This document shows positions 1 to 64,000 of a DNA stretch of 64,000 nt, one piece after another; position 1 is the first letter of the stretch, and the number at the start of each line of letters is the position of its first letter. This DNA comes from Eledone cirrhosa (taxonomy: Eukaryota). A model generated the notes under the pieces. That model was not told the DNA's origin and did no database searches. It worked only from the letters and a program-made list of their open reading frames with translations. The position numbers and the translations under genes were made by a program. The stretch spans positions 274,102,001-274,166,000 of the forward strand of contig OZ024743.1 in the NCBI GenBank assembly GCA_964016885.1, written 5' to 3'.

Positions 1-288
1 AAGATCAAAATGTTATCAGTGAGCCTTGCAATACAGATGCATTACTTATTACTAGCTCTGCACTATTTGGTTGGCGGGACTTGTGTGAAAGCACGTCGGG
101 TGATTGTACTCATAAAACAAAAGGGCAATCTTGGAACACACGCTATCAGGCTGAATCCCTCTAAGGATTATGTTAAATAAAATACGTATCTGAATATGCT
201 CAACCACTTCCAAGTTAATTTTATGAATATGTGTACCGTTGATCCAATAACTGAAACACTCATCGTAAAAACCGACAGTGGCCCATTC

Positions 289-402
<114 letters not shown>

Positions 403-500
403 ATTGAGGTTGGTAATGGCACATGGAATATATAAGAGACAGAATACTTTTTTGTGAAAAAACATAATTTTATAAGGTAAGGAAATAATAAAGGGTATAA

Positions 501-548
501 AAAATGACCGGTTTCGATGGGTCTGCAAAAGCCATCTTTTCAAATGTT
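501..548 (-). ncRNA. Minimal type I hammerhead ribozyme, U3-A8 core variant, in PLE pLTR
   Basis: Minus strand reads UUGAAAA-gaugg(cuuuugcagac)ccauc-GAAA-CCGGUC: 5-bp stem II, palindromic stem III, GUC site; stem I weak. Confidence 0.6.
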
Positions 549-779
549 GATTAATATTAAGAAAAATTAATAATACGAAGAGTTAAAATTTGAGACTTGA
601 AAATTCAAGTATAAAATTCATTGTGGGATTTCATAGCAGTTTTCATCTAGGTAGCAACAACAGGTTGACTGCTGTGTCCCTTTCTGGTAGTGAATGAGAA
701 GTTATTTGGGGTGTGGGTTATTTTATAAAGGTCAGATTTAGCAATAGCCAGCTGCTGGTCAGTGAGGGGGTGGAAGCAA

Positions 780-1445
<666 letters not shown>

Positions 1446-1666
1446 TTTTTTCCATAATATAAGAAGTTGGGGCAGTGAAATTAAAATAATTCTGTGTGCG
1501 CATATATATATAGATATACGTGTGTGCACGTGCAGGGTTTAACATGGATGTGTTGGTCACACAAAGGCATGGTCTGTCAATGAATAAACCTGATTCTACA
1601 GAATTGGTCTCTGGTCTTTAATAGTAGTGATTCCGTGCGTATGTGTGTTTATATTTTATGACAATT

Positions 1667-3001
1667 CTATTGGGGTGATAACCCGTTTAGTTTTGGTTTA
1701 AATTTGTTAAGGAATAGATTTTCTTTGTTTATTCTTTGTTGTTGTGTGAACGAATCTGAGCACTTGTAGAAGGGGAAGATTTTAAAGTTGGGTAGTGTCA
1801 TTCCTGCGCAGTTCGCAATATGGCTGCTCAAGGGGATTTTTCTTGTGTTAGCGTCCCGGATTTGTTGGCGGTGGATGGTCATTCTTTTGCGTAATGAGGT
1901 GCCCGTCTGTCCTATGTAGTTGTGTTTGCACCCACCGCAAGTTATTGCGTAAATCAAGTTCTCCGAGTTGCAGGTGAAATTGTTTTTTACTGTAAATGTT
2001 TGGCCATCTTTGAATGTAAATGTTTGTCCTTCAGTGAGGTAGAGGCACGTTCCACAGTTTGTTCTACCACATTTGGTAACTGTAGGGTTGAGGATTGGTT
2101 TGGGTATATTTGGTCCAGTGAGAATGCGTTTAAGTGATTTGGGTTGTCTTTTACTTTTAAGGATCTTGTGTGTTTCAAGAATAGACTTCATTTTTACATC
2201 TTTAAGTAGGATGGGGAGGTTTTTGTGTAGGTGATCAAACATTTCGGTATTTCTGGGGTTGAAAGTGGATACATATGGCAGGGTGTTGAGTGTGGTTTTC
2301 TGTTTTGGATTGTTAAGTTGATGGGGATTTAGGTGTTTTGCCCTGTCTATTCCATTGTTGATTATTTCAAGTGGAAAGGCTCTTAAGATAAGGGTGTCTT
2401 TTAGTTCCTTTAGTCTTTGCTCCCGTTTAGGTGGATCTGATACTATGGTACATATACGTTTGGCCAAATTGTAAGGAATGTTAAGTTTTGTATGTTTTGG
2501 GTGACTTGATGTGAAAAAGAGGTATTGCTTGGAATCTGTGGGTTTATAGAATATATCTGTATCTAATTTCCCGTCTATTACAGAGATGAGAATATCCAAG
2601 AAGGCTAATTCCTTAGGATTGGATTCCATTGTGAATTGTATGTTATTATCTATGTTGTTTATCATGTTTTTAAACGTAGTAAGTGAGTTCATGTCTTCTT
2701 GCCATAGGATAAAGCAGTCGTCTAGATATCTTTTCCAATTGGCTTTGAGGTGTGTGTGGAAAGAGTCTCCAAATAAGAGAAGGGACTGACTGTATATTTG
2801 TTGTTCATGGAATCCCATGACTAGGTTGGCATATGTGGGTGCTACTTTCGTGCCCATTGCCGTACCTGATACTTGTCTGTATGTTGAACCATTGAATGTG
2901 AAGTAGTTATTTTGTAGGATAAAGCGGAGTCCGTCAGTGATAAAATCTGTGTTGATGCGTGTCGGTATTTCTGATGGGTGTGTGTTAAGCCACAGACCCA
3001 T
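1667..3001 (-). CDS. PLE reverse transcriptase (C-terminal half) + Cys-rich linker + GIY-YIG endonuclease, 5'-truncated
   Basis: GTAMG..APTYANL, YLDD, FLD, DIFYKPT RT motifs; KCGRTNCGTC linker (Neptune-like); NLIYAITC..YIGQT..R..H GIY-YIG. The ATG comes from the inverted arm, so it is not the native start. Confidence 0.9.
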   Translation of the reverse strand: MGLWLNTHPSEIPTRINTDFITDGLRFILQNNYFTFNGSTYRQVSGTAMGTKVAPTYANLVMGFHEQQIYSQSLLLFGDSFHTHLKANWKRYLDDCFILWQEDMNSLTTFKNMINNIDNNIQFTMESNPKELAFLDILISVIDGKLDTDIFYKPTDSKQYLFFTSSHPKHTKLNIPYNLAKRICTIVSDPPKREQRLKELKDTLILRAFPLEIINNGIDRAKHLNPHQLNNPKQKTTLNTLPYVSTFNPRNTEMFDHLHKNLPILLKDVKMKSILETHKILKSKRQPKSLKRILTGPNIPKPILNPTVTKCGRTNCGTCLYLTEGQTFTFKDGQTFTVKNNFTCNSENLIYAITCGGCKHNYIGQTGTSLRKRMTIHRQQIRDANTRKIPLSSHIANCAGMTLPNFKIFPFYKCSDSFTQQQRINKENLFLNKFKPKLNGLSPQ

Positions 3002-3153
3002 CGAAACCGGTCATTTTTTATACCCTTTATTATTTCCTTACCTTATAAAATTATGTTTTTTCACAAAAAAGTATTCTGTCTCTTATATATTCCATGTGCC
3101 ATTACCAACCTCAATTTTCTCTATAACCTTCGTTTTGTGTAGAAAATTACACT

Positions 3154-3190
<37 letters not shown>

Positions 3191-3195
3191 TATAT

Positions 3196-3725
3196 AAGTA
3201 GTTCCACAACAGTTGGTTCACTATAACGAAAACAAATTTTTCACCTTATGCAGATCCTCAGCTCGGTCTGAATGAAGTTGTACGGAAAAGGAAAAGCAAC
3301 CGATTGAATATTCATGAGCAGAAACACAATCACTTCCCGTGGACGAGGTAAACCCACAATATATCTATGTAAGGGAGATAACTGTGGATGTCCGGAAGAA
3401 ATTATTCAAGTGATTCAGAATATTATAGATTGTTGATGTTAGTAAACCTTGAGCTTTGTAATTATGTAATAGGTGTGTTCAGACATGTGAAAAAAGACAA
3501 CGTGAAAAAAGTTCATTCCTTGAATTCAGGCAATCGTCTTTACGTAATCTTCGCAGGATATTGATCCGTTTCTGAATATTCAAACCGAGATGAGGATCCG
3601 CATAAGGTGAAACATTTGATATCGGTATGGTGAACTAACTGTCGTGGAAATACTTCTACCAAACTCGTCCCATGGACTGAGTACTCTACAGCTACGGATA
3701 TAACCGTCCAATGTGCTACTATCAT
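3196..3725. mobile_element. Old, diverged palindromic non-autonomous element with hammerhead-like arms
   Basis: 3196-3273 is an imperfect reverse complement of 3578-3655; left arm (minus) reads CUGAGGA-ucu-gcaua-agg-u-GAAA; right arm extends about 70 nt; TA flanks. Confidence 0.55.
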
Positions 3726-3818
3726 ATATACAGACACACATATATGTTTGTGATGTTCATATGTACACACACGATATTCCTTACATATACTGTACCGATT
3801 GTGTTGTTATTTCTGTTT

Positions 3819-3904
<86 letters not shown>

Positions 3905-4468
3905 AAGAGAGAGAGAGGGAGAGAGAGAGAGAGAGAGAGAGAGATCTGTTTCAATAATCCGTTCTGCTTGATTCAACTAGCTAGTCAACGAGCTATGTAT
4001 AATCAAGAATAAGCACTCCACCTCAAGGGTATCCATAAGGTATTACGTATCAGCTACCAGACGGAGTATCAATGGTAAGAAGAACGAAAGGTTTTATATA
4101 TTACACCTCAGGTTATTGCCTAACCGCACACCAGTTATCTACATTTCTAACGCATTAACATGTAATTGTGGGATATTTTTATAATGCGTTGTCGTGAGAT
4201 TGGTGCAGAAAATGTAAACAATTTTTTTATTTTGTGTTTTGTTTTTGATATACGGCAGTCGAAAGCAGGCGGCTGCTGTAACCCCATTGAAGAAAACTTC
4301 TTTCAATAGTGGGCATATTTAAAACCAAATGCAGTTTTTCACAGCTCTTTGACAATAAAGTACTAAATCACTATTCCATAATTACATTTAATTTTTAAAA
4401 GTCTACAAACGTGTGATGTAAAACAATAGACTAAAGTTGAATATGTAAAACCATCTCTCTTCTTTCTC

Positions 4469-4549
<81 letters not shown>

Positions 4550-4575
4550 CATACATATCTATATATATATATATA

Positions 4576-4981
4576 TTAGTAGAAGGAAAAGAAAATGCTG
4601 ACAAATTGTTCCCAGTGAAAAATAGTTTAATTAGGAATAAGTAAAAATTAGTAATAATTATTGGTTAGTATTCAGTTTTAGTTTTAAGTTTTTACTAGTT
4701 GTGCATTTCTAATGCTTTTCAAAAAATAATTTTGAGATAGAGCGCCCGTGATGTTTGCTCTAATCAGATTAGAACAAACATCAAGGGCGCTCTATCTCAA
4801 AATTATTTTTGAAAAGCATTAGAGATGCGCAATCGGTAAAAACTTAAAACTAAAACTGAATACTTATTACTAATTTTAGCTTATTCCTAATTAAACTATT
4901 TTTCACTGGGAACAATTTGTCAGCATTTTCTTTTCCTTTTACTAATATACCACAACTCGTGTGTTACACCTCTATTCTTTT
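4576..4981. mobile_element. ORF-less palindrome of PLE family C pLTR ends
   Basis: About 185-bp arms centred near 4766; same sequence as the termini of the PLE at 48358-52643; right arm has about 35 nt extra; TA flanks. Confidence 0.85.
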
Positions 4982-5091
4982 ATATATATATATATATAGT
5001 GTGTGTGTATGTGTGTATGTGAGTGTGTGTCAGGTAATTCTGAAGGAAAAGCAGAGGAAAAAAGAGGGCTCTATGTATAGAACAGAATTAT

Positions 5092-5297
5092 TTAATTAGA
5101 AAGTGAACAACACAAAATATAATTACTCCATTACCAAAGGTTTCTGGATCGCAGACAATATTAATATACGTCTGGATCGGTCATCAGATAGAAATGTCAT
5201 GGATAAAAAATATATATCCAGACGTATAATAATATTGTCTGCGATCTAGAAACGTTTGGTAATAGAGTAGTTATATTTTGTTTTCACTTTCTAATTA
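5092..5297. mobile_element. Short palindromic element with hammerhead-like motif (long stem II)
   Basis: 5092-5177 is the reverse complement of 5217-5296; minus strand has CUGAUGA (5187-5181), hairpin gauccagac..gucugcgauc, then GAAAC; the right arm reads GAAACGUU. Confidence 0.6.
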
Positions 5298-5315
5298 TAT
5301 ATATATGTATATGTG

Positions 5316-5381
<66 letters not shown>

Positions 5382-6231
5382 TAACAGATTTGCTCTAGGG
5401 TTCTTATATATTTGATATATATTTATCCTTATGGAGCCCCATTTGGATTTTAGTCTTCAAATTTATTATTATTACTATATATATATATGTGTGTGTATGT
5501 ATATATTTATGTATGTATATATATGTATATATTTGTAGATGTATATATTTATAGATATGTATATATGTATATATAGATATGTAGATCTATATACATATAA
5601 GATGTTTCTCGACTACTTTTTCAAGATAGGATATTGATAAATTAAATCAAAGTCAGCAGAAGCTTTTTTGTGGGGTGGGGTTAAACCTTCGTTAATATCA
5701 GAGTTAATATTATCAAGAAATTCTAATATCGTTATATTTTCTTCCCCCTTCGGTGATTACATAACTTTTGTGTTTTATCTATATACTTTCTGGTTATCTC
5801 CATGCATTTTCTTCTCGTATGAAGCCATCTCATAATGTTTTGTTCATTTTTCGCCACTATTTTTTCTATTTCACATCCAATCGCCTAGTGCTATTCTAAT
5901 ACTTTTTAACTACTTCTTATCTATCACTTGCCTTCACTTTATAATATTATCTATTCTCTCATTCAAAGTTTTTTTTCTGACCATATTTTTGTAGCTATTA
6001 TCTATATTTGTTATAGTTTCACTACTTTCTATTTACTGACAATAATAACTTCTCCAATTGTAAAATGATTTGATTATTATTATTATTATTAATAAAAATT
6101 GTTATTTTCATAATATTTCATATATAGCCAGCGATGTCAACATCGTGTTGCTTCTCACTGAACGAAATAGCATATACATATTTGAACGTCAGTATCTATA
6201 AAGCAATATAAAACAATAAATAAATCACACA

Positions 6232-6280
<49 letters not shown>

Positions 6281-6282
<2 letters not shown>

Positions 6283-6788
6283 AACAAGTAAGACCCCGAC
6301 GGCTGAGCTTAAGCCGTTTCGACGGCTAATTCTGTACTGAATGAAAAATTGATTCTGGTATTTAAATAGCCGAACTTATCAAGTGGTAATTCCATATATG
6401 GTCAAAGAGATAATCACCAGGATTGGTCACATCACAAGTTAGTAGTAAATCTGTGATGGCAAGTTGGTGGGGGAAGGGGTAGCTAAACTTGCCAGTAGGA
6501 GAAAAAGGGAGGGGGCGTGGAGTAGACCCATTCATGCGTTGGTAGTGCCAGCTACAGCTGGGTGTGAGGTCAAAGAGGATACTGGGGAGGGGGAGGGGGA
6601 GGAGGTCGAAACGGTAAGTAGAACAATGAAAGGTAAAACTGTAAAAGGTACTGAGAAAGAAGAAAAAAAAAAAAAGCAAAATCTGGTTACTAAGACTTAA
6701 GTCTCTCGCTATTGCTAGCGAGGGTCCCTTTATTTCCGTCCCACCTAGTTTATTTCTATTATTATTATTATTTATTTTTTTATTCTAC

Positions 6789-6838
<50 letters not shown>

Positions 6839-7418
6839 TTAAATTTATTTATCTATTCTTTTATTCACTTATTTGTTTATTTATTTATTTATGTTGTTCT
6901 TCAGCCTCGCAATAGCGAGAGACTTAAGTCTTAGTAACCAGATTTTGCTTATTTTTTTTTCTCTCTCAGTACCTTTTACAGTTTTACCTTTCATTGTTCT
7001 ACTTACCGTTTCGACCTCCTCCCCCTCCCCCTCCCCAGTATCCTCTTTGACCTCACACCTAGCTGTAGCCGGCACTACCAACGCAGGAATGGGTCTACTC
7101 CACGCCCTCTCCCTTTTTCTCTTACTGGCAGGTTTAGCTACCCCTTCCCCCACCAACTTGCCATCACAGATTTACTACTAACTTGTGATGTGACCAATCC
7201 TGGTAATTATCTCTTTGACCATATATGGAATTAACCCTAGATAAGTTCGGCTATTTAAATACCAGAATTAATTTTTCATTCAGTACAGAATTAGCCGTCG
7301 AAACGGCTTTAGCTCAGCCGTCGGGGTCTTACTTGTTCCTATTACCCACTCTACTACCCTAAGTATTGAGTACTTTGGTGCGTTATGGTCCACCTAGTTC
7401 CTTACCATATTTCCTTCG

Positions 7419-7420
<2 letters not shown>
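6281..7420. mobile_element. ORF-less palindrome of PLE family B pLTR
   Basis: 6281-6718 is the reverse complement of about 6905-7341; matches the arms of 30185-32818; right arm extends about 79 nt; TA flanks. Confidence 0.85.
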
Positions 7421-7475
<55 letters not shown>

Positions 7476-7829
7476 CAGTGTGTGTTAGGTAATGACCGAC
7501 ATTTTAGTATACAGTGTAGAGCACTCGATGGAGTGCACAGGTGGGTCTGTTTACTCAGGAGTATATTCATAAACATGATTCTCAGGTTATAATTTCGTTT
7601 ATTCATGAATAAATAAAATTTGTCACCGCTTTAAAGGGATTTAGTTCCTAATAATCATACAAGAATGTTTAAAAACACATATAAGGAAATCATTGCATTA
7701 AATCGTTATAGTTGTTTTCTAAGGATTGAAACTATAAAGAGGAATTCACAATGTTCGTCACAAGTATGAAAGTACACTCTTGACAGTCATCGCCCCCATC
7801 TCTCTCTCGCCCACCCCATCTCTCTGTAT

Positions 7830-7950
7830 AGTGAGCAAAAGGGTCCCACATGCTGGCCGCCCCCAACCCCGGCAGACAGAATGGAGAAGCCGTTTCCCCG
7901 GAATGATGGTAAGGGAGATGAGCTGGAAGAGCCATTCCATCCCACGTTAT
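7830..7950 (-). mobile_element. 3' fragment of CRE-like non-LTR retrotransposon
   Basis: Minus-strand EWLFQLISLTII resembles EWLFQRVSLAVLRGNAFSIL at 22049-22870; DNA similar to 22065-22160. Confidence 0.6.
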
Positions 7951-7973
7951 AAAGTGTTGACTTGAACTTCATG

Positions 7974-8089
<116 letters not shown>

Positions 8090-8094
8090 CCCAC

Positions 8095-8432
8095 CCTTAT
8101 TTCTGCTGGAATCATCAGTTTCCAAATTCATGACTGAAGGCTTTCAAATTGTTTATTCATAAACAAACCGTATATCACTAGATATACAAAATACTCATAC
8201 GTATATGCATACAGTTATGTTAAAGTAAACAACTGAACTCTATTTTCAGGCCGAGAGCTTTATATGTAAATGTGGCTAATCAGCTCATGTACATAGGTGT
8301 CAAATCTCTTTATTTTCGCCTATATTGAGTTCCAGCAAGATAGCGTCATCCGTTTCCAAAATTTATAGCTGAAGGCTTACAATATATCTCTTCGTAAACA
8401 CCGTATATCGCTAGATATTCAAAATACTTACA
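8095..8432. repeat. Diverged direct repeat (two copies of about 100 bp, about 235 bp apart)
   Basis: gtttccaaa..ctgaaggctt..accgtatatc.ctagatat.caaaatact occurs at about 8118-8197 and 8352-8428. Confidence 0.6.
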
Positions 8433-9040
8433 CACAGACACACACACCCACATGTATATATATAAGCAAAGATATTCGTAAAGATATAGTAAGTCATTAA
8501 AATTTAATTCGCTGCCGAAATATTCGCATTGATCAATTCAATTTTCATAAGCAAATATCTCTCATATTTATAGGGAATCTGTTAAAAATTGTTGTATTCC
8601 GTATTTTATATAAGAAAATATTCCAACAGATTATATGTTTCTGTAAAAAAAAAAATCAACATATAATATTTTCACGTTGCATTAAACGTGTTTTCACTGA
8701 CGTAACGAATGAATTTGGATTGAGGATTAGTTTCGCCAAAATATACCATATGTTACATTTTTCACTATTCTCAAACGTAATAGTTTCATTACCATATTTC
8801 TAATGGAAGAAATACAGTGTGTTAAATTAATCTTCAGAGCACCGATTAAAATGATTTGTAGCATGTAGTTGTGGACACTCTAAGTTCAAATCCCGCCAAT
8901 GTCAGCTTTGCTTTTGGCCCTATCAATGTCGATATAATTAATTTCCAGTAGTGTAGGGTCGTTGATTTGACGTTCCCTACCACTCAATAAGAAACCATAA
9001 ATTGTAGCGCATCACCTATAATTTTCAATTTTGTTTTTAA

Positions 9041-9233
9041 ATAATTGTTTTTACTTTTGGCACAAGGCCAGCAATTATCCCAGTGTATTACTGGTACTTT
9101 ATTTTATCGACCCAGTAAGGATGAAAGGCAAAGTTAACCTCGGCGGGATTTGAATTCAGACCATAAAGGGCCGTAACTCATTGCCGCAAAGCATGGCGTC
9201 CGACCCTCTACCGATACTGCCAATCCACCGCCA
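9041..9233 (-). mobile_element. tRNA-derived SINE (main family, Meta-domain-like core)
   Basis: A-box-like tggcagtatcgg, B-box-like g(a/g)ttcaaatccc, core gcctttcatcct..gggtcgataaaataaagtaccag, (TTA)-type tail; more than 12 copies in the window. Confidence 0.8.
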
Positions 9234-10975
9234 TTTTGTGTTTAAATAATAAAGCTCATATCGATATTTGGAACTAACTTTCCGATTATTAAGCTGGTGG
9301 TTTCACCAAAACTTGAATATCTTTATTTAAAATTACGATGGAAAGTTTCTAAATTTAAATAATTTAAGTTAGAAAATATTGTATAAAAAAAAACAGAATC
9401 CGCTTCAGACTATTTAGTATTTAATGGGTTATGAATGTCATGTTTTGGTGAAACCCTGCACAATATTACTGGTGCTCATATATTTAATTCCACTTTCAAT
9501 AAAAGCCAATTCAAATTTTACTCCAGTAGCACCTGGCCCCGACTACTGAACTCACTGGAAGTTTATAGAGTAGGGTGATATACCGAATGTTTCCTCTTTT
9601 CCGATCTTTATATTATTTTATACTTTGATTCTAATCTGCTTCTGTACCAAATTAGCTAACGAGACACTTATGGCACTTTTAGACAACTAATGTTACCTGT
9701 TTTTCTATTAAGTCATTGTGATCTTTTAATCTCATATTTCTCAACACGGATTATTATTTGCTACTGAATATTGTTTTGTTTTTGTTTTTCTTTTAAGATG
9801 ACGAAAAACACCTTGTTCATATTCATAACTTTGCATGATTAATCGATGGTGTTTTCTGTTTTTCACTATTTGCTACTAGTGTTGTTATTGGAATTTTCCT
9901 GGTTGTTCAGTGTGCTTTAGTTTGCTTTTAGATTTTTGCTTGTTTTCCACACCTTAGCTTTCAATTTATTTTCGTCTGTGTAAGTTGGTGTGATGATTGT
10001 ATAAAATAACTAAATAGTGAGCTACTTGGAGAACATTATTAAAGACAGACAGTTGTCAGTGCGTTGTTGCTGTCTATCAACTGAATTGACAACTCTGATG
10101 TGTTCAGGGTTTAGCTAAGTTTCAAATCCGAAGACCTCTGTCGTTTCGAATTTTTTACTTTTATAACAATTCGTTTATCATTTCATTGTCAAAAAAATAG
10201 AAAGAATATTCGATCACGTTCGCATCATTGATGTTGCCGTAGTCTCTTTGGTTATTATTTATTTTTTATTGGTTGACATTTTGACACAATTACGACTATC
10301 CATTTAAGCTGCCGAAAACTTTATCTTCCAGATTACTCTTTTTAATTGTTTTTACTAATGCAGAGACACTTGCTCTGACAGCTACTTTACATGCTTGTCA
10401 GTAAACTTAAACGCCACTGACTATTTTATGCTCAACTAAAAACGAAAATCAGGCCTGATCTGATTGTCGAAAACTGGGAATACTTCTTTACACTAGTCAT
10501 TTGCTATTTGTGATTTCTATATCTGAGTAGGTTGTTATGAAGATAATTTCATGTTTGGAATGAAACTTCATGAAATACTATCAAATTCATATCAAAATCA
10601 GAAAGTCTGGTAGATAAAACTAATCTCTACTTAAAACCTTGCATAATGTCTTAGATATGGTTTCACTTATATACTTATATAGAACTGAGTCACACACACA
10701 TTTATATATATATATATGTGTGTGTGTGTGGGTGTGGGTGTGACAGGTTCTTAATTATTATTTTTTGTTTTAATGTCATTGTTAAATATAAATGCACATA
10801 TATAAACGACTCTCTAGCTTGAGCAGAATCTTCGAGGGAACCTTACGAGATGAGAGCCTATTACTCAAAGGTATAGCACCCACCGCCCAATCCCGTTGAA
10901 ACCAATTTCCTCAAGGTCACATTCAGTGATAAAACGTTATCGGCTCCACCATAAACGGGTATATATAGTTGTATG

Positions 10976-11030
<55 letters not shown>

Positions 11031-11302
11031 CGGTATGCCTACCAAGTGGGTAACCAGGGCTACACCAGTGTGCATATAATTAGGCACATTTTAATATGTA
11101 TGCATGTAAACATGCTAGAAATACGAATTACACTATGAACTGAAAACAATCGATTTTTTTACCTATTACTGGGAAATTCATATTTGTTCGCATGTTTACA
11201 TACCTAGATATTACAATTGTATATTTTTTGATACGCATTGTTGCTGTCTCAGTTACCCACTCGCTCTCCCTCTCTCTCTCTCTTTCTCACTCTCTCTCTT
11301 TA

Positions 11303-11346
<44 letters not shown>

Positions 11347-12072
11347 CAAAATATTATAATACCTCGATGTCTGCAACAACTGAGGTTGAATTCATTCATT
11401 TCATCTTCGTAGAGCAAACTTTTATTTTCCTCGTTCTCTTTCTAACATTTCGCGTACATCTGACTGATAACCTTCAAAAGTCAGCGTGCCTCTATATCTT
11501 AGAACGAATACCAACATTTCTTCTCCATGTAGAAAATATAATATAAGATATGTTAAAGAGATACGACTCTGGTGAAATTAGATAAGGTTACGTCAGCTGG
11601 CTAAGTCTTAATTTATCACCGATTGGCTAAACAGGCAATCTTTTGCGTCGCTTACCTAATATTTTGAACTTCAACCTCAGATATACTGAGTTGTGGTGTC
11701 AGAGAGCTAGACATTCAGTTAGAAAATGATAAATTGAAATATATAAATTGAAATGTGTATTGTATTCCTTTCAATAACATTTTTAAAGGGAATTAAGCTT
11801 AAGTCAAGCAGCAAAAGGACAGGCATGAAAAGAAAATACAAAAATATATGAAGTATACTTTTCAGAAAATTTCGCAAAACTATTGTATTCAGATTGAGGC
11901 TGATAATTACTTAACGAGTACATTTTTACATTTATATCGTAGGATAGGCAACACAATTAATTATCTTTATTCTTCTCACATTGCTTTTACCTAGTTTTGA
12001 TAAACTGATCATAATTGTAAAATACTGTGGACATTTATTCAAAGAATCATATTAAATTGTACATACTTACAT

Positions 12073-12175
12073 AGGCGTGTGGCTGAGTTGTTAGGAAAAT
12101 GGATTCACAATCTTGAGGTTGTGAGTTCGATTCCTGGACCGAGCGTTGCGTTATGTCACTTTATTTCACGTTGCT
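12073..12175 (+). mobile_element. Degenerate tRNA-derived SINE head (second family)
   Basis: tggctgagttgtt A box and gagttcgattcc B box; similar heads near 21840 and 23460. Confidence 0.5.
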
Positions 12176-12627
12176 GCTTCTTCCCGGAGTTGCGACCGAT
12201 AGATAGTACTAGCAACTGAAACGACCGACAAAAACATTGTTTACTCGGTCCGATTTGACGAAAGTCGATCGATCCTTCTTACATAATAGTAATTAGTAAT
12301 AAAGGGAAAAAACGGAAACAAGAAAAGATATATATAGAAAAGGTGGGGGCGCAAAATCTACAATCTTGGTTGGATGGCACATCACAGCTGCGCCATAGGG
12401 ACAAGATGGCGTAAGGCATACTACTGATAACAGTAAGAGACACCCACTATATCACCCATACCATACCCGGAGCTCCTTCCACAAGGCGGAAGAGGGGAAA
12501 CTGGAGGCGTTAGACTGGCATTCTTGATGGCAGCTGGCAAAAAAAGGAATGAGTCAGGCTGTACCTAAAAATATTTTCATATAATCATCAACGTGTTATT
12601 GAAGATAATAACGTACGCAGACCGCCG

Positions 12628-12681
<54 letters not shown>

Positions 12682-13056
12682 ATAAGAAGAATGAATACTG
12701 CGTGGTTGCACATGATAAAAATAGTCCTTCGTCAGTGATTTTCCAACCTTCATTGGTATTTCATCGCTTTAAAAGTCATATACCTCCGGTTGGTGCGAGC
12801 AATAGCTAAATAAAGTAATTGGGACAAGTAAATCGCGTAAAGCGGGCGAGACAAGTAAACAAACATGGAAGGATTGATAGAGAAAAAGAGAGAAAGCAAC
12901 TTTCTTCCAGAACACCAGGGATAGCACAAGTATCACATGACCTCTCCTCCATCATCACCACCACCAACAACAACAACAACAAAGCCACTGCCACCACCAT
13001 CACCAACACCTACTACCACCATATATCTCACCAGACTCAAACCTCCACCACCACCA

Positions 13057-13096
<40 letters not shown>

Positions 13097-13577
13097 CGCT
13101 AGTTATGTTTTTATCGCTGAGTTATGATGTATTTTGCCTTTTATCTACCTTTACTAAATTGGTAAATACATATGGTTTGATTTCTACAATAAAGTCATAA
13201 CTACCTGCAATACATTGTCTAACACCTGTCATATTGTAGCTAAAACCGTCACTTTTACCTTGAAGTGGCACCATTTATGGCAGTTGTTTAAGCTAAAGTG
13301 TATAAATCTAAATGCAACTGGCATTACGGAAATTGCTAGAAGCCATAGAAACTCTAAACATGTATGAGGTTTGATTTGACAACAATGACATTCCATAAAT
13401 TACACAAAGCGCAAAAAGCATTCCACACATACATACGCACACGCACACGTACCCATACGGACACGTGCCATCACGGCACAGGATATGTATATATTTGTGT
13501 GCGTGTGTGTGTGTGTGTATAGTTGCATGCAAATACGTATATATATATATATATATATATATACGTATATCTATCTA

Positions 13578-13609
<32 letters not shown>

Positions 13610-13790
13610 TACGTATATGCATCCATACGTATATTCATACAGACACACATAATTATATGAGTGTATGTATGTATGAATGTATATATATATATGTATGTGT
13701 GTTTGTGTATGCATACACACGCATATATATTTATACATATATATAGACGAGGGTAGAAAGGACACATTTTATTGATATACATAATCAACG

Positions 13791-13875
<85 letters not shown>

Positions 13876-13879
13876 TTTA

Positions 13880-15240
13880 TTTCTAGGAATATCGTGGGGC
13901 CACTTCTTTCAGCACGTCTAGTCAGAAGCGAGACGAACCGTGGTCATGCATATGTCCAACCAACTTGTTGGGTCTATCCGTGTGTCTCCTGGTAGTTGGT
14001 TTTGCCCGTAGAATCTGGCCAATAATCATTCTTGGGGTATTCTAACACTATGCCCATAATATCGGAGCTCTGATCTCTCAATTCGGAGAAGTAGCGGCTC
14101 TAACTGGAGTGCCTCTCTGATCTACAAGCTACGCTCTATGAAAAGACGCTACTCCAAAGACCCTTCAGAGGACCCTTATTTCAAACGCATCTTTTCGTGA
14201 TTGTATTCTTTCGGACATTACCCAAGATACATGACCATAGTTAAGGGTTGACTCCGAATTGAAGACAGCGAGTTTGGCTTTTACGCCCATCTCCCTTCTT
14301 CTGATTAGCGAATATAAAAGCTGACGCAGTACTGCGCCGGCTACTTCCATTCTTGCACTTATTTCAGCTTCATGTCTTCCATCACTTGAACTTCTCCCCC
14401 TACTTCAGTGGAACTCCACTTCCATTGCGCAGGTTTCCCTCTGAGGATGCGTGTCTCAGTCTTTTCCCCACTAATGTTCATTTCAGCTCTGCAGCACTCG
14501 GCATCAAACCTATCAAGTGCATAACAGAGATTACCTCTAGGCGGCTTAAGTAATACCATGTCGTCTGCAAATGCCTGCCGACTGATCCTAAGCCCGCCTG
14601 TCATGATAGCACTTCCAACCCGGTTCATGAAGATTATGAACAGCAGCGGTGACAATAGGAACCCTTAGTGGAGCGCGACATCCACATTGAATGGTGTTGA
14701 CGTAGCAGGATTTATCCGAACACAAATACTAGTGGATTCGTACAGAGACATCAGATCAACCAGAAGCTGACAATTGGCCCCATACTCCTGCAGAATCTTC
14801 CATAGCAGGTCTCTTGGGACGCCGTCGCATGCCGTTTTCGAGGTTTACGAAGCAATCATACACCTCTTAGCAATACTTGCTTGATTTCACTAATACCTGC
14901 TGCAGTGTGAATATTTGGTCGGTTGCCCTACGTATGGGGCTCTGTGTGATGTTTAAATGCGACTCGAGATGCTTAAAGCCTTAAATAGAGTCGGTATTCT
15001 CTGGCTAACTCGGGTGTGCCATGTGGCCTGGATCTCTAAAAAGGCACCCAAGCAATGTTAATATGGATTGATAATCCCAATTTTCAAAAAAAAAAGGAGA
15101 CAAGCGATATTTCCCCAATCATAGAAGGATCTACTTGTTGAGCCCCCACCCCCACCCCTCCCCCGGTAAAGTCTATGCTAGGTGTCTGGCAAGGGATGTA
15201 GGGAGATGTCCGTGTTAAAGCTAGCTGACGAACAGTGTGG
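13880..15240. mobile_element. Degenerate RTE-type LINE RT region with internal inversion
   Basis: Minus strand 13880-14935 carries SPLLFIIFM..AFADDMVL and downstream RT; plus strand 14940-15240 carries the upstream segment EMLKALNRVGILWLTRVC..IIPIFKK..GD..PGKVYARCL; frameshifts and stops. Confidence 0.75.
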
Positions 15241-15341
15241 TTTATATATATACTCTCCTTTATACTGAGTACCTAAATTATTGGCGTTATCCCCGATTGA
15301 ACCCGAGACTCACATACACATACACACACACAAACACACAG

Positions 15342-15434
<93 letters not shown>

Positions 15435-16255
15435 TGTAATGATCAACACACTGCAATTTAGCGCACTCTCCCTTCCTTTACCCTTTCTACGGATATACTT
15501 CATATATAGTCTTCACATTTATTATTATTATTACTATATATATATATATATATATATATAGCCTTGAAGTAAACTGGCAGCCGAAAGTAAGCTTTATACA
15601 AAACCAGGGAAACACACTCACGGATAGGGAACTGAAGAGAAATGAATACTGCTCAGTGCTTTAAAGAAGCCCGGTGTATTTTATACCCCAAATCAACAGG
15701 CGACGATTATCTTCATATCCTATCGGTTGTAGCTGCCTTAAGTACACGAAAACGGGTACATCTTCGTAAATAGACAGCATTATAGGAGAGCTGATCAATC
15801 GTGAAATGGTTGTAGAGATCCTTATAAACATATGCAACAAAATCTGCATAGAAGTGAGTAGTTAGGGAGTCAAACGCCGTAGAGCAGATATTCAATCTCT
15901 GTATGAAGATACAAAATCAGGACATGTTATACCAGGCCTGGCTTTTCAGGAAAGCATTTGACAGGGTGTGGCCAGTATACGGTGAATCACACTGGTGAAG
16001 CTGTCCACTTTCTTCCTGCCAGAAGCTTTTACTTCAAAATTAGTTTTAATTTCAAAATTCGTAACTCACTTAACGGTTCTAAAGATCCTATCTGATTGAT
16101 ATAGTTTAAACTTAATGGAACCAAGGGTCAAAGTCCCTTTGGTATAATTTAGCATAGCTGCACGTTGTATAGAGATGGGAGTTCTAGTTCCAGAGACGCC
16201 GAAGCATTAAGTTAGCTTTAATTTAAAGCTTCATATATACATATATATATACACA

Positions 16256-16647
<392 letters not shown>

Positions 16648-16650
16648 GTA

Positions 16651-20146
<3,496 letters not shown>

Positions 20147-20161
20147 CATATATATAGATAG

Positions 20162-20221
<60 letters not shown>

Positions 20222-20224
<3 letters not shown>

Positions 20225-20508
20225 AATATTTTCGAAACACCAAGTGGATTTGAAATTATTAGAAATGTAAGCTATTGCCGTATTTTGACTAAAGAAATTA
20301 AAGAAATTATTTAGCCTGATAGTGGGGTTAAGAACCCTCGGCGTAAATGGTAGCACAGTGGTCCGGATAACCAAAGATGTGGGTTCGCGTCCCATGTACG
20401 TCAATACTCATCATTTTCCATTTCTCCGAGGTTTCTTAAACCCACTATAAGGCTAAATAATTTGTTTAGTTTCTTTAGTCAAAATACGGCGATAGCTTAC
20501 ATTTCTAA

Positions 20509-20512
<4 letters not shown>
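20222..20512 (+). mobile_element. tRNA-headed element with inverted 3' arm (copy 1)
   Basis: tRNA-like head 20340-20403 (A box, B box ggttcgcgtcc) between about 87-bp inverted arms; left arm 32 nt longer; TA flanks. Confidence 0.75.
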
Positions 20513-20543
<31 letters not shown>

Positions 20544-20544
20544 T

Positions 20545-20582
<38 letters not shown>

Positions 20583-20588
20583 TATACT

Positions 20589-20686
<98 letters not shown>

Positions 20687-20703
20687 CATACATATATATA
20701 TAT

Positions 20704-21098
20704 AAGAATATTTTCGAAACACCAAGTGGATTTGAAATTATTAGAAATGTAAGCTATCGCCGTATTTTTACTAAAGAAATTAAAGAAATTATTTAGCCTG
20801 ATAGTGGGGTTAAGAACCCTCGGCGTAAATGGTAGTACAGTGGTCCGGATAACCAAAGATGTGGGTTGGCCTCCCATGTACGTCAATACTTATCTGTTTC
20901 CATTTCTCCGAGAGTTATGTGTTGGTGTAAATGGTAGCACAGTGGTCCGGATAACCAAAGATGTGGGTTGGCCTCCCATGTACGTCAATACTCATCTTTT
21001 TCCATTTCTCCGAGGGTTCTTAACCCCACTATAAGACTAAATAATTTCTTTAATTTCTTTAGTCAAAATACGGCGATAGCTTACATTTCTAATAATTA
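20704..21098 (+). mobile_element. tRNA-headed element with inverted 3' arm (copy 2, duplicated head)
   Basis: Same arms as copy 1; heads at about 20822-20885 and 20916-20987, the second folding as a full cloverleaf; a 3' fragment recurs at 53441-53553. Confidence 0.75.
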
Positions 21099-21162
21099 TA
21101 TATATATATGTAAGTAAGTTAAATGTTTTTTTAATTTTTTTAAAAAATTTTCTTATTTTACG

Positions 21163-21203
<41 letters not shown>

Positions 21204-22048
21204 CAAACACACACACACACACACACACACATACATGCACTTAGCGACCGCGCTAGAGGTTATATAGAGAACGATTTCTGCTCGAACCCAGTAGTGTTAC
21301 TATGTTAAGTATTCTTTATTGAAAGTACTAAAATGACTCAGCTCTGTGTAATTAATTTTTCGATAGGCTGAGTACATATCATGCATTAGCTTCCGACTTA
21401 TAGTACTAATCAATGTTCCCTTAATGATTCTCGAAAATTCGTTAACTTCATTACTTCGTTAAAGATTATGTCTCATTTCCATGTAATTATGTCACATTTC
21501 TGAGATTAGTTCTAATCATGCAAATTGTCGAATAAAATTCTTTTCGAACCTATACAGGAGCTGTGAGTTCTGAATTTAAATGCTATCATTCTTGGCTCGA
21601 TAGATAAACCAACAGTCAATCGGGTGAATGAATATTTAGAGCACTGGATTTAGAGCCCTGTGATATTCTTCCGGATCCTTTTTTCTTTCTCTGTTCAAAA
21701 CCTACCTGGACATACAAGGGCAGTAGATTTAATTAACGGCCGCGCAAAGGTCATCATTTGACTTTTCTGTGTCTTGTCTGAGAGCACCTTGTTTCAAGTA
21801 TTTATGCTTGGTCAGATACACTTATACACCTTTCGTGAAGGCACGTAGCTTAGTGGTTAGATCATGCGGCTCGAGCCATATATTCGATTTCTGGTGGCGT
21901 AAGACGCTGTTTTTTCTCGTTGCCTGAGTTCATTCAGCTGGTAAGTTACTACCTAATTTAGGTACATATAAATACAAACATGAAGAATGACATGATACTG
22001 AATGAATATAAAGTAATATATATATAAGCATACACATAGCGACCATAA

Positions 22049-22870
22049 TTAAATATGGAATGATACGCCATGCCCCACCCCCAGCCCGGCGGTCAGAATG
22101 GAGAAGGCGTTTCCCCGGAGGACGGCAAGGGAGACGCGCTGGAAAAGCCACTCCAACTCACGGGGCTCACACCTGCGGTTGGCCAGCTCAGCGCTTATGG
22201 TGGTGAGTAGGGAGATAGCCCTGGGGCCAAGGACACCAGAAGTCTCCACTGCCAGGGGTACAACCGCAAACCTGTCGGAGAGCGACCGGTATTTGATGAG
22301 TTTAGCCTCCTCAGCCCGACGTGCAGCAGAACCCGGGTTAGTCGCAGACTGCACCAGGTTTCGGCTGCAGAAAGTGTCGGTGCAAGTGGCATCCCAGACG
22401 AGGGGTTTGCCACCGTGGAGCGGGAAGATGGTCATCCCATCTGGCCTTTTGCCGTCCCCTCGGTCCAGCCCCACCGGCCCGAGCTGGGAAGGGAAGCCTG
22501 AAGCGTTCAAGCTATGGTTTATGACCTTGTTGAGGGCAGCAATGCGTGGAAGGCGGCCGGCAGTGTGGTAACAGGAAAGCGGGTGGAGGCCGAAAGAGTC
22601 CACGGTGGATCCGCAGCGACATTGGTGTGGCTCGCAGATCCAGAGGCCGAGCCTCAAGGAAACGTCAATGCGCAGGCTATTATTGGCTAGTTGTGTGCCA
22701 GTGGAGAAGGAGGGCAGGGCATGGAGCCAAGCACCCCTGTGGGGTTTGGAGGCCGCACGAAAACAGACAAGACGGTGCTGGTCGAGCTGGCGCGTGAGCC
22801 TGTCTGAGGCCCTGCTGCACTGGATGGCATCCCAAGTGTTTTTTTTTGGGGGGGGGGGACTTGACGTCAA
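22049..22870 (-). pseudogene. CRE-like non-LTR retrotransposon C-terminus (zinc finger + restriction-like endonuclease)
   Basis: GAWLHALP, CRCG..D..G.H.LSC zinc finger, RPDG..W D.T, PLAVETSG.LG, SLAVLRGNA motifs; 5'-truncated. Confidence 0.85.
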
Positions 22871-24134
22871 CAGGGGGAGAAGGAGGAAGGATGTCTACCG
22901 GGCTGAGTCCCAGTCGGTAGCACGTCTTATTTCAAAGGGCCAGCCTTATAACACAGAATGCTACCCTGAGTAGGGCCTAAGAAATGTTGACTATGGAATG
23001 CTCAATTACTTAGAGGTTAATTTCATGTGCAAGCGGTTGGATTCTTCGTATATTGGGAACACTCGTCGTCGAAATCGACGGATCTGCAACTCACTTTCTT
23101 CTTCTGTATATACCTCATTGTGTTGAAGATTACTAAGTATATGTTTCAAATATTGGAAACTTAGTAACTTTTACTATTATATAATTAATATATAACAATC
23201 GTTTCACCGATCAATATAGAGATATTATCTTTTGATATATTACATTTCAATACTGTTTGGACTGTAATAAATGAGATTAAAGGGATTATTAGCATTTCCA
23301 CCAAGCTTTGAACACACACAGGCTCTAATCCACACAGGATATTGTACATAGGTTCTGAAAGAAAGTAATTTCGTCCTATTTGCTTTTACGTTTTTAAATC
23401 CGAGGATTAGTAGTATGCACAGTAACATTTAGTATTTCCATAATCTATTGTCGGTGGACATGGCATGGCCAAATATCTAAGACGCATTTTTTAAGATTGT
23501 GAGGCCCAGTGTTGGATTCTCCAACCCTAGGCCGCTGAGGGAAGAGGGTAGACGGAACCTGTTTCGATGCCTTGGGAATATTTAGCTATTTCCACGTTAA
23601 TTTAGCAACTATGCCATTCCATTGATCGAACAACTCTAACACTCATCATCGAAATTATTATGCCTAATATTGGATTATTGTAGAATACAATTTATTATGT
23701 TAAAGCTATTGTATCAGTGGCGTGGAAAGCCTATGGTAATAGTGCGTGTGGGTAGAGAGTGAGACAAAAGAGGTTGGTTATTATGGCAGTAGCACGAAGG
23801 AAAATTGTTTTTCAAACTCACCTCTTTATGGAAAGGGGGTGGTAAGACTGTGCGTGTGGTTGGTAGGTACTTTACTAAAAGAGAAATTATTTTCAAAGTT
23901 TCCGTTACACTGTGGAAATGGAAAAGTAAGAGTGTGTGTGAGAGAGAGCAAGTGAAATAGCCGTAGCAGCACTGGAACCAGAATATTGTTTAAAATTAGG
24001 AAAAATATTTATCCGTCATTTAATAATTCTCATGACTACTTGATATCTATTTCTTAAAATCTGTGCCCCAACCACCACTACCATCACCAAACACTAGGAA
24101 ATCTATAAGTATCAACACCTCTTTATGTCACTCG

Positions 24135-24186
24135 GCATTCCTGATGATTTCATACGAATGAAACATTTCTAGATCTGTAGAAGGCA
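24135..24186 (+). ncRNA. Degenerate type I hammerhead (family of 16519)
   Basis: gcauuc-CUGAUGA-uuucauacgaau-GAAACAU..CUGUA-gaaggc; stem I 5/6 paired, one stem III mismatch. Confidence 0.5.
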
Positions 24187-24272
24187 TTTCTATATTAAAT
24201 AATGGTGTTTACACTTTACCTGTGGTTACCACGATCTCACGCAAGATCTACGCACACACGCGCATATATATA

Positions 24273-25800
24273 TAGGAGAAGAGTCAGGACCCCGACGGTA
24301 GAACTCAAGCCATTTCGACAGCTATTTCTGGACTAAATTAAATTTTTAGCGTGGTGTTGATATAGCCGATCTCTTCAAAGGGTAATTCCATATAAAGGCA
24401 TGCGATAGTCAGGTATTTCTGAAGGTTGTAGTTATCAAAAGGAGTGGTCGAAGTTGTTTGTGAACACAGTTAAATCTTTCATGGCGGCGGGTGGCTGAAC
24501 TTGCCAGTAGAACAAAGAGTGAGTATATTTTGAAAGAGTGTGGATAAAGTAGGTTAGCTGAAATAGAATTATACAGGAATCTGAAAGCTGGGATCTTTAT
24601 AAAATTAAAGAACTAGAGTCTAAAACAAGGAAACCGGAAATTATAAAATACATCTAATTCAGTACCCTTATGCTTGGTCTCATAACGGTAAATTATCAAT
24701 AACGATGCACCCGGCTAAAAAAGGTGTTGTGTTTTCAGCCAATGCTATATAAATTTCACGGGGGTAGGGGTACTGAGGCTACAAAAACCCGATGGGCTGC
24801 CTCAGGGTAAGCGAGAGAAAAAGGAAAAAGAAGAAACAAAAGGAAAAAAGAAAAGTATTACATCACCTATGTATGCTGGGGTTTCCTCTATCTTGTTCAG
24901 CAAGTGGGGAAAAGAAAGATGTTACAGCCATTGTCTACCCACCCGTGTCGTGAGGGGGTTTGAAGGCGAGTTAAGTCCTAAGTAATCGGTGTTTATATGC
25001 GGTTACAAGTTCATCTTTTTTGTTTAGGAGTTGGTCCTTCGTAAACAGCATTTGTATTGTTTCCTCCGAGCATAAGTTACACGGACAGCGTCCTCCCGAG
25101 TAGGAGTTAGCCCTGAAAAGTAAGCTCCAACTTAGATGGTATGTGATGTTATTATCTTGGAGGTCCCAAATGTGACCCGAAAGTTTAGTGGCATGTCGCC
25201 GAGCCGGGTTTCTGAACGTATGACGGTGTTGGTAGAGTCGGGTCTTAAAATCACATGCCGTTAATCCTATATAGGCCTTGTTGGAATTTTCCCTCACGTT
25301 GCATTGGTAGATCACGTTACGTTATCGGCATCTGTTGTTGAGGGTGCACGTTGATCTATCCGGACAGTTACAACTCCTGGTCGGCTCTCCACTAATGTCT
25401 AGGTTGTTATTTCCGTTAGAGTTAAGTTTCTTATTTGAGAAGGCGATGTTTTGTGCAAAGTTGGGTGTGATGCTGTAGGAGAGTTTGATAGTGTTTTTGT
25501 TGATTATTTTGTGGTAGCGGTGTTGGGAAGTGTTTTTCGAGGAGTCTAAAGAAGATTTCCCGATTGGTGTTGCAACCTCGGCATTGTGGGGATGGTTGAA
25601 CCACGTCACGTGGCGTGAGCGGTGGCGTCACCTGCTGGTTCCGCTAGGGGAGCCTGGGTATAATGAGATTTCCTCCCGGAAGCCGCTTCGCTTGAGGGCC
25701 TGACTGTAATATGGCGCATGTTCGTCGAATATCTGCTCGTTATCGGACAAGAGAGATATGCAGAGGCAGATGTTTTTAACCAGGTTATTGATGTTCCTAT
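24273..25800 (-). mobile_element. Degenerate PLE (family B relative): RT tail, GIY-YIG and pLTR
   Basis: WFNHP, CNC..C.L..C, VIYQC..YIG.T..FKTR..H, CNLCSEE in broken frames (24971-25631); 24273-24420 homologous to the family B pLTR end. Confidence 0.8.
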
Positions 25801-25804
25801 ATAT

Positions 25805-25889
<85 letters not shown>

Positions 25890-27120
25890 GGATGTGATAA
25901 TGAGAGAAACTAGGGTTAATACACAAACAGTGATGTATACTTTATGATAGTAGTGGAGCTATACCGCTGACGCATGTGCCAGGGGTTTCGTGCTTAAGGA
26001 TATTAAAAACGAAACTGCTGGCACTCGAAACAGTTATATCTTGATAGCTATTATATATATGTCTAAGTATGCGTGTGTGTATATGTGAATTTGATGTGCG
26101 CTGAGAGACACAAGGCGAAACATACACACACAACACTATATTTGCCAGAAGAGTAGACAACTTAGGATAATGTATATTAATTTAGTTCAATAGGATAAGA
26201 GACAATAAGTCTTTCGCCATGACAATTGAAGGGGTGAATTTCTAATATTCTCCGTTATAATTTCTTGAAATTGTCAGCAGAAGGAATCTTATGAAGCAGA
26301 CCTTTTGTGTGGAATGTATTACAAGTTAATAAATATCGATTCATCAAGTGAAAACTGCCAGAAACATGAGCAATTGAAGTCAATTTTGTAGTACGATATT
26401 GAGACGATGATAAGTCGTTGGTTGGCAGATTGACTGGTGTCCTCTTAACAGAAAATACATGCAACATATTGAATGCTTTAGTATAGAATGTTATCATTGT
26501 ATTATTACTACTATTACTACTAATGCTAATAACAGTTCGCTGTTTTTAGTTATTATCGAGCAGGGATATGAATCAGGAACGTTTGATTCATAACAATTCT
26601 ATTTTCAATTAAGACACAATAAATCTAGGGTTACCTATCTTCATGTACCGTTACTTTTATAAGGCATTAGAAATAGATTAGGAAAGTAAATCGGCGCTTT
26701 ATATACAAATTCTTCAGCTGAAAATCACATTTTCAATAGGTGAGATTGGCCTTCATCCCAAACTGCTAACATTAAAAACCTACAGAATCATCCACGTCTT
26801 AGAAAACGTGCGTGTGTGTGAAAATGATTTAGGTGTAGCTATTTTGGTTGTTGATGCTATAAATAACCGCAGAAATCACTCTCATATATTGGCAGATTCC
26901 TTAAAACCACGCAAAATGTGCCTCGTGGAATATGTTCCGGCTTATTACGTTCTGAGTTAAAATCCGCTCGAGGTCGACTTTGACTTTCATCATTCCAGTT
27001 TCGAGAAAAGTACAATTAAATTATTGGGCTTGCCTTTCCCTGATAGTCCTCAAACTGGTGGCCTTCTACCTAAAATGGAAACCATTATTAACAGTGTTCA
27101 CTGAACTTAAACACTTTAGG

Positions 27121-27188
<68 letters not shown>

Positions 27189-27189
27189 A

Positions 27190-27222
<33 letters not shown>

Positions 27223-27385
27223 TGTGTGTAAACGGTAAACAGAAATAACAACACAATCGGTAAAGTATATGCTTGATATAGCAGGAAGAGAATCTTAACG
27301 TTTCGGACGCTAGTCCTTCATCAGAAGAAAGAATGAGAAATAAGGTAGATTGATGGGACGGGCGATTTGGAATTGGAGTACTTTG
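27190..27385 (-). mobile_element. Solo pLTR fragment of the PLE at 62750-64000
   Basis: Near-identical to 62800-62985. Confidence 0.75.
27293..27328 (-). ncRNA. Minimal type I hammerhead ribozyme
   Basis: ucuu-CUGAUGA-a-ggac(uagc)gucc-GAAACGUU-aaga; palindromic AACGUU stem III. Confidence 0.75.
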
Positions 27386-27614
27386 GTTTAGTTTCTTCTC
27401 TACTTATATAACCACAAACATGTTTTCGGTATAGATGTTGAAAATTTATTGAGCGAGCTTTGATACTATCTCTAATCAACAATGTGTGTTAAATTTAAAG
27501 CTAGTGCCCCCCCCCCCCCCCTAAAAAAAAAAAAAAAGCTTTATGAATGACGTCTTCCTAAAACAAGAAATAGCAACAGCATGAAGGACAGTGTGTTTAA
27601 TAAGTTTTCGAATT

Positions 27615-28018
27615 TAGGTATAGGCTTAACAATTGTGGAGGAAGTGGAAGGTTGATCACACTTACTCCAGTCTTTTAGCATTAGCTTATTTCATCGACCA
27701 CGGAAGGATGGAAGTAAAAGTTGACCTCGGCTTAATGTGAACTCAGAACGCAGATAATCGTAACTAAATACCGCAAAGTCCACAGATACTGCCAATCCAC
27801 CGCCTTTATGACAATGTTAATAATTTAGGCCCAGCAAGGATAAAGTGAGAGTTGATCAAATCGATCCCTGCGTTTTATTGATACTGGTACTTTATTTTAT
27901 CAAACCCGTTAGGATGAGAGGTTAACCTCGGTAGGATTTGAACTTAGAACGTAAAGACATGTAACTTTATGCCAGGAAGCATGGTGTTCAACGCTCTAAT
28001 GGTTCTGCAAATCCACTG
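27615..28018 (-). mobile_element. Two diverged copies of the main SINE family
   Basis: tttcatcgacc..aaggatg..aaagttgacctcgg..gaactcaga..actgccaatccaccg pattern twice. Confidence 0.65.
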
Positions 28019-29514
28019 TATTAAAAACAACAACGACAACACAAACAATACTATATGTTGCCATTAATAAAAAAAAATCACCTATTAAGGGTGAGCGCGC
28101 AATCAAATAATTGAAACCAGCTAGTTGATTCATAATTTATTTATCAAGTACGAAAGGCATAAATCGCAAAGCCTAAAGTTTGCAGGAATTGAAATTAGCA
28201 TGTAAACGTATGTTGTTGAATTCCACAAACTAATTTATCTGTCAGTCTACAGACGCTGCCAAGAAATTGCTACTATGTGGCTTTTAAAATTTGGAAATTA
28301 TAGAATTTCATCGTCAATCTCTATAATCTAAAAGGTTTAATTAGTTGAACATTACGGTAACATGTATCCCAGTACCACCAGTCACACCGTCAAGTGTCAA
28401 TGACTAAACCAATAATCCCACCAAGTCTACTAGTTGAGGAGGGTGATGTTTGGACATCCTACAAGACGAAAAACAAAACCTGTTAAAAAGGGCAGAACAA
28501 CTCTTGTATTTTTCTTATAACCATGACATTAAGTGAGTAACTGACTTCTACAACAGCATGTCTTTAATGTGTGATACCAAATAACAATACAAGGCTGGTT
28601 GTGTTTTAATTTTGTCGCAGATTTAGCTTGTAGGTTCCAACATTATTCTTTTGAGTCATCAGTCTCAAAATATTCCTCACTGTTAGATTTTATTTTCGTC
28701 TTCCGCAATTCATTCAAGATCGTTTTATGTATCTATCAAAGCATGTCTCATGGGGTGGTAGTAACAAAAAGACACTCTATGCATGAATGTATTTATTTAA
28801 CAAATATGTGTACGTTGATGTTTACAACGATGTAATTTCTTAAACATTTTTTATGGGATTTCATGTAAACAAATATTTCAGAGTAATGATGTATGATCTA
28901 CAAAATCAATATCTATGTTGGTATTTAATTTCACATTTGGTGACAGATATGAATAGAAAAGAATGGAATGGTGCAAACAATGAAGCTGAATTATTCTAAA
29001 GTTGACCCAAATTGTATTGCCATACCAGACTCGGTATCATTCATGATTAAAATTCACTTGTTTGTTCTGTCAACAGTTTCCGACATACCCTCCATATAAA
29101 ACAATGATTTTTCATTCTTTAAGCATGCAATAGCAAGCAACTTAATTTGGTTTCATGTTTTACATTTTCTTTTAATATTTTAGATTTTACTTTTGTATTG
29201 GAACTAGTTTAACATATAATATGTTGATTTAAAATAAAAAAACGAATTAAATATCATTCAATCCAACAAGTGGAAGATGCTGAATGAACATTAGTGATTG
29301 AAAACTAAAAAATATATATGAGCCAATACTGAGAAATAGTTGGCGCACAATTATTTTGGCACAATTATTTTAGTACACTTCTCTTGGCACATTCCTTATT
29401 TTCTTACTGCGCAAAATAATTGCAGGATTTTCCATACATTTTAATTTTGTCAAATTCAAGAATTACGATAGTGTTTGAAATTTCAGACGGCTTAGTAATT
29501 TGCCAGCATTCATC

Positions 29515-29630
<116 letters not shown>

Positions 29631-30113
29631 AGCGAGAATCGCATTTCGGCGGGTAGAAAAGGCGAAACGAAACGCAAAAATCAGAAATGATGCTGGCAAG
29701 CGCTCCATAGTTAAAAAACCCAGAGCTAAACAATATGTTGAGAGGCCATACAAAAGTGGTCAAGAAAGCATCAACCACCTAAGCCAAATAGCAAATCAAG
29801 ATAAACAGGTCAAAACAAGATAAATGATAAAAAAACACACACACATATATATATATATCCAATAAGTCGTTATTGATATTACACCGGAGCGTCTTATTGT
29901 AAAGATTTAAATTATTAAAGAATATCAACCAGCAGTGAAGTCATTCTTCACATTTTTTTTCAAATTTATCTTAGTGTACTAAGGATTTCACTTAATTTTC
30001 TACCATATATATGTGTGTATGGGGGGGGGGGGGGTATATATATATATATACACCCACACATATATCGAAATTTGTTTCTTTAGGTATATATATACATGAC
30101 CCTCCCAAAGTAT

Positions 30114-32967
<2,854 letters not shown>

Positions 32968-33015
32968 TAAAATTAAAGTTTAAGCAAAGCATCGCTGCTT
33001 ATTATTATTATTATT

Positions 33016-33200
33016 GTGGATTGGCAGTATCAGTAGAGGGTCGGAGGCCATGCTTTGAGGCATAGAGTTACGTCCCTTGCCATTCTGAGTTCAAATCCCG
33101 CCGAGGTTAACTTTGCCTTTCATCCTCATGGGGTCGATGAAACAAAGTACCAGTAATGCACTGAGTAATTGCAGCCCTTGTGCCAAAAGTAGAAACAATT
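33016..33200 (+). mobile_element. Main-family SINE whose (TTA)n tail abuts the LINE 5' end
   Basis: Same A/B boxes and core as 9041-9233. Confidence 0.8.
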
Positions 33201-33434
33201 ATTATTATTATTATTATTATTGAATGCCATGGTTGACGGAGGCTCGGCTCTGTAAGGTATAGTAATTTTTAACCGTTAAAACAATTGTAAATTGTTTAAA
33301 ACTTGAACCAAATTGTTGATAAAGACACCCTCCTCCTCGTGAGAGGGGTCTTTCTGTCCGTTATTTGGCCCTTCGGGGTTAAATAACCAGTTATTGGGGT
33401 TTTGTACCCAAAATTTCATTTTAAACAAAAAAAC

Positions 33435-35522
33435 ATGGCTACGAAAAAGAAATTTCATACGTCACTCCCACTCATTCCGTCTTCTTCTTCCTCAATCATC
33501 ACTACAGCAGAGAGAAGATTGTCTCTCTCCCTCCCTTCTTTAAATGTGTCTCTCTCCCTCCCTTCTCTTTCGCAAGCGACGAAAGAAAAGAAAAGTCTCG
33601 TGCAAAGCGTGCAAGGTTTCTCTACGACGACGACGACAGCGACGAAACAGGTGTGCGGGAAATACGAAAACCCAGTTCATTCGTCTGACGTCAGGAATAA
33701 TAGCAGTAGCAGCCGTAATAACAACAGCAACAGTGACAATGAAAACAACAGTAGCAGCCGCAACAGCATCACCAGCAGCATAAACAACAACAGCATTAGC
33801 AGCAGCAACACCAACAACAACCACAGCAACAGCGGCGGAGGCAGTAGTCGTAGTACCTGCAGCAACAACAAAAGTACCAGCAGCTCTGACGACAACAACA
33901 ACAGCAGAGAAAAACCAATCTCATTTGCAGGTATTGCGAAAAACTTGGAAACAATCCTCATAACAAATGAGGAATTAGAGGAAGCGAAGAAGATGGTGAC
34001 AAAGAACGGACACCGAGCAATCTGCAAGGCAGCGAAAAATTTTTTCGAAACCCAAGAGCACTGTACGGTCACGTACCGTACAGTAAGTACAAAATCCCGT
34101 AGGGTGGAAAGAGCCACAGAGGCCCAAATACAAAAAGCCTTGGGGTCTGTGTGGCAGAGGAAAACGCACATCACCCGAGGCAAAAAATACGCCACCGTAG
34201 ACGTACTTTTTGCCACACCCCAGGAGGCAAAGGCCCAATCAGTAGTGACCCTAAGGAGCGAGGAAATGGTGTTGGTGCCCTCCTACTGCGGGCAAAAAAT
34301 TGTGAGGGTCAAACTAACCCACGTCCCCCCCGGAATGACCCCTTCTTGGCTGGCCGCGTCTGTCCTCGTCGGAATCGAGGACAAAACAACTGTACTGCAA
34401 GTACAGAAAAAAGTAAGAGAAGATTGGGTCGGCTCCTCCATTGAGATGCTAATCCAAACCAACCAGGAGTGCATCGAAGCTATCCCGGATGTGATAGACT
34501 TCGATAACGGCACTCAACTGCCCATAAGTGTTGAGGGCAAACGCCCGAAATGCTTTCGCTGTGGATCGAAGACTCACCTCAGGGCCTTCTGCAACGAGAA
34601 GACCCTGAGAAAGGAGAAAACCCCCCTCCTTCCGAATCCGGCTCCACGGCTACCAGCAACAGGACAAGCGGCAACCAGGAACGATAGGTCCGTGGCACCC
34701 ATACCCACTCCACGGAAATCAAAGACAGCAGCAGCAGTGGAAATATTAACAACAACAACAGCAATACCAAATGCAGCTGCAACAGAGACTCCAGTGCAAA
34801 CATCACCAACAACAACAAGTGAAAGAGTGGAGCTGGTACCCCTCCCCGACCTTACAGAATCAGACATGGAGTGTGAGGTGGGAGAGGGATGGCAAAAGGT
34901 CGCAAGAAGGCACAAACGCAGAAGCAGCGCATCGTCGCCTTTGAAAAGGGAGGAAAGAAATGAGAAAAGGGTAAAGTCTACTGCAAAGAGACCCACAGCA
35001 GCAACACCACCAACACCATCACCACCCACACCAGCACCACCATCACCACCGGCGACAACTCCACCGCCAACAACACCTTCAACACAAGCACCAACATCGC
35101 AAACACAACAACAAAACACACACACCCAGCAACAACGACAAGAAAATAGCAGAACCACACCCCACCCCCATAAAAACAAATGCACGGCAATAAATACACA
35201 CAACAAGAAACTAATGACTTACATAATTGAACACACAGACATTTCACAACAGGACTACATAATACCAGCACCAATCAAAACGCCAACTAACATAAGACTG
35301 CTAAAAATAGCACAGAAACAATACACAAATATTAAAACGAAATTCCCCAACGCAGTTGGTGATTTCAGGGACCTAGGAGGAACCATCAATCGAAGAGTAT
35401 ACTCAGACATTCTCTTAGAAGAGCCGACGACCAGCCGAAGGGACGATTCAACGGTCCCTTCACCAGACGATCAAGTGAAAAGGGATGTAAAAACCATCCC
35501 TCCTCTACCAAAAGTACGGTAA
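33435..35522 (+). CDS. LINE ORF1 protein (gag-like, single CCHC zinc knuckle)
   Basis: First ATG at 33435; CFRCGSKTHLRAFC knuckle; S/N-rich N-terminus and P/T-rich C-terminus; directly upstream of ORF2. Confidence 0.85.
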   Translation: MATKKKFHTSLPLIPSSSSSIITTAERRLSLSLPSLNVSLSLPSLSQATKEKKSLVQSVQGFSTTTTTATKQVCGKYENPVHSSDVRNNSSSSRNNNSNSDNENNSSSRNSITSSINNNSISSSNTNNNHSNSGGGSSRSTCSNNKSTSSSDDNNNSREKPISFAGIAKNLETILITNEELEEAKKMVTKNGHRAICKAAKNFFETQEHCTVTYRTVSTKSRRVERATEAQIQKALGSVWQRKTHITRGKKYATVDVLFATPQEAKAQSVVTLRSEEMVLVPSYCGQKIVRVKLTHVPPGMTPSWLAASVLVGIEDKTTVLQVQKKVREDWVGSSIEMLIQTNQECIEAIPDVIDFDNGTQLPISVEGKRPKCFRCGSKTHLRAFCNEKTLRKEKTPLLPNPAPRLPATGQAATRNDRSVAPIPTPRKSKTAAAVEILTTTTAIPNAAATETPVQTSPTTTSERVELVPLPDLTESDMECEVGEGWQKVARRHKRRSSASSPLKREERNEKRVKSTAKRPTAATPPTPSPPTPAPPSPPATTPPPTTPSTQAPTSQTQQQNTHTQQQRQENSRTTPHPHKNKCTAINTHNKKLMTYIIEHTDISQQDYIIPAPIKTPTNIRLLKIAQKQYTNIKTKFPNAVGDFRDLGGTINRRVYSDILLEEPTTSRRDDSTVPSPDDQVKRDVKTIPPLPKVR

Positions 35523-35557
35523 GTGGTCTTTCCCATCTTTTCCACTCTATTTTAAAC

Positions 35558-38500
35558 ATGACCTCACTCAGAATAGGCAGCATAAATGCGCGTGGCTTGG
35601 GGTCGTCATGGAAGCAGGGTCACCTGCTCAACGACCTCAGGTCACTAAACATAGATGTAGTGGCCATCAGCGAGACCAGAATCTCCGAGGCACGGGCCTT
35701 CGCACCGATCTTCGGCGGCTACGATGTGTACGCATCTCCCAGCCGTCCTGGATCCGGTGGAGGAGTTGCTGTGCTTTTTCGGAGAGGTTTGGATCTCGCC
35801 ATACGGGCCATCTTCCTGGACCCAGAGGGTAAGCTGGTGGTGCTGGACGTGACCAGCGGAGACGGGCAAGCTTTCAGGCTAGTGGCCGTCTATGCCCCGA
35901 CAGGAGCAGGGCGGCCTGATTTCTTCCGGCGTCTGGAGACCTTTCTTGGAACGTCCCGCTCTTTAGTGTTAGTGGGCGACTGGAACGGGATCTTAGATGC
36001 ACGCTGGGACTGTGTGGGATTAGCGGATAGGGGTGGAGGGTGCAAGAGCCTCACCAACCTGCTCAGGCGTTTTGAACTGTCTGACAGGTACCGATTGGAT
36101 TTCCCGAATGTGCCAATGTGGACTTGGACAAACCGCATAGGGTCATCCAGATCATATCTAGATAGAGTATTTTGTAGGGAAATAGATAGGTCTAGCATAG
36201 GCTGTCCACAATTCAAGATAGTCAGCTACACGGACCACAAATTCGTGACCTGTGTGCTTGACTTAGATAGGCTTCATAGACGAGGACCCGGCTACTGGAA
36301 GCTAAACGCGTCCTTACCAGCGCGCAAGGCCTACAGAGACCGGATTAGCGAACTAGTTAAGCGGGCGTTGACGGGGGCCATCGTCAACAACAAGTGGTGG
36401 TTTGCTCTGAAAAGAGCAATTAGAATAGAGTCCATTAGGTTTAGTAAGACTTTAGCAATAGAGAAAAATAGAGCAGAGGGAGAATTAGTTAGAAAATTAG
36501 ACGAGGCGCTTAGCAAAAGCATTGCGACCGACGTGCTTGCGGCGAAATTGGCCCTTGACCAATTCTTCAATGCAAAGCACGAAGGCTGCGTTGTCAGAGC
36601 AAGGGTGCGTGCTCTCAGACACGAGGGGACGAAAGCCGTTCAATGGGCCCGAGTGGCGGAGGCGCGTCGTGGCAACAAAGCCACGATCCGGTCTTTGGTG
36701 GACCACGACGGGCGCATGCTACTCGATCCCGGGCAAATGTGTGAAGCTTTTCAGCGACACTTCGCTCAGCTGTTCGGGGGCAGCGGTGGGCCGGGTAGAG
36801 GGATGGACTTTAGTGTCTACCTCGACGGACTGCCGCGGCTCTCGGCCACTGAGGCGAAGTGTTGCGAAAAGCCGATAACAGCCGCTGAAGTAAGGGAGGC
36901 AATGACTGGCTGCACAAGGGGTAAATCGCCTGGTTTGGATGGTCTGCCCTATGAACTTTACGTACAGATGCCAGACTTGTTCGGAGGCCTCTTGGCGGAC
37001 GTCTACTGCAACTGGCAACAGAACGGGAGAATTCCCAGTTCTGTGAGCCGAGGAGCGGTGGCACTGCTGAGAAAGTATCCGAACAAGGGGGATAACATAG
37101 ACAATTTCCGGCCCATAACTCTGCTAAACACAGAGTTTAAGATTTTGGCCAAGGTGCTAGCAAAGAGGTTGGCGCTTGTCGTTGGTGGTCTGGTGGGAGA
37201 GGCGCAGACATGCGCCATTCCCGACAGATCCATCCACGACAACCTCCACCTCATGCGATACATCGTAGAGAGGGTAGCTAGGGAACCTGGCACGGGTGGG
37301 TCCTTGATCAATTTAGATCAGTCGAAAGCTTTCGATAGGGTCGACCATCGTTACCTAGCGGCAGTCCTGAGGGCGGCTGGCTTTGGGCCCGTCTTCAGAG
37401 GCTGGATCGCTGCCATGCACAGCGACATCTGCTCTGTGGTGAGAGTGAACGGTCACCTGTCGGAACCGTTCAACATCATGCGCTCGGTCCGCCAAGGATG
37501 TCCCCTCTCGTCCCTCTTGTACGTATTGACTCTCGAGCCATTACTGCACAAACTGGAGACGTTGAGGGGAGTCCCGCGCGAACTAGGATGCGGAAGATCC
37601 GTGTCAGCATATGCGGACGATGTCACCGTAGTGGTGTCGAACGCCAAACACATCGAGGCGATCGGCACTACACTAAGAGAATACGAAGCGGTGACAGGAG
37701 CAATGATCAACCAGGAAAAGTCAGTGGGCCTGCAGCTCGGCACCTGGAGAGGCAGGTCCATGCCGTCCAACAGCGTCGTCGGGCGCTGGACGGACGGACC
37801 GGTTAAATTGCTAGGGGTCTGGTTCGGTCCGGACCTCCAGACGGACAAAAACTGGGACGAGGTGACGAGCAGGGTGGCTTCTCTCACCCAGAAATGGGCG
37901 GAGAGGAAGCTATCCCTGAAAGGTCGAGCGGAGGTGGCTAACGCGTACATCGCGTCTGTCATCTGCTACCGCCTAACCGTCGTACCTTGTCCTAAGCCTC
38001 GCCTGACTGCGCTGGAGCGTTTGCTCTTTCGCTTTTTGTGGAAGGGACGCGCTCCGATGGTCAGGCGGTCCATCTGTTGTCAACACCCGCTACGTGGAGG
38101 GCTGGGCATGCCGTGGCTGATGATGCGCAGGCACGCGCTCAGGCTACGACATCTCCACCTCTTCCTCGACGGTGATCAGGTGTGGTCGCCGTTTGCTAGA
38201 CGCGTTTTTCCCCAGCTCGTTTCCTTGACGGAGCTGCAGTCCTGGGTCAAGCGAAGACCGAGAGGGAGCGCCTGGAGACTGGAATGTCTTCAGGCGCTCA
38301 CAGCCCTCGACCAATCGGGCAATGTGATCGGTGGAAACTCCACCTCGGCGTTCTATAGAGGATTAGTGGAGGGGAAGAGCGACGACGTACTTGGGGAAAC
38401 TCTAGGCGTCGACGAAAATCAACTAGCCAATCTCTTCGGAAGAACTTTCGGGCCAGGGCCTATGGACAACTTCCTGAAATCTCTGGCCTGGCAGTGCTAC

Positions 38501-38977
38501 CGAGGAGCCTTGCCAGTTCGGGATAAACTCTACAGGCATGGAGGTGCCGTCAGCCGGGTATGTCCGAGATGCGCGCAGGGCGACGAAACCGTCCTGCACG
38601 CACTCGTCCAGTGTCCGAAAATTGCTGACTTGTGGGTTTATGTCGAACACCTGCTGTCGCGTTTAGGACGGATCCAGCTATCATCTGAGTCCATCGTGAG
38701 GATTGCCCCGCCCTCCTCCTTTAGCCGGGAAGGGCAGGCAGTTTTTATCTGTCTGGTGGCCATGGCGAAAGAGATAGTATGGTGGACACGTTTGAAAGGG
38801 CTGAAGACGAGCACTTACCTCTTCGGTGATGCTCTGATTGACTTTTTCAAATTTCATTTGAAAAGGAAAATCAGAGTAGAGAGGGAAGTGCTCTCTTCCC
38901 AGCATTTTGTTGAAAGATGGGTGAGAGAAGCAAGAATGGCCCGAGTGAATGGGCCGACTCTGAGTATATATCTGTAA
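35558..38977 (+). CDS. LINE ORF2: AP endonuclease + reverse transcriptase + C-terminal zinc finger (1139 aa)
   Basis: SINARGL, ISET, VYAP, GDWN, YLDRV, TDH (APE); KSPGLDG, FRPITLLN, DQSKAFDRV, RQGCPLS, AYADD (RT); CPRC..ETVLHALVQC. Confidence 0.97.
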   Translation: MTSLRIGSINARGLGSSWKQGHLLNDLRSLNIDVVAISETRISEARAFAPIFGGYDVYASPSRPGSGGGVAVLFRRGLDLAIRAIFLDPEGKLVVLDVTSGDGQAFRLVAVYAPTGAGRPDFFRRLETFLGTSRSLVLVGDWNGILDARWDCVGLADRGGGCKSLTNLLRRFELSDRYRLDFPNVPMWTWTNRIGSSRSYLDRVFCREIDRSSIGCPQFKIVSYTDHKFVTCVLDLDRLHRRGPGYWKLNASLPARKAYRDRISELVKRALTGAIVNNKWWFALKRAIRIESIRFSKTLAIEKNRAEGELVRKLDEALSKSIATDVLAAKLALDQFFNAKHEGCVVRARVRALRHEGTKAVQWARVAEARRGNKATIRSLVDHDGRMLLDPGQMCEAFQRHFAQLFGGSGGPGRGMDFSVYLDGLPRLSATEAKCCEKPITAAEVREAMTGCTRGKSPGLDGLPYELYVQMPDLFGGLLADVYCNWQQNGRIPSSVSRGAVALLRKYPNKGDNIDNFRPITLLNTEFKILAKVLAKRLALVVGGLVGEAQTCAIPDRSIHDNLHLMRYIVERVAREPGTGGSLINLDQSKAFDRVDHRYLAAVLRAAGFGPVFRGWIAAMHSDICSVVRVNGHLSEPFNIMRSVRQGCPLSSLLYVLTLEPLLHKLETLRGVPRELGCGRSVSAYADDVTVVVSNAKHIEAIGTTLREYEAVTGAMINQEKSVGLQLGTWRGRSMPSNSVVGRWTDGPVKLLGVWFGPDLQTDKNWDEVTSRVASLTQKWAERKLSLKGRAEVANAYIASVICYRLTVVPCPKPRLTALERLLFRFLWKGRAPMVRRSICCQHPLRGGLGMPWLMMRRHALRLRHLHLFLDGDQVWSPFARRVFPQLVSLTELQSWVKRRPRGSAWRLECLQALTALDQSGNVIGGNSTSAFYRGLVEGKSDDVLGETLGVDENQLANLFGRTFGPGPMDNFLKSLAWQCYRGALPVRDKLYRHGGAVSRVCPRCAQGDETVLHALVQCPKIADLWVYVEHLLSRLGRIQLSSESIVRIAPPSSFSREGQAVFICLVAMAKEIVWWTRLKGLKTSTYLFGDALIDFFKFHLKRKIRVEREVLSSQHFVERWVREARMARVNGPTLSIYL

Positions 38978-39237
38978 ACTAAAGGTGGAAAACTGGGAGA
39001 GGGCACTTGCCTTGGTGGTCAGGGTCATTGTGGCTTTTTACTGGGCTTTCTCCACAAATGTCCCTCCGAAGTCTCCCCCCTATTGGGGAATTTTTCATTG
39101 TTATTTTCATTGTTATTTTTGTTACATCCTCTGTTTTTGTTTTTTTACACGCAGAAATGCCCATTTGTACCGTCCTGCATTGTCCTGCACTGTCCTTAAT
39201 GTCTACTTTATGTAAACCCTTGTGGTTAATAAAGAAA

Positions 39238-39295
<58 letters not shown>

Positions 39296-39302
39296 ATATA
39301 TA

Positions 39303-40424
39303 TAAAAGAATAGAGGTGTAACACACAAGTTATGATATATTGGTAAACGGAATAGAAAATGCTGACAAATTGTTCACAGTGAAAAACAGTTTAATTAGGA
39401 ATAAGTGATAATTAGTAATAGTATTGGTTAGTATTAAGTTTTGGTTTTAAGTTTTACCGGTTGCACATTTCTAATGCTTTTCAAAAATCATTTTGAGATA
39501 GAGCGTCCGTGATGTTTGCTCTGATCTGATTAGTTTTGGGAATTCTTCCTGTTTTTATGTTAAAAAAGTGGCTCCAGCGGTATTAAAATAAGTTTTGCGC
39601 CAATTCGTGTTGCAAAAATTCTTGTGGTCAAAACAATTTTGATTGGTCGGTAGAGGGCATGTGAATGTAAAAGATTGATTTTGCGCCAAATGTAGGTTTG
39701 TGTCGGCTGACTGAGAAACAAGTCTCTCACAACAAATATGTGTGTGGGGGTGTGTAGTAGCAACAAAGAGGTTCGTTGTAGTGATAATGGTCAGCAGGGA
39801 TGTGTGTGCGAACCGCAGCCTGTTGACAGTTCAGATGCCTATTAAGACAGGTGTGTGTGTGTGTGTAGCAGAGTAATTCGTGGTAGAGGGATGGTCAGTA
39901 GGAATGTGTCTGTAAGTGTGTGGGGGATATTTTAACAGATATTTTTTCAGCTCTTGTCTTATACGGAGAAGTGTGTAGTGTGTGTGTGTGTATGTCTCTT
40001 TGTATGTTAATTTACGCGTGTGTATGTGTGTGTGTATATATGTGCGTGTGTGTGAGAGAGAGAATGTGTGTGTGTGTGTGTGTATGTGGATCAGTATTTA
40101 TTTCTGATAAAATGGTGTACACCATTCGACATCTTCAGTAAAAGCGCCTCTCCCGATAGAACACCAAAAACCTTAACAATAAAGGTGTGAAATGATACAT
40201 AGTATTGGCACAATACCAAGGTGTGTGTGAGTGTGTCCGACTACATTTGGCGCAAAATCAATTTTTTACATTCACATGACCTCTACCGACCAATCAAAAT
40301 TGTTTTGACCACAAGAATTTTTGCAACACGAATTGGCGCAAAACTTATTTTAATACCGCTGGAGTCACTTTTTTAACATAAAAACAGGTAGAATTCCCAA
40401 AACTAATCAGATCAGAGCAAACAT
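39303..40424. mobile_element. ORF-less inverted copy of PLE family C pLTR
   Basis: Left arm starts with the aaaagaatagaggtgtaacac extension; 39513-39700 is the reverse complement of 40239-40424. Confidence 0.8.
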
Positions 40425-40433
40425 TTATATATG

Positions 40434-40466
<33 letters not shown>

Positions 40467-40728
40467 GTATATATATACATGTATATATACACCTAAAGAA
40501 ACAAATTTTGATCATCACCAGAAGAGTTTATATATATATATACAACTGCTGGTGATATGCATGTAAGTAAATATTTTCTTTATCTGTTATTTCGTAACTA
40601 ACCTTACATAGATCGATATCGAAGTATAGTACGATGTATTACCATCACCTAGAAACGATCGTAAAGCAGTGAAGTATATTTCTAATGACTTGATCTTTTA
40701 TTTCATTGTTTTAACTTATATATATATA

Positions 40729-40802
<74 letters not shown>

Positions 40803-40807
<5 letters not shown>

Positions 40808-42373
40808 GACAAACATAGAATATTCGAAAATATTCTGTATGTTTATAATAAACATTTTGAAGACCCAATCGCTATAGAATAGAATACGTCACGTATTACA
40901 ATTTGAGATTCTCGATAAAAGCAAGGGAAGTAACCTACGCGTTTCATTCTTATTAGAAATCATCAGGATTACATATCCAAAGCTTTTATCGAGAACGACA
41001 CAGCTAGAGACTTATAGAATACTTAGCTGTGTACAGGAACTGGTTTGAAAGAGCGGTTGCCGGTCCGGCAGAAATTAGAATTTGGATTTAATGCTCTGAA
41101 ATAGCGATATATATGTGAAGACAAACATAGAATATTCGAAAATATTCTGTATGTTTATAATAAACATTTTGAAGACCCAATCGCTATAGAATAGAATACG
41201 TCACGTATTACAATTTGAGATTCTCGATAAAAGCAAGGGAAGTAACCTACGCGTTTCATTCTTATTAGAAATCATCAGGATTACATATCCAAAGCTTTTA
41301 TCGAGAACGACACATCTAGAGACTTATAGAATACTTAGCTGTGTACAGGAACTGGTTTGAAAGAGCGGTTGCCGGTCCGGCAGAAATTAGAATTTGGATT
41401 TAATGCTCTGAAATAGCGATATATATGTGAAGACAAACATAGAATATTCGAAAATATTCTGTATGTTTATAATAAACATTTTGAAGACCCAATCGCTATA
41501 GAATAGAATACGTCACGTATTACAATTTGAGATTCTCGATAAAAGCAAGGGAAGTAACCTACGCGTTTCATTCTTATTAGAAATCATCAGGATTACATAT
41601 CCAAAGCTTTTATCGAGAACGACACAGCTAGAGACTTATAGAATACTTAGCTGTGTACAGGAACTGGTTTGAAAGAGCGGTAGCCGGTCCGGCAGAAATT
41701 AGAATTTGGATTTAATGCTCTGAAATAGCGATATTTATGTGAAGACAAACATAGAATATTCGAAAATATTCTGTATGTTTATAATAAACATTTTGAAGAC
41801 CCAATCACTAGAGAATAGAATACGTCACGTATCGTTCTCGATAAAAGCTTTGGATACGTAATCCTGATGATTTCTAATAAGAATGAAACGCGTAGGTTAC
41901 TTCCCTTGCTTTTATCGAGAATCTCAAATTGTAATACGTGATGTATTCTATTCTATAGCGATTGGGTCTTCAAAATGTTTATTATAAACATACAGAATAT
42001 TTTCGAATATTCTATGTTTGTCTTCACATATATATCGCTATTTCAGAGCATTAAATCCAAATTCTAATTTCTGCCGGACCGGCTACCGCTCTTTCAAACC
42101 AGTTCCTGTACACAGCTAAGTATTCTATAAGTCTCTAGCTTTGTCGTTCTCGATAAAAGCTTTGGATATGTAATCCTGATGATTTCTAATAAGAATGAAA
42201 CGCGTAGGTTACTTCCCTTGCTTTTATCGAGAATCTCAAATTGTAATACGTGACGTATTCTATTCTATAGCGATTGGGTTTTCAAAATGTTTATTATAAA
42301 CATACAGAATATTTTCGAATATTCTATGTTTGTCTTCACATATATATCGCTATTTCAGAGCATTAAATCCAAA
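40803..42373. repeat. 312-bp tandem array (about 3.3 units minus + about 1.7 units plus), retrozyme-like
   Basis: gaagacaaac at 40805, 41117, 41429, 41741; orientation flips at about 41832; TA flanks; one hammerhead per complete unit. Confidence 0.92.
41858..41900 (+). ncRNA. Type I hammerhead ribozyme of the 312-bp unit (also 42170-42212 plus; 40930-40972, 41242-41284, 41554-41596 minus)
   Basis: guaauc-CUGAUGA-u-uucu(aaua)agaa-u-GAAACGCGUA-gguuac: 6-bp stem I, palindromic ACGCGU stem III, GUA site. Confidence 0.85.
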
Positions 42374-42394
42374 TATATATATATATATATATAT

Positions 42395-42837
42395 GCAAAA
42401 GTTTTATTTAAAATTGTTGGGTTACAACAAGTAAATATTTTATAACTGATATAAAACACTCGACAAGTTTTGGAGTAGATATACGATATTAAACAAATGG
42501 AAACTATATTTATAAAACTATATTTATTTCATTATACATATTTCGGGGATACCATATTAAAAATATGGCATGCCTTCTTCAGATAAAATACAATATATAA
42601 ACAGTTTTATAAATAATTTTGACGTACCATAAATATTGAGCAACCGTTATGTAAGAAAACCGGCTTCTTACATAACGGTTGATCAATATTTATGGTACGT
42701 CAAAATTATTTATAAAACTGTTTATATATTGTATTTTATCTGAAGAAGGCGTGCCATATTTTTAATATGGTATCCCCGAAATATGTATAATGAAATAAAT
42801 ATGGTTTTATAAATATAGTTTCCATTTGTTTAATATC

Positions 42838-42840
<3 letters not shown>
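42395..42840. mobile_element. Near-perfect 360-bp palindrome with a hammerhead-like motif in each arm
   Basis: 42481-42840 symmetric about 42660; CUGAAGA (42740)-long hairpin-GAAAUAUGUA; left extension about 85 nt; relative at 48125-48345. Confidence 0.75.
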
Positions 42841-42900
<60 letters not shown>

Positions 42901-43095
42901 TATATATACATGGTAATAGAAGCAGTGGTCGGCAGCCAAAACGATGCCTTGATAATGTTGAGTTATGGACTGGACTTGACCTTTGCTGTTTAAACTCTTC
43001 TGGTGATGATCGAGATTTGTTTCTTTAGGTTTTCTCATTTTGCCATACAGGAAAACTTCCAGGATAACTGGACATTGACTCTACCTTTATATATT

Positions 43096-43130
<35 letters not shown>

Positions 43131-46100
43131 GTGTCTGTGTGTGTGTGTGTTCAGATTATTCTTATCGTTTATACGGAGGAATACTGAGTAGAAAGGCAAT
43201 TTCACATTTGGCCCGCTAAAGGAAATCAAATATAATTTGAATATATCTACTATGTTTTAACAGACATTGGAGCGAGTGAAACTATAAGGATGATATATCT
43301 TTGACATAATCCATGTCACCTCTTTCCTCCTGATTTTATGTGTACTTGAACATATCTTAGTCAATCCAATTGAGGTATTCGCTGTATAGATCTAACGAGA
43401 TCCATGCACATTGCTTTTCCCAGTCTGTATTTTTCCGAACATCTCAATTAACTGATATTATCAGAATAATCTCCTTACAGAGGTTTTAAACATACCCCGA
43501 GAAACATGTTGTCTTCTATTTGTACAGTTGTGCTGAATGCTTATTCAATTAATACTAGGCAATCCTCTTAAAATGTGTGTGTAACACACCTTTATCCCCC
43601 CTCTCTCTCTATGTATATATATGTTTGTGTGTGTGTGTATGTGTGTGTGCGTGTGTGTATGCGCGCGCGCGTTTGTGTATGTTTGTATGTGGACATGTGA
43701 GTGTTTTTACGTGTGTGTATAAACGAGTCGAAGTTTAATCAATACACAACGTTTTTTTTATGATAGTTTTCATGTATCACTTAATTTACTACGATTGACT
43801 TACAAACCCCCGCAATGTAATGTGTACCTGTCTTTCTTACTAGCTTGCATAGTAAATAGAATCTAGAGCAGGTATTTGGCATTCGTCAATAATTTCCTAA
43901 TCAATTTTCTCTGATTACAAAAGAAAAGGAAATTTATGGGGTTTCTTTCAACGTGAGCACGATAATATATAAAAAAAATTCTTACATGTGACTATTTCTT
44001 TTGTCAAAATGTTAGTGTTTTGAATTTAATTTGAAATTTTCAATTGGATCCCAGATTTGATTACCGGTATTATGTTGTAGGTAAATCATGCTGGTGTGAA
44101 AACAATCTGTATTTCGTTAGAGATCACCGTATCTTTATTCAATTGATATGGAATACACAAACGCAACCTATGTTTATTCTTGTATTGAACTTATAAACGT
44201 ATTTGAAAATCATTGCGTGATTTTAAACACGTATATGTGCCTTTGCATATGTAAATATAGCAATTTATCTTTTATGCATTTGATGAAATACAGTTAAACG
44301 TAGAAAGCAAATATGTTAGATTAAGCGAACAAACATACGTATGAAATATGTTGCACTTATAATGAGAAATTGTATGAACGTCTAAATAATATTAACTTCT
44401 ATAAAATCAACAAAAGAAGTATGTTTACTTTGAACGCAGTTCTCTATCTCGTTTGATATATTTGTAAAACGTAGATGATGATTCTAAAGTTAATGTAATG
44501 TCTGGCATATTGTGGGTTATTTGTTATTGAAATATATAATCAGAAAAAAAATGAGGTACAATTTCAGTTGAATCTATGCGAAAAATATTAGATTGAACGT
44601 TTCTATAAGTATAACACCTGATACACTACGTTTGATTATATATGTATGTATTTTATCATTCAAAATAGATGGTTCTCTTATCCCGTGAAAATGCTTAGAA
44701 TAGCAGCTAGGTGAAATAGTCATGAGTTTGTTTCCAGGATGAGACGGCGTGTCCATCAGCATGACACTTGCTTTCATTTTGCTCCAGTCAACTCAGCTAG
44801 AAAAAAAAACGTTGTTTCTGCAATTCAAAAGGTTAGCTATGTCACATATTATTGTGTCAGACTGAATCTCTCCTAGAACTACATTAAAGACTCGTGACTG
44901 TGGTACGCTCAGCCACTTGCACGTTAATTTCACAAACCAAGTGTTCCTTTACTGAAACTGCATGTACTGTCTTCGTCATAACCAGCAGAGGCCCATTATG
45001 CATAGATATTCAAAATAGACGCCTGAAAGTGTCTAATAACTGATGGTGAGTGTTCAATCAACTCAGATAATGAAACTTAACATTCCACTATAGATTTCAT
45101 GTGTACGAGTTTAAATTAGCTACATTTCTAACGAGAGCACTGTTCGTTTCTCGTCTGAGTACATGTCCTATTTCTATTTACGCGTGGCCAGATCCGAATT
45201 TGAATCGGTTACAATTAGTTCTGATCTAGAATTGATTTGCTCATTAAATGCAATGAAAATTAGAATCAATATATGTTTATATAACAGTTGTTCCTTTGCG
45301 AAACACGTGGTACGCGTGATTACGAATTAAATATGTTTATCTGAAACTTCCAACTCTTTCTAGGCATATGACTCCGATAACAAAGAGATTTCAGATTTAC
45401 CCAGACGTTTTACTACTGAACATCTAACTGACGTATAAGCATTGAGTGTTGAAACACGTACCACTTACATTATTGTGTATTACCCACCAATTGGCTATGT
45501 ATATATGAAAATGTTTGAGAGTGAACACTACATGAAATCCAGATCGGAGTCTGTCGAACCAGCTCTTCTCACAATTATCTTAAAGTCAAGTTAAATGACG
45601 ATGACCTCGATTTGGCACCTTAGATATAACAAGAGCTCTACAAGAAGCATGCTGAACAATGAATGCCGTCTATCCTTTACGACGAAGACATCGTCAGCTC
45701 ATTGTATCCTGGCAGATAACGCCAGTCGGTTATATCATACCCAGTACATGAATGACATTCTATTTTATTGATCCCGGGCGGAGTGGGTAATGAAATCCAA
45801 AGATGATTTCGACGAGATTTGAACTAAGTACTTTTTAAATACAGGAAAAAAAGACATTTGCTAGACCCTTTTCTTTTGTGCCATGTAGAATTTTTGATTA
45901 TAGATACTATATTTTCTGTTTCAAGCATTTGCATTTTTCCATGATATTTTGCCTAGATGTATCTATATCTATAGGGAACAATAAGAGATGCCGTCAAAAA
46001 CAATTAAATAATATAGTCCTAAGGCTGAGATTAATTTGGACACAGAAAAACAAAACAATTACACCTTACCGACATTTAACTGAAAATGATAGTGTGTGTG

Positions 46101-46785
46101 TGTGTGTCGTGTGCTCAACTATATCTTGTAAGTAAACACGCCTTGATTCTTTCGTAGTCCCAAGCAAAAGGATGAACAGTAAACACAAATAAAATAAGGT
46201 TCAGTAAATTATTAATCAATTGTTTTACGCTCGTTTCAAATTGAATAAATATATAACGATTTTATCGATATATAGACTGATCGGTAGGAATTATGCAATT
46301 CCATAATATTAGTCCCATAACCAATATGTCCTCTTGTGTTCTTGAATCCGTAGTGTTTATATCTTTTTCATAGTTTCCTGAACCATTGTTTCTGAGGGTG
46401 AACGGGTGAAAGAATTTATTTTTCGGTGTTAATAATATAGAGTTACATAACTGTTATCAATTATTACATTTATCGGTAAGATCTTTGTTTTGAAGCGTTC
46501 ACTAAACAATGGAATAATTAATTGCTAAACTTTGTCTTATTTGTTTTCATTGTTTATCCTTATATATCTGACTCTGTAATTTTAAATATACAATGACATG
46601 TTCTCTGCAAAAACAAATTTCGCTTTGCTTCTATAGGATGTTCATATCGACATTATATTGAGAACAAATACTGTTTTAATCCCTACATTAATTTAATATA
46701 ATATATATATATTGGACTGGTATTTTTTTTTATCGACCTCGAAAGGGTGAAATGCAAAGTTCACTCCTCTATGGGATTTGAACTC

Positions 46786-46817
<32 letters not shown>

Positions 46818-47146
46818 GTAATCGGATAGAATGCTTTAAGGTATTCATATATATCGTCATTAAGACATCGGATAGAATGCTTTACGGTATTCATCCCATC
46901 TCATTGGGTGGTGTACGTTCAAATCCCGCCGGGGTCAACTTTGCATTTCATCCTTTAGAGGTCGGTAAAAAGTACCAGTCCAGTACTGGGGTCGATTCTT
47001 CCTCTATAGAAAATATCGACCTGGAGAAGGTTGCTTCCAACTGGTTTAAAAGTGCCTAAGACACGCCGTCTGACGGTGCCTCTACGACTCCACAAGAAGT
47101 TATGGGACTTTTATCCTTAAATGCATATATATATATATATATATTA

Positions 47147-47692
47147 TAATAATAATAATAAATGTGAAGACTAAAATCCGAAGAGGGCTCGATAAGGATA
47201 ATATATATATATCAAATATATAAAACCATAGGGCAAATATTTATTAAAATAACATTAAAGTTTAAGCAAAGAATCGCTATTTCACCCTTAACGGGATCTT
47301 CTGAAACTAAAGAATATCAATGTGTGAACGCAGAAGTAAATATTTCGAAAAATGTTGCACCCATAAACGTGGTTTTGTCTCTCCTTCCATATAACGACGT
47401 ATTATCTTCGCTTTTCAGTATCGATAGAGGGTGGGACACCATGCTTTGCAGCAAAAGGTTACGCTCCTTTATGGTCTGAGTTCAAATCCCGCCGAGGTTA
47501 ATTTGCCTTTCATCCTTACGAGTCGATAAAATAAAGTACCAGTAATGCACTGGAATAATTGATGGCCTTGTGCCAATAGTAAAAACAATTATCTACGCTT
47601 TTTTTTCGTTCATTGCCAAGGAACGTCTTCATGAACCAAAGTATCGTCTTCCTGTTTTCCTTCAGTTGCAACTTTAATCTGTTATTTTAATA
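47147..47692. mobile_element. Inverted-arm element containing a SINE (47416-47591)
   Basis: attaaaataac(ag)attaaagtt at about 47243 and its reverse complement at about 47670-47692; relatives at 5374-5477, 52933-53053 and 32965-33000. Confidence 0.55.
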
Positions 47693-47721
47693 TATATATA
47701 TATATATATGTATATATGTAC

Positions 47722-47909
<188 letters not shown>

Positions 47910-47928
47910 GTATATATATATGTATATA

Positions 47929-48022
<94 letters not shown>

Positions 48023-48047
48023 ATAAAGAGAGAGAGAGAGAGAGAGA

Positions 48048-48112
<65 letters not shown>

Positions 48113-48357
48113 AATGAAGCAAAAGGGATATTTAATTTGTTGGTAATTCAACAAATATGTTTATAACTAATTCGAAGCACTGGGCAGGTTTTTAATGATA
48201 TTAAATAAATGGAAACTATATTTATTAAACAAAATTTGTATTTTATCTGATAAGAGCTTACCAAAGTTTTGGTAGCCTCGAAATATATATAATAGAATAA
48301 ATATGGTTTTATACATATAGTTTCCATTTATTTAATATCATTGATATATATATATAT

Positions 48358-52643
<4,286 letters not shown>

Positions 52644-52657
52644 TTTCTTTTCCGTTT

Positions 52658-52695
<38 letters not shown>

Positions 52696-53049
52696 TAATA
52701 GTAATAAACGAAAGATATATATTGTATATCATCTCTATTTATTTCATTATATTTCGAAGATATAAAGTTTTGTGTATAACATAAATCAAGACAAGTCCTC
52801 CTCAGACAAAATATAGAGAAGATGCATAATTTGTTCATGATATGCTGGTAGACAAACGAGCTGGACAGAACGGTGACCCTATATATATAAGGATAAAGAT
52901 CCCATAACCCCCCTATATATATATATGTATATTTATTAAAATAACAGATTAAAGTTTAAGCAAAGAATCGCTGTTTTCACCCTTAACGGGATCTTCTGAA
53001 ACTAAAACTAAAAAAATCAATCATTTTAGTCTTCAACATTTATTATTAT

Positions 53050-53145
<96 letters not shown>

Positions 53146-53303
53146 GAAATAGATTGACATATATATATATAAAATAAACATATGAAACAATCACAGTGGA
53201 TAATTTCTAGTTGATATGAAATGCTCGGATCTATTCATTGGTATCTTTGAGCTTATTCTGCAGTGGGTATGGGGCATGTCTCTTAATTTAATTTTGGATA
53301 TAT

Positions 53304-53334
<31 letters not shown>

Positions 53335-53577
53335 ATATAGATGAGATTCTACTTTTATACTCTGTTATGTATTGAGTACCTTACTTACTATGGTTACCTC
53401 CGATTCAACCCGGAATAACGTACCTATATATATATATATACGTCAATAGTCATCTTTTTCCATTTCTCCGAGGGTTCTTAACCCCACTATCAGGCTAAAT
53501 AATTTCTTTAATTTCTTTAGTCAAAATACGGCGATAGCTAACATTTCTAATAATATATATATAAATATATATATATA

Positions 53578-55505
53578 AAAAAAAATAACGAAACGAAATT
53601 AAATTTCGTTTCGTTTGTAACTCACTTTTGTATGACTGACGCTTAAACAATTAAGTTAAAAATGTACATCCACATATGTATACTGAAATACTAGTATGCA
53701 TATGAATACACACACGTATACATATGTAGATGTACCGAGTTTTTCACTGGTCACTTTACTGTGAGTGTCCAGCTATTCTGTATGTAAACACACAGACAAA
53801 CCGGTTTTTAGAGTCATACTGGTTTTTGAGGAAACACCTTTCCTCTATTCTCCAGACAGCCAGACAAGGAATATTGAACTAGTTTCGATGTTGTTACATC
53901 TCATCAGCAATATTTACCTATCTTCCGGCCTCTCTAGAGAATCGTAAAAGCACATATCGTTATATGCTTTTTCTATGAAAATTAGTAGTGGGCAGACTAA
54001 TTTGCATAGAGCGTGAGTACGTACCGGTTCAACGGAGACGATAAAAACAAATAACGAAACGAAATTAAATTTCGTTTCGTTTGTAACTCACTTTTGTATG
54101 ACTGACGCTTAAACAATTAAGTTAAAAATGTACATCCACATATGTATACTGAAATACTAGTATGCATATGAATACACACACGTATACATATGTAGATGTA
54201 CCGAGTTTTTCACTGGTCACTTTACTGTGAGTGTCCAGCTATTCTGTATGTAAACACACAGACAAACCGGTTTTTAGAGTCATACTGGTTTTTGAGGAAA
54301 CACCTTTCCTCTATTCTCCAGAAAGCCAGACAAGGAATATTGAACTAGTTTCGATGTTGTTACATCTCATCAGCAATATTTACCGATCTTCCGGCCTCTC
54401 TAGAGAATCGTAAAAGCACATATCGTTATATGCTTTTTCTATGAAAATTAGTAGTGGGCAGACTAATTTGCATAGAGCGTGAGTACGTACCGGTTCAACG
54501 GAGACGATAAAAACAAATAACGAAACGAAATTAAATTTCGTTTCGTTTGTAACTCACTTTTGTATGACTGACGCTTAAACAATTAAGTTAAAAATGTACA
54601 TCCACATATGTATACTGAAATACTAGTATGCATATGAATACACACACGTATACATATGTAGATGTACCGAGTTTTTCACTGGTCACTTTACTGTGAGTGT
54701 CCAGCTATTCTGTATGTAAACACACAGACAAACCGGTTTTTAGAGTCGTACTGGTTTTTGAGGAAACACCTTTCCTCTATTCTCCAGAAAACCAGACAAG
54801 GAATATTGAACTAGTTTCGATGTTGTTACATCTCATCAGCAATATTTACCTATCTTCCGGCCTCTCTAGAGAATCGTAAAAGCACATATCGTTATATGCT
54901 GTGTGTTTACATACAGAATAGCTGGACACTCACAGTAAAGTGACCAGTGAAAAACTCGGTACATCTACATATGTATACGTGTGTGTATTCATATGCATAC
55001 TAGTATTTCAGTATACATATGTGGATGTACATTTTTAACTTAATTGTTTAAGCGTCAGTCATACAAAAGTGAGTTACAAACGAAACGAAATTTAATTTCG
55101 TTTCGTTATTTGTTTTTATCGTCTCCGTTGAACCGGTACGTACTCACGCTCTATGCAAATTAGTCTGCCCACTACTAATTTTCATAGAAAAAGGATATAA
55201 CGATATGTGCTTTTACGATTCTCTAGAGAGGCCGGAAGATAGGTAAATATTGCTGATGAGATGTAACAACATCGAAACTAGTTCAATATTCCTTGTCTGG
55301 CTTTCTGGAGAATAGAGGAAAGGTGTTTCCTCAAAAACCAGTACGACTCTAAAAACCGGTTTGTCTGTGTGTTTACATACAGAATAGCTGGACACTCACA
55401 GTAAAGTGACCAGTGAAAAACTCGGTACATCTACATATGTAAACATGTGTGTATTCATATGCATACTAGTATTTCAGTATACATATGTGGATGTACATTT
55501 TTAAC

Positions 55506-55511
<6 letters not shown>
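53578..55511. repeat. 466-bp tandem array (about 2.8 units minus + about 1.3 units plus), retrozyme-like
   Basis: Period 466 (repeated ORFs at 53765, 54231, 54697); flip at about 54899; TA flanks; one hammerhead per unit. Confidence 0.92.
55247..55289 (+). ncRNA. Type I hammerhead ribozyme of the 466-bp unit (also 53871-53913, 54337-54379, 54803-54845 minus)
   Basis: auauug-CUGAUGA-gaugu(aaca)acauc-GAAACUAGUU-caauau: perfect stems I and II, palindromic stem III, GUU site. Confidence 0.88.
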
Positions 55512-55591
<80 letters not shown>

Positions 55592-56175
55592 GAATAGCAG
55601 GTTAGTCTGTAGGCAAGGAAAGGAGTGGTACAAATGAAAACAGATCATGGGAAAGAGAAAGGGAATTTTTCCAACTCTATATTAAGTGATACATGGAGAA
55701 AGGGTGTCAGAGAAAGTGTACTACACACATGCTGCATATGTATAGCATGTAATCAGTTCTAATCGATTTTAATCAATTTTAATGTATCCTAGAAAACTAT
55801 GTTCTCTTACATTATGAACCCCACATCACCCACCACGACAACCACACCCTAACCCTACGCATCAACTATCTGCCAATATCATGTATTGATAACGTTATAA
55901 GAAAACTACACACGAGAACATAATTTGCTTCATTAAACTTAATCACTCCATTTACAATTTTTAACTCAATGAAACCCATGCACTTTCATGTTTGTATTCC
56001 TTTTATTTTCATTTTCTATATATAACTTGAACGAATCAGGAAATGAATGAATATTTCTATGGTTACTGTTATTATTATTACTATTAATATTATTATTATT
56101 GCTGCTGCTGATGATGATGATGATGATTTCTTCTTGGCCATTATGCTCGATTAGTATGATTGTTCTCGTGGGCAT

Positions 56176-56962
56176 AATAATTGTTTCTACTTTTGGCACA
56201 AGGCCAGCAATTATTTCCGTGTATTACTGGTACTTTATTTTATCGACCCTGTAAGGATGAAAGGCAAAGTTAACCTCGGCGGGATTTGAACTCAGATCAT
56301 AAAGGGAGGTAACTCTATGCTTCAAAGCATGGCGTCCGACCCTCTACCGATACTGCCAATACACCGCCCTGGGCATAATAATGATTTCTAGTATAGGCAC
56401 GAGGCCAGCAATTTGGGGGGGAGGGGAAAGTCGATTAAGTCCACCACAGTGTGTGAACTGGTACTTTATTTTATCGACCCCGTAAGGATGAAAGGCAAAC
56501 TTAACCCCGGCGAGATTTGAACTCAGGCCCTAAGGGCCGTGACTCTATGCCTCAAAGCATGGTGTCCGACTCTCTACTGACACTGCCAACCCACCACACT
56601 CTCGAGAGAGCATAATAATTGTTTCTACTTTTGGCACTAGGCCATCAATTACCCAGTGCATTACTGGTACTTTATTTTATCGACCCCGTAAGGATGTAAG
56701 GCAAAGTTAACCGCGGCGGGATATGAACTCAAAATGGCAAGGGCCGTAACTCTATGCGTCAAAGCATGGCGTCCGACCCTCTACCGATACTGCCAATCCA
56801 CCGTGAATCCATAGTAAGCATAATAATAATAATGATAATAATTGTTTCTACTTTTGGCACAAGGCCAGCAATTTTGAGGTGTTGATGAAAGTCGATGAAA
56901 TCGACCTCAGTACGTTATTGGTAGTTTATTTATCAACCTATCAGGATGAAAAGCAAACCTAA
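56176..56962 (-). mobile_element. Cluster of four head-to-tail main-family SINEs
   Basis: Copies at about 56176-56369, 56377-56597, 56613-56803 and partial 56838-56962, separated by cataataat. Confidence 0.85.
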
Positions 56963-56964
56963 TT

Positions 56965-57639
56965 TCAGTGGGGATTTAACTCAGTAAAGACCCTAACTCT
57001 ATGAAGTATGGTGTCAGCCCTCCTTATTAACACGAAGTTGGGTGTGTCTGTCGTTGTTGGTGTCTGCGTGTGTTTTCTTTTGTTCTGGATGACTTGTGCT
57101 TGTGTTGATGACGGTTGTGGGGTTGGTATTGTTGTGAGTATGTCTGCATTTGCTGTGGCTGTGTTTTGTGTGCTTGTTGGTGTGTATGGAGCTCGATTTT
57201 TCTTTTTCGTGTGCTTTCTTTGTTGATTTTCAGCTTTTGGAGGTGTCCCTTCATCTTCACTCAAAGTGGAGAAACTGGTGTCTGGGGACTCTATGTCAGA
57301 GGGGAATGAGAGTGTGCTTACCGGTTTGTGCATTTTGCTCTGTGTCTACGTGTTTGAAATAGGGGGAGTGAGAGACATTGTTTGGGAGACATCCTGGGTG
57401 GATTTAATTGTCCTTGTTGTTAATGGTGCTGTTTCATTTACTGTTGCGGCCCCCTGCAGCTTTCATTCTGGGGCATAAGACTCTCAGGTGTGTGACTTCA
57501 TGACACACGAAACGATGCGGCCGTTTTACCTCCGTGACTACCAGGATTTTGTACCCGACCGTTAGTTTGATGTAGTCCGGTATGATTTTTGTGTCTTCAG
57601 GTCTGCTTTGGAGAAGAATCTCCAAACTAATCCCGGACC

Positions 57640-57703
<64 letters not shown>

Positions 57704-58387
57704 TTGTGAATTTAACGTCGAGCCCTCTACCGCCATGCATCCCAGGAGCCACCATAAATCCAGTCCTGGTGTAATCCTGGGAACACGTACTCTCACTCTT
57801 CTCCTCCCCATATAGGATGGGTTCAAAATGACTTGGTCCGTTTCAGGAGACCACAGAATGCTTTATAGCAAGGGCCTCAGTTTTGAAAAGCACCAGGGTG
57901 CTCCCAAATTGGCTGGCCCTTATTATAAGGTATATGTCATCATGATCAATGAATTTCAGTGCTTACTCTACCTGTCCTTCAGAGGCTTTTCGAGATTTGA
58001 CCAAAATGCATCGATATTTTAGAGTTCTCCTCTCCTTTGCTGCCATTACCTCCTCCGGGACGTTTAAATTAGCCCAGCTTTTCTCTCTTGTAATATTTTT
58101 TTTCCGCTTGGGCTAAACGTTTCTTTTTCTCTGTAAGGTCAAAATCGTACAGCGTTTGGCTTTTTCTCCTGTGGCATTTTGTTGATGCTGTTGTTCATTT
58201 TGTTGTTGCTGTTTTTTGTTGACTATATTGTTGTTGGTGTTGTCATCGTTGTTGTTTTTTTTTGTTGCTGTTGTTGTTCTGTTGACATTATTCTTGGCTT
58301 TGTTGTTGTTCTCGGTGCATTTGTTGCTGTTGCTTTCTTTCCTTCTTTCTGTCTTACTGTTGGTGCTATCGCTATTCATGTTCTTGG

Positions 58388-58390
<3 letters not shown>
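56965..58390 (-). pseudogene. Decayed ORF1 related to the LINE ORF1 at 33435
   Basis: PSYMGRRRVRVRVPRITPG..WL aligns with PSYCGQKIVRVKLTHVPPG..WL; RFVCHEVTHLRVLC is a decayed knuckle; N/Q-rich N-terminus; (GA)n expansion inside. Confidence 0.7.
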
Positions 58391-58478
<88 letters not shown>

Positions 58479-58495
58479 AAGAAGAAGAAGAAGAA

Positions 58496-59741
58496 CGGAA
58501 TTGAATGCAAGGAATAGGATCGATGCCATAAACACGCTTGCCATAATGCAGATATAGATAGAATATATCTCCCTAGGAAAGAAGGAGGACGTGGGTTAGT
58601 CCAGTTAGACATTGCGTTGAAAACTGCAACAATTGGATTATCCACATATCTAAGGGAATCACATGATTGGATGATCAAACTCGTTTTGAAACACGAAAGC
58701 ACCAAAAGATCATATTCCATTACAAAAGATGCACAAAGATACAGTAATGGACTACAAATTTCAGAAGTCCCATTTACTGCTGAAATGGAAAACACAGAAA
58801 AAGCAAAGCAGGTAAAAGTAACTGCAAAGAAAGAACTACTACAGAAACTGGCTAAGAAATGGCAAGAAAAGCCTCTGTATGGAAAATACCCAGAGCGAGC
58901 TAACAATCCTGATGTTGACAAAAGTTTAACCCATCAGTGGTTGGCATCCTCTGGACTGAAATCGGAGACTGAAGGTCTAATTATATCAGCACAAGATCAG
59001 TCTCTGCCAACAAAAAATTACCAAGCCAACATAATAAAAAATGGGTGCAGCCCATTATGCCGTGTATGCAAAAAACAACCAGAGACCATTGACCATATAA
59101 TTTCAATGTGCAGTCCTATAGCTCCAACCGAATACCTAAACAGGCATGACAGAGCTGCACAATACATACGTTGGATAATGTGTAAGCATTTTGACCTGCC
59201 CCATCAAAAGAATTGGTGGAAAAAGATCACATCTCAATCTTGTGGAACTTTAGCATCCAAACAGACCGAAAAATAGATGCAAATAGACCTGATATAATAT
59301 TGAAGGACTTTAAAAAGAGGGTATGCATGCTAATTGATATGTCCGTTCCAATAGACAAGAATGTATCTATAAAAACATTTGAAAAATTGAGCAAGTATAA
59401 GGACCTGGAGATAGAAATTGGAAAAATGTGGAAATTGAGAACTAAATCAATACCAGTGGTTGTAGGAGCTCTGGGAATGATACCTAAGGCATCTAATGAT
59501 TACCTATCGCAAATCCCAGCAAACCCGCGTATAGGAGAAATACAAAAGATAGTACTAATGGGAACTGCCCATATACTAAGGAAGATTCTGTCAATATAAG
59601 TACATCACAAGTCTAAACACTAAAGATGCATGTGTGAGTATGTATGTTCTTTATTGAACATGCCGGACCTTGTTGTCTCTTGAGGTCACTGGTTGTGACT
59701 TGGTGATAACTCATATAAACATAAAGCAAGATAAATGCAAC

Positions 59742-59745
<4 letters not shown>
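58496..59745 (+). mobile_element. R4/Dong-like non-LTR retrotransposon 3' part in (TAA)n
   Basis: RIYLPRKEGGRGL, ETEGLIISAQDQ, CRVC..ETIDHIISMC, RHD, RPDI..IDMSVP, KLSKYKDL (restriction-like endonuclease); frameshift near 59220; (TAA)n both sides. Confidence 0.88.
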
Positions 59746-59781
<36 letters not shown>

Positions 59782-59787
59782 TCAAGA

Positions 59788-60340
59788 GCGAGGGATTGGC
59801 AGTATCGATAGAGCGTCGGACATGGTTTGCGGCATATAGTTACGACCTATTATGTTCTGAGTTTAAATCTCGTCGAAGTTAGCTTTGCCATTCATCCTTA
59901 CGGGTTCGAAAAAATAAAGAACCAGTAACGTACTGGGCTCCATTTAATTGACTTTCCTCTCCCTCACAATTCTAGGCCATGTTCGCCTAAAGTAGAAACT
60001 ATTATTGATACTAATATTATCATCACCTTCTTACTGTTATCTGTATTTGTTTCCTTGTGTTTTACCCTTCCTATTACTTTACTTCGATGTCTTACGTCAA
60101 TTCTTTATCATTATTAATACTGTTAGTGAGTGTAGTATCGGCAAAGCGTCAGACACCATGCATTGCAGAAAAGAGTTGTGGCCCTTTACGTCTTGACTTC
60201 AAATTCCGCCGAGGTTAATTTTGCTTTCCATCCTTACGTGGTCGACAAATAAAGGACCAGTAATGAACTGGGGTCGATTTAATCGACTTTCCCCTCTCCC
60301 CAAATTGCTGACATTGTGCCTGTAGTAGAAACAATTATTA
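59788..60340 (+). mobile_element. Two diverged main-family SINEs
   Basis: About 59788-60005 and 60128-60340 with the shared core and tail. Confidence 0.7.
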
Positions 60341-60693
60341 ATACTAGTACTATTTTCAATCCGTTAATATGATAAATCACGACAGTGATAATAGTATTAA
60401 TAACCACTATGAAATGATTATTCCTTTGGTGAATTTATTGATCAAATTTTTTCATGTCATGATTTCATATTTCATTCTTCTTGCAGCTACTGGGCGGCAT
60501 TTTGTAGAAAACATATTGAACATACGTTTGATTACGCCCTAATGTACCTACAGCTTGAAAGATTAGACTCGGTCTGGGAACCAGGTCAGCTCTCATCTAT
60601 TGAAGTAAGTAGACTCACTCTAATTTCCCAAGCATCCTTCTCTCCCTATAATACATTTCTCATACCGTGTCTCTTTCTCTCTCTTTATCTTTT

Positions 60694-60747
<54 letters not shown>

Positions 60748-61140
60748 AATACACACGTGTGTAAGTGCGTGTCTATAGATGGATATGTATCCCTAAAGAT
60801 ACATGCATAGTTACATACATTTTTCGTTCTTCTTTTGTCTATCACACGTTGTCTATCTTCTTTCTTCAGAAATCTCTGCCTGTCTCTGCTATATGTACAC
60901 CTCTCACTATTTCCCTCCTTCCTTTATATTAAATTTTCATTTCCGCCTGCTCTAGTCTTTCTTTATGAGGCTCTATCTCACAATTTCCATACCTTTATAC
61001 GCATGTATATTTGTCACAATGACCCTATCTGGGCGCGTGCACGCGCACAGATAGCTTCATGTGTGTAGAACAGATATCGATAAAATTGTACCAGGTATTA
61101 TTTTACAGTTAATCACTGGGGTCGACAAATTTGGCTAAAA

Positions 61141-61193
<53 letters not shown>

Positions 61194-61275
61194 AAAATGG
61201 AACGGGAACAGAACAGAGAGGCAGTACGAACAAAGGTTTATTAGTTTCACGTTCTTGAGAGTGTGGGTGGGGGGA

Positions 61276-61309
61276 AACGACGCTTCGAGCGTAAGCCCTT
61301 CTTCAGGCG
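61276..61309 (-). ncRNA. Hammerhead-like motif (GAAG variant) in a TA-flanked insert
   Basis: CUGAAGA-a-gggc(uuac)gcuc-GAAGCGUC; stem I poor. Confidence 0.4.
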
Positions 61310-62144
61310 AAAAGTGTGAGGGAAGAGAGTTCCAAGGGTGTGTTGGGTAGTGGGGGAGAGACATTTAGAAAAAGAAAAAGGGGGGGGGGGGGCGATGGTA
61401 GGGGTACAAATGAAAATAAATATAAAAAAATAATAATAATATATATATATATATAAACACACACATACGTATATATGAAATTAATTCGTTGGTTCAGAGG
61501 AGCAGATACAATATTAACTAGATTTGAATGCCTAGACAAAATATAAAATATCAACTCAGGAAAAATACACATTTACTTGGACCATTATCATTTTCTGTTC
61601 CACCCGATTGTGCTGTTGCTGCACATTCGATGAGTGCTCTAGTTGATACACTCAACGGAAATGCTTGACCGAGAAATTAACGTGCTACTAGCTGAGTATC
61701 ACACAGAAGCGTGCTCTCTTAACGTTTTTCTCGGTGAGATTCAGCGTGAAACAAGGTTGTGCACCTAAACTTTGCAGTCAGAGGAGACATGATCCACGTG
61801 AAAACACAGATAGAGTTATGAACCCTCCTCTCTAAATATATATCTAAAAACTAATAATTTCCCTTCCCCTTTTTATTATTCGTATAAATATGCAACATAA
61901 CTACATTATGCATGCCCGCAATTGAAACCGGTATTATTAAATGCGGACATATCCACTTTATAAATAAATGTTTTGAAATTATACTGAAAGATCTCTTCGA
62001 GATTTTCGACTGGAAAAATCTTTTTCCTCTCTAGTATTTGTTTATATAGGGGCTGCCATAGTTCGGGATGCCGCCAGGACAAGGGAAGAAGCCGGCTCAA
62101 CCCGTCCAGGGTGAATGTCGACACAAGTATAAGTACAAGCAAGA

Positions 62145-62178
<34 letters not shown>

Positions 62179-62644
62179 ACAATAATAGTGAGCAAAATCG
62201 AAGTTGCAGCTGCGACTATCATCTTTCGAATACAATCCTCAAAAGATGACACAACCAATCAATGAGATGATTTCGTTAAATAGATATATTATTAATATGC
62301 ATACGTTAAAGGTGTGACGAATTGAAAATCGCAGCCCGGTAATAAATTCCCACAAAAGCCAACACAACATAAAAACAGGGTAACCTGGACCTGAAAAATA
62401 GATATTATAAAATATCTTCCGTTTGTTTCTAGGAGTCCAGTATCAACACTCTAAGTTGCGCAATATGCAAGTCAGCAATGTATCCTAAGATCTAACGTGT
62501 ATACCCTTTCTCAACAGGCGTTTCATCCTGTATACCAATAGCTCGGCATCATGGCACCGCTGCCAGTGACTGTAGTATCGGCTCTGGCAGCAGGCTCACG
62601 TGTTTTTTCTTAAAAGAAAGAGGGAGATTCACACACACACACAA

Positions 62645-62715
<71 letters not shown>

Positions 62716-62749
62716 CACACATATATATATATATATATATATAAATATA

Positions 62750-62768
62750 TATGTGTGTGTGTGTGTGT

Positions 62769-62807
<39 letters not shown>

Positions 62808-64000
62808 GGTGTATGTAAAAGGTAAACAAAAATAACAACACAATCGGTAGAATATATGGAAGGGATATATTAGGTTAACGCTTGATATAGCAGAAAGAGG
62901 GTCTTAACGTGTCGGACGATAGTCCTTCACCAGAAGAAAGAATGAGAAATAAAATAGATTGAGTGGACGGGCGGGTTGGAATTGAAAAAAAATGTCTTTA
63001 GATAAAAAATAACAGGTCCATCCATGTTGACATCTCTTGAAAAACTGTTGGTGCTAGAGTTTTGTGTATGATTTATTTTTTTAGAAAATGTAAGTACGAA
63101 GCTATGAGCAAAAGTATGTTAATATAAGGGTGTGTATGTGAATGGCAGTGGAGAGAAAAGTGGAGTGAGTGAGCATATATAGTCGGCCTGTATTAGTTGT
63201 AAGAGAAGATGTTAATGAACAAGAGAAAGCGATTGATAGGAATATAGGGGTGTAACAATGGATGGGTTATTAGAGAAATTGGGAGGTGAGTTGAGTCCAA
63301 GAGAGGAATAGGACCCAAGGTGGTGAATCAGACTTTGTTCAGTTCTGGTGCGTGAGGCCTGTGATCCATGATGTAAAAGGACACCCCGGACTGAAACATG
63401 TAGGGAAGAATGACCAGGAGAACAGAAATGACGGGAGACAGGAGTATCCAAACCGAGTCGTATGTCCCTCAAATGCTCGGCAAAACGGTCCGCCATACGG
63501 TGTCCCGTTTGTCCGATATATAAAGACCCACAAAGGGAACATGGGAGGGCATAGACAACGCGGGTGGATGTGCAGGTGAACGAGTGGCGGATACGGAAAG
63601 ACCCGTTAGGGCCTGTAAGAGTGGTGAGGGCGGAAATGAAGGGACAAGTGTTGCAGTGGAAACGGGAACAAGGATGAAAGCCGGATGGAGTCGTGGGAGA
63701 GGACAAGAAGGAACTGCGAGCTAGGAGGTTGCGGGCGTGATTTTAATGGGTGCGTTTGGAAAATAGCGAAGCGAGAAGTGACTGGGTCAGAAGAGAGGAT
63801 ATGGAAGGAACGGAGGATATGTCGCCGGAGTGATAGGCTGACTGGTGGGGCGGTAGGTGAGAGAGGAAAGGAACGCAGGTGTTGGGAGGGCGGGGTGAGG
63901 TGAGAGGGCTGTGGTGCGGTCTATTTCACGGGCGCTGGTGAGAGCAGCTTGGATCAGGGCGGGGGGATATCCAGGCTGGATGAAGCATATCTATACATAT
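62750..64000 (-). mobile_element. PLE 3' portion (GIY-YIG at 63212-63706 and pLTR with mutated hammerhead at 62902-62937), runs off the window
   Basis: PCSRFHCNTC linker, FTC.S..VVY..C..C..LYIGQTG..RF.EH; hammerhead core mutated to CUGGUGA/GACAC. Confidence 0.85.

Follow-up and report, generated by a model that had tools for sequence, protein, structure and literature searches.

A tRNA-headed tandem-monomer repeat with the insertion footprint of Penelope-like elements in the genome of Eledone cirrhosa

SINEs are classified by their LINE partner and, to our knowledge, this classification has no slot for a Penelope-like element (PLE) as partner. PLE insertions are described in the available text of PMC8557442 as having a tail of 30–40 bp, occurring as tandem and inverted copies and showing a bias for (TA)n. 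In vitro, the tail proved to be the stretch between two internal start sites of the reverse transcriptase (RT), both target strands being cut and extended (PMC11167929). The repeat described here resembles autonomous EN+ PLEs such as Poseidon PAc (PMC11167929) and Naiad (PMC8557442), as the accessible parts of these sources present them, in the 30–40-nt tail on one end, the (TA)n bias and the tandem and inverted structure but, unlike them, it has no ORF. Naiads, in the same part of PMC8557442, also resemble it in having no hammerhead.

Closer in size are the non-LTR retrozymes and other non-autonomous PLEs. Hammerhead retrozymes have been proposed to be non-autonomous PLEs (available sections of PMC7229834 and bioRxiv 10.64898/2026.07.22.740005) and these elements, with MRC1 (PMC8557442), resemble our repeat in that their tandem monomers are short and non-coding, their insertions are tandem and inverted in the manner of PLEs, and mobilisation by PLEs is proposed. 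By definition, however, a retrozyme carries a type I hammerhead in each unit, according to the same sections, whereas the repeat has none and carries a tRNA-like domain instead. It also differs from retrozymes and non-autonomous PLEs in that a comparison with 50 GIY-YIG loci revealed no homology to an autonomous pLTR and that most copies are shorter than one monomer. The nearest precedent is the hammerhead-bearing Sm-alpha of Schistosoma (PMC6765202, PMC8490949, in the parts available), a SINE-like tandem element apparently transcribed by Pol III. Like our repeat, Sm-alpha and Sj-alpha are SINE-like and need tandem copies to propagate; in Sm-alpha a hammerhead frees the monomers, and the accessible part of PMC6765202 describes neither a PLE tail footprint nor a partner for it.

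Two further groups are related by their promoters. Cassandra, Helenus and Ajax (TRIMp3), as far as the available text of PMC10886601 and PMC7215508 goes, carry a small-RNA-derived Pol III promoter inside a terminal repeat (5S with a terminator in Cassandra, tRNA-like in Helenus), have terminally redundant transcripts, form tandem arrays and need no sequence homology to their partner, all of which recalls the repeat described here; they differ in being of the LTR type, with PBS/PPT and with partners of the Copia/Gypsy kind, whereas its ends are of the PLE type. The two direct LTRs with fixed ends around an internal domain that mark TRIMp3 are absent from the repeat, whose arms are inverted with two alternative ends. 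The tRNA-derived SINEs (SINE2) share with the repeat a tRNA head with A and B boxes, a length below 300 nt, thousands of copies and a class of 5′ ends at the start of the head. Compared with SINE2, the repeat has no LINE-like or poly(A) tail, its 3′ ends lie at two internal sites, its unit runs head to tail with a spacer upstream of the head, and inverted duplication is frequent.

The window, that is, the whole 64-kb stretch of contig OZ024743.1 which was analysed, holds two adjacent copies at 20222–20513 and 20704–21097, both in (TA)n and both composed of an inverted arm to which a direct arm is joined. Monomer positions are counted from the first tRNA base, m1. The inverted arm of copy 1 (20222–20341, minus strand) covers m95–m215 and reaches a 'long' 3′ site, its tail extension (20222–20253, minus strand; m183–m215) spanning the interval between two 3′ end sites, and the direct arm (20343–20513, plus strand; m12–m182), with a 5′-truncated tRNA and a mutated B box, stops at the 'short' site. 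In copy 2, the inverted arm (20704–20823, minus strand; m95–m215, including the tail at 20704–20735) is followed on the plus strand by a first partial unit (20825–20915; m12–m102), which passes through 2–3 nt of microhomology to a restart at the tRNA start. There then follow, all on the plus strand, the 72-nt tRNA-like domain (20916–20987), with an A box at 20923–20934, a B box at 20966–20976 carrying two mutations and a non-canonical anticodon loop, the trailer (20990–21007) with a conserved T5 at 20997–21001, and the 3′ body up to the 'short' end site at m182 (21008–21097). A (TA)n tract (20514–20703) separates the copies and others lie at 19993–20221 and 21098–21110. The preliminary description had reported an inverted 3′ body upstream, a left-arm extension of 32 nt, flanks of (TA)n and no poly(A), all of which the sequence bears out.

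Both copies fall within a tandem repeat of period 482 (TRF). Since they have in common the m95|m12 junction and the private variants m57, m118, m188, m194 and m196, they are a single local duplication, as had been suspected, of one B-box-damaged insertion, which is probably dead. B-box mutations occur in both, and both are without the spacer of about 50 nt which separates tail and tRNA in head-to-tail multimers outside the window. A third copy (53436–53554, plus strand) is a headless single arm of about m63–m181 within (TA)n and exemplifies the main 5′ stop described below.

The element first reported is real, and its unit, as seen in these multimers, is larger than described: a head-to-tail monomer of 260–271 nt made up of the tRNA-like domain (m1–72), a T5 in the trailer (m82–86), the body, the tail (about m182–223) and the spacer leading back to the tRNA. 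A copy count had been suggested for the 3′ body; genome-wide, a tail motif gave 3,560 exact matches and an exact 26-mer 1,431, and reversed controls gave none. Sixty evenly spaced 10-kb stretches of the 3.0-Gb genome contained two family loci, which indicates a family of some thousands to ten thousand loci. Within it, four subfamily groups can be distinguished, A (271 nt), B1, B2 and C (about 260 nt), whose copies are mostly 90–99% like their own consensus. Folding of the whole monomer is unremarkable (z −1.35 as a linear molecule, −0.9 to −2.6 as a circle). One locus (L171), similar in appearance to a tRNA gene cluster, is a satellite-like array in which at least 12 diverged tandem units of the tRNA-headed family extend for more than 3 kb.

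The insertion footprint was analysed in 145 loci. The first 100 listed 26-mer matches gave 82 loci, of which 81 were counted, the long diverged array L171 being set aside; duplicate loci and the window itself were likewise left out before counting. A second sample comprised 64 tail-anchored loci. Among 147 aligned arm pieces in the 81 loci, 110 had a microsatellite end; 52 of these ends lie at m160–185, 50 at m208–229 and eight elsewhere, so that 102 of the 110 fall at two sites about 35 nt apart. The same two 3′ end clusters recur in the tail-anchored loci. Inverted structures were observed in 55 of the 81 loci; in 36 of these a short end is paired with a long one (extension 31–60 nt, median about 43), and an arm longer than one monomer occurs in 41. 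Both inverted arms are 5′-truncated and each ends in the 3′ region. The targets are microsatellite or AT-rich, target-site duplications not being readable inside (TA)n, and the 3′ ends are internal sites of a continuing monomer with no LINE-derived, poly(A) or simple-repeat tail. The polarity of the extension, which the preliminary description had equated with that of the coding PLEs in the window, is not fixed, since it lies on the left arm in 19 and on the right arm in 17 of the 36 asymmetric loci.

A hammerhead-bearing family served as control. Its 312-nt monomer, present in the window in tandem and inverted arms in (TA)n (40805–42375), has 595 exact motif matches genome-wide and arms of up to about seven units. 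In 13 loci examined, the same footprint was found in nine of the 11 that are inverted, with ends at h141 and h165–170 and with scattered 5′ ends. The two-site inverted footprint is that of the Penelope tail, matched by this control family. Mobilisation of the PLE type is strongly supported by the architecture of the 145 loci and of the control, and the footprint in (TA)n makes it very probable that the repeat is copied in trans by a PLE protein with RT and GIY-YIG activities. The window also holds a 466-nt hammerhead monomer, tandem and inverted, of the same architecture (53575–55512), short hammerhead-type fragments or 3′ ends, some inverted (16460–16650, 24141, 42430–42850 and 53340–53425), broken PLE coding fragments (1667–3010, 49807–51377 and 63212–63742) and a two-ORF LINE-like element with an open frame of 1,204 aa (33387–38977).

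An alternative is that the repeat is an ordinary SINE driven by a LINE, with 5′ inversions, or else a MITE with a captured tRNA. The near-palindromes centred at m62–70 in about 20 of the 64 tail-anchored loci look MITE-like, and LINEs occur nearby. However, a 3′ end on both arms, at two different fixed sites and with neither poly(A) nor repeat tail, fits neither; the palindromic centre recurs separately in A, B1 and B2, other centres vary widely, and the multimers have an exact spacer junction. We regard this explanation as very improbable. A MITE as such was rejected on the asymmetric ends, the variable centres and the absence of symmetric fixed termini or a fixed centre. The preliminary description had held that an identical centre in all copies would speak for a MITE; junctions vary while the outer ends lie at two fixed sites, and this objection fails.

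GIY-YIG candidates are abundant in the genome (10,595), some with long open frames. When the monomer was compared with 50 of these loci (30 with PF01541 and 20 with longer frames), no match was obtained (best z 1.9), and a 22-nt resemblance to the 3′ UTR of one GIY-YIG family was no better than in shuffled sequences. A PLE sharing the 3′ end of the element, the search for which had been proposed at the outset, appeared neither among these 50 loci nor among 198 family loci, in none of which was RT/EN coding sequence joined 5′ of a shared 3′ end. RT/EN matches lie near nine of the 198, with direct abutment at L058 alone (1621–2011), where a short 3′ end and a 5′-truncated PLE endonuclease fragment stand in the same orientation, 3 nt apart and with no (TA)n between them; this junction may reflect template switching or mere chance proximity. 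Three loci (L320–L322) carry PLE open frames of 844–1096 aa with RT and C-terminal GIY-YIG, some lengthened upstream by simple repeats, and no canonical hammerhead within 1.5 kb downstream. They are candidate active PLE families.

The cloverleaf recognised at 20916–20987 is borne out by alignment to positions 1–71 of the Rfam tRNA model. Mutation of the B box in the window copy keeps the score, 24.7 bits, under the gathering threshold of 29, and ARAGORN calls the domain at a relaxed threshold only; consensus-like or intact copies elsewhere score 36–55.6 bits against RF00005 (seven matches in four loci) and another 42.4 bits. The non-canonical anticodon loop indicates that the domain is not a translating tRNA. 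Among consensuses of monomers collected with a tRNA-based anchor, which more diverged heads would escape, the tRNA differs by 1–2 substitutions, all in the anticodon loop, and one D-loop indel, apart from which the A and B boxes are invariant, compared with 26–34 differences in 146 positions (18–23%) outside it (Fisher p 0.011, 0.004 and 0.0002, using m1–53 only, search-anchored bases left out). The four commonest recurrent stem variants (m43, m262, m263 and m267) preserve or restore pairing; no two-sided compensatory change was found among stem variants, and a recurrent G>T at m22 (12 copies) disrupts a D-stem pair.

The isotype of the source tRNA was sought among 16 RF00005 matches listed, which were Thr genes and unrelated repeats, none like the head by eye. 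L205 and L207 are tandem clusters of tRNA-Thr genes and pseudogenes on C1. L206 and L208–L216 belong to a separate repeat of more than 1.5 kb with a near-perfect tRNA (53–72 bits, near position 1500), whose anticodon varies between copies and which lies about 320 nt inside an end starting with a short hairpin; we take this repeat to be possibly Helitron/Helentron-like.

The 5′ ends pile up at two places. Within the tail-anchored set, 43 of the 56 arms reaching m72 stop at m56–72, inside the 3′ strand of the tRNA, a 12.9-fold excess over background for a window picked after inspection of the data. Most of these stops are at a four-base palindrome and yield the headless near-palindromes of several subfamilies. 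Palindromes alone were rejected as the cause, since 13 of the 16 four-base palindromes of the monomer lie outside m56–72, none with a comparable pile-up, and single arms also stop there; for m1A58 as a possible cause, no excess of misincorporation at A58 was seen (6/132, p 0.11). The tRNA start is reached by only nine of 88 tail-anchored arms, about 90% being headless. The second pile-up was observed in the 81 loci: 20 of the 80 arms that reach the tRNA start stop at m−6 to +5, a window suggested by the earlier loci L002–L030 (4.4-fold, p 7e-8), against one of 60 in the next 24 nt. It was not significant in the tail-anchored set (2/9, p 0.27). Several arms extend by 2–6 templated nt upstream of +1, as would be expected of initiation by Pol III more than of cleavage by RNase P, and 75% of the arms at the tRNA start continue upstream.

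The tRNA might be a passenger, left by an old SINE or tRNA insertion in a PLE-mobilised pLTR-like monomer which host read-through transcribes; the predominance of headless arms and the T5, which blocks a simple Pol III route, would then be expected, and PLEs without hammerhead exist (available text of PMC8557442). However, no other part of the monomer is as well conserved between subfamilies as the tRNA, even though it is the chief obstacle to full-length copying, and if neutral it should have decayed. As 5′ ends also cluster at its start, we find the passenger explanation improbable.

No hammerhead core is present on the sense strand of the four subfamily consensuses, Rfam matches the tRNA only, and a relic hammerhead near m170–190 was rejected as not conserved among subfamilies. 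In multimers, leader and trailer are predicted to form an 18–20-bp helix prolonging the acceptor stem past a 3-nt bulge, and in two sister families a hammerhead stands at the tip of a similar predicted helix. Tandem units share rare variants 21-fold more than unrelated loci and as often as opposite arms do (12 per 7,356 nt, compared with 11 per 144,647 and 23 per 14,733, respectively), a pattern that fits either repeated copying of a single monomer or a source array that is homogeneous.

RNase P and RNase Z ends are not RtcB substrates. The fold could replace the hammerhead as a processing signal, read-through multimers of a PLE-mobilised element being cut into monomers or circles by RNase P/Z of the host or by some other nuclease that acts on tRNAs. 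The tRNA lies at the tip of a long predicted helix, the position of the hammerhead in the two sister families, its stems and variable loop are conserved beyond the A and B boxes, the leader helix could form only in multimeric or circular RNA, and the variants common to tandem units agree with such a route. Yet RNase P would remove the templated nucleotides kept upstream of +1, the main stop lies within the tRNA when RNase Z would give m73, the ends, as noted, would not suit RtcB, and more than one monomer is present in only four of the 64 tail-anchored loci as against 10 of the 13 control loci. We think processing unlikely to be the principal role, less so than the passenger explanation.

The reading that we prefer, by a modest degree, is a non-coding tandem monomer with a tRNA-like domain and a PLE footprint, copied in trans by a PLE RT/GIY-YIG protein from RNA that is likely made by Pol III. 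Tandem loci would be the sources. Pol III would start 0–4 nt before one tRNA, pass the first T5 and terminate at the T5 after the next tRNA, a step that we hold rather probable; the RNA would be terminally redundant, after the logic of Cassandra with its 5S (PMC10886601, PMC7215508). Both strands of the target would be nicked by the PLE protein, its synthesis would begin at internal positions of the RNA, about m181 and m217, and the two arms would be joined head-to-head at microhomology. Most cDNAs would stall in the folded T-arm and acceptor (m56–72) and give headless dead copies, some would get to the 5′ end of the RNA, and the remainder would enter another unit, by a strand jump, a circle or a longer transcript, so regenerating tandem sources. 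Against this model, the T5 right after the tRNA, with a T4 in subfamilies B and C, would be expected to terminate the majority of Pol III transcripts, and runs of T4 or more are not depleted in the monomer relative to shuffled sequences. The 75% of arms that read on upstream also count against it, as a simple Pol III monomer cannot template them. The T5 and this read-on are the main difficulties of the Pol III step, and processing by tRNA nucleases is a live rival.

The element is real and works like a non-LTR retrozyme or non-autonomous PLE without the hammerhead; it has the head of a SINE without the tail. The preliminary description of a SINE mobilised by a PLE stands for the mobilisation, which the sampled loci and the control strongly support. 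The SINE label is only partly apt: the element is built of tandem monomers like those of retrozymes or non-autonomous PLEs, few of its arms reach the tRNA start and a conserved T5 follows its tRNA. It had also been thought that the pairing was not a described one; no ribozyme-free case of tRNA and PLE was found, but Sm-alpha and the retrozymes, both with hammerheads, are near precedents in the accessible sources. A full-text search of openly accessible literature listed no tRNA-headed, hammerhead-free PLE dependant, nor is one described in the available parts of PMC4209133, PMC13282606 and PMC6685494. The family may already have been deposited, for instance in Repbase or Dfam, as a SINE or unknown repeat.

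With its thousands of copies, this short repeat probably exploits Penelope elements, and not LINEs, as a SINE-like parasite. We hold it an even proposition that it represents, besides SINE/LINE and TRIMp3/LTR, a third class of parasite headed by a small RNA. Such an element would be a tRNA mimic without ribozyme that rides Penelope enzymes. Its tRNA domain would take over from the hammerhead by providing promoter, terminator and terminal redundancy, or else a site for cutting by a host nuclease, and its tandem sources would be regenerated in each cycle. The PLE reaction is poorly understood, and a 270-nt element with mapped start and stop sites offers a minimal substrate of natural origin for its study; thousands of copies record two initiation sites, the joining of two arms and RT stalls. 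The role of the hammerhead in PLE-type elements becomes testable through a sister family with a tRNA fold in the same position. Among the 'unclassified SINEs' and MITE-like palindromes of animal genomes rich in (TA)n, we predict, there are some PLE products that have been misfiled.
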